Origin: a virus
Lineage: Duplodnaviria > Caudoviricetes
Strand: one strand, 5' to 3'
DNA: 64,000 nt
IMG/VR virus record: IMGVR_UViG_3300034062_007196
Coordinates: 7,447-71,446 of that record
Shown: in pieces, positions 1-64,000 of the stretch
Numbering within the stretch: the first letter of the stretch is position 1
Layout: the number at the start of each line of letters is the position of its first letter
Made by a program: the position numbers and the translations under genes
The notes under the pieces: model-generated
The model's database searches: none
What the model saw: only the letters and a program-made list of their open reading frames with translations
What the model was told of the DNA's origin: nothing

Positions 1-1327
1 TTCCGTTAAGAGTTTGTTTGATTTTTTTTTCTAAGTCCTTAATACTCTTTGGAAGTTTAAAATTTTTAATCTTAATTTTAGAACCAATAAAGTCCATCAT
101 GTCAAAGGCTTTATCTGGAAACTTCCTATATGGCATGTATTTATCGCAAAGATAAATCAAATCTTTGATAATATCTTCTGAAAAATTAACATAATGAAAT
201 TCTTCAAATTGAGTTTTCGCATTTTTGATAATGTTGATGGTTTGAACAGTGTTAGGCTCATCAATAGAAACAGACTCAAAACGGCGTTTTAACGCAGAGT
301 CTTTCTCAAAGACCTTCTTGTACTCAGCATGTGTTGTAGCGCCAATACAAGTGATTTCTCCGCGAGCTAGGGCTGGTTTAATCATGTTCGCCGCATCGAG
401 AGAACCTTCTCCACTACCAGCGCCAATCACTGTATGAATTTCATCAATAAAAAGAATATAGCGACGATCTTTTTTAAGATTTTCTAAAAGACCTTGAAAT
501 CTCTCTTCGAATTGGCCTCTATATTTTGTTCCAGCAACAAGAGAACCTAAGTTAAGAGATAGAATAATCTTGCCTGATAGAAGATCAGTAGTTTCTCCAT
601 GAGTAATTTTGTGAGCTAATCCTTCAACGATTGCTGTTTTACCAACGCCAGGATCTCCAATAAGAACTGCATTGCTCTTGTTTTTTCTCAATAAAATTTC
701 AGCCAAAGCGTCGATTTCTTTTTCTCGCCCATAAACGTTGTTGAGTTTATTCTCTAAAGCTAGTTTATTTAAATCAACACAATACTTGCGAATATATTTT
801 ACATCTTCCGCTTTTTCACTCTCAATATCTACAGCCTCTTCTGTGACAACTGGTTCTTCTTGAGACATCATCTTTTGAGGACTCATTGACTCAATAAGAG
901 TATTTGCAAAACGATCTACTGGAAATTTTTTTGCAGCTAAGAATCCCCTGACAGTAGGAGAAGTCATAACTAATGAATACAGAACGTGTTCAACGCCAAT
1001 GTATTCCTGATTTAATTGCATACCAGTCTCATTAGAGAATTTTAAAATTTCTTCAACTTCGTTGTGCCAAGTTTTTTGATTGACTCTTTTCTTAAAGAAA
1101 GATGGGTGATTCTCTAAAACAAAAGGAATAACTTCAGAAGCTAAGTCATATCGGTTAACTAAGTAAGGACGAAAAAGATTATTAAATAATGGATAATCCA
1201 ATTCAAGAATCGTTTTGAATATGTGGGCACAATTAACTCTCTCATGCCCCAATTCTTTAGCGACATTTTGTGCTTGTTGAATTGCTTTTTTGACTCGCGG
1301 GGTCAAATTAAAATTTTTCATCCTCAT
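1..1327 (-). CDS. ClpA/ClpB-family AAA+ ATPase, truncated at left window edge (not in the ORF track)
   Basis: Manual translation: MRMKNFNLTPRVKKAIQQAQNVAKELGHERVNCAHIF (Clp N-domain) and GDPGVGKTAIVEG Walker A at ~625-665. Alternative start at ATG 1321. Confidence 0.9.
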   Translation of the reverse strand, partial: MRMKNFNLTPRVKKAIQQAQNVAKELGHERVNCAHIFKTILELDYPLFNNLFRPYLVNRYDLASEVIPFVLENHPSFFKKRVNQKTWHNEVEEILKFSNETGMQLNQEYIGVEHVLYSLVMTSPTVRGFLAAKKFPVDRFANTLIESMSPQKMMSQEEPVVTEEAVDIESEKAEDVKYIRKYCVDLNKLALENKLNNVYGREKEIDALAEILLRKNKSNAVLIGDPGVGKTAIVEGLAHKITHGETTDLLSGKIILSLNLGSLVAGTKYRGQFEERFQGLLENLKKDRRYILFIDEIHTVIGAGSGEGSLDAANMIKPALARGEITCIGATTHAEYKKVFEKDSALKRRFESVSIDEPNTVQTINIIKNAKTQFEEFHYVNFSEDIIKDLIYLCDKYMPYRKFPDKAFDMMDFIGSKIKIKNFKLPKSIKDLEKKIKQTLNG

Positions 1328-1337
1328 ATTTTTACAC

Positions 1338-3905
1338 TTATTTAATCTCAGATAGTTTCATATAAATCTTTTCATCTAAAATAGCCATTTTATCAATAAA
1401 AAGAATATCTTCTCCTTTACGTCCAGAAAGGATTACAATGTTTTCTTCTTTTGGTAATTTGTTGCCATTGTCCAAATATTCGGTAAGTTTAGCTTGTCTA
1501 GCAGAATCAAGAAGCATAGCTCTAATTTTGCCATTCTCATCAGAGATTTCGAGTTTAGCATATTTATTTCCATTGGCGCTTTTCTTCTTAAAGCAGTCTT
1601 TCACCACTCCTACCATACGCACGGACTCGTTAATGTCAAGGGAATTGAATGTTAGACAATCAGTGTATCGTTCTGAACTTTCTTCCGAAAAAATATCCTT
1701 GATCTTATAAGAATAAGAGTAACCAAGTAATTTGCTTTCAAAATACCAGTTAGCAAATTTAGGACTTTTGCTATTCTTGTCGTAAATTTCACGATAGCCA
1801 GCATACTTACCCTTGAATGTATCAAATCTCTTTTCATTCATGATTGGCTTGTTATCGTCCCCAACTTGTTTATTTTTAACGCAATCATGGATTGTGTTTA
1901 AAATATCGTAATTATATTTCTCACCCAAAGACATGAATAGCCTCTTTTCTCTTTCGGTTAAGATGTTAAAGGCTTGAGCCTCTAAAACTAAACGGCAACG
2001 ATCTTCTGAAAAGCTATTAAGTGCGCCAGCCTGAATCAATGCGGATAGATTACCAATGTTTAGCCCAACTTGTTTAGCTGCAATGAATACATCGTATTTA
2101 GTTTTCAAGTCTGCTTGGCAAAACTCCATAAGAGAATCAAGAGTATTGTCAGAGATTCCTTTAATGCTATTTAATCCATATCGAATATTCCTACCTTCAA
2201 TGGCGAAATCATTTTTAGACTTACTCAAATCAGGCGGCAAAAGCTTGATATTAAAGAGTTGAAGCTCCTGAGTAATCTTATTAATTTCTGCAAAAGAATC
2301 TGGTTCGAACTGACTCATTTTCAACAAACTCAAGAAAAAGTTCTGAGGATATTTAAATTTCAAATAAACCGTCCAAGCAGCAAGAATAGCGTATGAGATT
2401 GAGTGCGACTTGTTGAATGAATAGTTTGCACTATCTTCTGCGACTTTCCACAAGACTTCTGAAATAACAGGGTCTAGCTTATTTTCCTCAATCTTCTGCT
2501 TGATCTTGTCTTGCCAAGCTGCCATCTGATCAACCTTCTTCTTGCCTACGATGCGGCGAAGTTGTTCAGCTTCATCTAGGGTAAACCCAACCTTAACAGC
2601 CATTCTCATAAGCTGCTCTTGATACAAAGGAATGCCACCAGTATATTCTAGAATATCATCGAAGAATGGGTGAACGCTTTGGAAAGCTCCAGTCTCTACA
2701 TACCGAGAATATCTGTCCAAGAAATCCAAAGCTCCAGGGCGAGCAATAGCAACCACGGCAGAAAGCTGCTCTAGATTCTTTGGTTTTACTTTTTGAGCTA
2801 CTCGGAAGTTTGTATCAGCTTCAATCTGGAATAGTCCTTGTGGAGCAATTAAGTTTTGAAGGTTAGAATAAATCTCTTCGTCCCTAAGATTAACTGATAA
2901 AATATCAAGCCCAACTTGTTGACAAACATCTTGAATAACTGACAGAGTGCGAAGGCCAAGAATATCAAACTTAACACACAAACTAGCAACATTATTCATG
3001 TCGTAACCTGATACCAAATCACCTTCTCCCGTCTTTTGTAGAGGCATGATTTCTTCGAGCTTGTAATGGCTAATTGCAATGCCAGATGGGTGAACACCAG
3101 TGTTCTTGACTAAGCCTTCTAGTTTTTGAGCAACAGAGAAAATCTTTGGATTAGCATCTGCCCACTCCTTAAACTTTTCACTTTCTTCGCAAGAGTTTTT
3201 AAGAGAAGCTACTTTCCCGAACTTTTTGGGAATTAAATCGCTAACTTCATTCACGGATGTTTCTGGCAGTTCTCCAACAATTTTACCGCACTCTTTAATG
3301 CATAGTTTGCTACTTAATGTATTGAGAGTGAGAATTTTACATGTCTTACCAGCGTACTTGTTTTCAATGAATTTAATAACTTCTTGACGACGTTCGTAAG
3401 CGATGTCGTTATCAACGTCTGCTAGAAGTGAACCATCAAGAAATACTTCGCCGTTCACTTCAATCTTTCTTGCACGGCTCTTTGAAACAAATCGCTCAAA
3501 ATAAAGCTCATACTCAATCGGGTCAACCTTAGTCACCCCAATCAAATAAAGAACAAGAGAACCAGCAGCAGAGCCTCGCCCTGGGCCTGTTGGGATTTTG
3601 TTTTCGTGGCAGAAATTAAGAATGTCCCAATTCAATAGAACATAATCAATAAACCCTAGTTCTTCGAAAAGAGAAAGCTCAGTCTTAACTCGGTCATAAT
3701 AAACTTGAGCGTTTTCTTTTTTATCAATTTGTTTATCTAGAACACCTTTGTGACAAAGTTTACGAAGAAATTGATAATTAGAAGATGAATTGGGAATCTC
3801 AAGTAAATCATAGTATTTTTGGTCAATGATAATCTCTGGGAGTTTAACCCCTGGAAGAGTGGGGTTTTCATATTTTTGGAATTCGTTAATCATGTTAGAT
3901 TTCAA
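1338..3905 (-). CDS. dnaE: DNA polymerase III alpha subunit core, lacking the PHP domain
   Basis: GPGRGSAAGSLV, ADVDND and KFDILGL catalytic motifs, FNKSHS, C-terminal OB-like region. True start may be ATG 3893. Confidence 0.95.
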   Translation of the reverse strand: MKSNMINEFQKYENPTLPGVKLPEIIIDQKYYDLLEIPNSSSNYQFLRKLCHKGVLDKQIDKKENAQVYYDRVKTELSLFEELGFIDYVLLNWDILNFCHENKIPTGPGRGSAAGSLVLYLIGVTKVDPIEYELYFERFVSKSRARKIEVNGEVFLDGSLLADVDNDIAYERRQEVIKFIENKYAGKTCKILTLNTLSSKLCIKECGKIVGELPETSVNEVSDLIPKKFGKVASLKNSCEESEKFKEWADANPKIFSVAQKLEGLVKNTGVHPSGIAISHYKLEEIMPLQKTGEGDLVSGYDMNNVASLCVKFDILGLRTLSVIQDVCQQVGLDILSVNLRDEEIYSNLQNLIAPQGLFQIEADTNFRVAQKVKPKNLEQLSAVVAIARPGALDFLDRYSRYVETGAFQSVHPFFDDILEYTGGIPLYQEQLMRMAVKVGFTLDEAEQLRRIVGKKKVDQMAAWQDKIKQKIEENKLDPVISEVLWKVAEDSANYSFNKSHSISYAILAAWTVYLKFKYPQNFFLSLLKMSQFEPDSFAEINKITQELQLFNIKLLPPDLSKSKNDFAIEGRNIRYGLNSIKGISDNTLDSLMEFCQADLKTKYDVFIAAKQVGLNIGNLSALIQAGALNSFSEDRCRLVLEAQAFNILTEREKRLFMSLGEKYNYDILNTIHDCVKNKQVGDDNKPIMNEKRFDTFKGKYAGYREIYDKNSKSPKFANWYFESKLLGYSYSYKIKDIFSEESSERYTDCLTFNSLDINESVRMVGVVKDCFKKKSANGNKYAKLEISDENGKIRAMLLDSARQAKLTEYLDNGNKLPKEENIVILSGRKGEDILFIDKMAILDEKIYMKLSEIK

Positions 3906-4530
3906 TGTCGTAAATTTGCTTTTGGAAAATTTGAAAAGTCATTTCAATATCGTAAAGAGCGTCATGCAGTTTGCTTGCATCATGAGGAATCTCGTAATGT
4001 TTAAGCAAGTGAGCTTGGCTAGTTTTTATTCCTTTTTCGCGATAGTTGAGCCAACGATACTGCCAAGAAATTAAATCATCAGACTCAACAGTTTTAACTT
4101 CTTTAGCAATTGACATGGCCAAAGCTTTCGTATCTAATACTCTACGAATATAGCTGAAGCACGCTTCTTGTCCACAAGACTTTCTCAAAGAATTAAGCAT
4201 GTAAACATCAAAACCAAGAATATTCTGGCCGATAATTTTATTCTCTTTATTTTCTAAGATTGGCCAGAATTCACTGATTACTTCTTCTGGACTCACTGCT
4301 AGTCTCTTGTATTTACCGTAATCAAATCCAGTGATTCTTGCGGCTTCTTCTGAAACTTTTAAGTCAGGCCACCAGATGTATCTTTCGTGTCTGGCAATAA
4401 TTTTTTTACCTACAGCTTCAATCCAAGCTAATTGCCAAGGACGAGAACGCAAAAGATTAAGTCCTTCTGTCTCTGTGTCGAGAACAACATACTTTTGATT
4501 AAAATTAAAACGAAGCAAATTATCTTTCAT
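3895..4530 (-). CDS. dnaQ: DEDDh 3'-5' exonuclease (epsilon/DnaQ-like)
   Basis: ExoI VLDTETEG, ExoII GQNILGFD, ExoIII HDALYD. Confidence 0.9.
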   Translation of the reverse strand: MKDNLLRFNFNQKYVVLDTETEGLNLLRSRPWQLAWIEAVGKKIIARHERYIWWPDLKVSEEAARITGFDYGKYKRLAVSPEEVISEFWPILENKENKIIGQNILGFDVYMLNSLRKSCGQEACFSYIRRVLDTKALAMSIAKEVKTVESDDLISWQYRWLNYREKGIKTSQAHLLKHYEIPHDASKLHDALYDIEMTFQIFQKQIYDIEI

Positions 4531-5278
4531 ATTCTTGGAAGGCTTGCCAGCAAAAAGAATCGCTGCCGCAATGGTTAAGGTTAGGGTTTGATAGTGACTG
4601 TTGTTTTCCGAAACTGCGATTGCAGAGACATTTGTAAGTTTGCCAAGCTTCGAAATCTTTCCTATCTTTATAATAGATTGATTTGACTTGTTCTATTTTT
4701 AGAACTTCTTTTTCCGAAAAGACAACAATTTTTTCTGTTAAAATCTCATCGAAAGGCAAATCGTTATCTTCAATGAATAGAGTCGCTTTAGTAAACTTGA
4801 AATCAGGCACGCACTTTGAGCCAATAAAGTGATTCATGTAAATAAATGAATCATAAAATGGGATGCATAATTTAAGTGAATCCTCATGCCAATACTTGTT
4901 CAAAAGTTCGCTATCAACAAATCCCGCTGATTCTTGATTAGCGATAGAATAGATTTGAGTTAAATGTTTTACACCTTCATCATTTTTTGCCATAATGATT
5001 ATTTTATGAAGGCTTTCTTTCCGAGACTGTTCATTATTTCGGTCATTGCAGCAGTTCAATCTTAGGCCAAAGATTAGCTGAATATCATTTTCTTTACATC
5101 GTTGATGCGCGTCAATGAACCCAATCATTGAGTCTTCTACTAGGAAGACCGACTTTAGATTGTTTTCTTTTGCAATAGAGATGACACTATCGGGACCGCC
5201 AGCTTTTGTTTTACTTGGGTCTTGTAGTGTTAGTATTGACTTACCAATACTATAAGTTGTTTTGAACAGCGGAATCAT
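4520..5278 (-). CDS. Stand-alone PHP domain of DnaE (N-terminal part of split polymerase), metal ligands degenerate
   Basis: IIIMAKNDEGVKHL resembles DnaE LLAKNxxGYxNL; KSIYYKDRKDFEA resembles NDVHYLxxEDxxA; N-terminal FKTTYSIGKSIL replaces HLHVHSxYSLL. Confidence 0.8.
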   Translation of the reverse strand: MIPLFKTTYSIGKSILTLQDPSKTKAGGPDSVISIAKENNLKSVFLVEDSMIGFIDAHQRCKENDIQLIFGLRLNCCNDRNNEQSRKESLHKIIIMAKNDEGVKHLTQIYSIANQESAGFVDSELLNKYWHEDSLKLCIPFYDSFIYMNHFIGSKCVPDFKFTKATLFIEDNDLPFDEILTEKIVVFSEKEVLKIEQVKSIYYKDRKDFEAWQTYKCLCNRSFGKQQSLSNPNLNHCGSDSFCWQAFQEYER

Positions 5279-5283
5279 GCTAA

Positions 5284-5312
5284 ATTATAGCATAGTACGT
5301 TGCTCAAGTCAA
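5284..5312 (-). promoter_or_regulatory. sigma70-type promoter with extended -10
   Basis: Minus strand TTGACT-17 nt-TATAAT preceded by TGC, 5 nt before ATG 5278. Confidence 0.8.
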
Positions 5313-5318
5313 GAACTT

Positions 5319-6347
5319 TTACCGTTTTTGATGGCCAGGGCAACCCGAATAATAAACAGTCTGATACAAGAACTGATCTTCTGGATATTTTTTAGTGTAT
5401 TCGTCAAAGTCTTCTAAGAAGCAAGAAGCTACCATATTGCCTTGCATATCGTTAATTTTATAATAATAAAAATCAAACTTATATGGACAATGGTACATTA
5501 CGCTACCATCTTTTTTCAACTGTCCTTTATGAGTGGCTCTTCCGCATTGTAATGGACCACCAAAGGAATTATCTTTTGGATAGTCTCTGCGAGCCGCAAG
5601 ATCAGAGAAGGCGTCTTTAATCGAAAAATTATCAAGATACTTTTGGATTTGAGTTAATTCTAATTCAAAGCCGCGCAATTCTTCATCCGTCAATTCGTCC
5701 ATTTGAATGACTCCTTTTGGTTCTGGCAAAAACTTCAAGAATAAAAATTCAGAGCGAGTCAATTTATACTCAGGAAATTTCTTTCTCACTGCTAATGCAT
5801 ACATGAGGTCTTGAAGATTATTTTCAATCTCTTTTCCTTTAAATGGTTCTTTGCTGCTTTTAAAGTCGCGGATAATTGCTAAACCCTTCTTCTTATATAG
5901 AAAGAGTTTGTCAATAAAACCTTTGATTTTGTAGCTTACTTCATTGTCTTGGTAATTGAAATCAAAATCTTCTTCGCTCAAAGCTTGAGTAGGTTTGCCC
6001 TCAGCATTGCCAAAGAAATCGTATTCTAGTCCAGCCAACGTCATTGTCTTAATTTGCTGGATATTGTCTTCTGAATCTACACTGTCTCTGCGAGCGTGCT
6101 TCATTACCATTCTCTCAATAGCTTTGCTCGCAAAAATATCCTGCTTCTTGATGATAAGATCGTAGTGTTTTTTGTGGCGCTTTTCTCCTAGGCATTCAAA
6201 AACCAAGTGGCAAATTGACCCCCTGGAGCTTCCTTCATTACCTTTATCTGGCAATTTTAAATGGTATTTGCACCAGTATAACCAACTGCAACTTTGTGCA
6301 GTTTTAATTCTACTAGCAGATAATGGAGTCTTGGCTTTATGTGACAT
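5319..6347 (-). CDS. PD-(D/E)XK (RecB/AddB-like) exonuclease
   Basis: LSASRIKTAQSCSWLYW N-terminus; GFIDKLF...IRDFKSS nuclease motifs; C-terminal Cys residues. Confidence 0.85.
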   Translation of the reverse strand: MSHKAKTPLSASRIKTAQSCSWLYWCKYHLKLPDKGNEGSSRGSICHLVFECLGEKRHKKHYDLIIKKQDIFASKAIERMVMKHARRDSVDSEDNIQQIKTMTLAGLEYDFFGNAEGKPTQALSEEDFDFNYQDNEVSYKIKGFIDKLFLYKKKGLAIIRDFKSSKEPFKGKEIENNLQDLMYALAVRKKFPEYKLTRSEFLFLKFLPEPKGVIQMDELTDEELRGFELELTQIQKYLDNFSIKDAFSDLAARRDYPKDNSFGGPLQCGRATHKGQLKKDGSVMYHCPYKFDFYYYKINDMQGNMVASCFLEDFDEYTKKYPEDQFLYQTVYYSGCPGHQKR

Positions 6348-7095
6348 TATTTTTTAAATATTCTTGTAATTTTTTATATGCCTCTTCTTCTGTTGAAGCT
6401 TGTCCTACATGTTTGTTTTTATATCTGATGCGGTAGCAATTTCTTTCTTTAGAAAAATAAACTCCTTTATATTTAGAGGTATAAAAATCACTCGATCTTT
6501 CATAAAAAGAATTGAAACATTTATTTACCTGTTCATCAGAATATAAAGATTGATGAAAATTTGTTTTACTCTCTCGACCATAAAAATATATAGCCATCAT
6601 ATCGTACGTTTTCGCAGCCTCTTCTTCTAGTAAAAAAACTTTTTTATATTTTTTCTTTTGAAAAGCTATTTCGCACGAAAATGATGAGCTTTTTTGATTC
6701 TTATAAACTCCAATAAAATGAGATGATGAATTTTTTAATTTACTTACTCCTTGATTTCCACACGATAATTTGTAAGATAATTCTGGACTTGCGATACGGA
6801 AAGAACTTTTTAATTTTAGATTATATCCATTAGGAGCTAGGGTTTTAAGCTTTAAAATCAATTTTGTTTCTTCTTTTAAAAGCTGATTAATACAAGAATT
6901 ATTTAACTCCTTGAAGATTTCAAATTTAAAATTTTCATGTCCATATTTTTTAATAGCAGAATGAATTGGGTTTTTATTTTTGCCTTTTAATGCTTTTGAT
7001 TTGTGTTCAATCCATCTCCTATGTGGATTTTTCTGCGTAGTGATTCCAACATACTGCTTATTATTCAATAAGTTGGTTATTAAATATAAATACAT
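6337..7095 (-). CDS. Free-standing GIY-YIG homing endonuclease with two AP2-like DNA-binding domains
   Basis: YLYLITNLLNNKQYVGIT, RRWIEH, PNGYN; AP2-like SSHFIGVY...EEEAAKTYD and TSKYKGVY...EEEAY; AT-rich. Confidence 0.85.
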   Translation of the reverse strand: MYLYLITNLLNNKQYVGITTQKNPHRRWIEHKSKALKGKNKNPIHSAIKKYGHENFKFEIFKELNNSCINQLLKEETKLILKLKTLAPNGYNLKLKSSFRIASPELSYKLSCGNQGVSKLKNSSSHFIGVYKNQKSSSFSCEIAFQKKKYKKVFLLEEEAAKTYDMMAIYFYGRESKTNFHQSLYSDEQVNKCFNSFYERSSDFYTSKYKGVYFSKERNCYRIRYKNKHVGQASTEEEAYKKLQEYLKNNVT

Positions 7096-7167
7096 GCAAT
7101 ATATTACACTTAAACACCCTCTTTTTGCTCCATTTATTTTTAGATTCCAAAATTTTTATAGTAAAAT

Positions 7168-7404
7168 TTATTCGATTTCAGACCATGCAGCAAAAGTTTC
7201 AAACCAATCTTCTACGAATCTTTCATCATTAGGACAAAGCTTTTTCATGTTTTCTGCAAAAGCTTCTTTATTATTAAGAATTGCTTCGCAAAATTCATCT
7301 ACAGACATTTTTGTTGGATAGCATTCAGCAGTTGTATCTTCTCTAATTGGTTGGCCGAAAAACATTCTATTGTGCTGATTTGTTTCATTTAATGAATCAT
7401 TCAT
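7168..7404 (-). CDS. hypothetical protein
   Basis: 78-aa ORF in operon position, overlapping the primase stop. Confidence 0.6.
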   Translation of the reverse strand: MNDSLNETNQHNRMFFGQPIREDTTAECYPTKMSVDEFCEAILNNKEAFAENMKKLCPNDERFVEDWFETFAAWSEIE

Positions 7405-8467
7405 AATCTTCGATTTTATTTAAAAATTTCTTAAGTTTTTTGTCTTGGAAAGAACTACGGTTGAGTAAGCAGAATTCTTTATAGTCATGTAGTTTTTGTT
7501 CCTGTGAAGCTTGCGGAGCATTATACCAATCAGCAAAGGATATTTCTTGCTGCCTCATTTCGCCAAAGTCATTAGCCCAAGGAAGCTGAATTGAAAGTTG
7601 ATTAAAGTCAAAAAACTGACTCAACTTCATGTAATTTTTTAACGCTGAAATTTTACCATAGTTCTTTTGTTTTTCATTATCATTGTTTGTGGCAATAATG
7701 ATCTTATCTAAGCTTTTAGAGCATAGATAATTTAACAAGGAAGGTGAGCAGTCTAACCCAAAAGTAACTAAGTTATTCGCATAACCCTCTTCTGTTAAAG
7801 CTAAACTATCACCAACACTTTCAACCAAAATTACTTCGCGCTTTTCTTCAATTAATTTATCAACAGTTTTTTCTTGAGGAACGAAGGCTGGATAAATCCA
7901 ACGAGTTTTTGTTCCAATATGCTTCCATTTTGGAGCATTATTAGAATCATTAATTTTTCTACCACTAAATCCAATAACTTGTTGCAAATCATTATAAATG
8001 GGGAAAACCATTCTCTGATACATTTGACCAGCAGATGCTAAACCGCATTTATATTTCTCTTGAGTCTGCTCAGAGATTTCCCGCTTCTTATAAAAAGAAT
8101 AATTGGGAAATAGTCTCTTGAGACATTCTTCTGGGTAAACTTTATCCATTTCGACTTTTTCTTTTACTACATATTGAATTTCAGAACTATTGACACTGCC
8201 AACATATTCTTTAATTACTTTAGGGTCTTTGGTTTTGAGTGTTAGTTCTACTAGTTTTTGAAATGGCATTGAGCCGTTTCCTTGAACATAGTCTTGCCAA
8301 ACCCCTGTATTCTTATACACTTTTAAAGCGCTAGGGTTATCGCCTCCGCGATAAATTGCTTTAGTTCTCCAGTGATTTCCAAAATCCTTTAGGGAATATC
8401 CCATTCTCTCTAAAGAATTTTTGATTTCATCAGAGTTCATCAAAATCTGGTGCTGTGTTTCTTCCAT
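7397..8467 (-). CDS. dnaG: DnaG-like primase with degenerate motifs
   Basis: RMVFPIY...IGFSGR, PKWKH, TOPRIM VILVESVGDSLAL; directly downstream of dnaB. Confidence 0.8.
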   Translation of the reverse strand: MEETQHQILMNSDEIKNSLERMGYSLKDFGNHWRTKAIYRGGDNPSALKVYKNTGVWQDYVQGNGSMPFQKLVELTLKTKDPKVIKEYVGSVNSSEIQYVVKEKVEMDKVYPEECLKRLFPNYSFYKKREISEQTQEKYKCGLASAGQMYQRMVFPIYNDLQQVIGFSGRKINDSNNAPKWKHIGTKTRWIYPAFVPQEKTVDKLIEEKREVILVESVGDSLALTEEGYANNLVTFGLDCSPSLLNYLCSKSLDKIIIATNNDNEKQKNYGKISALKNYMKLSQFFDFNQLSIQLPWANDFGEMRQQEISFADWYNAPQASQEQKLHDYKEFCLLNRSSFQDKKLKKFLNKIEDYE

Positions 8468-9947
8468 TTTGTTCTACCTCCTCATCTAATCCGTTAAATG
8501 AAACAATATCTCTTAAGTCTCCGCGCTCAGTAATGCAGAAGTTCTTGAACTCAAGATTAATAAAATTCTTGCGCAGGGTATCTCCAACTCGCACTGGTTC
8601 AACAGCGCCCATTACATCGCGTCCTAAGTGTCTTGCTTTGACATTAATGAGCTTGTGGGTACCAAACCTTGTTCCCTCATTCAGAATCTCGTCAGCAGTC
8701 TTATTTCGCAGAATAAACATGTGTGAACAAAACTGAGTAATTCGGTCAGACAATGACACGATGCTTTCGTCATCAACAATGTTTTGGGAATTACGATTGT
8801 TTGTGATACCGCTTCGGTTTGACTGAACGGAAGTAATCATGGGAATAATGGGCGCATTATTGTACAAAATATCTTTTTGGACGCAGCGTTTGAACTTGTC
8901 AACCATTTCGCCAACAAGTTGCCATTCATTTTTATTACCAGATGAGCTTTCAGAGGTTGTTTTAATATAGTCAAAGCTGAAAATCATCTTATTGCCTCGA
9001 CCAACCTTTGAATAATAAAAACGCTTAAGAGTGTTAATCATGGAATCAACATCCATGCCACCAACATTATAATAGTAAAATTGCAATTTTTTAACTTTGC
9101 TCCAAACAGAACGAACCTTATCAACAGTCTCTTTTCCTGCTCGTAGCCACTGACCACTTTCAATCAAGTGCATGGGAACTCCGCTCAAAGCTGAACACTG
9201 GCGCATAATAAGCTCTTCCTTGCTCATTTCACCGTTGTCAAAATGAAGCACTGCGACATTGTATAGCAAACTAACCTTGGTGCTGTAATCCATGCAAAAT
9301 TGAGTCTTACCAACACCGCTTCGCGCAACTACAACAGTAATATTTCCAGGGCGAAGTAATGAACCATAGATTTCGTTGATTTTGGTGTGTGGCCCCATCA
9401 TGCCAAACTCTTCAACAGGGTTAGCTCCACGCTCTTCAATTAGAGCTTCCATTTCATCATAGATGTTTTCTGGAGAGTCGTTTCCAACTTCGTATTGATT
9501 AATACGATTATTATATTCTTTATCAGCAATAGAAATAATTTCACCATAACTACTTTCTGGTGAAATCGTTCTCATCTTCTTCGCGATTGATTGCGAAGAT
9601 TCATGAATCTCTCTGCGGATTGTATATTTCTTGAGTTCTTTAGCGGTCTTAATTAAACTGCCTTCCGAGACTTTTCTCATGCCAAGAGATTTAACATACT
9701 CAGCGACATTAATAACATCATCAAATGAGATGCCTAAGCTCTGAACTCTTTGTGCAATAATTACATCGTCAATATCTTCGTGAGCTTCTAGAGCTTGCTT
9801 GACGATTGTGAAGATTGTTTTATTTAGGGAATTATCTTCACTATAAAAATCACGTTCGCTAACAAAAGCGGAAATGTCAAAATATGATTCGGGATTTTTA
9901 ATTAGGCCAGCTAGTAGCTGTTTTTCAAGTTCGTAAGAGTAAATCAT
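8430..9947 (-). CDS. dnaB: DnaB-like replicative helicase
   Basis: Walker A VARSGVGKT, NGEMSKEEL, FDYIK, SVQSNR; no intein apparent. Confidence 0.92.
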   Translation of the reverse strand: MIYSYELEKQLLAGLIKNPESYFDISAFVSERDFYSEDNSLNKTIFTIVKQALEAHEDIDDVIIAQRVQSLGISFDDVINVAEYVKSLGMRKVSEGSLIKTAKELKKYTIRREIHESSQSIAKKMRTISPESSYGEIISIADKEYNNRINQYEVGNDSPENIYDEMEALIEERGANPVEEFGMMGPHTKINEIYGSLLRPGNITVVVARSGVGKTQFCMDYSTKVSLLYNVAVLHFDNGEMSKEELIMRQCSALSGVPMHLIESGQWLRAGKETVDKVRSVWSKVKKLQFYYYNVGGMDVDSMINTLKRFYYSKVGRGNKMIFSFDYIKTTSESSSGNKNEWQLVGEMVDKFKRCVQKDILYNNAPIIPMITSVQSNRSGITNNRNSQNIVDDESIVSLSDRITQFCSHMFILRNKTADEILNEGTRFGTHKLINVKARHLGRDVMGAVEPVRVGDTLRKNFINLEFKNFCITERGDLRDIVSFNGLDEEVEQNGRNTAPDFDEL

Positions 9948-9956
9948 GCTAGCAAT

Positions 9957-9985
9957 ACGCTACAGCACTTACTCTTCTTCGTCAA
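9957..9985 (-). promoter_or_regulatory. sigma70-type promoter
   Basis: TTGACG-17 nt-TAGCGT, 9 nt before the dnaB ATG. Confidence 0.5.
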
Positions 9986-10253
9986 GAAAATCTTCATCTA
10001 AATTTTCACCACCAAACATAAATTCATTAGAATCAGCATTTTCTAAATATTTTTCTATTGCTTTTCTCATGCCAAATTCAACAACTTGAGAATCATATTT
10101 AGCATAAATCAAAGGAACTCCATCTTCTGAAATATAACCAAGAACAATAGCTTTGTATTTGTCAGCATTACCACTTAGTTCATAAAGTTGGTCAATTAAA
10201 TTTGGCGGCATCTGAAACTTGGACATTTCTTTAGTGAAATTTTTTTTATTCAT
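9969..10253 (-). CDS. hypothetical protein, acidic C-terminus
   Basis: 94-aa ORF in operon. Confidence 0.65.
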   Translation of the reverse strand: MNKKNFTKEMSKFQMPPNLIDQLYELSGNADKYKAIVLGYISEDGVPLIYAKYDSQVVEFGMRKAIEKYLENADSNEFMFGGENLDEDFLDEEE

Positions 10254-10262
10254 ATAATTATT

Positions 10263-10670
10263 TTACAGAAAAACTCCTTGTGATTCAAAAAAATCTTTAT
10301 TTAATTCTGAAACATCATAAATCTCTATCAAGGTTATTCCGTTGATTTGGCAAAAATCAAACTTTTTAGAATCTCTTTTTAGTTGTTGAAGAAATTTTGC
10401 TCTGCTTCCGTGAAAGAATGGAACAAATTTAGTATGCTGTCTCCCTTGAACTTCAATAGCGATCTTCTTGTTTGCATTAAAGAAGTCAAAAGTTAATCTC
10501 GTTTCTACCATTCTTAATTCCTCAAAGGTAACGTCATCTTTCCAATACTGGAAAAGAAAACGTTTAACTTCATCTTGGAACTTGCTACGAGTTTTCTTTT
10601 GCCAATCAATTAAATATTGACGAGCATTCTTTAAAGTCTTTTCTTTGCCGTAAAGAGTTTTAAACTTCAT
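10263..10670 (-). CDS. Vsr/DUF559-like PD-(D/E)XK endonuclease
   Basis: RLTFDFF...IAIEVQGRQH. Confidence 0.7.
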   Translation of the reverse strand: MKFKTLYGKEKTLKNARQYLIDWQKKTRSKFQDEVKRFLFQYWKDDVTFEELRMVETRLTFDFFNANKKIAIEVQGRQHTKFVPFFHGSRAKFLQQLKRDSKKFDFCQINGITLIEIYDVSELNKDFFESQGVFL

Positions 10671-11796
10671 TGGAAATTAAACTCCTGAAATAGCTGATTA
10701 AAAATTTGCAAAGCTCTGGGTCTTCTTCTACAGCTTTAAAAAGAGAAGCTTCGCCATGAATTTTTTCTGGAAATGTCAAATTGTTTTCTGTAAGAAGTTG
10801 AATAAAGTCTTCAGTAGGAGCAAACCAAGCGCCACTTTTTGCAACTAGCTCCCAAGCTAGTAACAAATCAACAATTTCTTTCTCGATCCAAACAGACTTA
10901 CCGCCTGTTCTGCCATAGCGAATTGGATATGGGATTGTTAGGTTAGTCTTTTCATTGGGCGACTTTTTAACGGTAACTTTTGCCCAATGTCCAATTGGGG
11001 GATTTTTTTCCAAATCAATCTTATCTGCTGATGTCTTAAGAATAAGATCGCCTTTGAAGCGTGGTTCAAACTCTAGAATCCAGTTAGCAAAGTGTAGTAA
11101 AGCATTGCCACCTGTTGCAGACGTTTGACGAACAGGAGCTTTAGAATAAGGGTCTAGCTTAATGTCTGCCCGAACCTGAGAGATGAAGATTGCCATGTGC
11201 CCACGCTTTGCGAGAGCGATGGAAAGCTTTTTCATAAATGTCGCAGCAATAACTGCACCACCAGCAACCTTTGCGCTCTCTTCAAAAGACTTATCCATAT
11301 CGTTCTTTGCAATCAATCCATCCACAGCGTCAAGCAAGAAACAAAATTTTGTCTTTTCTTCATTTTTTGAAACTAGTTGACGCATTGCATCCACAACTGT
11401 TTCGTAAATATTACTTTCAAAAACAAAGCAAGTGCCAGCAACCCATTCCTCAGCAGTAAACACGAATTTAACACCTGAACGCTTTTGCATTTCGGGTGAA
11501 AGGCGACCTTCAGCTTTAATATAAAAGCCCTTAGAGTTTTCAATTTCATTCAAGAAGTTCTTCATAACTTCCAGAGCTTCACTTGTTTTGCCGCCTTCAT
11601 TCATTCCTACGAAACGATGCAAGCCAGGGCCAAAGCCTCCGCCAAGCTGCAAATCGAGTTGTAAAGAACCACTTGACACCTTGTAGTCAACTGTTTCTTC
11701 AAAATTGTAATGATCTTCTGAGTTCTGCTTTAGGAAGGTGCTTAGAACTTCTGTAGAAGTAATCTTTTTTTCTTCGGGTGTTTTAGTCTTGGCCAT
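10660..11796 (-). CDS. recA: RecA/UvsX-like recombinase
   Basis: Walker A GMNEGGKTS, LLDAVD, IFISQVR, TGGNALLHFA. Confidence 0.92.
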   Translation of the reverse strand: MAKTKTPEEKKITSTEVLSTFLKQNSEDHYNFEETVDYKVSSGSLQLDLQLGGGFGPGLHRFVGMNEGGKTSEALEVMKNFLNEIENSKGFYIKAEGRLSPEMQKRSGVKFVFTAEEWVAGTCFVFESNIYETVVDAMRQLVSKNEEKTKFCFLLDAVDGLIAKNDMDKSFEESAKVAGGAVIAATFMKKLSIALAKRGHMAIFISQVRADIKLDPYSKAPVRQTSATGGNALLHFANWILEFEPRFKGDLILKTSADKIDLEKNPPIGHWAKVTVKKSPNEKTNLTIPYPIRYGRTGGKSVWIEKEIVDLLLAWELVAKSGAWFAPTEDFIQLLTENNLTFPEKIHGEASLFKAVEEDPELCKFLISYFRSLISNEV

Positions 11797-12136
11797 TTAA
11801 AAAGTCTTTGATTGTTTTGGGTTTTCTGGCGATATGCCTTTTCTCTACATTAGGATCATCTTTAAGTACGATGATTTCTGGCTTTGATTGCAAATCAGAT
11901 TTATAGATTCTGAATCTAGAATCTAAATCTTTTAGAATCTTATCTGCAAAAAGAATAGCTAAACTCTCACCTTTAAAGGTGAAAGTTGTATCTTTTAAGA
12001 ACTCAATACTATACCTCTCAATCAAACGATTGAGAAGCACATACTCTCGCTGCCAAAATTCTCTTTTAGATTTTTGTGGAACCTCGACAAACTTGGCAAC
12101 GAGAGACTTTTTATTTGGTTTCTTAGGAGCCATCAA
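11783..12136 (-). CDS. hypothetical protein
   Basis: 117-aa ORF coupled to both neighbours. Confidence 0.65.
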   Translation of the reverse strand: MMAPKKPNKKSLVAKFVEVPQKSKREFWQREYVLLNRLIERYSIEFLKDTTFTFKGESLAILFADKILKDLDSRFRIYKSDLQSKPEIIVLKDDPNVEKRHIARKPKTIKDFLNGQD

Positions 12137-13173
12137 CTACCATACGGCCAATCTAAATCATTTGCAACCATTTTCTCAACTAATTTAGGAAAAGATGTTT
12201 CTGGTTGCCAATTTAAACACTCTCTAGCTGGAGTTGAATCTCCCCAGAGAAGATCGACTTCTGCTGGGCGATAAAATTGAGGATTAATCTGGACTAAGAT
12301 TTGTTTTGTTTTTTTCTCAACAAAGATTTCATCAATGCCATTGCCAATCCATTCGCCTTCGATGAAAGCTGCTTTAAATGCTAGCTCCACAAACTCGCGA
12401 ACAGTATGAGTTTCATTAGAAGACAATACATAGTCTTTGGGGGCTTCTTGGTTCATCATAGACCAGATTCCTCTAATGAAATCTTCAGCATCACTCCAAT
12501 CTCTCTTAGCATCTAAATTACCCAGTTCAATAGGTAAAAATGATTTGCCTGAATAATGAATTGCTTCGTAGATTCTGGCGACATTCTTTGAAATTTTACG
12601 GGTGACGAATTCTTCTCCTCGGCGCACTCCTTCATGATTAAAAAGAATACCTTGAACAGCGTAAATATTATAAGAGTCTCTATAGACCTTCACAAGATGA
12701 TGAGCAGCGCATTTAGCAGCGCCATACGGTGATCTTGGACGGAATGGATGATTAATGTCTTGCGGAGAGTAAATGACATCGCCAAACTGCTCACTGCTGC
12801 CAGCATTATAGAATCGTGTTTGTGGAGAATAGTTTCTAATAGCCTCCAAGCAAAAGAGAACTCCCATACAATTTGTTTGCATGTGATTCACTGGCATTTT
12901 CCAACTATTACCAACAAAAGAATTAGCTGCAAAATTAATAAAATAATCTGGCTTTTTATCGCGAATTACTTGGTTGATATTTTCTGGATCAGTAATGTCT
13001 AGTTCAATTGTTGAAAATCTTGGATGATTTTTAAGGTGTTCAATATTGTCGTGATTAGGAACGCTAAGACGACGATGAGCGCCGAGCACAAAGTAATTTG
13101 TATTTTTTAATAGATAGTCTGCCATTAGCGAACCATCTTGACCAGTGACACCTGTAATAATAACTGTTTTCAT
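12133..13173 (-). CDS. gmd: GDP-mannose 4,6-dehydratase
   Basis: ITGVTGQDGS, YNAGSSEQFG, PRSPYGAAK, GILFNHE, LGNLDAKRDW. Confidence 0.96.
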   Translation of the reverse strand: MKTVIITGVTGQDGSLMADYLLKNTNYFVLGAHRRLSVPNHDNIEHLKNHPRFSTIELDITDPENINQVIRDKKPDYFINFAANSFVGNSWKMPVNHMQTNCMGVLFCLEAIRNYSPQTRFYNAGSSEQFGDVIYSPQDINHPFRPRSPYGAAKCAAHHLVKVYRDSYNIYAVQGILFNHEGVRRGEEFVTRKISKNVARIYEAIHYSGKSFLPIELGNLDAKRDWSDAEDFIRGIWSMMNQEAPKDYVLSSNETHTVREFVELAFKAAFIEGEWIGNGIDEIFVEKKTKQILVQINPQFYRPAEVDLLWGDSTPARECLNWQPETSFPKLVEKMVANDLDWPYGS

Positions 13174-14324
13174 TTAAAAAAATTTTGTTTTGAAAAGATA
13201 TAGTACCAAATATATTCAAAAATCCTACTAGAAATAAAATTATCTAATTCTGTTTTTTCGCACCAATTAAAAAGATGTTGCCAAAACTCAATTGGATATT
13301 GAGTTATTTTTGACTTATGTATTGAAAATTGAGCGCAAGAAGGAAAAGATAATGAATCAGGTAATGGTAAATAATCTCCAATTAAATCTTTCCAATTTTC
13401 TTCAATCCACGAAAACTTTCTATCTTCAAACTCGTCGCCCCTAGAAATTGTTTGAACCCAATCTTCGCGATTCAAATTAATAATATCTTTGGTGAAATCA
13501 ATACTATTAACAATATTAATAATATTATCGCTCTGATGCTCTGACATTAAATGACCATGAATAAAAATACTGTATTCTGGCAAGTTATTATAGTTTTCGA
13601 TAATATATTTTAAATATGCTGGCGCTTCTTGAACTTTATTAAAATTAATAAAATTTTTATTTTTTAAAGTTTTTGAATAAACTTTCACTGGATACTTAAT
13701 AAAGTTAACCCAATTTAAGTCTTCTTTGTAATGAGAAGAAATAACAGCTACTTCCTTAGATTCTACTGGTTTTTTCATTAACCAGCAACTTTCCTCTACA
13801 AATGAGATAGTGTAGTTGTTTTCGACTGACCATTCAACTACTGCCTTTATCACTCCTGGCCAAGCAGGACTATAATCATGCCCAGCAAAGTATCCTCCTT
13901 TTTTTAATTTCGGAAACCAGCATTTCAAATCTTCAGAAACGTCTTCGTAAGAGTGTCCTGCATCAATAAAAATAAAGTCTAAAGATTCATCTTCAAATTT
14001 TTCAGAAGCTTCTTTTGAAGAAAGTCTAAGTGGGGTAATATAATTTTGGACAGGCGATATATTCCTTAAGAAAGAATTATAGAGTTCATTTTTAACGATT
14101 AAATCATTAGATGAGTGCTCTTCACTGCCCTGCCAAGTATCGACACAATAAAAAGAGATATTCTTTTTCGAATTAGCAATTTCGACAGCCATGTAAGAAG
14201 AGCTTTTACCAAGCCAACTTCCTACCTCAACAAATTTAGCATCATTTGGAGACTGCTCTACAATAAATGAATATAGATTTGGAAAATCGAACCAACCTTC
14301 TATGTTTTGGTATATGTGATTCAT
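13170..14324 (-). CDS. Class I SAM methyltransferase fused to a DUF3431-like domain
   Basis: VEVGSWLGKS, FIFIDAGHSYE, GGYFAGHDY; then SHYKEDLNW...EAPAYLKYIIENYNNLP...FIHGH...CAQF...FEYIWYYIF. Confidence 0.8.
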   Translation of the reverse strand: MNHIYQNIEGWFDFPNLYSFIVEQSPNDAKFVEVGSWLGKSSSYMAVEIANSKKNISFYCVDTWQGSEEHSSNDLIVKNELYNSFLRNISPVQNYITPLRLSSKEASEKFEDESLDFIFIDAGHSYEDVSEDLKCWFPKLKKGGYFAGHDYSPAWPGVIKAVVEWSVENNYTISFVEESCWLMKKPVESKEVAVISSHYKEDLNWVNFIKYPVKVYSKTLKNKNFINFNKVQEAPAYLKYIIENYNNLPEYSIFIHGHLMSEHQSDNIINIVNSIDFTKDIINLNREDWVQTISRGDEFEDRKFSWIEENWKDLIGDYLPLPDSLSFPSCAQFSIHKSKITQYPIEFWQHLFNWCEKTELDNFISSRIFEYIWYYIFSKQNFFK

Positions 14325-15091
14325 AGTTTTAATTTATGTTGAATATAAGGGTATTCAAAATCTTCGTGCTTCATGTGAATAACATGGGCGGGGTCTTGTC
14401 CACCGCCTTCAACATACCAATGCTCATGCCAGAATTCATGATTGCGCTTGAGTCGAGAATTAAGATCAACATATCCAAAATGCACAACAAATGGAACAAT
14501 ATTTTGTTCAAGAATGCTTTGATCACTTGGAGTTCCGATTGTGGAAATAAAGCTGCCTTGCGAATCTACCAAGTCACAGCCATCGCTCATTTTAGTATTA
14601 ATAGTTCCATCTTGCTTTCTTGCAGCTATACAAGGCGCTCTATAAGCTTGTCCTCTATGGAAGTATTGTTTATTGGTAACAGAAGATAAATGATCCCAAT
14701 CCTTATAAAGATTGACTGATGCTACTGCTGCGCATTGGCACGGATGAAATTGCAACTGCATTGCCATATTTTCCCAAATGGGCTTTTGCCACAATGGGAT
14801 ATATTCGTCAAGATCGAGTTGAATCTTAAAATCTTGCGTGCAAGCTTGTAAAGCTTCGTTCTTAATTTTACCGTCAAGCCAAGGGTCTTGGTAACTAAAA
14901 TTGGTTTCAATAATTTTCCAATTACTGAAGTCTTTAAGAGTTTCTTCGATAGCTTCTTTAGTGCCATCAACAGATGTATTTACAGCGATAATTACTTCGT
15001 CTGCAAATTGACAAGAATTTTGAACGCTTTGTTGCCAACCAACGAAGCCATGCTTAATTAGGTTAAAAGCGGAATGATAAATACTAAACAT
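14321..15091 (-). CDS. GT2-like glycosyltransferase
   Basis: FADEVIIAV, KNEALQAC, QLDLDEY (DxD), VHFGY. Confidence 0.75.
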   Translation of the reverse strand: MFSIYHSAFNLIKHGFVGWQQSVQNSCQFADEVIIAVNTSVDGTKEAIEETLKDFSNWKIIETNFSYQDPWLDGKIKNEALQACTQDFKIQLDLDEYIPLWQKPIWENMAMQLQFHPCQCAAVASVNLYKDWDHLSSVTNKQYFHRGQAYRAPCIAARKQDGTINTKMSDGCDLVDSQGSFISTIGTPSDQSILEQNIVPFVVHFGYVDLNSRLKRNHEFWHEHWYVEGGGQDPAHVIHMKHEDFEYPYIQHKLKL

Positions 15092-15143
15092 GGTAACGCA
15101 TGATCTATATAAGATGATACGTTACCTAATTAGTAATTCTAGC

Positions 15144-16187
15144 TTAAATTCCTGCTTCTTCCTCAATATAATAAACATTATCAAAAAGAGGATTTAATGC
15201 CAAAACTTCTTCCTGTGTAGGAATTTCGTTTTCATCAAAACCGCTCTCTTCTAGAGAAGAAGTTCTTTCTTCCTGTTTAATATAAAAAGCTTCGATTGGG
15301 TCTAGTTCTGCAAGTTCTTCTGCTGTCATTTTTGACACTGGACTCTTACTCCAAAAGCGGCATGACCAATATCTAGCCTTCCATTTTGGGCCAACATTAG
15401 TATCGCATTGATGACGAGCGCGGAAATTTTTACGCCTTTCTGGGTCATCTCTTTTGATTTCCATGTTGGGATCACCAAACTTAACCATCACAGTATTACC
15501 TTTATCGTTTTTAACGTAAACTCCAAATTTCTTATTGGAGCCAGAAGGTAGTCTAAATGGTTTATTTAATGTTTTCTTCTCTGCTTCTGTATAATCAATG
15601 TCGTCATTGAAAATATTCATTTCGTCAAATGAAACGCCAGCTTCAACCAAATGAATATGAGCTAATTGAAGCTCAACATCTTCATAAGCATCATACAAAT
15701 GATCATGATCAAAAGCTTCAGAGCCTTTAGCAATATCGCCATCAGCGGCTCTATAAGCATCCTTGACTTTTTCTCCGCGCATCATTTTGAGAAATGTATT
15801 AACGCGAGCCATTGCCCATTGCTGACGGCTTTTGCCAGGGCGATGACTTGAACTAAAAGCTCCAAGACCGCGACGATACACTTTCTTTAATTGAGAAACG
15901 CTTACTTTTTTGTCATGCTTGGAGTTATGCTCTTCAGCCTTCTTTTTTAAAGAATTAATGATTTTGTCATTAAATGTAATTTCAGCTTTAACGAGTTCTT
16001 TTTCGTCATCTCTCTCAAGTGCTTTTTCTGCACGTTCTTTCGCATCTGGTTTGGTGCCAGCAGAGCCAGGTTCATTAGTTTTTGAACCTTTTTTCTTTTC
16101 TTCTTCTTGTGCTGGTGACTGAGCAGAACTTTTTGGTCCTGCTCTTTTTTTGCTTTCAGAAATTTGTTGAGAGAAATCTACTTCCAT
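15144..16187 (-). CDS. Conserved phage protein with two basic motif domains (DUF5824-like plus KFGD...RKNFRARH domain)
   Basis: VYRRGLGAFSSSHRPG...QQWAMARVNTF and VKFGDPNMEIKRDDPERRKNFRARHQC...ARYWSC. Confidence 0.6.
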   Translation of the reverse strand: MEVDFSQQISESKKRAGPKSSAQSPAQEEEKKKGSKTNEPGSAGTKPDAKERAEKALERDDEKELVKAEITFNDKIINSLKKKAEEHNSKHDKKVSVSQLKKVYRRGLGAFSSSHRPGKSRQQWAMARVNTFLKMMRGEKVKDAYRAADGDIAKGSEAFDHDHLYDAYEDVELQLAHIHLVEAGVSFDEMNIFNDDIDYTEAEKKTLNKPFRLPSGSNKKFGVYVKNDKGNTVMVKFGDPNMEIKRDDPERRKNFRARHQCDTNVGPKWKARYWSCRFWSKSPVSKMTAEELAELDPIEAFYIKQEERTSSLEESGFDENEIPTQEEVLALNPLFDNVYYIEEEAGI

Positions 16188-16231
16188 GATTTATTTTTAC
16201 ACTTAAAAATTAAAAAATATCTAGTAAATTG

Positions 16232-17878
16232 TTAAGCCTCACATGATTTGCATTCGTTTAATGATCGGGCAAGAAGCTGACTTGGATTGCTTGAACGCTG
16301 GTAATAAAATCCTTTAATTCCTTGCTGCCAACCAAAGATGAGAAGCTTGCTAACTTCTCCAATTGATGCGGATGGAGGAATCATTAAATTCAAGCTTTGT
16401 CCTTGGTCGATTCTCTTTTGTCTTTGTGATGCTTGGATAACAATTTCTTTTTGAGATAGTTCTCCAAAAGTTTTAAAAACATCTTTCTCATCTTGGGAAA
16501 GAAAATCCAAATGCTGAACAGAACCGCCTTTTTCAAGAATGCTTTTCCAAACATCTTGGGTATCTTGTTCTTTTTGTTGCAAGAGTTCTTTTAGGTATGG
16601 ATTTTTATAAGTAAAGGAGCCTTTTGCGAGTTTCTTAACATAGTAGTTTGAGTTTTGAGGCTCGATTCCTTGAGAAACTTGACCAAGAATAAATGAAGAA
16701 GAAGTCGTTGGAGCGATTGCAATTCTTGTTACCATTCTTTCTCCATAACCTTTTAGAAGTTCTGGCTCACCATATTTTTCAGCAAGCTCTTTGCTTGCCT
16801 TTAAGCTCTTATCGTCCAAGAGTTTAAAGATTTGAGCATTGAGCATTTTAGCTTCCATGCTTTCAAAAGCAATCATTTTGCTTTGAAGGAAAGAGTGCCA
16901 ACCAAGAACTCCAAGACCAATAGCTCTCTGTTCTCTAGCAAACTTATTTGGAGCCGCCATAAATGGCATATCTTTTGTTTTCTGAATATACTCTTCAGTA
17001 ACAGTGTCCAAGAAATAAGTTAAAAGTTCAACTGCGTCAGTATCCTTCCACTCTTCATAATGAAGGAGATTAATGCTAGAAAGCACACAGACAAAAGATG
17101 TTTCAGCGTCAGAAGAAAGTTGAATTTCATTGCAGAGATTGGAGGCGTAAATTTTGATATTTTTATCTTGATAAACCTTTGGAGCATTTTTATTTGCATT
17201 GCCAGTGAAATGTAAATATGGATAACCACTTTCAAAACGCTTTTTAATTACTTCGCCCCAAATCTTTAACTTTTCCTTGTCTTTATTGAGTAGTCCTTCC
17301 ATCCATTCATCAGAGATGCAAACACCAATACTCAAGTCTTGAATAGGATGGCCCTCTCCCTTGATGCGGAGGAATTCTTCAACATCTGGATGATCAATAT
17401 CTAGATATGCAGCCATTGAACCGCGACGAACGCTAGACTGAGAAACGACATTAGAGACTTTATCAAAAAGCTCCATAAAATGCACAGCCCCACTAGAAGT
17501 TCCACCTGAAGAAATAGGCGCTCCGCGAGAACGAAGCTTGCCAAAGTAAGCGGAAGTTCCAGCAGCATTTTTTGTCATCATTCCAATTTCTGCATTCTTG
17601 TACAGAATGCTTTCCATTGTATCATCAATAAAAGAACCATTACAAGAACAAGGCAAACCTCTTTCCAAGCCGTAATTAGCCCAAACAGGAGAAGATAAGC
17701 TGAACCAGCCGCGAGACATGTAATCTTCAAACTTGTCAGCAAAACCTGCGATGCCCAAGTATTTTTCAGCAGCCTCAGCAATTTCACGAACTCTTTGCTC
17801 TGCGGTTTGACCTTCCTTGACATATCCGCGAGACAAGAATTCGCGGGACTTTTCATTAAGCCAGTAGTATTTACTCAT
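16232..17878 (-). CDS. nrdA: Class I ribonucleotide reductase alpha subunit (short, no ATP cone)
   Basis: LPCSC, SNLCNEI, IAPTTSSS, GIEP, DQGQSLN, C-terminal CKSCE. Confidence 0.95.
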   Translation of the reverse strand: MSKYYWLNEKSREFLSRGYVKEGQTAEQRVREIAEAAEKYLGIAGFADKFEDYMSRGWFSLSSPVWANYGLERGLPCSCNGSFIDDTMESILYKNAEIGMMTKNAAGTSAYFGKLRSRGAPISSGGTSSGAVHFMELFDKVSNVVSQSSVRRGSMAAYLDIDHPDVEEFLRIKGEGHPIQDLSIGVCISDEWMEGLLNKDKEKLKIWGEVIKKRFESGYPYLHFTGNANKNAPKVYQDKNIKIYASNLCNEIQLSSDAETSFVCVLSSINLLHYEEWKDTDAVELLTYFLDTVTEEYIQKTKDMPFMAAPNKFAREQRAIGLGVLGWHSFLQSKMIAFESMEAKMLNAQIFKLLDDKSLKASKELAEKYGEPELLKGYGERMVTRIAIAPTTSSSFILGQVSQGIEPQNSNYYVKKLAKGSFTYKNPYLKELLQQKEQDTQDVWKSILEKGGSVQHLDFLSQDEKDVFKTFGELSQKEIVIQASQRQKRIDQGQSLNLMIPPSASIGEVSKLLIFGWQQGIKGFYYQRSSNPSQLLARSLNECKSCEA

Positions 17879-17887
17879 GATTAAAAA

Positions 17888-18883
17888 TTAAACTAAGTCG
17901 TCTAGTTCGAAAGTTTTGTTTGCCTTTGCGTAGTCTGTTGGGCGTTGATAAAAGAAATCAACAGCATTATTCGCCAACACTTCTTCATCCATCCATTCAT
18001 AATCTCTAGCTTTTGAATGGTCAATATCAAATAACTTACTGAAGCCAATTTCTTTCAAAGAATCATTAATTCTGCTCTTAATATATTCTTTCAAAATATC
18101 AGAGGAAATTCTCTTGTCTTGCCAATCGCCAATAATCCAATCAATAATCTTGCTTTCAGCCTTGAAAGCCTCACCAGCTTCATGAAGGATTTTCTGCTCA
18201 AGCTCTTCATCAAAGAGTTCTGGACACTCTTTACGAATGGTATTCACAAGCTTCATGCCAACTTTACCATGAATAAGTTCTTCGTTCTTGGTATAAGTAA
18301 CTTGCTGAGTAGTGTCTTTAAGCACATTCTTGAATCTTCCGAACCAAAGAATAATGTAAAACTGAGAAAACAAAGAAACATTCTCAATGAATAGAGTAAA
18401 CAAAATCAATGCATAAACATACTGTTTACGAGAATCTTTATAGAATTTATGATTGTACTTTCTGAGATAGTTGACTCGTCCAGAAACAACATCAAGCTTG
18501 AGATTTTGCTCAAAAATATCTTCCATTCCAAGAACTTCTAAAAGCCTCTGGTATGCGTTGTTATGAATAACCTCAACGCCCGCCATAACGTATCCCAAAT
18601 CAGTCAATGTGGGATGTGGTAGATTATCACCAAGCTTTGCCCAAAACTTTTTAACAGCAACCTCAATTTGACCAATTGCTGAAAGAGTGCGAATAACAAT
18701 TTCCCTTTCCTCATCGGAGAGATTCACTTTAAAGTCTTGAACATCACTTGAAAAGCTAAATTCCTTGTGTGTCCAAAAGCCTTCATGCATGACAGCAATA
18801 AATTCTTGCGCCCAAGGATATTTATCTGGTTTTCGAGCAATTTGTTCATCAAAGATTGTCTTGGTAGATTCTGAATTTGTCAT
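17888..18883 (-). CDS. nrdB: Ribonucleotide reductase beta subunit
   Basis: EVIHNNAY (ExxH plus radical Tyr), IENVSLFSQF, EELIH, DFFYQRPTDY. Confidence 0.95.
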   Translation of the reverse strand: MTNSESTKTIFDEQIARKPDKYPWAQEFIAVMHEGFWTHKEFSFSSDVQDFKVNLSDEEREIVIRTLSAIGQIEVAVKKFWAKLGDNLPHPTLTDLGYVMAGVEVIHNNAYQRLLEVLGMEDIFEQNLKLDVVSGRVNYLRKYNHKFYKDSRKQYVYALILFTLFIENVSLFSQFYIILWFGRFKNVLKDTTQQVTYTKNEELIHGKVGMKLVNTIRKECPELFDEELEQKILHEAGEAFKAESKIIDWIIGDWQDKRISSDILKEYIKSRINDSLKEIGFSKLFDIDHSKARDYEWMDEEVLANNAVDFFYQRPTDYAKANKTFELDDLV

Positions 18884-19126
18884 ACCGATATATTACACGA
18901 CAAAGCTACTTTAGTCAAGGGTTTTCATGAAAAATGTGTTATTTCGTTAAGCAGAAAAAACAATAATTTCATAACTCTGCAAAGATTTTCGAAAAAAGGT
19001 TGAAATATTAGTCTCCTCCCCCTCGTACCCCCTAACGTTAACATTATACGAGACGTAGAATTAATATAGAATTTAATTTTTATTAAAGTTATATAAAATT
19101 TACTCTCATAAAAATAGGAAAAGTTC

Positions 19127-19155
19127 TTGACAGAACATTTTCCTTGTTATAAACT
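19127..19155 (+). promoter_or_regulatory. sigma70-type promoter for the plus-strand block
   Basis: TTGACA-17 nt-TAAACT, 5 nt before ATG 19161. Confidence 0.6.
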
Positions 19156-19160
19156 TAATC

Positions 19161-19448
19161 ATGTTTTATCCACAGAATTCAATCAAAAAACTTTACTTCT
19201 GCAAAAGCGGAGGATGGCAGTCAGTTATTAATGCAGAAGATGCTACAGAAGCCGTTACTCAAGCAATGACAGAAGCCTTAATACATTTTGCTTCAACTGA
19301 TCAAGCTAATTTTGTGGTTGGTACTGCAATCATGTGCCAAGAGATTACTGAGGATTTGGAGAATGCTCATTTCTTTAGCTCATCAGCTATTTTGGCGAAT
19401 GCTGGTTTTCATGATTTAGCTAAAGATTTAGAACCAATAAACGAATAA
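19161..19448 (+). CDS. hypothetical protein
   Basis: 95-aa ORF following the promoter. Confidence 0.65.
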   Translation: MFYPQNSIKKLYFCKSGGWQSVINAEDATEAVTQAMTEALIHFASTDQANFVVGTAIMCQEITEDLENAHFFSSSAILANAGFHDLAKDLEPINE

Positions 19449-19449
19449 G

Positions 19450-19980
19450 ATGAACTCTTTTATTTACATTGAAGAAATTAATGGCGAACTAAGCCTTCCA
19501 GCAAAGGAAGGTGATGTTGGATATGATGCTAAATCTGTTTCAGAACCAAAAATTGTTGGCAAGCAAGATTACAGCAGCGGTTTATGGTATTCAGTTGATT
19601 ACATTGAATATGACTTGGGAATTAAGCTTGATGGCTTGCAGCCATTTGTGGCTAGAAGCCAAGATGTTTTTACTCTAATCTTTCCTCGCTCAAGTATTAG
19701 TAATTATAATCTTACACTTGCTAATTCAGTAGGAGTAGTTGATTCAGGCTATAGAGGTAATGTTAAAGTAAGATTCAAATACATCTTTCAACCAGAAGAT
19801 TTGATAGTGAATGCGTTTGGAAATATTATTGGATATGTAAATCTTGAAAAGATTTACAAAAAAGGAGACAAGGTTTGCCAATTAGTTTTTCAACCTCACT
19901 TTCACCCAACAATTGAAGTTGTTGATGAACTAGAAGATTCGGAACGTCAAGAAGGAGGCTTTGGATCAACGGGGTTTTAA
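19450..19980 (+). CDS. dut: Trimeric dUTPase
   Basis: GDVGYD, FPRSS, NSVGVVDSGYRG, RQEGGFGSTG. Confidence 0.95.
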   Translation: MNSFIYIEEINGELSLPAKEGDVGYDAKSVSEPKIVGKQDYSSGLWYSVDYIEYDLGIKLDGLQPFVARSQDVFTLIFPRSSISNYNLTLANSVGVVDSGYRGNVKVRFKYIFQPEDLIVNAFGNIIGYVNLEKIYKKGDKVCQLVFQPHFHPTIEVVDELEDSERQEGGFGSTGF

Positions 19981-20016
19981 ATTTCACAATTTCCAAATCC
20001 TCGTGTAATAATTATT

Positions 20017-20703
20017 ATGTTTAATACTGTACATGTCCACGAAGATTTAACTTATAGTAAATATCGCTACAAATCTAGTTCTTTAGAACCTCAATCAAGA
20101 AAATGTGTTTTTGTAGAATGTGATAATTGTCATCAAGTGATGGAGAGGGAATTTAGGAATATTTTTAGAAAACATCAATGTCCTATTGTAGTTGGAAATA
20201 ATAAAAAATGCTTCAAATGTAAAGAATGGAAAGATTTATCTTTTTTTAATAAAAGTAAAAATTTATCTGGTGGAGTATCTAAAATTTGTAGAGAATGTTA
20301 TCATAAACTTGATTCTGTAAAGAGATGCGAAGCTAACAGGAAGACTCGATTAAAATTTTCATTTGAAAACAATTTTTCATTATATTTGAGGCAAAGAAAT
20401 TCTTCTATAAAAAGCAATTGTAAAAAAAACGGGATAGAATTTAATCTTGATGAAAAATTCTTATTAGACTTATGGAATAGTCAAAATGGAATCTGTTATT
20501 ATTCTTCATTACCAATGAAAGCTGAAGGTAAAATTAAAGGCTTTCAAGGATGGCAAACGCCGTCTTTAGATAGAAAGACGCCTTCTCTTGGATACGTTAA
20601 AGGAAATGTTGTTTGGTGCTGTTTCGCAGTAAATTCGTTTAAACAAAATTTAACTACAGAAGAGTTTTTCGAAAAATTAAAAAGTATAAAATGGAATTTA
20701 TAA
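20017..20703 (+). CDS. HNH-like free-standing homing endonuclease with Zn ribbons
   Basis: CxxC pairs; SLDRKTPSLGYVKGNVVWCCFAVNSFK; AT-rich. Confidence 0.75.
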   Translation: MFNTVHVHEDLTYSKYRYKSSSLEPQSRKCVFVECDNCHQVMEREFRNIFRKHQCPIVVGNNKKCFKCKEWKDLSFFNKSKNLSGGVSKICRECYHKLDSVKRCEANRKTRLKFSFENNFSLYLRQRNSSIKSNCKKNGIEFNLDEKFLLDLWNSQNGICYYSSLPMKAEGKIKGFQGWQTPSLDRKTPSLGYVKGNVVWCCFAVNSFKQNLTTEEFFEKLKSIKWNL

Positions 20704-20712
20704 AATAAAATT

Positions 20713-21339
20713 ATGATTATAGGAATTTCAGGAGTCGCACGCAGCGGCAAAGATACTCTCGCAAATGGATTCGTTCAAATTCTCAAAGAGCTTGGAGTTA
20801 AAGCTGAAAGAATCGCTTTAGCTGATCAACTTAAGAAAGAAGTTAAACCATTTCTAAAAAAGCACGTTGGTATTGACCCTTTCAATGTCAATGACGAAGA
20901 GAAGAAAATTATTCGTCCATTTTTAGTTGCTTATGGAACTCATGTGCGCAGAGCTTTGAATGAAAATTGTTGGATTGATGTAGTAGAGAAAAACATGAAA
21001 AAAGATACTCTAACTATCATCTCTGATGTGCGTTATCAGAATGAGGCAGATTGGATTAAATCTAATAATGGATTTTTAATTCATATTGGTCGCGTTAACG
21101 AAAATGGGAAACTAATTGAACCACCAAATGAAGAAGAGAGAATCAATGATCCTCTTTTGATTGAAAAATCAAATATTTCTTTTATTTGGAAAACTTTTGG
21201 CGATCAAGACGTAAAACTCTTAACTGACTATTGTTATGCTTTTTTTCAAAGCAGCTTTAGTTCGGAGGTCATAGAAAAATGGCAGACGACTTATCCCTTA
21301 TCCAAAAAATCAAAAAAGACCAAGATGAAGACTGTTTAA
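20713..21339 (+). CDS. Deoxynucleoside monophosphate kinase
   Basis: IIGISGVARSGKDT, ALADQLK, RPFLVAYGT, ISDVRYQNE. Confidence 0.88.
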   Translation: MIIGISGVARSGKDTLANGFVQILKELGVKAERIALADQLKKEVKPFLKKHVGIDPFNVNDEEKKIIRPFLVAYGTHVRRALNENCWIDVVEKNMKKDTLTIISDVRYQNEADWIKSNNGFLIHIGRVNENGKLIEPPNEEERINDPLLIEKSNISFIWKTFGDQDVKLLTDYCYAFFQSSFSSEVIEKWQTTYPLSKKSKKTKMKTV

Positions 21340-21848
21340 AAGAACTAATCTCTCGTCATTCTGGTATTTATTTACAAATAGTTAATCAAACAATCTCTGA
21401 TCAATCTAATGTTTGCAAGTCAGACATTATAGATGAAAAAGACTTGTTTATCTACGAAAAAGCTTTAAAATACGATCCAAATCGCAACATAAAATTCAGC
21501 ACTTATTTAGGAAATGAAATTCGTTGGAAGTGTTTGAATATTCATAACCGAGCTAAAAAGTATGAATACTGCGATGTGGGAAGTCAAGAAGAGCATTTAA
21601 TTGATAAAGATTATTTTTCAGAATCCTCAGAAAAAGAGGTTGTAGATTTAATTTTTGAGAAAGCAGAAAAAAGCGAAGACCATAGAGTAAGAAAGATTAT
21701 TCAAATGCGTTATAAAGATGGGTTCAGGAATAAATTAACCCCTTGGGAGAAAATTGCTAACAAATTGAAATTATCAATTCAAGGATGCATTAATATTCAC
21801 AATAGATTTATTAAAGAAATAAAAAAAGAAGTAAATTATGATCAATAG
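21279..21848 (+). CDS. sigma70-family RNA polymerase sigma factor (regions 2 and 4)
   Basis: KYDPNRNIKFSTYLGNEIR (region 2); IIQMRY...LTPWEKIANKLKLS (region 4 HTH). Confidence 0.8.
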   Translation: MADDLSLIQKIKKDQDEDCLKELISRHSGIYLQIVNQTISDQSNVCKSDIIDEKDLFIYEKALKYDPNRNIKFSTYLGNEIRWKCLNIHNRAKKYEYCDVGSQEEHLIDKDYFSESSEKEVVDLIFEKAEKSEDHRVRKIIQMRYKDGFRNKLTPWEKIANKLKLSIQGCINIHNRFIKEIKKEVNYDQ

Positions 21849-22278
21849 AACAATCCTATTCGGAAATCTAGTAGCTGATCCAGAAGTTCGCTACACAAAA
21901 ACAGGCAAAGCTATCGCTAATATGCGAATCGCTTACAATGAAGCAAGCTCCAAAGATCAGGAAACTCTGTATATGAGCGTTGATGTTTGGGACAAGCAAG
22001 GTGAAACTTGTGGTAAGATTCTCAAGAAAGGTTCTGGAGTTATTGTTGAGGGTCGCTTAAAAGCAGACTCCTATACTGACAAAGAAGGCAAGAAGGTTAT
22101 GAAAACTTTTATCGTGGCTGATAGAGTAAACTTCGTTCCTAAATTTGAAAAATTAACATCGAATTCAGAATCTTCTAAAGCCAGCAAGCCAGAGTCTAAA
22201 CCCGTTGAAAACAAATCTCAGAATGATGAAGTTGAGTCGGCTGGCGCAGTTGGCGACGAAGACGATATTCCTTTTTAA
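21838..22278 (+). CDS. ssb: Single-stranded DNA-binding protein
   Basis: NRTILFGNLVADPEVRYT, VEGRL, C-terminal DDIPF. Confidence 0.97.
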   Translation: MINRTILFGNLVADPEVRYTKTGKAIANMRIAYNEASSKDQETLYMSVDVWDKQGETCGKILKKGSGVIVEGRLKADSYTDKEGKKVMKTFIVADRVNFVPKFEKLTSNSESSKASKPESKPVENKSQNDEVESAGAVGDEDDIPF

Positions 22279-22281
22279 GAT

Positions 22282-23346
22282 ATGCAATTTATTTTTGAAG
22301 CTCCCCTCAATTCACTCTCCTTTGGTAATGTTGCTGTCAACTTGCTAAGGGAGATGTGGAAAGCTGGACATGATGTTGGTTTGTTTCCAGTTGGAAACCC
22401 CGATGTTTCAGCACACTCCGTTGAGCCTGAGTTTGCTCAATGGTTGGAAAATTCTGTACAGAATAGGTTTTCTTTTCTAAAGAAAGACGTGCCTTCAATT
22501 AAACTTTGGCATTTAAATGGAAGCGATAATCGCAAAACAAAGAGTCAGTATTTAGTTACATTTTACGAGTGTTCCGAGCCTACCGCTGAAGAACAAACTC
22601 TTGTCAAATTGCAAGATAAGACATTTTTCTCTTCTAGCTATTCTTTAGATAAATTTAGTAATTGCGACAATACCGAGCTTTTCACTCTTGGATTTGACCA
22701 GTCTTTTCATAAGACGGGAAAAACTTATCTTCCAAATCGAATTCACTTTGGTTTAATGGGTAAGTTTGAGTATCGCAAGCATACTGCTAAAATCATTAAA
22801 ACTTGGCTTAAGAAGTATGGTAATAATCCAAACTACCTACTTTCTTGCTGTGTAACTAATCCTTTCTTTAAGCCTGAGCAGATGCAACAAATTCTTGCTC
22901 AAACTCTTGAAGGAAAACAATACAGCAACATTAATTTCATTCCTTACTTAAAAACAAATGCGGAAGTGAATGATTTCTTGAACGCTATTGATATTGATCT
23001 TACTGGTCTTTCGGGAGCAGAAGGTTGGAACTTGCCAGCTTTTAATGCAACCTGTTTAGGAAAGTGGTCAGTTGTGCTTGATGCTACATCTCATAAAGAT
23101 TGGGCTAATGCTGAGAATTCTATTCTTGTGCAACCACAAGGTACAATTCCAGCAAGTGATGGAGTATTCTTTACGCCAGGTTCTCAATTCAACCAAGGAG
23201 TCTTTTTTGATTGGAATGAAGAAGATGTTATTGCTGCCATGGAAACGGCTGAATCAAAAGCTAAAATTTTAAATGAAAACGGCATCTCTCTTGGAAGAGA
23301 AATGACGTATCAAAAAACCCTAAATCAAATTATCTCAAAACTATGA
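22282..23346 (+). CDS. GT4-like (GT-B) glycosyltransferase
   Basis: GKFEYRKH, SGAEGWNLPAFNA (ExxxxxxxE-like motif). Confidence 0.75.
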   Translation: MQFIFEAPLNSLSFGNVAVNLLREMWKAGHDVGLFPVGNPDVSAHSVEPEFAQWLENSVQNRFSFLKKDVPSIKLWHLNGSDNRKTKSQYLVTFYECSEPTAEEQTLVKLQDKTFFSSSYSLDKFSNCDNTELFTLGFDQSFHKTGKTYLPNRIHFGLMGKFEYRKHTAKIIKTWLKKYGNNPNYLLSCCVTNPFFKPEQMQQILAQTLEGKQYSNINFIPYLKTNAEVNDFLNAIDIDLTGLSGAEGWNLPAFNATCLGKWSVVLDATSHKDWANAENSILVQPQGTIPASDGVFFTPGSQFNQGVFFDWNEEDVIAAMETAESKAKILNENGISLGREMTYQKTLNQIISKL

Positions 23347-23690
23347 TTAAAAATCAAACATTCGGTCAGGCTCTTGAAGCCATGAAGCAAGGAAAGATTG
23401 TTAGCAGGGAAGGTTGGAATGGTAAAGGCATGTTTGTATTCATGCAAGTGCCTTCTGAAGTTCCTATCGAAATTATTCCTAAAATGACAAGTCTTCCACA
23501 AGCTGTCAAGGATAAGGTTTGCGTTCGAGGTCTTCCTCTTCGCTATCAAAATCAGATGGCTATTGTTTATCCAGACAATAACGTATATGGATGGTTGGCA
23601 AGCCCAAGCGACTGCTTGGAAAGCGATTGGTGTATTCATGAAGAATATATTGTTGCTGGAGAAACAGTCGGAACTGCAAAACCGCTATAA
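23343..23690 (+). CDS. DUF2829 / Tad2-like protein
   Basis: TFGQALEAMKQGKIVSREGWNGKGMF...GWLASPSDCLESDW. Confidence 0.8.
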   Translation: MIKNQTFGQALEAMKQGKIVSREGWNGKGMFVFMQVPSEVPIEIIPKMTSLPQAVKDKVCVRGLPLRYQNQMAIVYPDNNVYGWLASPSDCLESDWCIHEEYIVAGETVGTAKPL

Positions 23691-23704
23691 TAAAAATCTA
23701 ACAG

Positions 23705-23736
23705 AAAGAGGGGTTGAAAAACCCCTCTTTTTTTTT
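23705..23736 (+). terminator. Rho-independent terminator
   Basis: AAAGAGGGGTT-GAAA-AACCCCTCTTT followed by a T run. Confidence 0.9.
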
Positions 23737-23745
23737 AGTATCCGT

Positions 23746-24129
23746 ATGCCTTTATACTGTTATCGCAATCCTGAAACTGGAGAAGAAGTAGAGATCATTC
23801 AAGGAATGAATGATGTTCATGAATTCGTTGACTCTTCTGGTCTTAAATGGGATAGAGTATTCTTCTCTCCCAACGCTAGTATTGATACTAAAACAGACGC
23901 ATTTAGCGCACAGAAGTTCGTAGAACGCACTGCTTCGAAAAAAGGCACAATGGGAGACATGCTTGATTACAGCGCGGAAATGAGCGCAAAGCGTGCGGAA
24001 CAAGCTGGTGGAGTTGACCCAGTTAAGAAGAAATTCTTTGAAGACTATTCCAAAGAAAGAAAAGGCGCAAAACACATGGCAGATAAGCCCAAAACTATTG
24101 AAAATAAAAATTTTAAAATTGAACTATGA
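23746..24129 (+). CDS. FmdB-like small regulatory protein
   Basis: Likely start MPLYCYRNPETGEEVEIIQGM; the ORF-track start at 23563 runs through the terminator. Confidence 0.65.
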   Translation: MPLYCYRNPETGEEVEIIQGMNDVHEFVDSSGLKWDRVFFSPNASIDTKTDAFSAQKFVERTASKKGTMGDMLDYSAEMSAKRAEQAGGVDPVKKKFFEDYSKERKGAKHMADKPKTIENKNFKIEL

Positions 24130-24713
24130 TGAATACTAACGAATTGTATGAAAAAATTTTAAATCCTAAAATTAGGTGTCAAACAAGAGAGCAAATTTGG
24201 CATTTATACTTAAAAGAACATTATTCAAATTCTGCATTTTTAGAATTTGGAGTTTGGCAAGGTAGATCAATTAATTACATGGCTCTTGTTAGACCAGATT
24301 GCTTCTTTCACGGTTTCGATTCATTTGAAGGATTACCTGAAGATTGGAAAGAGAGTCACTCAAAAGGTATTTTCGCTACAGATTTTAGTAAGTTAAAATT
24401 TAAATCAAATGTCTTTATTTATAAAGGGTGGTTTGAAGAAACAATTTCAAAAGTAAAAAATATTAAAGAACCAATAAAAGGTATTCATATAGATTGTGAT
24501 ATTGGTAGTTCAACAAATACTATATTAAATAATTTATCTCAATTAATTATTGAACAAAAGCCTATGCTTTTATTTGATGAGATGTTTAATTATAGAGGGT
24601 ATGAAGAGCATGAATTTAAATCTTTCTTGAACTGGATTAATGAAAATAATTTAGATTTTAATATAGAAGCTTCGAACCTAAACCATGAACAGGTTTTAAT
24701 TAAATTACTTTAA
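24126..24713 (+). CDS. TylF/MycF-like sugar O-methyltransferase
   Basis: LEFGVWQGRS, GFDSFEGLP, KGWFEET, IHIDCD, LFDE. Confidence 0.8.
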   Translation: MMNTNELYEKILNPKIRCQTREQIWHLYLKEHYSNSAFLEFGVWQGRSINYMALVRPDCFFHGFDSFEGLPEDWKESHSKGIFATDFSKLKFKSNVFIYKGWFEETISKVKNIKEPIKGIHIDCDIGSSTNTILNNLSQLIIEQKPMLLFDEMFNYRGYEEHEFKSFLNWINENNLDFNIEASNLNHEQVLIKLL

Positions 24714-25672
24714 ATTTTTTGATAAAATTTTAACCATTCTTCATTATTAATGACATCTTCAAAAGAGTCTTTATGATGAAGAATATTATATTTTAATACT
24801 TTGTTAATATATTGTAGGCATTTCTGTTGAGAAGGTTTATAATAATTTAATTTAGACAGATTATTAAAATTTGTTGCGCATTCTAATGTAACTTCATGAT
24901 CAGAAAATGTACCTACTCCCAAAGTCGCTACTGGAATACCTAAACAGATAGCTTCTTGAACTAAAGTAGAATTAACAGATATGAGATAATTATATTCTTG
25001 AAGTTGGCTATAAGCACTTTTAGATAAATCAATATTCCATTGAGGGTTCCAAAAAGATTTTTTATATTTTTCAATATTTTCATTCCAATGATCTAAAAAT
25101 CTTGGATGTGGTCTTATAGTAACTTCATAAGAATCAGGCAAATATGTTTTAATAAAACATAAAGTGGCTTCAACTTTATCTGTAAATTTTTCTCCAAAAG
25201 GGAATTGAAAATTAATATTAGAATCTAAATGATGTTGAAGAGCAACTAATACTTTATTATTTTGAGTTTCATGAGAAAACCATTTATATTTGAATTTATT
25301 GAAAATAGTTTTATTTATTGTTTCAATACGACAATTTTGAATATCCTCTATTTGATCAAATCTTTTTCTCAAGTTAGAGTCAGAAAAAAAACCTTTATTG
25401 TCTAAATAAATTCCAGAATTTTGAATTAATAAAGAATTGTCAATAAATAAAACATTTTTATTTTGAGCCTCTATCCAAGAATGCTTCGTCCTACAATTCC
25501 ATGTAATTATATTAGGATATTCTTGAAATAATTTTAAATAATCTTTACATCCACCAGTAACGGAAACTTTACGAACTCCTATTTTTTTTTCAATTAAGAA
25601 TTTTTCCCATGCGTTAAAAATAGGACTATTTAAAACGTAATCTGTTAATAAACATAAAACTTTTTCTTCCAT
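24710..25672 (-). CDS. Capsule biosynthesis KpsS/KpsC-like GT-B protein
   Basis: LVALQHHLDSNI, IRPHP, VNSTLVQEAICLGIPVATLG. Confidence 0.7.
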   Translation of the reverse strand: MEEKVLCLLTDYVLNSPIFNAWEKFLIEKKIGVRKVSVTGGCKDYLKLFQEYPNIITWNCRTKHSWIEAQNKNVLFIDNSLLIQNSGIYLDNKGFFSDSNLRKRFDQIEDIQNCRIETINKTIFNKFKYKWFSHETQNNKVLVALQHHLDSNINFQFPFGEKFTDKVEATLCFIKTYLPDSYEVTIRPHPRFLDHWNENIEKYKKSFWNPQWNIDLSKSAYSQLQEYNYLISVNSTLVQEAICLGIPVATLGVGTFSDHEVTLECATNFNNLSKLNYYKPSQQKCLQYINKVLKYNILHHKDSFEDVINNEEWLKFYQKI

Positions 25673-25723
25673 ATTTAATTATACTAATACTAGAAACATT
25701 TTATAAAAAAATTACTATCCTAT

Positions 25724-26185
25724 ATGAATTTAGCCTTCTATAAACCCAATAGCAAAAACCTAGGTTGCGCATTCTCCTTTCAGCTTTCTACCAAGGGCGC
25801 TCCCACAGTTTACGTCAATGGTATCCAGCAATTTTCTTGGAACGAGCAAACAAAAAACGGTTCTTTCTCAGGTAATAAAGATAATCCAGAAAAGACAATC
25901 GCCATCAAACTAAACGAAATTGAAATCGGTGGACTCATTCACGCTATTCGCACTTATGGCGACTGGAAAGCCTTCCACACATTTCAAGAAAACAAGACTC
26001 AAATCTCTTGGACTCGCTACACTAAAAAGGATGGCGGCCAAGCTTTCTCATTCAGCATTTCTCGCAATGGAAATCAAAAATTTGGCATGGGCGTAGAACT
26101 ATCAGAAGCGGAAACTCTTCGAGTCTTTCTAGAAAGTTCACTAGTTAAAATTTTAGAATCGAAGGTTCAAAATTCCGAACAGTAA
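25724..26185 (+). CDS. Putative Whirly/PC4-like ssDNA-binding protein
   Basis: FYK...KTIAIKLNEIEIGGLI...AFH...LSEAETL pattern resembles Whirly (by eye). Confidence 0.45.
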   Translation: MNLAFYKPNSKNLGCAFSFQLSTKGAPTVYVNGIQQFSWNEQTKNGSFSGNKDNPEKTIAIKLNEIEIGGLIHAIRTYGDWKAFHTFQENKTQISWTRYTKKDGGQAFSFSISRNGNQKFGMGVELSEAETLRVFLESSLVKILESKVQNSEQ

Positions 26186-26189
26186 TTTT

Positions 26190-26480
26190 ATGAAATATAG
26201 AAAAAAGCCAGTAGTTATTGAAGCCATTTCATTTGATGAATTGGTGGAACACGGAAGAAATGCAAATCCGCAAAGTGTACATGGTCCGAACAAAATGCCG
26301 TGGAGTTTTGAATATAAAGGACATTCCATTACTCATGAAAATGACGAATGCTATTTAATTCCAACTCTAGAAGGAATTATGAAGATGAGCAAACAGGATA
26401 TGCTGATTGAAGGAGTTAAAGGAGAAATTTATCCGTGCAAAATTGATATTTTTAACTCGACTTACGAGCCTGCTGAATAA
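26190..26480 (+). CDS. Conserved phage protein of the KYRKKPVVIEA (PGDYG-like) family
   Basis: MKYRKKPVVIEA...IPTLEG...GVKGEIYPCKIDIFNSTYE. Confidence 0.7.
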   Translation: MKYRKKPVVIEAISFDELVEHGRNANPQSVHGPNKMPWSFEYKGHSITHENDECYLIPTLEGIMKMSKQDMLIEGVKGEIYPCKIDIFNSTYEPAE

Positions 26481-26481
26481 T

Positions 26482-28371
26482 ATGAGAAAAAAGCGTATCC
26501 TAATCCATACCAATTTTTCAAGACTCTTCACGGGTTTTGGGAAAAATGCTAAAAATATTTTGCGCCATCTTCACAAGACTGGCAAATACGAAGTAATTGA
26601 ATTAGCAAACGGCTTGCCTTGGGATGCGCCTGATTGCAAACGTCAGCCTTGGCAGTGTCATGGCTCAATGCCGCTGCCACATGTTGCTGCTTCCATCAAG
26701 GGAGATGGTAACAAAGAACGCGCTGCTAGCTACGGAGCTTTTGGCATTGATCGAGCAATTAATGAAATCAAGCCTGATGTTTATTTGGGTATTGAAGATG
26801 TTTGGGCTTTCAATGGTTTTTGGGATAAGCCTTGGTGGAATCATATTACTTCTGCAATTTGGACTACTTTGGATTCTATGCCAATTCTTCCTGATGCGGT
26901 TGACGCTGCTGCAAAAGTTAAGAACTACTTTGTTTGGGCCTCCTTTGCAGAAAAAGGTTTAAAAGAAATTGGTTACGATAATGTTAAAACAGTCAGGGGA
27001 ACTCTTGATACAAATCAGTTTTACGCTTTGTCAGAGCTTGATAAAAAGAAATTAAAACAAAAATTCAATCTGCAAAATAATTTTGTCGTTGGTTTTGTAT
27101 TTAGAAATCAGCTTAGAAAAAGCGTTCCAAACATGCTTGATGGCTTTCTTGAATTTAAGCGTCAAAATCCGCAGGCAAAACCAAAACTGCTTCTTCATAC
27201 TCACTGGTCTGAAGGATGGGATATTCCGCGCCTAATACGCGAAAAAAACATCATGCCAGAAGATGTATGCACAACTTACTTCTGCAAGAACTGCAAACAG
27301 TATGAAATTCGTCCATTTACAGGTCAGGATTTAAATTGTAAATATTGCGGCTCGGCAAAATCAGTCTCAACAACCAATATAACTAATGGAGTTAATGAAA
27401 GTCAGTTGAATGAAATCTACAACATCATGGATGTTTATTGTCACCCATTCACTAGCGGTGGTCAAGAGATTCCTGTTCAAGAAGCTAAATTAACAAAGCT
27501 TATTACTTTGGTTACTGACTATTCATGTGGCGAAGATTACTGCCAAGAGGATAGCGGAGGAATGCCTTTGTCTTGGGCCGAATACAGAGAGCCTGGAACT
27601 CAATTCATTAAAGCTTCAACGCTTCCTTCAAGCATTGCAAAACAACTTTCAAAGGTTTATAATATGAAACCTGAGAAGAGGCAAAAGATGGGTGAGATTG
27701 CAAGACAGTTTGTTATTGATAATTGTTCTATCGAAAACGTTTGCAAGCAATTGGAAGAATTCTTTGATAATGCTCCTCTTATTGAAGATTGGAACATTCC
27801 CTCAAAAGAGAAAAATCCAAACTACCCGAACCCATCTATCCAAGACGATGCTGAATGGATTATTGACTTGTATAAAAATATGCTTGCTGAAACAATAGAT
27901 AAAAACAGCCAAGCTTGCGTGCATTGGGTTGGCAGACTAAAATCAGATTTAAATAGAGAAGGAATTTATAACCATTTTCGTCAAGCAGCCTCTCAGAAAG
28001 AACAGAAAGAAGTTGATATTCAAGATGTTCTGGATAAAGATGACGCTGGAAGAAGAATTGCTGTAGTGATGCCGCAATCTGCTGGAGATGTTTTAATGGT
28101 TAATTCTCTTTTATCAAATTTGAAAGAATTATATCCAGAATATAATATTTATTTTATTACGTTACCTCAATTTTTTGAAATTGTTAATGAGCACCCAGCA
28201 GTTCATAAAATTCTTCCGTATTCTCCAATCTTTGATAACCTTCTATTCTTAGAGGGACAAGGTTCTCATAAGGGTTATTTTGAAATTGCTTTCTTGCCCT
28301 TCGTAACAACTCAAAAACATTTTACATATCATCATAATGGAAAAGATCGAACTCAAATCCAACTTCAGTAA
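26482..28371 (+). CDS. Glycosyltransferase fusion: GT4-like domain with Zn ribbon plus GT9-like domain
   Basis: RNQLRKSVP, CKNC...CKYC, TSGGQEIPVQEA; C-terminal PQSAGDVLMV...FEIVNEHPAVHKI. Start MRKKRIL at 26482. Confidence 0.75.
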   Translation: MRKKRILIHTNFSRLFTGFGKNAKNILRHLHKTGKYEVIELANGLPWDAPDCKRQPWQCHGSMPLPHVAASIKGDGNKERAASYGAFGIDRAINEIKPDVYLGIEDVWAFNGFWDKPWWNHITSAIWTTLDSMPILPDAVDAAAKVKNYFVWASFAEKGLKEIGYDNVKTVRGTLDTNQFYALSELDKKKLKQKFNLQNNFVVGFVFRNQLRKSVPNMLDGFLEFKRQNPQAKPKLLLHTHWSEGWDIPRLIREKNIMPEDVCTTYFCKNCKQYEIRPFTGQDLNCKYCGSAKSVSTTNITNGVNESQLNEIYNIMDVYCHPFTSGGQEIPVQEAKLTKLITLVTDYSCGEDYCQEDSGGMPLSWAEYREPGTQFIKASTLPSSIAKQLSKVYNMKPEKRQKMGEIARQFVIDNCSIENVCKQLEEFFDNAPLIEDWNIPSKEKNPNYPNPSIQDDAEWIIDLYKNMLAETIDKNSQACVHWVGRLKSDLNREGIYNHFRQAASQKEQKEVDIQDVLDKDDAGRRIAVVMPQSAGDVLMVNSLLSNLKELYPEYNIYFITLPQFFEIVNEHPAVHKILPYSPIFDNLLFLEGQGSHKGYFEIAFLPFVTTQKHFTYHHNGKDRTQIQLQ

Positions 28372-28729
28372 AGAAGGTTGGAAAACTTCTCATTTCGTCC
28401 CTAAAGGTTGGGGTTACGAAAAATGGATTGTTAATCGCGATGATTACTGCGGTAAACTATTATTCATGAACAAAGACAAGAAGCTTTCTTGGCACTATCA
28501 TGAAAAGAAAACGGAAACCTTTTACATTAATAAGGGTCGAGTAGTTCTATACTATGGCTACAGTGATGATATTAAATGCGCCATTATTCAAGAACTTTCT
28601 GCTGGTGATGTTTTTCATGTGCCAACTGGTCTTCGGCATAGACTATTAGCCTTGGAAGATTCTGAAATTATGGAATTTTCAACTCACCACGAAGATGAAG
28701 ATTCTATTCGCGTAGAAAAAGGAGACTAA
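28337..28729 (+). CDS. Cupin (mannose-6-phosphate isomerase type II-like)
   Basis: KGWGYE, SWHYHEKKTETFY, HVPTGLRHR. Confidence 0.8.
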   Translation: MEKIELKSNFSKEGWKTSHFVPKGWGYEKWIVNRDDYCGKLLFMNKDKKLSWHYHEKKTETFYINKGRVVLYYGYSDDIKCAIIQELSAGDVFHVPTGLRHRLLALEDSEIMEFSTHHEDEDSIRVEKGD

Positions 28730-28730
28730 C

Positions 28731-29903
28731 ATGAGTCATTTAATCGAAGAATACGCCAAAAATTTAGGAGTCAAAATTGGTAAGCCAATTTTTGAACCTC
28801 ACTACATGCCAGTAACAGATGAGAAATATATTACTGTTCATGTTGATAATAAAATTGATTCCAAGTATTATGAATTCTTTCCAGAAACCTTAGACTTGTT
28901 GAAGAATATTTTATCACCCCTTGGTTATAAAATTTATCAAATTGGTGGTGCAGATGACCCAATGTTGAGAGAGGCTGACAAATCTTATTTAGGTTTTTCT
29001 AGAAAGCAGACAGCCTATATTGTGAAAAATTCCAGTCTGCATTTTGGTATTGATAGTTTTCCAATTCACTTAGCCAGCGTTTATGATATTCCTATTATTG
29101 GTCTTTATTCTCATATTTATCCTCAACACGCATACCCATACTGGAGCACAAAAGAAAAAGTAAGAATTCTTGAGGCTGATAGAAAAGGTAAAAAACCAAG
29201 TTACAGTTATCAAGAAAGCCCAAAAAGCATTAATACAATCAAGCCAGAAGAAATTGTAAAAAATGCATGTGAATTGCTTGGGTTGAATTCAACTCTTTCA
29301 ATGAACACTTTGCATATTGGAGAACAATATTCAAAACCTTGTATTGAAATTATCCCGAACTTCTTTGGGGAAGCGGCTGAGTTGAAAAATCAAATTTTAA
29401 ATATTCGCATGGATTACTTCTTTAATGAAGAATGCTTGATGCAATGGGCATCAGAATACAATATCCATATCGTTTCTGATCAACCTATTCATCCAGAAGT
29501 ATTAAAGCGTTGTCGCAACAATATCAAAGAAATAACTTTCCTCATTAATGAAACAAACAAATTCTCGCTAGAATATTTGCAGTTTGTTAAAAATTTAGGA
29601 ATCGTTATGATTGGAGAATGTTCTAATCAAAAAGCTATTAGTGAAGTTAGAGAATATTACTTTGACTTTTTAATTGAACCAGAAGCTAAAATTAATGAAA
29701 AAATAATTAATGAGCTTCATGATAAACAAAATTTAAGATTCTTAACAAAGAAGGATATATTATCAAATGGAAAGCGTTATTACTCTAAAGCCCATGTTGA
29801 TGCAGGTATTGTTGCAAGCGACAAGTGGGGCAGCGTAATTAACCAACCCTCCTTCTGGGGGGATTTAGACCACTACTATATCTATGAATCCTTCAAATTA
29901 TAA
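28731..29903 (+). CDS. GT9 (heptosyltransferase-like) glycosyltransferase
   Basis: IYQIGG, HFGIDSFPIHLASVYDIPIIGLY, INTIKPEEI. Confidence 0.75.
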   Translation: MSHLIEEYAKNLGVKIGKPIFEPHYMPVTDEKYITVHVDNKIDSKYYEFFPETLDLLKNILSPLGYKIYQIGGADDPMLREADKSYLGFSRKQTAYIVKNSSLHFGIDSFPIHLASVYDIPIIGLYSHIYPQHAYPYWSTKEKVRILEADRKGKKPSYSYQESPKSINTIKPEEIVKNACELLGLNSTLSMNTLHIGEQYSKPCIEIIPNFFGEAAELKNQILNIRMDYFFNEECLMQWASEYNIHIVSDQPIHPEVLKRCRNNIKEITFLINETNKFSLEYLQFVKNLGIVMIGECSNQKAISEVREYYFDFLIEPEAKINEKIINELHDKQNLRFLTKKDILSNGKRYYSKAHVDAGIVASDKWGSVINQPSFWGDLDHYYIYESFKL

Positions 29904-30630
29904 GAGAAACGAACTTGGCCTTATTGAAGGCGTTGAATATAAATTTAATGAAGACGGCTCAATTAACTGGCGAGCCATGATTAAGCCAGAGCATTTATAT
30001 CCTAATAAGGATTGGTTTGAAACTCGCAAACTTCAAGTGCCAGACTCTATTGAAGGTCTTAGCGATCACCAGCTTCTTGTTAAGCTTGCTGGCATCAAAG
30101 AACTAGCAAGACTCAGGGGCTTCCTTGACGTTCAATTTAAAATTGAAACAATCTCTTCCCATTATGCCACAGCAGTTTGCTGCATTAGTTGGATGCCAAA
30201 TTATGAAAGCGATGGTAACGCTCAAACATTTACTAGCACAGCAAACGCAACTTCTGAGAATTGTTCTGGATTTGGCGTTAAGTTTTTGGAACCAATTGCT
30301 GAGAATCGCGCCTTTGTTCGTGCTGTTCGCAATTATCTAAATATTCACATTGTTGGCGATGATGAAATCGACAAGTCAAAAAATAAAGTTGCCTACGAAG
30401 AGAGTGAATCAATTGTTCAAACTCTTACTCCACATGGCGCTCTTCATAATGCTTGTAAACAAGCAGGCCACCCAGATTTTGAAGACTTCTTGAAATTGCT
30501 GCGCCAATTCTGGAAAGACGAAACTTATAAGAATGAAAATGCAAAGGATTGGAAATCTTTTGAAGATATTCCAGTTAAAGAGTGTCGCAAGCTGCTAACT
30601 CTCGTAAACGCATGTCAATTAAAAAAATAA
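29884..30630 (+). CDS. Putative single-strand annealing protein (Rad52/Sak-like fold)
   Basis: KLAGIKELA...ANATSEN...IAENRAFVRAVRNYLNI...DEI pattern. Confidence 0.4.
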   Translation: MNPSNYKRNELGLIEGVEYKFNEDGSINWRAMIKPEHLYPNKDWFETRKLQVPDSIEGLSDHQLLVKLAGIKELARLRGFLDVQFKIETISSHYATAVCCISWMPNYESDGNAQTFTSTANATSENCSGFGVKFLEPIAENRAFVRAVRNYLNIHIVGDDEIDKSKNKVAYEESESIVQTLTPHGALHNACKQAGHPDFEDFLKLLRQFWKDETYKNENAKDWKSFEDIPVKECRKLLTLVNACQLKK

Positions 30631-31070
30631 CTAATCCTGAAGAATTCGCAAAAGTTTGGCAGGATTTAGATAAACATTTTTTTCGCGAAAACGAATTATA
30701 TGGACATGCATTTTCAAAAATTTCTGCACAGTCAGTAATTAATAGTTGGGGTCATACTAGCCTGCTAACAAATACAATGCATACATGGGCTAGTATTAAC
30801 AATGATAAAGCTGATGGCGTTATAATGTTTCTCGAAAATATGAACACCATCTTCGGAGAGAAAATGTTTAATGAATTTTTTTGGATTTCGAATAATCCGC
30901 GCATTTCTTTCCAGCTTTTTCGACAAGCTGAAAAATTTGCAAAGAATAAAAAAATTAGATTAATATCTATGAGTTGCGTCGAAAACTATCCAACTTCAAG
31001 CAAGTTAAAAAAAGTATATCAAAGACTAGGGTATATTAAAGATTCTGAAACGTACATTAAAAAACTATGA
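30612..31070 (+). CDS. GNAT-like acetyltransferase
   Basis: LFRQAEKFAKNK...LKKVYQRLGY C-terminal GNAT pattern. Confidence 0.6.
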   Translation: MSIKKITNPEEFAKVWQDLDKHFFRENELYGHAFSKISAQSVINSWGHTSLLTNTMHTWASINNDKADGVIMFLENMNTIFGEKMFNEFFWISNNPRISFQLFRQAEKFAKNKKIRLISMSCVENYPTSSKLKKVYQRLGYIKDSETYIKKL

Positions 31071-31279
31071 GAAAAACTGTATCTAAAAAACTACGAGCTA
31101 TTATTAAACCAACTGAAAGTTCTGTGAATAAAAGAGTTTACAGACGCGCAAAGAAGCAGTATAATAGACTGCCAGCAAACGCCAAGCAAGATTATATCAA
31201 TGGACTCTCAGAACTCTACGAACAAGTGGTCGCAAAACAACATCGGAAGCCTGTGGCTGAAGGAGAGTCAGAAGGGTAA
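31067..31279 (+). CDS. small basic hypothetical protein
   Basis: ATGA overlap with upstream gene; K/R-rich. Confidence 0.55.
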   Translation: MRKTVSKKLRAIIKPTESSVNKRVYRRAKKQYNRLPANAKQDYINGLSELYEQVVAKQHRKPVAEGESEG

Positions 31280-31412
31280 GTTTTTATCTGGCAAGATTAC
31301 CTTAGATGTTAATGGCTCTAAGGTAACTCAGAACGTTGTAATCTTTAAGAATAAGTTTAAAGAGAAAGACAATCAGCCAGACTATCTTGTGTTTAAACCT
31401 TTTCTTAACTAG
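31200..31412 (+). CDS. DUF736-like small protein
   Basis: IGSLWLKESQKGKFLSG...FKN...QPDY. Confidence 0.6.
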   Translation: MDSQNSTNKWSQNNIGSLWLKESQKGKFLSGKITLDVNGSKVTQNVVIFKNKFKEKDNQPDYLVFKPFLN

Positions 31413-32790
31413 TTGTATTATCTCTTGTTAAGAGAAGAAAACCATCCGATGAGAGAGCTACGCTAGCATCTAAATCAGGTTCAATTGGACTAACTGTATC
31501 TTTAAAATAAAGATAATTATTTAATCCAATATCTTCACCATCACTACTCCGTAAACGAAGGAGGTCGCTTGTAAAGAGTTGACCTCCTTCTTTTTCTGAA
31601 CGCTGACCCCATTGCATACTTAAACCATCCTTCTCATTGCAAGCAAAAGAGAAATTTAATTCCGTGCTAAAGATTCCTTCGTAATTGATTGAGTAGCTTT
31701 GAGAGTTTAATTTAGCGTTATTGATTCTTAAAGTTTTATTATTAGTTAAGAATCCAGAATAGTTTTGATTAGCTAACCCAGAAAGGGTTTGAATGCTTTT
31801 ACCGCTGTAAGTTAATTCTTGCGGATCAATAAATTGAAGAGTCAAGTCGTAAGACTCCTCGTTTTTCATGACTCCAGTGATAGTGGCTTCTCCAGTGTGA
31901 ATATCGAGAGAAACAGCAGAAATGCTTAAGTCTCCTAAAATTGGAAATTTAATTTTTCTGTCGTAAACAAAATCACTACCAAATCCATAAGCATTTTGCC
32001 TATCAACTGACGTTGAAAATTTAATTGACGAAATAGCAGCTTCGCCCCATGGAGCTAAAACAACAGAAGGAGATTGCAAGTTTTCTGCCCCTATTTTAAA
32101 TACTGTTGAATCATAAATTGGTAAAATAGGCAAGCCAGTGATTGAAGTGTTCAACTGGTTAAGATTGGCAATAAAAGCTGCATTATTAATTTCCAACTGA
32201 GCGATGTTGTTTTTATCGCCAACTCCCAAGTTGATTGCTGGAAGGTCCAAAAGATTTGAGCTTATTGTTGACGCTTCCATGTTTACAGCTTCCATCTGCA
32301 TTGAGATAGAAGGGAGAGTATTGACTTCCATTGACAAACTGTAATTCTGTAGAACACAATTACCAAAACTTAAAACCTGCAAACCATTTAAATTATTGCG
32401 ATCCTTAATTGACTGAATTAAATCGGGGCCAAATAAATCACTAATAATAAAAAACAAATTAATTGAATGATTGTTGCTACCTCCAAAGCATGAGGCATAG
32501 TCGCCAAATGGCTTAAAAAATATACCAAGCAAGTTTTCATTCTGAAAAGTTTTTGACGAAATGAAGTCAAAAGAAACTGCAACAGTAGGAGAGAATGATA
32601 AATTATTAACGGCAAAATCAGCAGAGCCAACTTGTTTTGCTTGTGATCTATTGCCCTGTATTTCAAACGCCAAATTATTGACAAATGCAATTGGGAATAA
32701 ACCTCTTTTGCGAGGTAAAAAGTCTTGAGGCTGCTGAAAAGCTGGGCTTAAATCAGAGGCTAGGATAATGGAATTGCTTTTGATAATCAT
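31405..32790 (-). CDS. Tail-tube-fold paralogue (tail tip / baseplate tube)
   Basis: SPTVAVSFDF, DRQNAYGFGSDFVYDRKIKFP and AKLNSQSYS align with the 47137-48276 protein. Confidence 0.65.
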   Translation of the reverse strand: MIIKSNSIILASDLSPAFQQPQDFLPRKRGLFPIAFVNNLAFEIQGNRSQAKQVGSADFAVNNLSFSPTVAVSFDFISSKTFQNENLLGIFFKPFGDYASCFGGSNNHSINLFFIISDLFGPDLIQSIKDRNNLNGLQVLSFGNCVLQNYSLSMEVNTLPSISMQMEAVNMEASTISSNLLDLPAINLGVGDKNNIAQLEINNAAFIANLNQLNTSITGLPILPIYDSTVFKIGAENLQSPSVVLAPWGEAAISSIKFSTSVDRQNAYGFGSDFVYDRKIKFPILGDLSISAVSLDIHTGEATITGVMKNEESYDLTLQFIDPQELTYSGKSIQTLSGLANQNYSGFLTNNKTLRINNAKLNSQSYSINYEGIFSTELNFSFACNEKDGLSMQWGQRSEKEGGQLFTSDLLRLRSSDGEDIGLNNYLYFKDTVSPIEPDLDASVALSSDGFLLLTRDNTTS

Positions 32791-35045
32791 GGCACAAATA
32801 CTCCAAAACGCGCATTATATGGTTTATGAAAACTAGAGTTCAAATCAAAAGCTGAATTTTTTGTGTAAATTAAAACTTCAGCAATATTGCCTTGCCAATA
32901 TTTAGAGGAAGACACTTGAGAACCTACTGAAACTTTGATTGATGGAAGATTGCTATTGCTGATCAACCCTGTATTGAAAACTTCTCCATTAATGTATCCA
33001 GTAATGTGAGTAGCATTTCTGACGAAGCCCACATTATAATATTCTTCTAATGAAACGTTAGAAGCAATAGTGAAAATCTCAGAATTATTTCTGAATTGAA
33101 ACTGTCCACCGCTTAGGAATAAGCCATAATTTATAGAGTCGGAGAAGTTTAATAAACACATCTCATTGCTTGACGAAGTTTTCGCTACTACAAAAGCTGA
33201 TAAATAATCTCCAGTATTATTAATACCAGAACCAGTGATTAATGTTTCATTAAAGCGAAAAGCTGAACGAGTAAAAATTTCATTTTTAATTGGCGTTAAC
33301 CAAGTGGAAGGAAATGGCAAATAAGCTTGATTAACGGTATAATTATTAAAACTAGAGTTCCAATTCAAGAAATATTCGCTACCAGTTTCTCGCGTCTTAA
33401 TATTATTTAACCAAATGCATGAGGTTCCAGCATTTACAAAACCTGTAGGTGATATTGGCAAGGTTAAGTCTTTGTAAAGTTGAGTCCAATTACGATAATC
33501 TAAGTTGCAAATACATGAATAATCAAAACCAGATTTGGGCGTGGCATTAGTTAAAATAAAACTACTATCGCCAATTAGAGATATTGATCCAGATTCTCCA
33601 GAACCTTTTGACAAACTATCTAGCGTGGTTGACAAGACAGAATCAGATATTCCATTATAGTTTAAATTAATGCCAGTTAAATTATTACAACCACTAATAT
33701 TAACAGATGTTAAAGAATTATAAGATAGGTCTAAATTTTTCAACCCAGTTGAGCCTGCGCAATTAAATGAGGACAAGTTGTTTTGAGATAAATACAAGTT
33801 GTTAATTTTTTTAGCATCCTTGAATACCACTTGATTAATAAAATTCTTATTTAAGTTTAAATCAACAACATCAGCACTTGAGTAAAAAGTTACTTTATTT
33901 AACTGCTGCTCATTGCATGTTAGAGACTCGAAGCCTCTATAAGCTTTAATATTTTTATTAATATTAGCGGGCCAATTTACAGAATAAGTTCCACCAGATA
34001 CAAGTTCATTTAATCCAGAAGCATTAAAAATAGAAACTAAATCTTTAGGTGAAGAGGCGGCTGCAAAAGAAGCGGCTTCAACGCCTTGCCCGAAAAGTAT
34101 AGCTGGAACATCATTTGGATTTTTAATTCCAAGAGGGTCTTCAATCAAAGTGACTTCTAAATTATTAGAGTTTTGGTAATTCCAAGAGTGCGTCCAAGAG
34201 TCTGCAAAATAAATTTTTGGACGGTTATAAATTTTGGGACAATCGAATTGAAACCTTTTGTATCCCAAATTATTTTCAAGAAAATGCAAAATAGATTTTA
34301 GCTCAAAATCAGTTATGTTCTTATATGAGAGGCGAACATTTTGGAAATAATGAATATTGTCTTGCTCTTTGATTCTGATTGCGAAAGAGTTTTTGAACTG
34401 CAAATTATTAATTGTGGGAGCACTATCTACCGACAATCCAATATCGTTTGAGTAAAATAAATTTTGAGTCCAATATCCAGTATTAGTTGGAGCAGTATCT
34501 AAAAACCCAGTATGATCTTGAACAGCATAATAGAAGTTGCTTAACTTATTGTCTCCTTGAATTTCAAAATAAACTGGTTGGTATTTTTGATAAAACTGCC
34601 CAGTTGTCCAGTTTTCAAAATCGTAATTAACAAAAGACTTTCCGCTCCAATTTAAAAAGCTGGAATTTCTCTCTACTGAAAAATCTAAAGCAATATTGTA
34701 AAGATTATTTTGAGCCATTTGAACTGAAAATGAATCCGCATAACCAGTTAAGTTTCGGTAAATATTGGATTCGTCAGAAATGGCAAAAGCTCCAGTTCCG
34801 CTTTGACTTTCGAAAAAGTTCATTATTTTTTCAGCATCAGGTTCGTTGACTGAAAAATTGAAAGAACACTTGGCAATAATATTGTTTGCTGTTGAAGGCA
34901 ACAAAGAGTAAGTATTGTTAGAATAATTTAGTTTGTTATTTTTACAAGTAAAAGCAATAGATGAACCATAGTTAGGACTAAAGTTGAACGAAGGTAATAA
35001 AGCGACCCCCTCTATGTTTCTATCTCTGTTGTAAAATAAGCTCAT
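32787..35045 (-). CDS. Tail tip protein: tandem gpM/Dit-like domains, LRR block and LamG-like C-terminus
   Basis: ILHFLENNLGYKRFQF...DSWTHSW...LEVTLIE; LxxLxLxxNxL repeats; YYNVGF...GYING...IAEVLIY. Confidence 0.6.
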   Translation of the reverse strand: MSLFYNRDRNIEGVALLPSFNFSPNYGSSIAFTCKNNKLNYSNNTYSLLPSTANNIIAKCSFNFSVNEPDAEKIMNFFESQSGTGAFAISDESNIYRNLTGYADSFSVQMAQNNLYNIALDFSVERNSSFLNWSGKSFVNYDFENWTTGQFYQKYQPVYFEIQGDNKLSNFYYAVQDHTGFLDTAPTNTGYWTQNLFYSNDIGLSVDSAPTINNLQFKNSFAIRIKEQDNIHYFQNVRLSYKNITDFELKSILHFLENNLGYKRFQFDCPKIYNRPKIYFADSWTHSWNYQNSNNLEVTLIEDPLGIKNPNDVPAILFGQGVEAASFAAASSPKDLVSIFNASGLNELVSGGTYSVNWPANINKNIKAYRGFESLTCNEQQLNKVTFYSSADVVDLNLNKNFINQVVFKDAKKINNLYLSQNNLSSFNCAGSTGLKNLDLSYNSLTSVNISGCNNLTGINLNYNGISDSVLSTTLDSLSKGSGESGSISLIGDSSFILTNATPKSGFDYSCICNLDYRNWTQLYKDLTLPISPTGFVNAGTSCIWLNNIKTRETGSEYFLNWNSSFNNYTVNQAYLPFPSTWLTPIKNEIFTRSAFRFNETLITGSGINNTGDYLSAFVVAKTSSSNEMCLLNFSDSINYGLFLSGGQFQFRNNSEIFTIASNVSLEEYYNVGFVRNATHITGYINGEVFNTGLISNSNLPSIKVSVGSQVSSSKYWQGNIAEVLIYTKNSAFDLNSSFHKPYNARFGVFVP

Positions 35046-35845
35046 TCTAAATAGCCAATATAATTGTTAGTGATTGTTAGTTGGTCATCAGAATTTGCAG
35101 AAAGTTCTTGAGACACTTCTTGAATATTTGGCACAATAAGATTTACAAGTTGATTCGATGAATTTCTATCTTTAATTTTAATATTTAAAAATTTATTTGC
35201 GACACCAGTTAAAAATGATTCGTAATTACTTGGAACCATATTCACTGCATCAAAAACAACGGAAGATGTAATATTGATTGGTGGTAGAAAAACTACTTCA
35301 TCAATATCTTTATAACTGTCGAGAGAAAATATTGCTTGACGATTGATATTTAATTCGTAAGAAAATGATTTTACCCTGTTTGTTTCAGTGTTATTTCCTG
35401 ATACTTCAATAGACCTTGGGCTTGGAATATAAATAGGCGGATGAGTCTCTTCTGGCAACACCTCGTAGGAAGGTTCTAATTTGCCATATACGCTAATTGA
35501 GCAAGCAACAGAAGGAATATCGCCAACACTACAAGAAACCCCGTAGCGCGTCAGGAAACCGCTTGAAAAGCCGTATGTATTACCGTTGTAGCGAAAGCTG
35601 CCTGAGAAGCTAGAATCCCCTGTGAAATTCAAAATAGGGTCTGCATAAAGCAGGTTCCTATTAATTGAAATTTCCGCTTGCATTGGATTGTTTAGATTGT
35701 ATCCAAAATTAGTACCCAAAACCAAAGAATTCTCTAGCGGCACGGAATATGAGACACTCACTGAATTAATTCCAGACAATTGATAACCATTAACCACAAA
35801 AGATTGGTCATATTGTAGAACTGAATTGGAACGATCAATGCTCAT
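35042..35845 (-). CDS. Tail-tube-fold paralogue
   Basis: LSGINSVSVSY and VKSFSYELNINRQAIFSL tandem half-domains; directly after the TMP. Confidence 0.55.
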   Translation of the reverse strand: MSIDRSNSVLQYDQSFVVNGYQLSGINSVSVSYSVPLENSLVLGTNFGYNLNNPMQAEISINRNLLYADPILNFTGDSSFSGSFRYNGNTYGFSSGFLTRYGVSCSVGDIPSVACSISVYGKLEPSYEVLPEETHPPIYIPSPRSIEVSGNNTETNRVKSFSYELNINRQAIFSLDSYKDIDEVVFLPPINITSSVVFDAVNMVPSNYESFLTGVANKFLNIKIKDRNSSNQLVNLIVPNIQEVSQELSANSDDQLTITNNYIGYLE

Positions 35846-38800
35846 TATTTTCCTTTAGTTAGTGAACCTCCGAGGCGTTTCTCTTGAGCAATAACATCTA
35901 GTACTGCTTGTTTGATTTTGCGCTGAAGTTCTTTTTCGTTACCGTTGGTATTTTCTGTTTTTGCTTGAGCTTCATTTGAAGAAACATTAACTACAACATT
36001 ATCTCCAGCAGATTCGCGGGTTGCTTGAATTAATTCGTCTAGCTTAGAAATTAGAGATTCTGTAACTGCGCTTGAGTCGCCTTCTCCAGTGTTAGTTTCG
36101 CCAGCATTGAGACGATTAAGATTCTGAACTCCCAGTTTGCGAGTAGCGCGATTATTGAGAACAAACTCGCCACCAGAGAGCATTGCTGGAACGTCATCAC
36201 GCATTCCTGAACCGCCAGAAATTAAACCTCCAGAAGCTCTTTTTGTCCAGCCATTAGGAGGAGGAAGTAACGGATTATAAGGATTATAAGAACCATCGCT
36301 ACCATAATCTTGCAGATTCAATTTAGATAAATCAACATTTGAATCAGAATCAATTAGTGAATTTCCTCCAGTTTGAATAATTCCTTTACTATATGTATTT
36401 GAACCTGACATTAATAAGGCAGACCCAGCTTGTGAAACTCCTCTTCCTGATCCAATAATAGAAGCGTTTTGTAATGCAGGATTTGTTATAGCTCTAAGCG
36501 TTAATGCTTCGCCTGACAAAGAATTACCAAATGAAGTAAATAAGCCTTTACCAGCACCCTTTAAGCTCGAAAGTAATCCAGATGGTTGTCCAGATAATTG
36601 ATTTAACGCTGATTGATTCTCTGCTCCTATTTTAGCTCTAGCACCAGCAACAGAAACAACAGAACTAACTACCGCACTAACGATAGAAGTGACTAATTGT
36701 TTTTGACGCTCCTTTTCTCTCGCTTCCATTTCTTTAAGCTGCTCTTGATATTGTTCTTCTTGCTTTAATTGTTGAAGATAAACATCAAAAGCTTGCTGCT
36801 TGCTTTCTTGAACGCGCTCGAACATTGGATTATTCTGGCGACCAAATTGAGAAAGTCTGCCGCTTTCTGCCTCTAAAGAAACAGATGCTCCGCTCATTCC
36901 AAAACCGCCCATGGTATCATATTGACCGCTGCTAAAGCTTTGAGTAGCAAAACTTAAAAGCTCTCTTTTACCGCGAATGCCACCAGTTCCATATTCTCCA
37001 GGGGCGTAGAATCCACCAGAGCCACTTTGAACACCGCCACCACTCGCGAAGCCTTTTATACTGCCTCTATTTAAGGAGTCAAGGAATTTAGAACCATATT
37101 TCTGAACAGATGATTTTTTAATGACATATTCTCCGCCCATGAGCATTGCTGGAACGTCGTCTTTAACACCAGAACCGCCATTAACTTGACCACCAGAAGC
37201 GAAGAAAGATTGTGCGACATTGCCGACACCGCCCGTGACAAGGTTAGCGATATTTTCAATATTCTTTTGAGTAATAGCTTGGAAAAAGCTTGTTGCTGCA
37301 TCGCGCAGAGCATCTTTGAGGGATTTTGCACCACTGATTGCATCATTCAATCCTTGGGTAAGATTAGATGAGAAAAGTTGTGGAATTTCTTTACCCAACT
37401 CATTCTTAAAATCAAAAGTTCTTTTTTCTACTTCATCAAATCCTTGAGATAAACCATATCCAAAAGAAGAACGATACGCTCTTTGTTCATCAGGTGATCC
37501 CTTAGCTTGTTCTCTTTCATTTCTCGCTATCTCTCTTTGTTTAAAAACAAATTCTCCAACAGTTTGAGGATCACTTAATGAATCTCTTAATGCTCTAGTT
37601 TGAGCTTCTAATTTGCTAGAATAACTATTAACTGCATCGTAAGTTTCAAGCTCTATATCAAATCTCTTTTTTAATGTTTCTAGAGTTTGACTTGAAACAG
37701 CGCCTTCTTTTTGATATGATTCATACAAGTCTTTAGATACTTCTATCAATCTATCCCTCATATCTTGAGGAGCTTGAAACTGTTCAATATTACTTTGTAT
37801 ATCTGCAAAACCTTGACCGCTTTGAATAAATCCTGTAATTTGATCTATAAATCCTTCAGCAGTTTTTAAATTTCCTCCTGACTTCATTGGTAAAGTTGCA
37901 GAAGGAGAATAGACTCCTCTTAAATCTGTTAAATATTTTAAGGCATCTTGACGTTTCATCTCTTCTGGCAATTGAATCTTATCTACATTTGACATTAATG
38001 TATTGTCTAATTCATTACTACCATTTTGAAGAGCGCTAATAGCAGAATCAATTTTTGCTATGAAATCGGCTGCTAAAAGTTTTGTTAAAGCATTAAGAGC
38101 ATCAGTATTTCTATTTAATCCAGCAATATTTTCTTTTGTGAAAAATTCTCTTTTTATTGCTAACGTCTTTTCAGTAAGCGCTGCGTCTTTTTCTTTTGGA
38201 TTTTTAGCATTAAAAGCTTTTAACTCTTCTTCTCTACGAATTGAAATAGCATCTCTGCTAGTTTTAGCTTGGGCAGATAAAATATCAATATTGCCTTGTT
38301 TTTGAATATCAATTCTTTCGATTTCGCCACGAAGTTGAATTAGTTTTTTTTCTCCTTCTACCATTGAATTGACAAAACTAGCTAACTTATTCTTATAAGT
38401 ATCATAGGCGCGAGCTTCTAATAATTTTTCTGAATTATTAAAAGCTAAAATAGCTTGTTCATTTTCAACTTGTTTTTGTAAGTTTTTAAAACTATTAGTT
38501 GTTTCACTAATTTTTTTATCTAAAGCTTGAAGCTTAGATTGATCAGCTATTTGACCAGACTTTTCAAGAGCTTCGTTAAAAGATTGTAAATTTTTAACAA
38601 ATTCTTCTTCAGTTGTAGATTTACCCAATCCTCCAATGCTATCTTTAAGATTTTGTGCTGTTTCGGGGTTTAATCCCAATTCAGGTATAAATTCTAATAA
38701 ACTAGATTGAGCATCGCTAGCGAATTTAGATATTCTATTTTCTATATCTTTTTTTAGTTGAGTAGATGAAGAATTAATTTCAAAAATAATTTTTGAACTA

Positions 38801-41800
38801 TCAGATAAGGAAGCGAAAGCTTTACTAGAGGTAATTGAGCTTATTAATTGAGATTCACGTTCTAATGTCTTTGATGAATTTTCTACAACTAAAGCTCCAT
38901 CTGAAATAATTTTTTCAATTATTTTTTTAAATTGCTCAACTGGTTTATTAAATTCAGCATTAGCAGTTATAATTTCAATTTTTTTAGCAGTTTCATTAGA
39001 AACTTTTCTTAAACTCTCAACATAATCAGAATTAATAACTTTTTGCAAATCAAGAATACCATTTTCTGTAGAAGCTTGTAATAATTCGCTTATTTTAGCT
39101 TTTGTATCATTTGCAATAGCAACTTCTGGCGCTTTTGGAAGAGAAGCTCTTAAGCTACTAAAAATTAAAGAACTCAATTCTTGTTGAACTTTTGCAAAAT
39201 CTTGATCTGTTTGGCCTCCCTTAAGATTTGTAATTTGAGTTTGTCCGCCAGAATTATAAGCAACAGTTTCGCGCCCCAAATTCATCGGACTTAAGCTGGA
39301 AAACAATTTAGTTATTGTTCCTCCAATTCCAATATCTCCTAAGCTAGTATTTATGCTTTTTAATACAGCTTTATCAATATCACTTAAAGAAGATGAGGCT
39401 TTTGATGCAGAAGATGATAATAATTCTAAAGAAGAATCAAGCTTATCTCCTCTTGTATAAAATAAAGCAGCAATATCATTAAATCCTTTAAGAGCAACTG
39501 TAGCAGCTAACGCAACTCCAGTAAAAGATTTGAATGTTGAAGATATTGTTTCCAATGGATTGCCAACAAAATTACGAAGACTGCCAGCTAATTTACTAGT
39601 ACCTAAACTAGAACTTAATCGTGTAGCAAAAGAAGTATTAGATGGCAACCGACCTCCGCGAGATACTATTGAGGCTCTAGACCCACCACCTGCAACAAAT
39701 TCTTTTTGCCATTTTTGTACTTTATCTTTAGCGTCTTTTATAACTTGACTAAATTTTGATATATTATTTGTGGCTATTGTAATATTTTTTGTTTCAGTTT
39801 TTGCGCTTAATTGTTGTACAGCTTGAAACGCAAATAAAGCAGTAGTTAAAGTCTGCAAAGCATCATTCACTTTTTGTGCTGCGCTTCCAGCCTGAATAAA
39901 ACCACCTTCAAAAAAGGACAGAGCGCCTTGTAAAACAAAGAACTTACCAGCTAAATCGCCAAAACCTTTACTGGCTTTAACTTGATCTGTATCACTAACT
40001 ACTGGTGCAAAATTAGGCACAAATCCATTAGCAGCACCATAGGTCTTTGGATTCACGCCTTCTCTGCGTGCGCGAGAGACGCCTTGAAAACCACCAGCAG
40101 GCTCATCCCTGCGATTAGCCACCATTAACCCCATTGGGTTAGCAGCAGACTTGAGCGCAGGACTTTGATCAACATAAATTTGTGAAGCTGAAATTCCTGC
40201 GCTTCTCTCGCGAGAGATGGCAGCTTGAAGAGCATCGCTAGCAAAATTAGGAATATAACCAGAAGAACTTCTTCCAGTTGCTTTGTTCATTAATGCATTA
40301 ATTTGTGTTCTATCTCTTATTGGATCTAGTCCTAAATCTTGAGCAATTGATTTGTACATCTCTTTTGCTTCAATTGACTTCTTGCTTGATAAATTATTAT
40401 AGCTAAGCCATCTACCTTTAAGGTCTGTACTTATTTCAGTTTTTGGTTTGTCAATATATTTTCCAGATTCCAATCTATAAATCTTAGATGCAAAACTTTG
40501 TCTTGTGGCATCATTATCAGCATATTTAGCTTCAACAAAATTAATATTTTCATCAATTCCGAAAAATTTATTAAATTGTGATTTAGCTACACCTTTAAAA
40601 TCAAAAGGAGCATTATCATCGCGGTTTAATTGAGCTTCTATTAAATCAGGGTCTTTAAGAGCAGAAATAATCGCTGATTCAAAAATAGAACCGATTAGAC
40701 TTGGTACAGAACCTTTATTAGCTAATTTAACTTGTGCTACTGGAGATATAGGTTGACCTATAACTGCATTAGCATATTTTTCTATATCTTCTAAAGCTAA
40801 ATTTTTATATTTTTCTTCTAAAAATTTTGTACTAAATTGAGATTTAAATCTATCTATTTGCCCTATACCTTGTAAGTTTTCAGTTTCACCAATACCATAA
40901 ACATTTGCTTTATAATAAACTTTATCTTCATTTCTTGGTTTATAAGAAACTAACTGATTTAGTCTTGGAGAATTAAGATCATTAACAAGCAATGCATATT
41001 TTTGATGAACATCAAGAGGATTATCTTTTGTACCTCCAGAAAAATTTGGGATAAACCCACCAGATGCCGTAATCTTTTTTGCCCCTGCTGGCAAGCCCAT
41101 GGTTTTCACCATATCTTGATTAAAGATAGCGGAACCGCCACCAGCATAATTAGGAACAATATATTCGCTAGTGTTAGCAATCATTGTGCCGCGCTTACCG
41201 CCGCCAAATGCGAAATTAGGAATAGATACAACTTTAGAGCTTGGTGATGCGCCACCTACTCCACGGCGAACGTCTGAGGCTTCTTGCGCAGGTAAATAAC
41301 CACCAGCAGAAAGACGAGTTAATCCTTGAGAACCAGAGCGATAACCTTGAGCAATAACTGGCGCTGCAATACCACCAGCAAGAGTTCTAATATTTTGCAA
41401 TACTTGTTCTTCTTGTTTTAAGATATTTAAGAAAGCAGATGCTTGCGCATTTTGACCTCCTTGAGTATTTAAAATTTGACTTAAAACAGTTTTATTGCGT
41501 ATAAGAGTCTGAACAATAGATTCTTGAACCTGCTGCTGCTCTTTGGCGGATTGACCAATATTAAAGAAAGTTTTTAAGCTTTGAACGCCGAATTTGGCCA
41601 AATCAAAACTTAGTTTTGCAATAATGGCTAAAAATAATCCAATACCAGGGCCGCTCAAAACAGAACCAATACCTTTTACAATTCCTTTTGCAAAGCGTGA
41701 ACCAAGATCGTCGCCTTGGAGAAGGTTAGATGCTCCCTCCAAGAAGGAATTAATGCCATCTAAGATTCCTTTTAAATTATCTCCCAAGCCAATCTCACCC

Positions 41801-42945
41801 AAAAGCGCACCAAGTTGCTTACCAGTAAGTGAAACTTTGTTAATGATTGCGTCGAGAGATTGATTAAGTTTTTGATTAGCAGTGAAAGCTTCATTAGTTG
41901 CACCAGCAGAAACTTGAGTTGCTTTAGCAGTCACGCTATTAGCTTTACCTAAATCGCCAACCAAAGAAATCAACTGGTTAATCTGGAAAGTGCCAGCAAC
42001 ATCTTTAAAAATACCTGCTCTAGTAATTTGACCAAGACCTTCAACATCAGTAGCGAGGTTTTGTAAAATTTGTCTGGCTGGTAAAAGGTTGCCTTCTAAG
42101 TCTTGTACTGCTACGCCTAATTTTTGTAATTGATTAAGGGTGCTAGTATCTTGTAAACGAGTAAAAATTGTTTTAAGGGCGTTACCAATAACAGCACCAC
42201 CGCGAGAAGTTTCTTGCTGGAGTGTGGTAATAATACCAGCAAGCTCATCAAATGTAACACCAGCATTTTGAGCGACAGCCGCGCTTCGATTGAAACCTTC
42301 AATAAGATCGGCAGATGATACGGCGAAAGCTTGGTCAACTGCTGCAAGTTTATTAAGAATTTGAGTAGTGGAAAGACCAGCTTTAGCGAAAGCATTAACG
42401 GAAGCTGTAAGACCATCAACAGATTTAGAAGCGTCTAAGCCAGTCAAGCGAGTAAGAATAAGAGCATCTTGAGTTCTTTGAAGAGTATCTTCAAGTTGCA
42501 AACCTTGACGAGAAAACTCTAGAGCAGCCTTGGAAACTTCCTCAAAGCTTTGACCAGTCGCCTTGGCAATACTAAATAAACCTTGGCTTAGTTGTTTACT
42601 TTTGCCAGCGAATTGCTCACCAACAACAGAAATAGCTGTAATTGCTTTTTCCACTTCAATAGTAGAATTGACAAGACTTTTAAAAGCATTAGAAAGAGTA
42701 TTAACAATACCAACAGAAGCTCCGAACGCTAAAACACGGGCGTTAGCAGCATCAAGAGACTTTGAGAACTCATCTGCTTGACCAGTTAAACGACCCAAGG
42801 GCTGAGACAAAGCACTAAGAGAACGAGCAGCATTACCGCCACCCATATTAATCTTCAAGTTTTGAGTAGCTTGTTGAATCTCTCTCTGCATTTGAGATAG
42901 ATTCTGAATTTGTACATTTGCTTGGAGATTAATTGGTGCGGCCAT
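35845..42945 (-). CDS. Tape measure protein with embedded domains
   Basis: 2366 aa; TP901-type core (EVSKAALEFSRQG, IGNALKTIFTRL); two DDVPAML-GGE motifs. Confidence 0.92.
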   Translation of the reverse strand: MAAPINLQANVQIQNLSQMQREIQQATQNLKINMGGGNAARSLSALSQPLGRLTGQADEFSKSLDAANARVLAFGASVGIVNTLSNAFKSLVNSTIEVEKAITAISVVGEQFAGKSKQLSQGLFSIAKATGQSFEEVSKAALEFSRQGLQLEDTLQRTQDALILTRLTGLDASKSVDGLTASVNAFAKAGLSTTQILNKLAAVDQAFAVSSADLIEGFNRSAAVAQNAGVTFDELAGIITTLQQETSRGGAVIGNALKTIFTRLQDTSTLNQLQKLGVAVQDLEGNLLPARQILQNLATDVEGLGQITRAGIFKDVAGTFQINQLISLVGDLGKANSVTAKATQVSAGATNEAFTANQKLNQSLDAIINKVSLTGKQLGALLGEIGLGDNLKGILDGINSFLEGASNLLQGDDLGSRFAKGIVKGIGSVLSGPGIGLFLAIIAKLSFDLAKFGVQSLKTFFNIGQSAKEQQQVQESIVQTLIRNKTVLSQILNTQGGQNAQASAFLNILKQEEQVLQNIRTLAGGIAAPVIAQGYRSGSQGLTRLSAGGYLPAQEASDVRRGVGGASPSSKVVSIPNFAFGGGKRGTMIANTSEYIVPNYAGGGSAIFNQDMVKTMGLPAGAKKITASGGFIPNFSGGTKDNPLDVHQKYALLVNDLNSPRLNQLVSYKPRNEDKVYYKANVYGIGETENLQGIGQIDRFKSQFSTKFLEEKYKNLALEDIEKYANAVIGQPISPVAQVKLANKGSVPSLIGSIFESAIISALKDPDLIEAQLNRDDNAPFDFKGVAKSQFNKFFGIDENINFVEAKYADNDATRQSFASKIYRLESGKYIDKPKTEISTDLKGRWLSYNNLSSKKSIEAKEMYKSIAQDLGLDPIRDRTQINALMNKATGRSSSGYIPNFASDALQAAISRERSAGISASQIYVDQSPALKSAANPMGLMVANRRDEPAGGFQGVSRARREGVNPKTYGAANGFVPNFAPVVSDTDQVKASKGFGDLAGKFFVLQGALSFFEGGFIQAGSAAQKVNDALQTLTTALFAFQAVQQLSAKTETKNITIATNNISKFSQVIKDAKDKVQKWQKEFVAGGGSRASIVSRGGRLPSNTSFATRLSSSLGTSKLAGSLRNFVGNPLETISSTFKSFTGVALAATVALKGFNDIAALFYTRGDKLDSSLELLSSSASKASSSLSDIDKAVLKSINTSLGDIGIGGTITKLFSSLSPMNLGRETVAYNSGGQTQITNLKGGQTDQDFAKVQQELSSLIFSSLRASLPKAPEVAIANDTKAKISELLQASTENGILDLQKVINSDYVESLRKVSNETAKKIEIITANAEFNKPVEQFKKIIEKIISDGALVVENSSKTLERESQLISSITSSKAFASLSDSSKIIFEINSSSTQLKKDIENRISKFASDAQSSLLEFIPELGLNPETAQNLKDSIGGLGKSTTEEEFVKNLQSFNEALEKSGQIADQSKLQALDKKISETTNSFKNLQKQVENEQAILAFNNSEKLLEARAYDTYKNKLASFVNSMVEGEKKLIQLRGEIERIDIQKQGNIDILSAQAKTSRDAISIRREEELKAFNAKNPKEKDAALTEKTLAIKREFFTKENIAGLNRNTDALNALTKLLAADFIAKIDSAISALQNGSNELDNTLMSNVDKIQLPEEMKRQDALKYLTDLRGVYSPSATLPMKSGGNLKTAEGFIDQITGFIQSGQGFADIQSNIEQFQAPQDMRDRLIEVSKDLYESYQKEGAVSSQTLETLKKRFDIELETYDAVNSYSSKLEAQTRALRDSLSDPQTVGEFVFKQREIARNEREQAKGSPDEQRAYRSSFGYGLSQGFDEVEKRTFDFKNELGKEIPQLFSSNLTQGLNDAISGAKSLKDALRDAATSFFQAITQKNIENIANLVTGGVGNVAQSFFASGGQVNGGSGVKDDVPAMLMGGEYVIKKSSVQKYGSKFLDSLNRGSIKGFASGGGVQSGSGGFYAPGEYGTGGIRGKRELLSFATQSFSSGQYDTMGGFGMSGASVSLEAESGRLSQFGRQNNPMFERVQESKQQAFDVYLQQLKQEEQYQEQLKEMEAREKERQKQLVTSIVSAVVSSVVSVAGARAKIGAENQSALNQLSGQPSGLLSSLKGAGKGLFTSFGNSLSGEALTLRAITNPALQNASIIGSGRGVSQAGSALLMSGSNTYSKGIIQTGGNSLIDSDSNVDLSKLNLQDYGSDGSYNPYNPLLPPPNGWTKRASGGLISGGSGMRDDVPAMLSGGEFVLNNRATRKLGVQNLNRLNAGETNTGEGDSSAVTESLISKLDELIQATRESAGDNVVVNVSSNEAQAKTENTNGNEKELQRKIKQAVLDVIAQEKRLGGSLTKGK

Positions 42946-42966
42946 ACCTTATTCCTTAAAACTTTA

Positions 42967-43947
42967 TTACACCTTTTCTCCCATAATTTTCATCATTTGT
43001 TCCATATTTAATTGTCCATTGTTTTCCTTCAGCAAATCTTGGAAAGACATTTTCTTAGCTTCTGGGTCAACAAAATCTAAATCTTCCTGCGTAGCGTCGA
43101 AAACAGCGGTAGCAGAGTTATCCTTCATTTTTGCTGTTAACTTTTCTTTATTGCGACTGCTTTCAGCAAAACTAACAAGAGCATCAGGGTCTTTGCGAAT
43201 AGAGTCAGGAATCTTATCTACATTTTGGAAAATGTTTAAGAACATTCTTCCGTAAGCAAGTAATTTTAATTGATAAATAGAAAACTTGGTAATTGGCATG
43301 GCAAAAAAATCATAAGGCTTTTCGCAGTGAGTTAAGTAGAGACTAAAGGAGTCTTGCAAAACTGCGTGTTGAATATGATCATCATTATACTTGGAAATAA
43401 TCTCATAATAAGAATTCATGAGACGAGCAAGTTCCAAATCGTCTAATTCTGAGAACTCAAAATCAGTAAAAAAAGGATTTGTTAACAACCGATCTTTAAA
43501 TAACAAATTTTGCAAAAACTCTTCATTTGCTCGATTGTTAGCGTATTCAGTAGCAGTTTTGCCAACAAGATTTTTTCTTTCAGTCTTTAGCATGAATAGT
43601 TTAATTTTTTCCTCATCAATATTTTTTTGATGAGCTTGCTTCTGGGAAGGAATAACAATCTTGGCTTTAGTTTTTTCCAAATTGTCAACGTAGGTTTCAA
43701 GTTCCTTAATCTTTAGTTCATCTTCTTGAGTCCAAGTTCCGTCTTTTTTAAGTTGTTCAAGAATTTCTTTTTCATCTTGGATTCCTCTTTTTAAAGCAAT
43801 TGAACGATGCTTTTCAAAAACGTCGTTAAGTAGTTTTTGGTCTTTGAGATTAAAATGACGCAAAAACACGGTTTGACCATAAAAATCAAACCGTGTGTAT
43901 CCTTCGAAAATCTCGTTAATAATTTCTATGTAGAAATTGTCTTTCAA
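42967..43947 (-). CDS. Putative tail assembly chaperone
   Basis: Directly upstream of the TMP; TTG start overlapping the upstream TGA. Confidence 0.5.
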   Translation of the reverse strand: MKDNFYIEIINEIFEGYTRFDFYGQTVFLRHFNLKDQKLLNDVFEKHRSIALKRGIQDEKEILEQLKKDGTWTQEDELKIKELETYVDNLEKTKAKIVIPSQKQAHQKNIDEEKIKLFMLKTERKNLVGKTATEYANNRANEEFLQNLLFKDRLLTNPFFTDFEFSELDDLELARLMNSYYEIISKYNDDHIQHAVLQDSFSLYLTHCEKPYDFFAMPITKFSIYQLKLLAYGRMFLNIFQNVDKIPDSIRKDPDALVSFAESSRNKEKLTAKMKDNSATAVFDATQEDLDFVDPEAKKMSFQDLLKENNGQLNMEQMMKIMGEKV

Positions 43948-44774
43948 GATGCCTTCTTAGTTTTCTTTTTAGGGGAGGATTTTTCAGCTTCAGCTTCAAC
44001 GGCAACTTCAGGAGTTTCCACTGGTTCAGCTTCTTCACTCTTGTCTTCCATAAGAGCTTCGTAATCTTGAGTAGTTGCGCCTTGGTTATAGAACCAGAAT
44101 GCAGCAATTCTAGAAATCTTGCGAGCGATTTCAAAATACTGAATCTCTTCGCTCTCTTCTTTAACATAGTAATCTTCAAGCTTATCTTCAAAATCTTCGC
44201 CCTTGAAATAAGGAGAAGGCTTATCTTCATTTTCGCGCTGAATGAAAGTAAGATTAATGATGTACCAGAGAAGCAAGCGATTTTGAGCCTTCATGTCGGC
44301 GGTATGATCGAAAAGTGATTGATAAGCCATTTCAGTCTTAACAATTTGATCGCGAACCTTTGCCATTTCAAAGATTAATTCTTCAGTCTTTTTTTGACGA
44401 TTAGCTTCGCCTTTATTAACTGTTTCGTTTTCAGTGTATTCGCGCTGAAGTTCCATTAGGCGTTGATACATCTGATAAAGACCTTTAGCTTCAGTTTCAC
44501 TCATAAGACCGCCAGTATCAGAATATTTCTTAACGAGCATTGCCTTGGTTAAAATACCTTTCTTAACACAGCGAGACATTTCTACACTGTATTCCAAATC
44601 AGCTTCTTCGATTTGGCGGCGAGAAGGCTTTTTCAAAATAACTTTAACTGGAGTTTTTACTTTCTCCTTTTTAGTGACTTTGACTTCGTTACCCTCTGTA
44701 TCTTTCGACACAGTTTCTACAGGGATTTCTTTTTCTTCGTAGATTGTAAAGTTGTAAATTTCTTTGAGTTCCAT
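43944..44774 (-). CDS. Putative tail assembly chaperone
   Basis: Position upstream of TMP; helical and charged; VILKKPSRR. Confidence 0.5.
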   Translation of the reverse strand: MELKEIYNFTIYEEKEIPVETVSKDTEGNEVKVTKKEKVKTPVKVILKKPSRRQIEEADLEYSVEMSRCVKKGILTKAMLVKKYSDTGGLMSETEAKGLYQMYQRLMELQREYTENETVNKGEANRQKKTEELIFEMAKVRDQIVKTEMAYQSLFDHTADMKAQNRLLLWYIINLTFIQRENEDKPSPYFKGEDFEDKLEDYYVKEESEEIQYFEIARKISRIAAFWFYNQGATTQDYEALMEDKSEEAEPVETPEVAVEAEAEKSSPKKKTKKAS

Positions 44775-44794
44775 ATTCCTTGGTGGTAATTATA

Positions 44795-45085
44795 TTAATC
44801 TTTAAAAACAAAACTTATAGTAAAATTATCTAATTCCGTATCGTTTGAACGCATAGCTTCATTTCCTAAATCCAATATTCTTTTGCGCAAGTGACTCACT
44901 TTATCTAAGTCAAAATAATTAGCTACATTTAAAATAGGAGAGTATTCTACTGGAAGATTTTCATAAAGCTTTTTATAAGCTACATCGTGTTCTCGCTTTA
45001 AATCTTCAATGATTTTTAGAAACTGCTTAAATAGAAAGGTAGTGCTTTCGCACTGCCTGCGTGATAAAATTTTTTTGGCGTTCAT
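44795..45085 (-). CDS. hypothetical protein
   Basis: 96-aa ORF, first gene of the divergent unit. Confidence 0.6.
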   Translation of the reverse strand: MNAKKILSRRQCESTTFLFKQFLKIIEDLKREHDVAYKKLYENLPVEYSPILNVANYFDLDKVSHLRKRILDLGNEAMRSNDTELDNFTISFVFKD

Positions 45086-45133
45086 ACCTTATACCTTTAT
45101 TATAATAAAAGAAAAAGTGTAAAAATAAATAAT

Positions 45134-45598
45134 ATGGCTGGATTTTTATCAGAAAACCAAAAAAATAACATTAAGTCAATCATTGACCAAATCCACGATA
45201 CCTTTGCGCGTGAAATTACTGTATTTAAAATCGGCCAAAGAACCGTTATAGCTTCTTCACCATCATACAATGCCTTATATCGTCAACAATCTGTCAATAC
45301 TGCAACAGTAGAAGTATCTCAAACTTTTCAAGCTAGAATTAAATATGTAGATATGGGAGAAGAATTTCTTCAAAATTCTCGCTCAGGAGGAGGTCAATCA
45401 GGAGGAGGTCAAGATAAAATTATCCTTCCCACTGGAACGGTTAAAATTAAAGTTAATCTTGAAGGCTTTAATTATGTGAAAGAGGCTAAAAGAGTTGAGC
45501 TTGATGGTCGCCGTTTTGCAATTAAAAGCGATGGCAAACCTCTTGGAATGTTTGGCCCTCAATATTATGAATTTGTTTTAACGCCAATAGATGAATAA
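45134..45598 (+). CDS. Putative head-closure (stopper) protein
   Basis: Beta-rich, IDQIHDTFAREITV...FQARIKY...VELDGRRF; position in the neck cluster. Confidence 0.55.
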   Translation: MAGFLSENQKNNIKSIIDQIHDTFAREITVFKIGQRTVIASSPSYNALYRQQSVNTATVEVSQTFQARIKYVDMGEEFLQNSRSGGGQSGGGQDKIILPTGTVKIKVNLEGFNYVKEAKRVELDGRRFAIKSDGKPLGMFGPQYYEFVLTPIDE

Positions 45599-46221
45599 TG
45601 GCTAAAAAAATTACACAACGAGATCTTCAAAGACAGCTTCAAACTGCTCTGAGACAAGAAATTGTAAAAGTTTATAGTAAAACTTTTATAGAAAGAATCG
45701 AAACTGCTTTTAATAAAATTAAAAGAGAAATGATTGAGGAATTTCGCAATCATCCAGTAACTGTTGAAATAAAGGCTGGACCATACGCAGAAAATACTAG
45801 TGGAACTTTAGATGGCTACGGTAATCTTTTTTCTTTTATTGGTTTCGATGAAGGAGATAATCCAACTGATGTTATTGAAGGACTTTTAAGCTTGTCTAAA
45901 ATAGAATACTCAAGAGAAACTCAAGAAGGGTTTTTAATGAAAATTTACATGCCTTCGAGAGAACAAATTTTTGCAGAAACTCCGTTAAAGTGGGCTACAG
46001 GAAGAAGCTGGGCAGAAGGTATTGAAAGAGGAATCTCTGGATTTGGTAAATATTTAAACACGGAAGCATTAAAAAGTAATTCAGGCACAGGTATCCAAAT
46101 TGAAACTCAAGTTAGAAAAGGCAAGTTTTCAAATACGTCTTATATATCCGCACTACTTAATAAGTATAAAAAGAAATTTGAACAACTTGATAAAGTAATC
46201 GTTATCTCTAAAATATTATGA
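45598..46221 (+). CDS. Putative neck/tail-completion protein
   Basis: Position between stopper and terminator candidates; WAEGIERG. Confidence 0.45.
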   Translation: MAKKITQRDLQRQLQTALRQEIVKVYSKTFIERIETAFNKIKREMIEEFRNHPVTVEIKAGPYAENTSGTLDGYGNLFSFIGFDEGDNPTDVIEGLLSLSKIEYSRETQEGFLMKIYMPSREQIFAETPLKWATGRSWAEGIERGISGFGKYLNTEALKSNSGTGIQIETQVRKGKFSNTSYISALLNKYKKKFEQLDKVIVISKIL

Positions 46222-47090
46222 TCCCCCAATATCAACACCAATTAGCCTCATCTTTCATGCTATGGTTCGACAATTATTTGTTGACCAAGGGGCAAGCATA
46301 CACCAATTCAACTGGTCAATTTTTCTATTACTCTGACGAAAGACTACCAAATACTTATAATGCTTTTGGCAGCCAATATAAACAATGGGTAAGCGACTCC
46401 TCAATTTCTGGAGCAACGATTCCTTCTGGAGTTTATGTTGGAAATAATTTCTATGGTCGAGCTACTGGAGCTAGTAATGATACTGCTCAAAGAATTTTAG
46501 ACTTTGATAATGGCCGCACTTTAATTAGTGGTTTAGCTACTGGATCAATAGTTACAGGGTCTTTTGCAGTTAAAGATTTTAACGTGTATTATTCAAACGA
46601 TACTGAAGAAGATTTGATTGTTGAGAAGAAATTTATTCTGAATCGCCGCATTGGAACCGATGAAGATGTAAGTTATGTCAAACCTTATGACCAAGTAGTT
46701 CCAGCCGTTTACATTTGTAACGCAGCTTTTCAAAACAAGCCGTTTGCTTTTGGCGGAATGAATCAAACAATGACAAATTTGAATGCTGTGGTTATTGCTG
46801 AAAATCCTTATCAATTAGATGGCATCTTGTCTATTTTTGCAGACTCCTTTAACGAGGTGATTGTTGATATTCCATTTAATGATTATCCATATACAGAATA
46901 TGGAGATTTAAAAAGTGGATATTATAACTATCAAGATTTAAAAAATCAATATATTAATAATAATAAATACTTTATCGACAAAGTGACTGTATCAAAAATG
47001 AATGACAAACCTCGCAAGTCACTAGTTAATGATTTGTATGTTGGCTTTATTGATTTCGATGTCTCAATGATGAGATACCCAAGAATTTAG
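46218..47090 (+). CDS. Putative tail terminator protein
   Basis: VPAVYI, C-terminal YVGFIDFDV; precedes the tail tube. Confidence 0.45.
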   Translation: MIPQYQHQLASSFMLWFDNYLLTKGQAYTNSTGQFFYYSDERLPNTYNAFGSQYKQWVSDSSISGATIPSGVYVGNNFYGRATGASNDTAQRILDFDNGRTLISGLATGSIVTGSFAVKDFNVYYSNDTEEDLIVEKKFILNRRIGTDEDVSYVKPYDQVVPAVYICNAAFQNKPFAFGGMNQTMTNLNAVVIAENPYQLDGILSIFADSFNEVIVDIPFNDYPYTEYGDLKSGYYNYQDLKNQYINNNKYFIDKVTVSKMNDKPRKSLVNDLYVGFIDFDVSMMRYPRI

Positions 47091-47136
47091 TTCTCAATTC
47101 ACAAATTTAAATGTAAATAAGTCAAACTTTCTTTTT

Positions 47137-48276
47137 ATGGCAAGAAATCGCGTAATTTATCAATCAGAAGGGCTGTTCTCAAGCAGCGGAATCTATGCTA
47201 CGGGCACAGGCGCACACTTACAACTAAAACGTGTACAGAGTGCAAACTATAGTTTTGAAATCACTCGTCAAGACGTTAACCAATTCGGTCAGCTAGCGCG
47301 TATCGACGCTCTTGTGCTTCAGTCACCCACTGTAAGCCTTGATCTCTCCTACTACCTAGCAGATGGTTTCAATGAAAGAGCTTTGGGTTTCGCCGTTCAA
47401 ACTGGCGCTATCGGAGGCGGCGTTAACTTTGCATCTGGTCAAATGATCAGCTCCGAAGGTCGCAATTTCTACATTGTAACCTCAGCCGAAGGTATTGACC
47501 TTAACTTTGACAACGCTTCTGGCACTACTGCTACCAATGGTTTAAGCGGTAAAGGTGTTATTGGTGTTGGCAATGGTTTCATCACTGACTATACTCTTAA
47601 TGCTGCTGTGGGCGATCTTCCTACCATCTCAGTTTCAGTTGAAGGTCTTGGCTTTAATGCTGCTACTTACTCTTCTGGCGCAGGTGTAACTGGAGTACCA
47701 AGCCCAGCTATTAATCCTGAATCTGGTACATCAGTTGGGCTAAGCGTTCAACTTCCAGTCCCTGGAACTGGTGACGGTGTAACCGCTCTTCGCCCTGGTG
47801 ATATTACTCTCAGCTTCGGCTCATTCACTGGTTCTGGTGGCACTCCTACATCAACAGTTGATGGAAGCAATAACGCAATCAACATTCAGAGCGTTAGCTT
47901 AAGTCTCCCAATGAGCCGTACGCCAATCGAACGTCTTGGAAGCCGCTTCGCCTTCGCCCGTGTAACAGACTTCCCTGTTACTGCAACAATGAGCGTTAAT
48001 GCTCTTGTTAACGAAGTGCAAGCTCGCAACCTAGCAAACATGATTGACGATGGTGCTGAAAGAGATATTACTCTCGCTATTAAAAAGCCTGGCTCTTCCG
48101 AAGAAGCTGTTCGTTATGTGTTCAAAGCTGCTCGTCTTGACAGCGAAAGCTATTCATCTGACATTGGCTCTAACAAGAGTGTGGATATTACCTTCTCAAC
48201 TCAGATTGGTGGTCCTAACGATTCCGTTCACGGTATCTTCATGTCAGGCGCTAATACAGGTGTCCTATACGTTTAA
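47137..48276 (+). CDS. Major tail tube protein
   Basis: G/S/T-rich, highly-expressed codon bias, own terminator; LKRVQSANYSFEITRQDVNQFG. Confidence 0.75.
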   Translation: MARNRVIYQSEGLFSSSGIYATGTGAHLQLKRVQSANYSFEITRQDVNQFGQLARIDALVLQSPTVSLDLSYYLADGFNERALGFAVQTGAIGGGVNFASGQMISSEGRNFYIVTSAEGIDLNFDNASGTTATNGLSGKGVIGVGNGFITDYTLNAAVGDLPTISVSVEGLGFNAATYSSGAGVTGVPSPAINPESGTSVGLSVQLPVPGTGDGVTALRPGDITLSFGSFTGSGGTPTSTVDGSNNAINIQSVSLSLPMSRTPIERLGSRFAFARVTDFPVTATMSVNALVNEVQARNLANMIDDGAERDITLAIKKPGSSEEAVRYVFKAARLDSESYSSDIGSNKSVDITFSTQIGGPNDSVHGIFMSGANTGVLYV

Positions 48277-48285
48277 TAAGTAAAT

Positions 48286-48324
48286 AAAAAAACCCCATCC
48301 TGAAAAGGATGGGGTTCTTTTTTT
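48286..48324. terminator. Bidirectional Rho-independent terminator between convergent genes
   Basis: A run, AACCCCATCCT-GAAA-AGGATGGGGTT, T run. Confidence 0.9.
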
Positions 48325-48336
48325 ATATATTAGTTG

Positions 48337-48840
48337 TTACAGATAACCGCCAGGATAATAAGAGTATGGATAATAACCTCCACTGCCACTCGCATAACCA
48401 GCTTCGATACCGCCAAGCTGACGAGGTTCAGCCTTATAACTACTATAAGCATAAACCAAATCCTTAAGACGAGTCTGAGAGTCTTGAGCTAAACCGCGAT
48501 AAACTTTGCTCACTTCATTGCGGTTAACAAAGGTAATAGAGTTATCTCCATCAGAAACAGAGAGAATATTATCACCATTATTGGTTGAAGCTAAAATACC
48601 ACGCAAAGCTTTGCGAGCCTGCTTGGTGTAAAAATTGCTTAAATAAAGCTCTTTAAAAATAGCCTTCTCTTCAATACCAAGATCAGGATTTTGGCCAGTA
48701 AAATTGGTGTACAAAAGAGTATTTAGCATTCCTAAATTTGTAGAAAACCAGCCGCTAATCTGACTAAACGTAGTCTCACTAGAGTCCGAACCAAACTCTA
48801 CACTAAAAATTTCATGTGCTAAACCTGAATATGCGCTCAT
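48337..48840 (-). CDS. Putative head-tail adaptor
   Basis: Helical N-terminus, ILSVSDGDNSITF; downstream of MCP. Confidence 0.5.
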   Translation of the reverse strand: MSAYSGLAHEIFSVEFGSDSSETTFSQISGWFSTNLGMLNTLLYTNFTGQNPDLGIEEKAIFKELYLSNFYTKQARKALRGILASTNNGDNILSVSDGDNSITFVNRNEVSKVYRGLAQDSQTRLKDLVYAYSSYKAEPRQLGGIEAGYASGSGGYYPYSYYPGGYL

Positions 48841-49205
48841 TAAAATTCTCCTAAGATTTTGAGGGTTTTTTGATGTTGGGGATTATTTGGGTCAAGCTGA
48901 ATTGATTTAGTTGTTAGAGGCAAAAGTTTGCCAGTAGCATTTAAATTATAGCTTTTAAATTCCTTCATGAGAGCTTTTTTAATTTGCGGCTTTTGCAAGT
49001 ATGGGCTAAGGCCCACGCGCATAGCTAGAGACTGCATCTCAGAGTAATTCATTTCAGCCAAGCGATCCTCGAATACTTGAGCATTAGTTGTTTTAAAGGG
49101 GTTAACTTCTTGCACACCAAGGATTTTTTCTAATTCAATAATTTTTTCCTTGAATTCCTTGCCATTGATATGCTCGATATTATTTAATTCATCTTTTGGA
49201 TTCAT
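48840..49205 (-). CDS. hypothetical virion-module protein
   Basis: 121-aa ORF after the MCP terminator. Confidence 0.65.
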   Translation of the reverse strand: MNPKDELNNIEHINGKEFKEKIIELEKILGVQEVNPFKTTNAQVFEDRLAEMNYSEMQSLAMRVGLSPYLQKPQIKKALMKEFKSYNLNATGKLLPLTTKSIQLDPNNPQHQKTLKILGEF

Positions 49206-49239
49206 ATATTATATTACATTCAAACTTTAAAAAGTAAAC

Positions 49240-49272
49240 AAAAAAAGGGGACTGCCCTTTCGAGCAGTCCCC
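49240..49272 (-). terminator. Rho-independent terminator after MCP
   Basis: Minus strand GGGGACTGCTC-GAAA-GGGCAGTCCCC-TTTTTTT. Confidence 0.9.
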
Positions 49273-49286
49273 CAAGTTTATTCCTA

Positions 49287-50399
49287 TTAGACGATCACGC
49301 CTAGTAGAGCACGGTTGTCGAGAACCATACGGCCTTCTTCGAGTGAACCGAAGTAACCGATCTTGTTCTGACGGATGCTGTACTGGTCGTCAGCAATGAG
49401 AGCGAACTCAGAACCGCTATCGCTGTCGATTGCAGTAGCGCGAATAAGAGATTCGCGACCACGATCTAGGCCAACTGCAATTTCTTGAGTAGCTGGGTTG
49501 AAGCTACCACCGTAAACAGCATCAAAGATAGTGTTATACTTCTGGGCTGTGCCAAGCTCATTGATGACCATGATGGAAACACCATAAAACTCTGGAAGAC
49601 CAGCGGAGTTGTATAGAGCCATACGCATTTCATCAGGAGCAGCAATACCGTTAGAGTTAGGCTGTGTGCCAACTAGGGCAGCACCACCAGCACCTTTGGT
49701 GTTGATTGGGTTATAAGCCATTGCGCGTAAGCTGTTCTCAAGCTCAGGAGAGATAATGAGATCAGTAATACCGCGAGCATTAGCAGCGCCTTCTGGAGTA
49801 CCCTTAGAGAAGGAAGTGTTGATGCGGCGAGCGCGGGTGATTAGGTTGTTGAAGTCTTGCAAAAGGAAAGAGCCAGCAGTAGTGGCGCTAAGAATGTGGG
49901 AAAGACCATTAGTGGTGGCGTTAGCAAGAGCGCTCATAAGAAGGTTGGCGCTGGTGCGCTCCTGCTTAAGAAGGATTTCTTGAGCCATACGAGTGAAGGT
50001 CTTGCTAATTACATCCATGCGGCTTTTGGCAGCATAGCGACGATCAAAGCTAAGAGCAGAGTCGAGGGTGTAGGTAGCAATCTTCATTTCAGAAACAGTC
50101 GGAAGGACTTGGTTCTGTGGAAGACCACCAGCAGCGCTTTGGCTATACACAGTGATATAGTCCTCATCGGAAATATCATAGTATAGGTCAAGAGGGATGG
50201 ATGGATTATCATCAGCGTTGAACTGAAGCTGAGTAAAGAGATTACTGAGCGTAGGAGCGTTATTGATGACTTCAGCGAGAACTGGGCCAATGAATTCAGC
50301 AAGGGCAACTTGAGCTTCGTAAGCGACCTGACGGTTGCGTGAAGCCATGGCCTTGATTAGTTCGACCTGTTCTGGAGTTCTTTTAAGAGTGATTTTCAT
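49287..50399 (-). CDS. Major capsid protein (HK97 fold presumed)
   Basis: 370 aa; follows protease/scaffold and decoration genes; AAGGAGG SD, strong codon bias, terminator. Confidence 0.85.
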   Translation of the reverse strand: MKITLKRTPEQVELIKAMASRNRQVAYEAQVALAEFIGPVLAEVINNAPTLSNLFTQLQFNADDNPSIPLDLYYDISDEDYITVYSQSAAGGLPQNQVLPTVSEMKIATYTLDSALSFDRRYAAKSRMDVISKTFTRMAQEILLKQERTSANLLMSALANATTNGLSHILSATTAGSFLLQDFNNLITRARRINTSFSKGTPEGAANARGITDLIISPELENSLRAMAYNPINTKGAGGAALVGTQPNSNGIAAPDEMRMALYNSAGLPEFYGVSIMVINELGTAQKYNTIFDAVYGGSFNPATQEIAVGLDRGRESLIRATAIDSDSGSEFALIADDQYSIRQNKIGYFGSLEEGRMVLDNRALLGVIV

Positions 50400-50427
50400 A
50401 TTTAAATTGTTTCCTCCTTGGTTAAAA

Positions 50428-51063
50428 TTACATGCGAAGACCGATTACGACGAAATCGCCTGCGAATTGGTCGGTGGTGGTCTGGGAAGTGCGGGTACCA
50501 GTACCAAGAATAGTACCGATCTTGCCAGCGTCGCTCATGAGGCATCCAGTGATGTTGCCTTGAGTAGCGGAAAGCTTAATACCGCTGCCAACAAAGAGGT
50601 TGTTGCCAGTAAGTGTACCGCCGCCGAAAGAATTTGCTCCAAGGGAGAAAATACCGCGAGTAGCGACAGGAACAGCTTGACCAGGAAGAACGCACATGAG
50701 TTCTTCAGCCTTTTGACGATAGTAGAGAAGCTTCTCACCGTTTTCATCAGTCTTAGCAGTCTGACGGAGGGTAAGACCTAGGCAGTTAGTAGTGTCGCCA
50801 GAAGCGGCAGGAGTAACTTTTAGGTTGACGGAAGGATACTGGTTAGCGCCAACAAAAGGATAGTCGGTTTTGCCGAGGTAGCTGTTGGTAGCGTAAGAAA
50901 CAGGATCGAGGTCGAAGTTTCCAGCGGAAACTTTAACGAAAACACCAGCGTCACCAGAACCAACGCCAGTAACACTGTCGTTGATTGCAGCATCTACTAG
51001 TGCATACATGTTGACAACATCGTTGTCATCATATTGACGGAATGGGAGTAGTCTTGTAGCCAT
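50428..51063 (-). CDS. Putative capsid decoration/cement protein
   Basis: G/T-rich, PGQAVPVATRG; between scaffold and MCP. Confidence 0.6.
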   Translation of the reverse strand: MATRLLPFRQYDDNDVVNMYALVDAAINDSVTGVGSGDAGVFVKVSAGNFDLDPVSYATNSYLGKTDYPFVGANQYPSVNLKVTPAASGDTTNCLGLTLRQTAKTDENGEKLLYYRQKAEELMCVLPGQAVPVATRGIFSLGANSFGGGTLTGNNLFVGSGIKLSATQGNITGCLMSDAGKIGTILGTGTRTSQTTTDQFAGDFVVIGLRM

Positions 51064-51082
51064 AAATGATTAATTAATAGAG

Positions 51083-52615
51083 TTAGGAAATAGAGATATT
51101 TTCGCGAGAAAAAGCAGCAGCAAATCTTTCTTTGAAGCTTTTAGTTTCTTTGCTAGATTCACCGTTGTTGTTTGGGAGAGCTTCTTTTTCAGAAGCCTTA
51201 GCTTTCTCAAGAGCTTCTTCTGCCAATTCTTCTGGTGTTTTATCAACAGAAGCGTTTGACTTATTAAGTTCAGCGAGACGCTTTTCAACTTCAGCAGTGA
51301 TTTTAGCTTCAGCTTCTTCAGTGAGACGAGCAATATGTTCTTTGTTTTTATGTTTCCAAACAATTGCTAGTTTCTCCTGATAAGAAGCAAAAGCTTCATC
51401 GGTTAGATCAAGTGACTTAAGTTCAGAAGCAAGAATCTTGCGATCCTCATCTTCCAAAGCATAAATATTGTCAACTTGCTCCATGCGAGCGTTGAAATGA
51501 GCTAGAGCTTTTTCAGCTTCTTGAGCGGCTTCAATTTCTTGAATGCGTACTTTAGTGTCTGAAAGTTCTTTTTGAAGACCTTCAACAGAAGCAAGGAGTT
51601 CCTTGGCTTTTGTTTCGGAAGCTTCTTTCTCCTGCTTTGCAGCGCGATATTCTTCGTCTTTTTGACGAATAGCATCAGCAAAAGTACTGGTCATCCCAGC
51701 AATTGCTTCTTCGGAGAATTTCTTCTCTTGTAGAGAAGCCTTTAATTCTGAAAGAAATGTTTCTAAATCCATAGATTTTTTGTTGTTTACAGTATTTATT
51801 TTAAATTGGGAAATTTTATTTTCAGCAAATGCGAAAACTTTTTTATCCCTTTTGTCTTTGAAAGTTACTTCTTCTTCTGTTTCAATGTTATCGAGAAGAA
51901 GACCTTTAACATTAGCGGCTGGTGTTGAAGTGAATCCAATACCAAGTGGGAAAACATTACCCTTAACTAAGCGATAAATTTTAGAGCCATCTTCCATTTT
52001 ACCATTGCCACCATAAGCTCTTAATTTCGCCTTAAGTTCTTGAATGTGTTTTGGGTTGGAAATGATTTCAGCTTCCTTTAAATTACTGCTTCCAACAGCT
52101 AAAACATACTCGCTAAAACCAAGCTCCCAGCTTGCGGAAACAGAGTTAAACAAGTCATTTCCTTCGCTGGTTGATTTATAAACCAAGTCAGTGAATTTTG
52201 AGTCAACAAGTTTGTAAACTACTGCTCCTAAAGCTAAATTAATTAAACCATTTGAACCAAGAACTTCTTCATTGCTTAGTGGCAAATTGTCTCCCCAAGA
52301 ATTAAAACCAGCAGAAACAATATGACCCACAATTTTTTGCTTGTTATGTTCAATATTGGTTGGTTTGTGAATAAAATATGGCGCGATGTTAACAGCGGTT
52401 TCTGAGTCGATTCCATCGTCGTTTTTGTTGAATTGGTTGATTACTGCTGCATCAAAAGCCACGCCCATCAAATCAATGTTTTTATTTAAATCAATTTGAT
52501 TACTTGGAAGCAAGCTTTTTAAATTTTCGAGTGAAGCTTTTGAGATAAAAGAATTATCGCCAATAGAGCATTGGCGTAAAGATACATCGAACTTTGTTTT
52601 GTATTTAAAATTCAT
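51083..52615 (-). CDS. Prohead protease fused to coiled-coil scaffold
   Basis: NKNDDG, KPTNIEH...IVGHI, SASWELGF; long E/K/A-rich coiled coil. Start at TAATG overlap, 52615. Confidence 0.8.
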   Translation of the reverse strand: MNFKYKTKFDVSLRQCSIGDNSFISKASLENLKSLLPSNQIDLNKNIDLMGVAFDAAVINQFNKNDDGIDSETAVNIAPYFIHKPTNIEHNKQKIVGHIVSAGFNSWGDNLPLSNEEVLGSNGLINLALGAVVYKLVDSKFTDLVYKSTSEGNDLFNSVSASWELGFSEYVLAVGSSNLKEAEIISNPKHIQELKAKLRAYGGNGKMEDGSKIYRLVKGNVFPLGIGFTSTPAANVKGLLLDNIETEEEVTFKDKRDKKVFAFAENKISQFKINTVNNKKSMDLETFLSELKASLQEKKFSEEAIAGMTSTFADAIRQKDEEYRAAKQEKEASETKAKELLASVEGLQKELSDTKVRIQEIEAAQEAEKALAHFNARMEQVDNIYALEDEDRKILASELKSLDLTDEAFASYQEKLAIVWKHKNKEHIARLTEEAEAKITAEVEKRLAELNKSNASVDKTPEELAEEALEKAKASEKEALPNNNGESSKETKSFKERFAAAFSRENISIS

Positions 52616-53085
52616 TATAAATCTACAGTATTTCTCCAAACTGTTTTGGTTTCTTTTTGTTCATCAAGCTGAGTTTCATTTTTCTCAGCTTTTTCCCATT
52701 TATTGATTTGCTCAATAGTGATAATGTTGATGCTATTACCAGGAGTTTTCACTTTTTCGCGATACTCCATTTTATTTTGTTTTTTTGCGGCAGATTCGGA
52801 TTTCTCTTTAACGCTTTCGTCTTCTTCTTCATCATCCTCTTCAACATCTTCTTCCTCTTCGTCTTCTGCCATTAGTTGTTCCTTCATTTTCTTGAAGTCA
52901 ACAGCACAAGCAACCATTGCGTCTTTCTTATCTTTGGAAGATGAGCTAACACATTTAGCCATGAACTTTTTATAGACTTTTTTTTCTTTATCAGTCATGC
53001 TGACTTCGGCAATAGAAACTTCAATAGCTCCATTAATAAATTTTATTGTCTTTTCAAGAGGAATGGGTACTTGTTCAGGATTCAT
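52615..53085 (-). CDS. hypothetical protein with acidic tract
   Basis: EDEEEEDVEEDDEEEDES; between portal and protease. Confidence 0.6.
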   Translation of the reverse strand: MNPEQVPIPLEKTIKFINGAIEVSIAEVSMTDKEKKVYKKFMAKCVSSSSKDKKDAMVACAVDFKKMKEQLMAEDEEEEDVEEDDEEEDESVKEKSESAAKKQNKMEYREKVKTPGNSINIITIEQINKWEKAEKNETQLDEQKETKTVWRNTVDL

Positions 53086-55042
53086 GAGTTTTGCTATGGT
53101 GGAGAATTGCGGCGGAATAAAAATCTAACTGGTGAGATTCGGCAATCTCTGTAACTTCTTCCAAAAGCCCCAAAGATTCGATCTGATTGAAATCATTTAC
53201 ACATTCTAAAGCTTTAGTTTCCCAATTATCTATTTCGTAAGCGCAAATAACTTTTTTACAAAGCTCGTCAATAGCAGAAGTTTGTTGTTTATTTAGCTTC
53301 TTGACCCCCAAAACTTCTTTAGCTTTTGTTTTGACTGTGCTATCTAAAGTTTCAATCTTGTAGATAACTTCTTGAATGTTTTTTCGAGAAAAATTAGCTT
53401 CTGTAACTGCGCCTTGCGGGCGACCAGCAGATTTTGGAGTTTTATTTATTTCGGATTCGGCTGGAGCCGTTACTGGAACACCACCAACAATCGGATTGTA
53501 GTAACCCTTTTCTCTATCGGAAACAAAGGTTTCTTGAGCAGGTGCAATTTCTTCTGCTTGTGGGAATCGCCCAGTGTTGAATACTGTAAGACCCTGTTGA
53601 GGAGTAATAACTCCAAGTTCCATAAGGCGAGTAGTAACACGAAGAAGCTGCGTATTGTCCTTGAAATCAATTTCCTTAAAGCGAGCTTCTGGGTAAGCTC
53701 TAAATCCTAGAGCTTTAGCAATACGTTTGATTTCTGGCTGCAAAAATTCATTTAAAAAGGCTTGACGACTCTCTTTCAAGCGGTCAATAAACATATCAAT
53801 TTTGGTGGAGATGTTTCCATACTTGTCATCACCAAAGAAAATATTCTGAAGACCTTGTTCAATGTCTTTATTTAGTGTTTCGTATTTTGATGGTCCAAGA
53901 ACTTTGTTAAGGTCTGGAATAACGAAGTCAGCTTTTGTTGTGTAGTCTGAAATGAGAACTCTTCCAACAGACTCGTTTCTGAACAAGTCTTGCATGGCTC
54001 TAAGGTTGTTGTGGTTGATTCCGCCCTTGTCAGGGGGAGCGCCCATTGTGATAAGTAGAATGACATTCTCAACGGTTCGCGTGATTGCTTGATCCATTTT
54101 CTTGAGTTCAAGCTTTGCGTTAATGTCTTGAAGTACAGGAAAGCCGAAAGGAATAGCGAACGGTTCATAATCTTGTTTTTTATAAAATGCGAAATGTAGG
54201 CGAACTGGATCAATTTTAATTTTCAAACCATTCTTGGCAAAACCACCGCGATTAATGTCTTTGCGAACATTCTCTGGAAAAGAATTTAAGAGTTCGCGAT
54301 CCTCCTCTGTTTGAGGATGGCGCAAACGCTCCAAATCATACTCAGACAAAACCTTTTCATAAGCAACCGCATTAAAAGTTGTAGCGCGTTTTGCTACAAT
54401 ATCAAACGGGTTAAGCATAATATATTTTAGGGGAATAGTATTTGCAGAAACATCACCCTCTGCGGCATATACGGTAGAAAGCTTTTTAAAATCTTCTATG
54501 TCAAACTTACCATCGGTGCGATAAATAAAAATATTACCGCTGCGATAATACTCGCGGAAAAACTGATCCTTCAAATCCCACATGCGAATCTTGCGCATCC
54601 AACGATAAAAGAAATCTCTTGATTTTTCGGTTCCGCCTTCTAGGTAAATTTCACCATTGGAAAATTCCGACATCAAATCAACAGCATTGCGGAAAATCGG
54701 CACATTAGCATAAGCTTTCTGGCAAAGCTCAATCGCTTCACGAATATAGACTCCATCATTGGAGAAACTATATGGCAGCATACCAGCACGAATGCTGCTA
54801 TATCTATCGAAAACAGGAGCAACTGCTGCTCGATTCAATCTTCCACTAGTAGCATCTGTTCTGCCTAGTGGTTCGCGTGAAGCTCTAGAAACTTTAAATT
54901 CTACAGAAGCATCCGAAGTGTAAAACGGCTCACCTGCTAATACAGGATCAATGCTTGCTTGAATTTGTTCTGTAAAGTCGAAATTTGACTTTTGATCAAA
55001 CTTTTTCCAATATTCTGATTTTTTTGTGTAAGAGCGAGCCAT
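53075..55042 (-). CDS. Portal protein
   Basis: 655 aa; follows terL; YANVPIFRNAVDLM, REYYRSGN, PFAIPFGFPVL. Confidence 0.8.
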   Translation of the reverse strand: MARSYTKKSEYWKKFDQKSNFDFTEQIQASIDPVLAGEPFYTSDASVEFKVSRASREPLGRTDATSGRLNRAAVAPVFDRYSSIRAGMLPYSFSNDGVYIREAIELCQKAYANVPIFRNAVDLMSEFSNGEIYLEGGTEKSRDFFYRWMRKIRMWDLKDQFFREYYRSGNIFIYRTDGKFDIEDFKKLSTVYAAEGDVSANTIPLKYIMLNPFDIVAKRATTFNAVAYEKVLSEYDLERLRHPQTEEDRELLNSFPENVRKDINRGGFAKNGLKIKIDPVRLHFAFYKKQDYEPFAIPFGFPVLQDINAKLELKKMDQAITRTVENVILLITMGAPPDKGGINHNNLRAMQDLFRNESVGRVLISDYTTKADFVIPDLNKVLGPSKYETLNKDIEQGLQNIFFGDDKYGNISTKIDMFIDRLKESRQAFLNEFLQPEIKRIAKALGFRAYPEARFKEIDFKDNTQLLRVTTRLMELGVITPQQGLTVFNTGRFPQAEEIAPAQETFVSDREKGYYNPIVGGVPVTAPAESEINKTPKSAGRPQGAVTEANFSRKNIQEVIYKIETLDSTVKTKAKEVLGVKKLNKQQTSAIDELCKKVICAYEIDNWETKALECVNDFNQIESLGLLEEVTEIAESHQLDFYSAAILHHSKTHES

Positions 55043-55088
55043 CGCTTATATTACACTTAAAAAGTCAAAAATCTAACTTTAAAGTCAC

Positions 55089-56951
55089 TTAAATCAAGAA
55101 TGGCGTAAATGTGTTTTCAACTTCTTCTGCTTTAAAATCCATCATGTCAAAATATGTTTGAATCATCCAATTACCAAGAACCAGCGCTGAATAAGAATCT
55201 CGCCTAGCTTTGTCTGGCCCAGATTGACGCCTGAGATTAGATGGTAAATCAAAAGACTGAGTGCCTTGAGCAGTGGTGCTAATTTGAATCAATGCACACT
55301 GAGCTTTTGTAAGATCAATCATATCTTTCTGATGTTCAATAAAGTCAATCATTTTTGCAGCATCGCCTTTTTCTTCTGAATCAGCAAAGCGCAAGAATTT
55401 AATCTTGTCAATAGGTATTCTTTTAGACCTTTGACTCTGATAATCATCATCAATAGCTGATGCAGCAAACCAAATGCGTTTGTGGTCAAATGCTGATTGC
55501 AAAAGTTCATTCGCACTACGAATCCAGTGAGAAGTTGGCCTGCGTAGTAAACATATTCTCTTAGATTCGATATTGTATTGATTTCGAGCATCTCTCAAGG
55601 CATTGTGATATTCTTGCGGATTGTCAAAGTCAGCATCAAAGCATTCGATTTTAATGCCAGCCTCCTTAAACATTTCGCTCTCATTACAAGCATTAAGAAA
55701 CTGAACGCCGCCGTTATAGTCACCAACGATTGAAACAATATTAAAGTTTTGAAGCAAATATAAAAAGTAAAAAATATGACTTTTCAAGCTAGTGCCTGGC
55801 ATAGCGTAACTATGCACCAAGATTCCTTGTTTATTATCTTTATTTAATTTAAAGACTTGCATAGCAAAGTCGTCAGAGCTTTCACTTTCAGACCAAGACG
55901 GGTCAAAAGAAAGCAAATATTCTGCTTGTGAGTCGCCAGCAATTTCAACGCATTGGCCCCTGCCATCTTCAATGGTGCAGGCTGCCATTTTACTCACTTT
56001 AAAATAGCCGCTAGAGTCATCAGTAAATATTGAGCCAAACTCTCGATCAAACTGAGACTGACTCATTGTTGATTTAGCTTGCTGAATTAAGGATTGGTCA
56101 TACAACTGTGTTGGCGCACAGTCATAACTAAGGTGCATAATAACACGATGCGCTACATCGCTTTTCTCAGGATTGAGAATAAGGTTTTCGTATTGCTGGT
56201 ATAATTTATATAAGTATTCGAATTTATAAGAGGCAGAAGAAAGACCAATAATTTTATTGTTTGGCCATTGAGTTCTTTCTTCCTCAAGCATTGTTCCCTT
56301 CTCAATCAACTGGTTCTCTAGGTTATGGATTTCTTGCCTTTCTGTGGGGTTTTCTACAACAGACAGGAAAGGAACAATAACTTCATTATAGATTCGCTCT
56401 GGCATGAGTAGAAACTCGTCAATAATCATTCGCTGGAAACGAAAGCCGCGAAGCTTTTCACCATCGCCCAAAGGAAGAGCAGTAATTTTGCTACGACCAA
56501 TCTCCATTACCCATTGGTCATTGTTTTTAGAGACGCGAGTAACAGCCTCGGAAAACATTGAGGCTTTTGGGGTTTTCATAATGTCCTCAATCTTATTGAA
56601 GATCATTCGGCTCTGTCGAAAAGACTTGGAAATAATGCCAATATGAACGCCCTGATTAAGTGTAGCATCCAATGCTGCAAATAAACCCGTGGTAAAGCTC
56701 TTGCTTTGACCACGACTCCAGATGCCCAAGAAATAATCAGTAAGCATCATGGATTTAATTGCCATGTGTTGAAACGGGAACAAACGAATGCCAGTTAAGA
56801 GTTCGCAGGTAAATGAGGGATTTTCCTTTAGGAATTTATAAAGTAAAATCTTAGCTTCCTTTTCTTCAAGGTAGCCTTCTTTGGCTAGAATTTCTTCATT
56901 AATTTTGTCGAAGTGTTTACGACGTTTTTGATTTCCTTCAATCCAAGCCAT
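55089..56951 (-). CDS. terL: Terminase large subunit
   Basis: SRGQSKS Walker A, RGFRFQRMIIDE Walker B, FDREF, SFDPS nuclease motif, RRDSYSA. Likely start MAWIEG at 56951. Confidence 0.92.
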   Translation of the reverse strand: MAWIEGNQKRRKHFDKINEEILAKEGYLEEKEAKILLYKFLKENPSFTCELLTGIRLFPFQHMAIKSMMLTDYFLGIWSRGQSKSFTTGLFAALDATLNQGVHIGIISKSFRQSRMIFNKIEDIMKTPKASMFSEAVTRVSKNNDQWVMEIGRSKITALPLGDGEKLRGFRFQRMIIDEFLLMPERIYNEVIVPFLSVVENPTERQEIHNLENQLIEKGTMLEEERTQWPNNKIIGLSSASYKFEYLYKLYQQYENLILNPEKSDVAHRVIMHLSYDCAPTQLYDQSLIQQAKSTMSQSQFDREFGSIFTDDSSGYFKVSKMAACTIEDGRGQCVEIAGDSQAEYLLSFDPSWSESESSDDFAMQVFKLNKDNKQGILVHSYAMPGTSLKSHIFYFLYLLQNFNIVSIVGDYNGGVQFLNACNESEMFKEAGIKIECFDADFDNPQEYHNALRDARNQYNIESKRICLLRRPTSHWIRSANELLQSAFDHKRIWFAASAIDDDYQSQRSKRIPIDKIKFLRFADSEEKGDAAKMIDFIEHQKDMIDLTKAQCALIQISTTAQGTQSFDLPSNLRRQSGPDKARRDSYSALVLGNWMIQTYFDMMDFKAEEVENTFTPFLI

Positions 56952-57864
56952 ATAAAAGTCCCTCGTTAATATAATATTGTAAATCAACATTCCATAGCTT
57001 TCTACCATGCCTCAATAAACGTGGTATAAGTTTGATGCTGTTGTCTCGATTAGAAGTCATGATAAATTGACAGCAATCTTTAAATTCTAGTTGCAAAGCT
57101 CGCATATTATGATAGATGTAAGCAAGGTTAGCTTGATGCTTTGATTTGATGTTATTTTTTTCAATCTGCCCCATGTCGCTCTCTACAACCACAAAGATAA
57201 AACAATCCTGATCTCTAGCTCTTTGCAACTCCCTGCGAAAACGCTCGTAGTTGTCTTGGCTCAAAGTAGATTTAAAATCTCCCTCTGATTTTCTGTCAAC
57301 AAAAGTATAATCAAAAAATTTATTTTCAATGCCATAGTCTCCCAAATCCAACTTAAGAGCTTCGCTTTGCGGAAACGAAAGAGGTTGTTGCTCTCGCGTA
57401 TCAATGAAAATCTTGGCGTTAATTTTTTCGCCAAAATCTTGTGGTATTTTTCCGTTGTAAAGAGGTTCTCCTCCCGCGCCCGCGCAGGCGTGCGTGAAGG
57501 TTCCAAAAAACTTTTTATATACAGAAATGCTTGGCAAGCCATAACTATTTAAAATAATTTCAGATGGACAAACTAAGTCTTTAGTTTTGGAAGAAAGCAT
57601 TTCCAAAAGAATCATTTGAACATCCAAATCTTTTGGGTATTGTTTGTCGAAATAAATCTTTTGATTCTCTTGGTTAAGAAAATAACAAGAAAAATACTGC
57701 TCTTTATTTTTAAAAGGCAGCAAGTCGCCAGTTAATAAATCTTTACGACGAAAATGCTTCACATAATAATCATGAAGAAACATATCATGCTTTTTAATAT
57801 GAGCATGAAGACTGCGTTCACTATCGAACGATTGTTGACATTCTAAACATTTAAATAACATCAT
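56938..57864 (-). CDS. ERCC4/XPF-family nuclease with N-terminal C2H2 finger
   Basis: CLEC...HAHIKKH; IDTREQ, LGDY, VDRKSEGDF, RFRRELQR. Confidence 0.85.
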   Translation of the reverse strand: MMLFKCLECQQSFDSERSLHAHIKKHDMFLHDYYVKHFRRKDLLTGDLLPFKNKEQYFSCYFLNQENQKIYFDKQYPKDLDVQMILLEMLSSKTKDLVCPSEIILNSYGLPSISVYKKFFGTFTHACAGAGGEPLYNGKIPQDFGEKINAKIFIDTREQQPLSFPQSEALKLDLGDYGIENKFFDYTFVDRKSEGDFKSTLSQDNYERFRRELQRARDQDCFIFVVVESDMGQIEKNNIKSKHQANLAYIYHNMRALQLEFKDCCQFIMTSNRDNSIKLIPRLLRHGRKLWNVDLQYYINEGLLYGLD

Positions 57865-58903
57865 CTTTAGATAAACCAAGAATACGAGCTTTCCATTCGC
57901 CCATGCTTTCTAAGCGGTTTGCTTCTTCTGATACGATTTGTTTTTGCATTTCTGCAATTTTAACCATATTTTTTCTTTCTTCCTCGTCTTGAAACATTTG
58001 AACAAGAGAAACAATTGAAGCGTTATCTTTGTATCTGCTTTTCATTCTTTCAGCGCGATCACCCTGCAACTTCTTGGTAAGGTTTTCAATTCGCCCTTCG
58101 CACTGGTGATATTCGCTAGACTTTGCCTTGATGATTTCAGCCAAGCGAACACTCATGTCTTGCTGGTCTTCGATTTCATCGAATTGTTCATTTAATTTGT
58201 TTAAATGTTTACCAACAACTTCAAGGTTAATGATTTCCTTGCAAACATTCATGTAAAGATTTAGTTCGTCAGCAGATAAGTCTGGCTTGTCCCAAGTTAA
58301 ACGAATAAACTCTTCCTCAAAAAGCATTCTATCTTTCACGGACAAATAATTGTTCATGATTGCTACAAAACGCGAGTTGTTTAAATTTATTCCGAGCCTA
58401 TCCACGCAAATCTTGTATTGACGAGATAGCTTAGTTTCATCAAGAGTTAAACCTGTAGCATCATTCACTTTTTTTAGAACACGGCTAAAAGCTTTGGGTG
58501 GAGCATAGTCTGTTAAAGCAGCATTTTCACTACCAATAACAAAATCAGGATTAATGGATCGAATATAATCCAAAACAGTGCGCTGCTCCATTCCTAGTTT
58601 TTTTACTTCTCGATCAGAGAAAATAAGTTCAGCAATTCTTAAGGAAGAGAGTCCAGCTTGAGTTTGTAGGATAATAAATTCTTTTTGAGCGTTTGTTAAT
58701 TCAATCTCATCGCTCTTGACTTTTTTAGTAGTAGAGTATTGTAAATTATTTTCAGTTAAAAATTTACTTACTAATCGGCCTTCTTTTTTACGCCCATCTA
58801 AACTTGGGTCATTAAAGCAGGCTCTTGTGAGTTCATTTAAATCTGGAGTCTTGGCGAAATTTTCGCGCAAGAATTGTTTTTGTTCTTCTGTTAGCTCCTT
58901 CAT
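57851..58903 (-). CDS. HTH plus coiled-coil protein, possible terminase small subunit
   Basis: ELTNAQKEFI...LSSLRIAELIF HTH-like segment; two genes upstream of terL. Confidence 0.4.
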   Translation of the reverse strand: MKELTEEQKQFLRENFAKTPDLNELTRACFNDPSLDGRKKEGRLVSKFLTENNLQYSTTKKVKSDEIELTNAQKEFIILQTQAGLSSLRIAELIFSDREVKKLGMEQRTVLDYIRSINPDFVIGSENAALTDYAPPKAFSRVLKKVNDATGLTLDETKLSRQYKICVDRLGINLNNSRFVAIMNNYLSVKDRMLFEEEFIRLTWDKPDLSADELNLYMNVCKEIINLEVVGKHLNKLNEQFDEIEDQQDMSVRLAEIIKAKSSEYHQCEGRIENLTKKLQGDRAERMKSRYKDNASIVSLVQMFQDEEERKNMVKIAEMQKQIVSEEANRLESMGEWKARILGLSKDDVI

Positions 58904-59586
58904 AAAATATCAGAATTTTTAAGAATCTCAATTGCCTTGTCTCGAAACAGCTTTTTAAGATTTTTGATTTGTTTGTATCCAATTTTTCTGTTCTTTTCGC
59001 TGGATCGGTAGCCTAAAAATAAAGCAACTTCCTCGTCTGTTTTCTTTTCGAAATACAACATGCAATAAGCTTTATAGTAATTATCGGATAATACTTTTTT
59101 CATTTGCTCATTAAGCAAAACAATAGCTTCTTCAAAATCAATATTATTGCAAGACATGTTCTCGACTTCGCGAGAATGGTTTTCCATTTCTAATGGAATT
59201 TTAATATTGTATCCATGTTTCTTGCTTTTTTCCCAAACGGAATAGAGATCACAAAAAGAATCCTGAACTCCTCTGGGAGAGAGTGCGCAAAGATCATCTC
59301 CCAAATTATGAGGACAATTCATGCATGGCTTAACATAATTGGTATAATTATTCCTAATTAAGTTTCTCATTTGGTTGGAAACAATGCGAGAAACCCAAGG
59401 CTCTAAAGGCTTGGATTGATCCCACATATCCCACTTCTTGTAAATGTGGACTTTAATAATTTGTTCCACATCTTCAAACGAAAGCCACTTTAAAACATTA
59501 AGCTGCCATTTATTTCGGCGCTTCCTGATTTCGTTTTCAATGATGGATAATTTTTCCTCGAAAGGTATTTTAATTTTTTTTGCCAT
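58900..59586 (-). CDS. Second sigma70-like factor with Cys-rich insertion (candidate late sigma)
   Basis: EDVEQ...WDQSKPLEPWVSRIVSNQMRNLIR (region 2); LYFEKKTDEEVALFLGY (region 4). Confidence 0.7.
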   Translation of the reverse strand: MAKKIKIPFEEKLSIIENEIRKRRNKWQLNVLKWLSFEDVEQIIKVHIYKKWDMWDQSKPLEPWVSRIVSNQMRNLIRNNYTNYVKPCMNCPHNLGDDLCALSPRGVQDSFCDLYSVWEKSKKHGYNIKIPLEMENHSREVENMSCNNIDFEEAIVLLNEQMKKVLSDNYYKAYCMLYFEKKTDEEVALFLGYRSSEKNRKIGYKQIKNLKKLFRDKAIEILKNSDIL

Positions 59587-59938
59587 GCCGTTCTTTAAAG
59601 TCATCTACAGAGACGGCACGATTTCTGCGATTAATAATTCTAGCTTGGCCAAAAAGTTCGCCCAATTGGTATTGGCGATTTGTTGAATCGTTTTCTAGTT
59701 CATAAGCAAGAGAAGAAATAGATGGAAGGTCTTCTGAGTTTGAATACTCTTCGTTACCGTCATCATCAATCCACTCATCTTCTTCAGCATTATTCATTTT
59801 TTTAGCAACAGCTTTAGGCGCAACTGAAGCATTTGCCGCAGATGCGTTTAATTTTGTACCACATTTTCCACAAAAATTTGGAGGTGAAAAGCTATAGGTC
59901 ATTTTGTGACCACAATTTGTACAAAAGGAAGCTGCCAT
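59570..59938 (-). CDS. Zinc-ribbon protein
   Basis: FCTNCG...FCGKCG. Confidence 0.7.
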   Translation of the reverse strand: MAASFCTNCGHKMTYSFSPPNFCGKCGTKLNASAANASVAPKAVAKKMNNAEEDEWIDDDGNEEYSNSEDLPSISSLAYELENDSTNRQYQLGELFGQARIINRRNRAVSVDDFKERHGKKN

Positions 59939-59941
59939 ATA

Positions 59942-60220
59942 TTATTTTTGTTCTAGTTTTTTCTTAATCTCGTCCGTGTCCCGCTTTATATATTCAAGTT
60001 TAGTATTGATTAATTCAACAATAGATTGCATTCTTTGATCAAGTATTTGTGTTTTTGCTTCAATACTATCAACTTCTTTTTGCAAATTCTGCAAATCGAC
60101 AACGGACGCATAATTACTATTCAACCATAAAACAGCAATACCCGCAATCACAAGAGCAACACTTTTAAAGGTGCTGAACCAGTCGAAAGAATTCTTAGAG
60201 AATAGGGATTTTTCGGGCAT
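59942..60220 (-). CDS. Membrane-anchored coiled-coil protein (holin/spanin-like candidate)
   Basis: Single hydrophobic helix VALVIAGIAVLWL followed by a coiled coil. Confidence 0.45.
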   Translation of the reverse strand: MPEKSLFSKNSFDWFSTFKSVALVIAGIAVLWLNSNYASVVDLQNLQKEVDSIEAKTQILDQRMQSIVELINTKLEYIKRDTDEIKKKLEQK

Positions 60221-60228
60221 AATAAATA

Positions 60229-60951
60229 TTACACCTTTTTACCCAATTTTTCTAATTTTCCAACGATAAATTTCAAGATTTCGCTGCGATAAATATCGTC
60301 TTTATCAAATTTGAAAACATGAATTCCTTGGGCTGCGCTCTCTTCATCATTGAAGAGTTCAACAAACTGGTCAAAGCCGCTGGAGCGAATGTCGCTTTGC
60401 ATTAAATCGCCGCAAAGAAACAGTTTAGCATTCTCACCAATTCTAGTGATTATAGTAACTAATTCTTTTTTAGAAAAATTCTGAGACTCGTCGCAAACAA
60501 CAATCTTGTTTGTCCAGCTAGAGCCGCGAATAAAGTTCACTGGCAATGCATTAATAACGCCATCTTTTTTAAGATTAATAATGGAAGGTGTAGAAATGAT
60601 TTCCTCCATTTTATCCTCCAAGGGAATTAAGAAGGGTGCAAATTTCTCATCCACAGTTCCTGGCAAGCTGCCAATGCCTCTATCGCCGCTTTCTGCTAAA
60701 CTGCGAATATAAGTCATATCCCAGTCTTTATTAATTGTTAAAAGATTCAAGGCAGCATAAACCGCCATAAAGGTTTTGGAGCTTCCCGCTGGGCCAGTAA
60801 TAAATACTGCTTTTGTTTCGGGATTTAAGCAAATTTCTAAAAGTTTTTTCTGCTTTTCAGAGAATTTAAATTTGCGCTGCTTGAAGTCAATTTTTCTTTC
60901 TGCTGAACCAATCTCAACAGAACCGTCTAATGATTTTTTAGATTTTGCCAT
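60229..60951 (-). CDS. phoH: PhoH-like ATPase
   Basis: TGPAGSSKT, LPGTVDEK, FIRGSS, DESQN, GDLMQSD. Confidence 0.92.
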   Translation of the reverse strand: MAKSKKSLDGSVEIGSAERKIDFKQRKFKFSEKQKKLLEICLNPETKAVFITGPAGSSKTFMAVYAALNLLTINKDWDMTYIRSLAESGDRGIGSLPGTVDEKFAPFLIPLEDKMEEIISTPSIINLKKDGVINALPVNFIRGSSWTNKIVVCDESQNFSKKELVTIITRIGENAKLFLCGDLMQSDIRSSGFDQFVELFNDEESAAQGIHVFKFDKDDIYRSEILKFIVGKLEKLGKKV

Positions 60952-60969
60952 CCAAGAGTATATACACTT

Positions 60970-61878
60970 TTAATAAATGTTTTCTTTGATAGAAACGCTG
61001 CCATTTAAAGTATTTCCTGGTTGCTGAGTGAGAGACTGACTAACAATTTTGCCGCTCACATCAATTGCTAGTTTATAGTCAGTTTTGGGATCAAAAGATT
61101 GTCCAGTAATGAAATAGCGAAAAGGAGAGAATCGAAAACTAACACTGGAACCATCGCCGCTGCCATTGTAATTAATGATTTGCCCAACGTTCTCACCCTC
61201 AATAGTTACTGTGCGCTCCACGCTGTTTAGCAATACTCGCTCTGGAGTTTTGCTGCCAATTGTGTAAACCGCGCTGCGGCCACAGGAAGCGTTGATTTGC
61301 ACGCTTCGTTTGCTTTGAGGTAGTGGTTCTAGGTTTCCAGTTATGCCAACCGCCAAAGCGTGTAAAGAATCGAAATAAGCGCCAGTACCAGCAGCCTTGA
61401 GCAGCGCTGGCGAGCCTGCCAAACCAGTGAATGCAGTTCCTTCAATTGTTTCTGTGTCATAGCTGTTAAAATCGGCGCTAAATACAATTGGCTGATATGG
61501 AGTGATTTGTATAGTGTAGGAATTCAAGTGACAATCTTTAAACAAGAAATTACCAACTCTAATCTGATAACCCGTCTCAAATTCGCCAGTGAGTCCTAAT
61601 ACGCCAGTTTGTGAAATTAAACGAGAATTCGCGTTTTCCCCAATGAGAGGAAACCAAGAAAAAGAAATTTTTGCTTGCAATGGTCCAGTGGGCGCATAGT
61701 CATTGCTGATGGGAGTTTTGCCCAAATATTTTCGCGCCTCTAGGGAAGTCTCAAAATTAATTGACACATCATTCGCAGCCATCAAGTCCGTATCGCCGCC
61801 ACCAGTAACGGGAGCTTGATTTGGACTGCTAAAGTTCGCGAAAACGGGAACATCCGTGTATTTAATGAATTTGGCCAT
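60970..61878 (-). CDS. Tail-tube-fold paralogue
   Basis: RSVQINASCGRSAVYTIGS...VERTVTIEG; likely start MAKFIKY at 61878. Confidence 0.5.
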   Translation of the reverse strand: MAKFIKYTDVPVFANFSSPNQAPVTGGGDTDLMAANDVSINFETSLEARKYLGKTPISNDYAPTGPLQAKISFSWFPLIGENANSRLISQTGVLGLTGEFETGYQIRVGNFLFKDCHLNSYTIQITPYQPIVFSADFNSYDTETIEGTAFTGLAGSPALLKAAGTGAYFDSLHALAVGITGNLEPLPQSKRSVQINASCGRSAVYTIGSKTPERVLLNSVERTVTIEGENVGQIINYNGSGDGSSVSFRFSPFRYFITGQSFDPKTDYKLAIDVSGKIVSQSLTQQPGNTLNGSVSIKENIY

Positions 61879-61911
61879 TGACAATAAAGCGTTATAAATT
61901 AAGTTACACTC

Positions 61912-62322
61912 ATGAACAAACGTTTGGAAAAATGTATTGAAATATCTTTGGGGCTTAGACCAAAAAAACAAACAGGAAAAAGCTTTCATACTACATTTAT
62001 TTTCAACAAGAACCGCATTTTAAGCATTGGAACCAACAACTACAACAAAGAACATCCCTATCACAAAATGGGAAAATACTGCGGCTATAAACAAAACCCT
62101 AGTCAATACAATCCTTGCTTGCATTCTGAGATTAGCGCTCTCTTGCGCTTGGGCGAGGAAGACTGCTCGCGCTACACTTTTGTAAACATTAGAATAGACA
62201 ACAACAACAAAACATCAATAGCCAAACCATGCCCAAACTGCCAAAGAATACTAAACCAAGTAGGATATAAAAAAATAATATATTCGAACTCCGAAAATGG
62301 GTTTGACGAGATATTGGGCTGA
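61912..62322 (+). CDS. Zn-dependent cytidine/dCMP deaminase-like protein
   Basis: LSIGTN, HSEISAL (HxE), KPCPNC (PCxxC). Confidence 0.85.
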   Translation: MNKRLEKCIEISLGLRPKKQTGKSFHTTFIFNKNRILSIGTNNYNKEHPYHKMGKYCGYKQNPSQYNPCLHSEISALLRLGEEDCSRYTFVNIRIDNNNKTSIAKPCPNCQRILNQVGYKKIIYSNSENGFDEILG

Positions 62323-62419
62323 TTTTTTTCTAGGCGAAGCTTTTTGCCCATTTGGGCAAGAGGCGGCGTTTTTAGGAAAAAGGGGGGGAGTAAGCAAAAG
62401 AATATATAAAGAAAGAATA

Positions 62420-62493
62420 GGAAAGATAACGGGAAAGATAATGGGAGAGAAGAGGGGAGAATAAGATATAATGGGAGATAATGGGAGATAATG
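62420..62493 (+). repeat. Purine-rich imperfect tandem repeat (GGGAGATAAT-like units)
   Basis: gggaaagataat, gggagagaag, ...gatataat, gggagataat x2. Confidence 0.75.
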
Positions 62494-62639
62494 TTGAAAA
62501 TTGAGTTAGAGATTGAGAAAATCCACCCCTGGCCGTTTTCCAAAAAATTCGTTAGTCAAAATTTCCAGGAAATGGGGGGGAGCCTTGTTGCGACTCGTCT
62601 CAATAGCTAAAAAAAGAATAAAAAAAGAGTGATTGTCAC

Positions 62640-62667
62640 TTGCGCAACTAAAGGGGAGTGCTACTAT
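62640..62667 (+). promoter_or_regulatory. sigma70 early-type promoter
   Basis: TTGCGC-16 nt-TACTAT with TGn extension, 6 nt before ATG 62674; upstream A tract. Confidence 0.7.
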
Positions 62668-62673
62668 AGATGC

Positions 62674-62955
62674 ATGGAAAACAACCTGCCCGCCCTCGCC
62701 ACCACTGAAGAAATCCTCGCCCTTCTCGCTAGCACAAAGCGCGAAGTGACAATCCAGAAAGAAGAAACTCCACTGGAAAACATTCTCGCTAGCATGACTT
62801 CTTTCAATTATGAAAAGGAAGAAGGCATGGTTAGAGTTGAAAATGTTACCTTTCGCCACGTTGCAATCAGTGCAAAGACTGGCAAGGAATACGCTACGTT
62901 CAAGACATCGGACGGCAAATATAAAAGTTTTTTCACTGCTCAGATTCAATTCTAA
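62674..62955 (+). CDS. small early-type hypothetical protein
   Basis: MENNLPAL...; own promoter. Confidence 0.65.
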   Translation: MENNLPALATTEEILALLASTKREVTIQKEETPLENILASMTSFNYEKEEGMVRVENVTFRHVAISAKTGKEYATFKTSDGKYKSFFTAQIQF

Positions 62956-62956
62956 T

Positions 62957-62984
62957 TTGACAAGCCTTTTTAACTCTTTAATAT
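62957..62984 (+). promoter_or_regulatory. sigma70 early-type promoter
   Basis: TTGACA-16 nt-TAATAT, 9 nt before ATG 62994. Confidence 0.75.
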
Positions 62985-62993
62985 AACCCTACT

Positions 62994-63197
62994 ATGAAGA
63001 CAATCTCCCTCACCAACGAACAGTTCGATGCAATTAAAACGGCACTTTCCCATGCATGCGGCTTGGCGAATGTCAACCATCAAAACACTGGTAGGCCATA
63101 CTACAAAGAAGTAGAGGAACATGCTTCGCAAGCCTTAAGTGACTTTTGCAAGGCAGAATACGAGAGTTGGAGAAATGAAATTTTCGGCCCTAAGTAA
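62994..63197 (+). CDS. small early-type hypothetical protein
   Basis: 67 aa; own promoter. Confidence 0.7.
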   Translation: MKTISLTNEQFDAIKTALSHACGLANVNHQNTGRPYYKEVEEHASQALSDFCKAEYESWRNEIFGPK

Positions 63198-63232
63198 GAT
63201 ACCTAGGGGGTTAGTAAGAGCCTTAAGACTTT

Positions 63233-63261
63233 TACCTACCCAGGGGGGCCCTGGTTAGGTA
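63233..63261. repeat. Palindromic element, copy 1
   Basis: TACCTACCCAGGGGGGCCCTGGTTAGGTA. Confidence 0.85.
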
Positions 63262-63409
63262 TAATCCCTAGGACTTTCATCTAGGGCACTAAAGATACAC
63301 TTGTCAAGAGAAAAAGTGTGTCAAGCAAAAAAATAAAAAAAACTTTTCTGCAAACTTGGCACGCTTTCCCATACCGTAAAAAAACAAAAGAAAAAAAACG
63401 CGTTAATGC

Positions 63410-63437
63410 TTGCGCCTGCTTTGTGCTGTGCTAATAT
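63410..63437 (+). promoter_or_regulatory. sigma70 early-type promoter
   Basis: TTGCGC-16 nt-TAATAT with TGn extension, 6 nt before ATG 63444. Confidence 0.7.
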
Positions 63438-63443
63438 AACAAC

Positions 63444-63650
63444 ATGAACGAAACAACTTCTTTCCCTCCCGTCACTCTCACTGTCACCCTCACGAATGAG
63501 GAACTAGTCGCGCTATGGAACGCGCTGGAATACAAGATGAAAGATTGCGACCATGCCGCCGAATGGGCACAAAAGAATGGCTATGATAGTGAAACATACT
63601 ATCGCAACGAATTCGCCAAGCTTTCCGCCATCAAAAATAAATTCAAATAA
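63444..63650 (+). CDS. small early-type hypothetical protein
   Basis: 68 aa; own promoter. Confidence 0.7.
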   Translation: MNETTSFPPVTLTVTLTNEELVALWNALEYKMKDCDHAAEWAQKNGYDSETYYRNEFAKLSAIKNKFK

Positions 63651-63653
63651 AGA

Positions 63654-63681
63654 TTGATAAGCTCTTAAATCTCTCTAATAT
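63654..63681 (+). promoter_or_regulatory. sigma70 early-type promoter
   Basis: TTGATA-16 nt-TAATAT, 7 nt before ATG 63689. Confidence 0.7.
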
Positions 63682-63688
63682 ACCAGCC

Positions 63689-63922
63689 ATGAACGAAATA
63701 AAAAAGCAAATTCAAGACGATGCTTCCCGCCTGAACTGGAATGACTGCGGAAAGTTTTCCCCTTATCAGCGTGCCGCATGGAGTCGCATCGTCTCAGCGC
63801 CTAGGCAACTGGCGATTGAAGTCTTGAAAGAATACCGCCAAAAGTTGCGCCTTGATGCAGAGGCACAAGGAATTCCCTTCTGTCCCGCAAGCTTAGACTG
63901 GGACTTGTCAATGGAAAAATAA
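63689..63922 (+). CDS. small early-type hypothetical protein
   Basis: 77 aa; own promoter. Confidence 0.7.
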   Translation: MNEIKKQIQDDASRLNWNDCGKFSPYQRAAWSRIVSAPRQLAIEVLKEYRQKLRLDAEAQGIPFCPASLDWDLSMEK

Positions 63923-63971
63923 AAAAAAAAAAAAAAAAGAAAAAATTTGACAAAAAACCCCGTAGGTGAAA

Positions 63972-64000
63972 TACCTACCCAGGGGGGCCTGGGGTAGGTA
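63972..64000. repeat. Palindromic element, copy 2
   Basis: TACCTACCCAGGGGGGCCTGGGGTAGGTA; first 18 nt identical to copy 1. Confidence 0.85.

Follow-up and report, generated by a model that had tools for sequence, protein, structure and literature searches.

We analysed the tail tape measure protein (TMP) of an uncultured phage, encoded in a 64,000-nt stretch of DNA (hereafter the window), and found it to be a member of a large TMP family for which metagenomes are the only source. Proteins of this family carry an island of modules bounded by copies of one short peptide (hereafter the fence peptide). Within the island they conserve a core with a nuclease-like active-site signature, and near-identical members exchange slot content at the peptide. 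The window copy of the core lies in a segment of foreign base composition. On balance, we lean slightly towards the view that the island holds an obligatory, divergent and metal-dependent nuclease-like enzyme that is built into the virion, and that its modules are exchanged via the fence peptide. The fold, the activity and the delivery of this enzyme, like any cut at the peptide, are what we infer from the evidence below.

TMPs are known for measuring tail length and for carrying domains that degrade the cell wall. The assignment of the window protein (Table 1) is straightforward: residues 127–318 match PF10145 (E 4e-28, 99 bits compared to a Pfam gathering score of 33.2) and PHROG tape measure families match the first ~500 residues, with a best E of 5e-47. 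The next gene downstream (32787–35045, minus strand) matches Phage_min_tail with E 1e-6 and 29.6 bits, under the Pfam cut-off of 39, as well as the phrog_14 minor tail protein (E 1.7e-5). The order of a TMP gene followed by this weak, sub-threshold minor-tail match fits a tail block. The product of the downstream gene is composite, with Phage_min_tail at aa 20–123, LRR_8 at aa 432–466 and a Laminin_G_3/ConA-like domain at aa 616–729.

Table 1 Positions of the tape measure gene, its fence peptides, its island modules and the core residues (window coordinates, all on the minus strand)
Feature	TMP residues	Window	Strand	Basis or content
TMP gene (P0001)	2366 aa	35845–42945	-	Single ORF; PF10145; PHROG TMP families
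Island leader	SIPNFA 574–579, IVPNYA 596–601, GGFIPNF 629–635	41041–41226	-	Three fence peptides with two mini-modules between them; motif positions
SIPNFA	574–579	41209–41226	-	Motif position
YIVPNYA (fifth copy, absent from the earlier list)	PNY 598–600	~41152	-	Motif position
SGGFIPNF	628–635	41041–41064	-	Motif position
Slot module, 258 aa	636–893	40267–41040	-	Between third and fourth fence peptide; AlphaFold2 model; GC3
Conserved core	731–831	40453–40755	-	G752, F755, E756, D782, E805, K807, S817, K821; alignments, 147 distinct cores
GSIFE	752–756	40678–40680 (E756)	-	
APFDF	779–783	40600–40602 (D782)	-	
FVEAK	803–807	40525–40539	-	E805 and K807
Universal terminal module	894–980	40006–40266	-	GYIPNFA, 69–70 aa, GFVPNFA; family copies; L001 island
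SSGYIPNFA	894–902	40240–40266	-	Motif position
NGFVPNFA	973–980	40006–40029	-	Motif position
Second replaced segment	~983–1850	37396–40000	-	Low GC3; no L001 DNA similarity; sliding GC3

An earlier note on this DNA had described an insert of about 255 aa between SGGFIPNF and SSGYIPNFA that contains the strings GSIFE, APFDF and FVEAK. The insert is there, at 258 aa, and every coordinate given for these strings and for the fence peptides was borne out. The motif [IV]PN[FY] occurs five times between residues 571 and 980, compared to 0.023 occurrences expected from 20,000 shuffles of the protein, and the family consensus of the fence peptide is [A/S]-G-G-[F/Y]-[I/V]-P-N-F-A. The description of the 258-aa segment as a discrete module fenced by a repeated peptide is supported. 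The window TMP carries a minimal island, made of two mini-modules, the single 258-aa module and a universal terminal module of 70 aa.

The insert had also been described as AT-rich, and this is real. Its GC content is 0.289 and its GC content at third codon positions (GC3) is 0.097, compared to 0.30–0.33 in the fence-bearing flanks and to a mean of 0.305 ± 0.056 over the 27 other genes of the window. Because this difference is found at third codon positions, the AT-richness is not solely an effect of amino-acid composition, and we could rule out that it merely reflects flanks rich in Gly, Ala and Pro. The GC3 of the insert points to a donor of lower GC. Along the rest of the TMP, sliding GC3 falls to 0.07–0.17 from about residue 1050 to 1850 and is nearer 0.20 at residues 983–1050. 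Elsewhere in the window, the ORF at 24710–25672 (minus strand), labelled KpsS/C-like in the earlier note, has a GC of 0.247 and a GC3 of 0.128, far under the other genes, and may be a recent acquisition.

A single search with TMP residues 560–990 as query returned 1353 TMP-length proteins at E <= 0.001; where the source gives a name, the homologues are TP901-type tape measure proteins. At least two fence peptides are present in all 121 homologues listed, with mostly 4–11 copies that enclose 1–8 modules of about 70–760 aa. Altogether, 401 modules of the homologues cluster into 52 families. The terminal module is 68–71 aa long and is found in 129 copies in 121 of 127 proteins. Both this module and the leader (aa 561–635) are conserved above the rest of the TMP: the leader keeps 92–99% identity in relatives that share just 77–80% over the N-terminal 560 aa. 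None of the 50,697 deposited phage records contains the island or its nuclease-like core; matches in them are confined to TMP residues 8–548, and the region is found in no cultured phage.

Hardly any slot module of the family is recognised by Pfam. GNAT acetyltransferase domains are found in PNF-fenced slots of two relatives (P0080, aa 1359–1414; P0063, aa 1266–1320). At a third locus (L045:3592-4758), a GNAT domain follows the nuclease-like core and is separated from it by a degenerate peptide, GGFIPSFA. VanY, lysozyme or SLT domains are likewise found among the relatives. We considered whether peptidoglycan hydrolases occupy the same slots and rejected this for VanY, which in P0029 and P0083 lies downstream of the island, after the last PNF. 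Pfam identified no peptidase family in the window TMP, in eight relatives or in ten neighbouring genes.

How widely the core is shared was assessed with a profile built on an alignment of the ~100-aa core and tested on 127 TMP homologues and 54 IMG/VR loci. A search of IMG/VR by peptide patterns found no close relatives of the insert, and the terminal module was then used as the only query to retrieve the 54 loci. Because of this mode of retrieval, the 54-locus set is unbiased towards the insert. The core profile matches 126 of the 127 homologues and 51 of the 54 loci, and a broader core profile matches all 127 homologues and 52 loci. All but four of the homologue proteins contain exactly one copy. 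Judged from these sequences, the core is an obligatory and mostly single-copy part of the TMP family. With matches in 127/127 proteins and 52/54 loci, we reject the nuclease-like unit as an optional cassette, and the polymorphic-toxin-like slot with alternative cargoes that the earlier note had envisaged does not hold either.

The two IMG/VR loci without a detectable core, L051 and L052, are also the most divergent in the set, with 54% identity in the terminal module; a weak alignment suggests that they retain a degenerate core copy lacking the Lys. In four relatives (P0045, aa 789–854; P0048, aa 643–715; P0051; P0059) an accessory module gives a second, weak match to the core profile (E 1e-4 to 1e-6), so that part of the accessory modules may descend from early duplications of the core.

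The core appears confined to TMPs. An exhaustive phmmer search over 1.84 billion representatives detected the module in no more than nine proteins, all of them long or truncated (519–2745 aa), several of which are TMPs of our homologue set, and a profile search among proteins of 48–198 aa found no stand-alone core.

Conservation within the core is concentrated at a few residues. Among 147 distinct cores, G752, D782 and K807 are invariant (147/147) and F755 is kept in 146. Position 756 is E in 136 cores, D in 10 and Q in 1, while position 805 is E in 97 and D in 50. The E ... D ... (D/E)xK feature that marks membership of the PD-(D/E)XK superfamily is thus conserved, with E or D at position 756 in 146 of the 147 distinct cores and at position 805 in all of them. 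A lone E/D/ExK string could arise by chance; its conservation over 147 aligned cores could not.

In PD-(D/E)XK enzymes the E lies on helix alpha1, the D at the start of strand beta2 and the (D/E)xK in beta3, followed by alpha2; a GxxFE helix motif belongs to the Mrr and Hjc families. The AlphaFold2 model of the 258-aa module (pLDDT 77.7, pTM 0.69) consists of an N-terminal three-strand beta meander, a helical hairpin, the nuclease-like core and a poorly predicted C-terminal tail. In module numbering, E121 falls in a helix (111–127), D147 lies just before a strand (148–149), and E170 and K172 are in a strand (168–172) that is followed by a helix (177–191). The canonical four-stranded sheet is missing from the models, which have neither beta1 nor beta4 and place a helix where beta1 is expected. 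A model of the core by itself has just two short strands and a pLDDT of 70.

Searches for a known family gave no match. The insert and 35 homologues found no nuclease family in Pfam, NCBIfam, PADLOC, PHROGs or in sequence and profile searches of the PDB; for the profile searches of 35 members against Pfam, NCBIfam, PADLOC and the PDB, nothing was returned at E <= 1. Foldseek, which the earlier note had named as a check on the module, yielded no match at E <= 0.001, either in the PDB (both models) or in BFVD (whole-module model). The structure search with the whole module returned only generic helical-hairpin look-alikes. Among the weak structural matches, 15 of 50 are PD-(D/E)XK nucleases. In a language-model atlas, all neighbours with a Pfam name belong to PD-(D/E)XK families (Mrr_cat, Hjc, PDDEXK_14, ThaI, PDDEXK_11, HinfI, Mrr_cat_2, XhoI and AHJR-like), at scores of 0.80–0.85, a range that the tool itself calls leads only.

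Three weak but independent lines, namely the order of secondary structure, the language-model neighbours and the weak structural matches, thus agree with the conservation of the residues. We consider the PD-(D/E)XK fold assignment of the core quite probable though unproven, and its predicted activity as a phosphodiesterase somewhat less so. The nuclease identity proposed in the earlier note is accordingly a putative one: the E ... D ... (E/D)xK residues are conserved and their order on the model fits, but neither a sequence-profile nor a Foldseek match nor the canonical sheet backs it.

Next, we compared close relatives to locate the limits of exchange. In P0034, the protein with the closest backbone, identity to the window TMP is 98% for residues 1–560, 97% for the leader, 95% for the terminal module and 91% for the last 666 residues. 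The P0034 slot, nonetheless, has no BLAST similarity to the window slot: identity ends directly after GGF[I/V]PNF, restarts at GYIPNFA and ends again after GFVPNF.

The same pattern is seen in DNA. The closest related viral contig (L001) is 95.2% identical to the window over 45354–41038, 94.6% over 40260–40001, a 260-nt island between two PNF sites, and 98% over 36222–34717, and is unalignable in the slot and over 40000–37396. The first block stops one codon past F635, and the second begins at G896 and extends two codons beyond PNFA. In place of the window module, the slots of L001 and P0034 hold a 132- or 181-aa module and a module of ~380 aa. The latter has a GAGKST Walker-A-like region, seen in the L001 alignment row, followed by the same nuclease-like core. 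The GAGKST string recurs in the L016 row, and some relatives give weak AAA_30 matches.

Over the family, identity of the backbone does not predict identity of the core (rho = -0.03, n = 142 homologues). For example, the five closest backbones (91–98% identical) carry cores of 20–23% identity, whereas a backbone of 90% identity carries a core of 72%; even cores on 98%-identical backbones share only ~20% identity. Since identity breaks at the peptide and the identities of backbone and core are decoupled, the slot is a recombination site. What is swapped there are alleles of a single obligatory core that have diverged deeply, accompanied in some cases by accessory modules.

The earlier note's idea of an exchangeable slot delimited by repeats therefore survives in modified form. 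Near-identical TMPs do swap content exactly at the peptide, as P0034 and L001 illustrate, but the same core is always retained. The homologue alignment likewise reveals swapping, of divergent alleles of one core instead of different domains that replace it. The opposite picture, in which homologues would keep the segment without the E/D/ExK residues and show no swapping, was not observed: the residues are conserved in 147 cores and exchange was found.

Comparison to L001 also shows replacement of a second TMP block (~aa 983–1850), the one that directly follows the last PNF. Mosaicism is therefore not limited to the PNF-fenced slot.

In this family, then, a TP901-type N-terminal domain is followed by an island of separately folding modules, each fenced by the peptide, and the 258-aa module is the obligatory core module. 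To account for these observations, we propose that this module is most likely a divergent, metal-dependent nuclease-like enzyme that forms part of the TMP in the virion. TMPs occupy the tail lumen and, in several studied siphophages, leave it before the DNA does; an enzyme carried by the TMP, such as the predicted one in the core module, would therefore arrive in the envelope or cytoplasm of the host as the genome enters. The fence peptide, together with the highly conserved leader and terminal modules, most likely provides anchors for homologous recombination, through which related phages swap very divergent core alleles and gain or lose accessory modules. Against the nuclease reading, it leaves unexplained how three copies of a folded 258-aa domain, as modelled, would be housed in the tail tube.

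A bolder version, which we hold only tentatively and regard as rather improbable, makes the TMP family a virion-borne effector polyprotein. Once ejected, the TMP would be cleaved into free modules at the PNF decapeptide, its processing or release site, either autocatalytically or through a protease. The obligatory nuclease-like enzyme would then target nucleic acid of the host or of a competitor as the genome enters, and the accessory slots would supply a quickly exchangeable stock of takeover or anti-defence enzymes.

The module could instead be a structural or assembly domain that holds the DNA end in the tail, binds a tail chaperone or terminator, or binds metal, with its charged residues serving binding or folding. 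The lack of a nuclease family or fold match, a model without the canonical sheet, and the universal and mostly single-copy occurrence, as expected of a structural part, would all suit such a role. However, just six positions are kept while the core has diverged to about 20% identity, and those kept are an E, a D and an (E/D)xK whose order and secondary-structure context are canonical, a pattern typical of active sites and not of interfaces. Together with named language-model neighbours that are all nucleases and the PD-(D/E)XK share of the weak structural matches, this leads us to regard a purely structural role as unlikely, though as the most serious rival to an enzyme.

Less likely again, in our judgement, is an active PD-(D/E)XK-like enzyme whose substrate is something other than host DNA, such as RNA, immune signalling nucleotides or the phage's own DNA end at ejection. 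The active-site evidence (conservation, model, weak structural and language-model neighbours) serves this reading equally well, the fusion of the core to the GAGKST Walker-A-like region in L001 and L016 suggests chemistry on nucleotides or nucleic-acid ends, and GNAT domains occur in neighbouring slots. Nonetheless, the data fit all candidate substrates alike, and most PD-(D/E)XK enzymes cut DNA. By far the least credible alternative is a selfish element in the TMP gene, intein-like or a homing endonuclease, that spreads alone and is spliced or tolerated. PD-(D/E)XK homing endonucleases do exist, and the insert has a foreign composition and moves between backbones. Yet the core is not sporadic, since essentially all family members have it, at the corresponding position. 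No empty site was seen, Pfam found no intein family, and it is the fence peptide that forms the junctions. The adjoining ~aa 983–1850 is exchanged too, which indicates ordinary mosaic recombination.

Compared to known systems, the family resembles TP901-type TMPs in its N-terminal PF10145 domain, its great length, its hydrophobic segments and its probable position ahead of minor tail genes. It differs from those with embedded peptidoglycan hydrolases in that VanY, where present (P0029, P0083), is C-terminal of the island and not in a slot, and in the peptide-fenced island and nuclease-like core that deposited phages lack. With the PD-(D/E)XK phosphodiesterases (Mrr_cat PF04471, Hjc PF01870, VRR-NUC, PDDEXK_14 PF24579) the core shares, in its model, the succession of E in a helix, D at a strand start, (E/D)xK in a strand and a further helix, and putatively the GxxFE helix motif of Mrr and Hjc. 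Unlike them, it has no profile or Foldseek match and no modelled four-stranded sheet; on its N-terminal side the module adds a beta meander and a helical hairpin, and it is found only inside TMPs. As in polymorphic toxin systems, a domain is replaced by recombination at a conserved junction between near-identical proteins; in contrast to C-terminal toxin exchange, the replaced unit is internal and, as far as the sequences tell, always an allele of the same core.

The polyvalent proteins of phages and conjugative elements offer another parallel. These are large and virion-associated, combine unrelated and partly enzymatic domains (nucleases, GNAT), are thought to be injected with the DNA, and have been proposed to be processed into separate units (Iyer et al. 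2017, PMC5512222); tape measure proteins do not occur in that paper. The likeness would lie in TMP relatives that hold up to eight modules from 52 families, GNAT included, while the window TMP has the core module only. The differences are that Pfam finds no MPTase peptidase domain in the window TMP or in eight relatives, that the TMP modules are fenced by one conserved decapeptide, and that one module is obligatory.

Full-text literature searches found no published TMPs with PD-(D/E)XK domains or with peptide-fenced modules. New in this work are the universality of a mostly single-copy core, the decoupling of backbone and core, the foreign GC3 of the insert, the nucleotide-level breakpoints for the window and the enrichment of PD-(D/E)XK nucleases among the weak structural matches. 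Together they define a metagenomic TMP family that joins a nuclease-like active-site signature to module exchange at a fixed peptide, with a core that is a domain family without detectable relatives outside TMPs. If our reading is correct, virion-delivered effectors would be found in the tail lumen too, and not just among the polyvalent proteins packaged in the head. The system is also testable, with putative catalytic residues, a defined peptide and natural near-isogenic phages that differ in slot content.

Finally, the C-terminal third of the TMP contains two copies of another motif, DDVPAML-x-GGE[Y/F]V (window 37159–37161 and 36196–36198, aa 1929 and 2250), which loosely resembles the leader sequence ...IANTSEYIVPNY. 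About 40 conserved residues flank both copies and match PHROGs 13338 and 35029, of unknown function.
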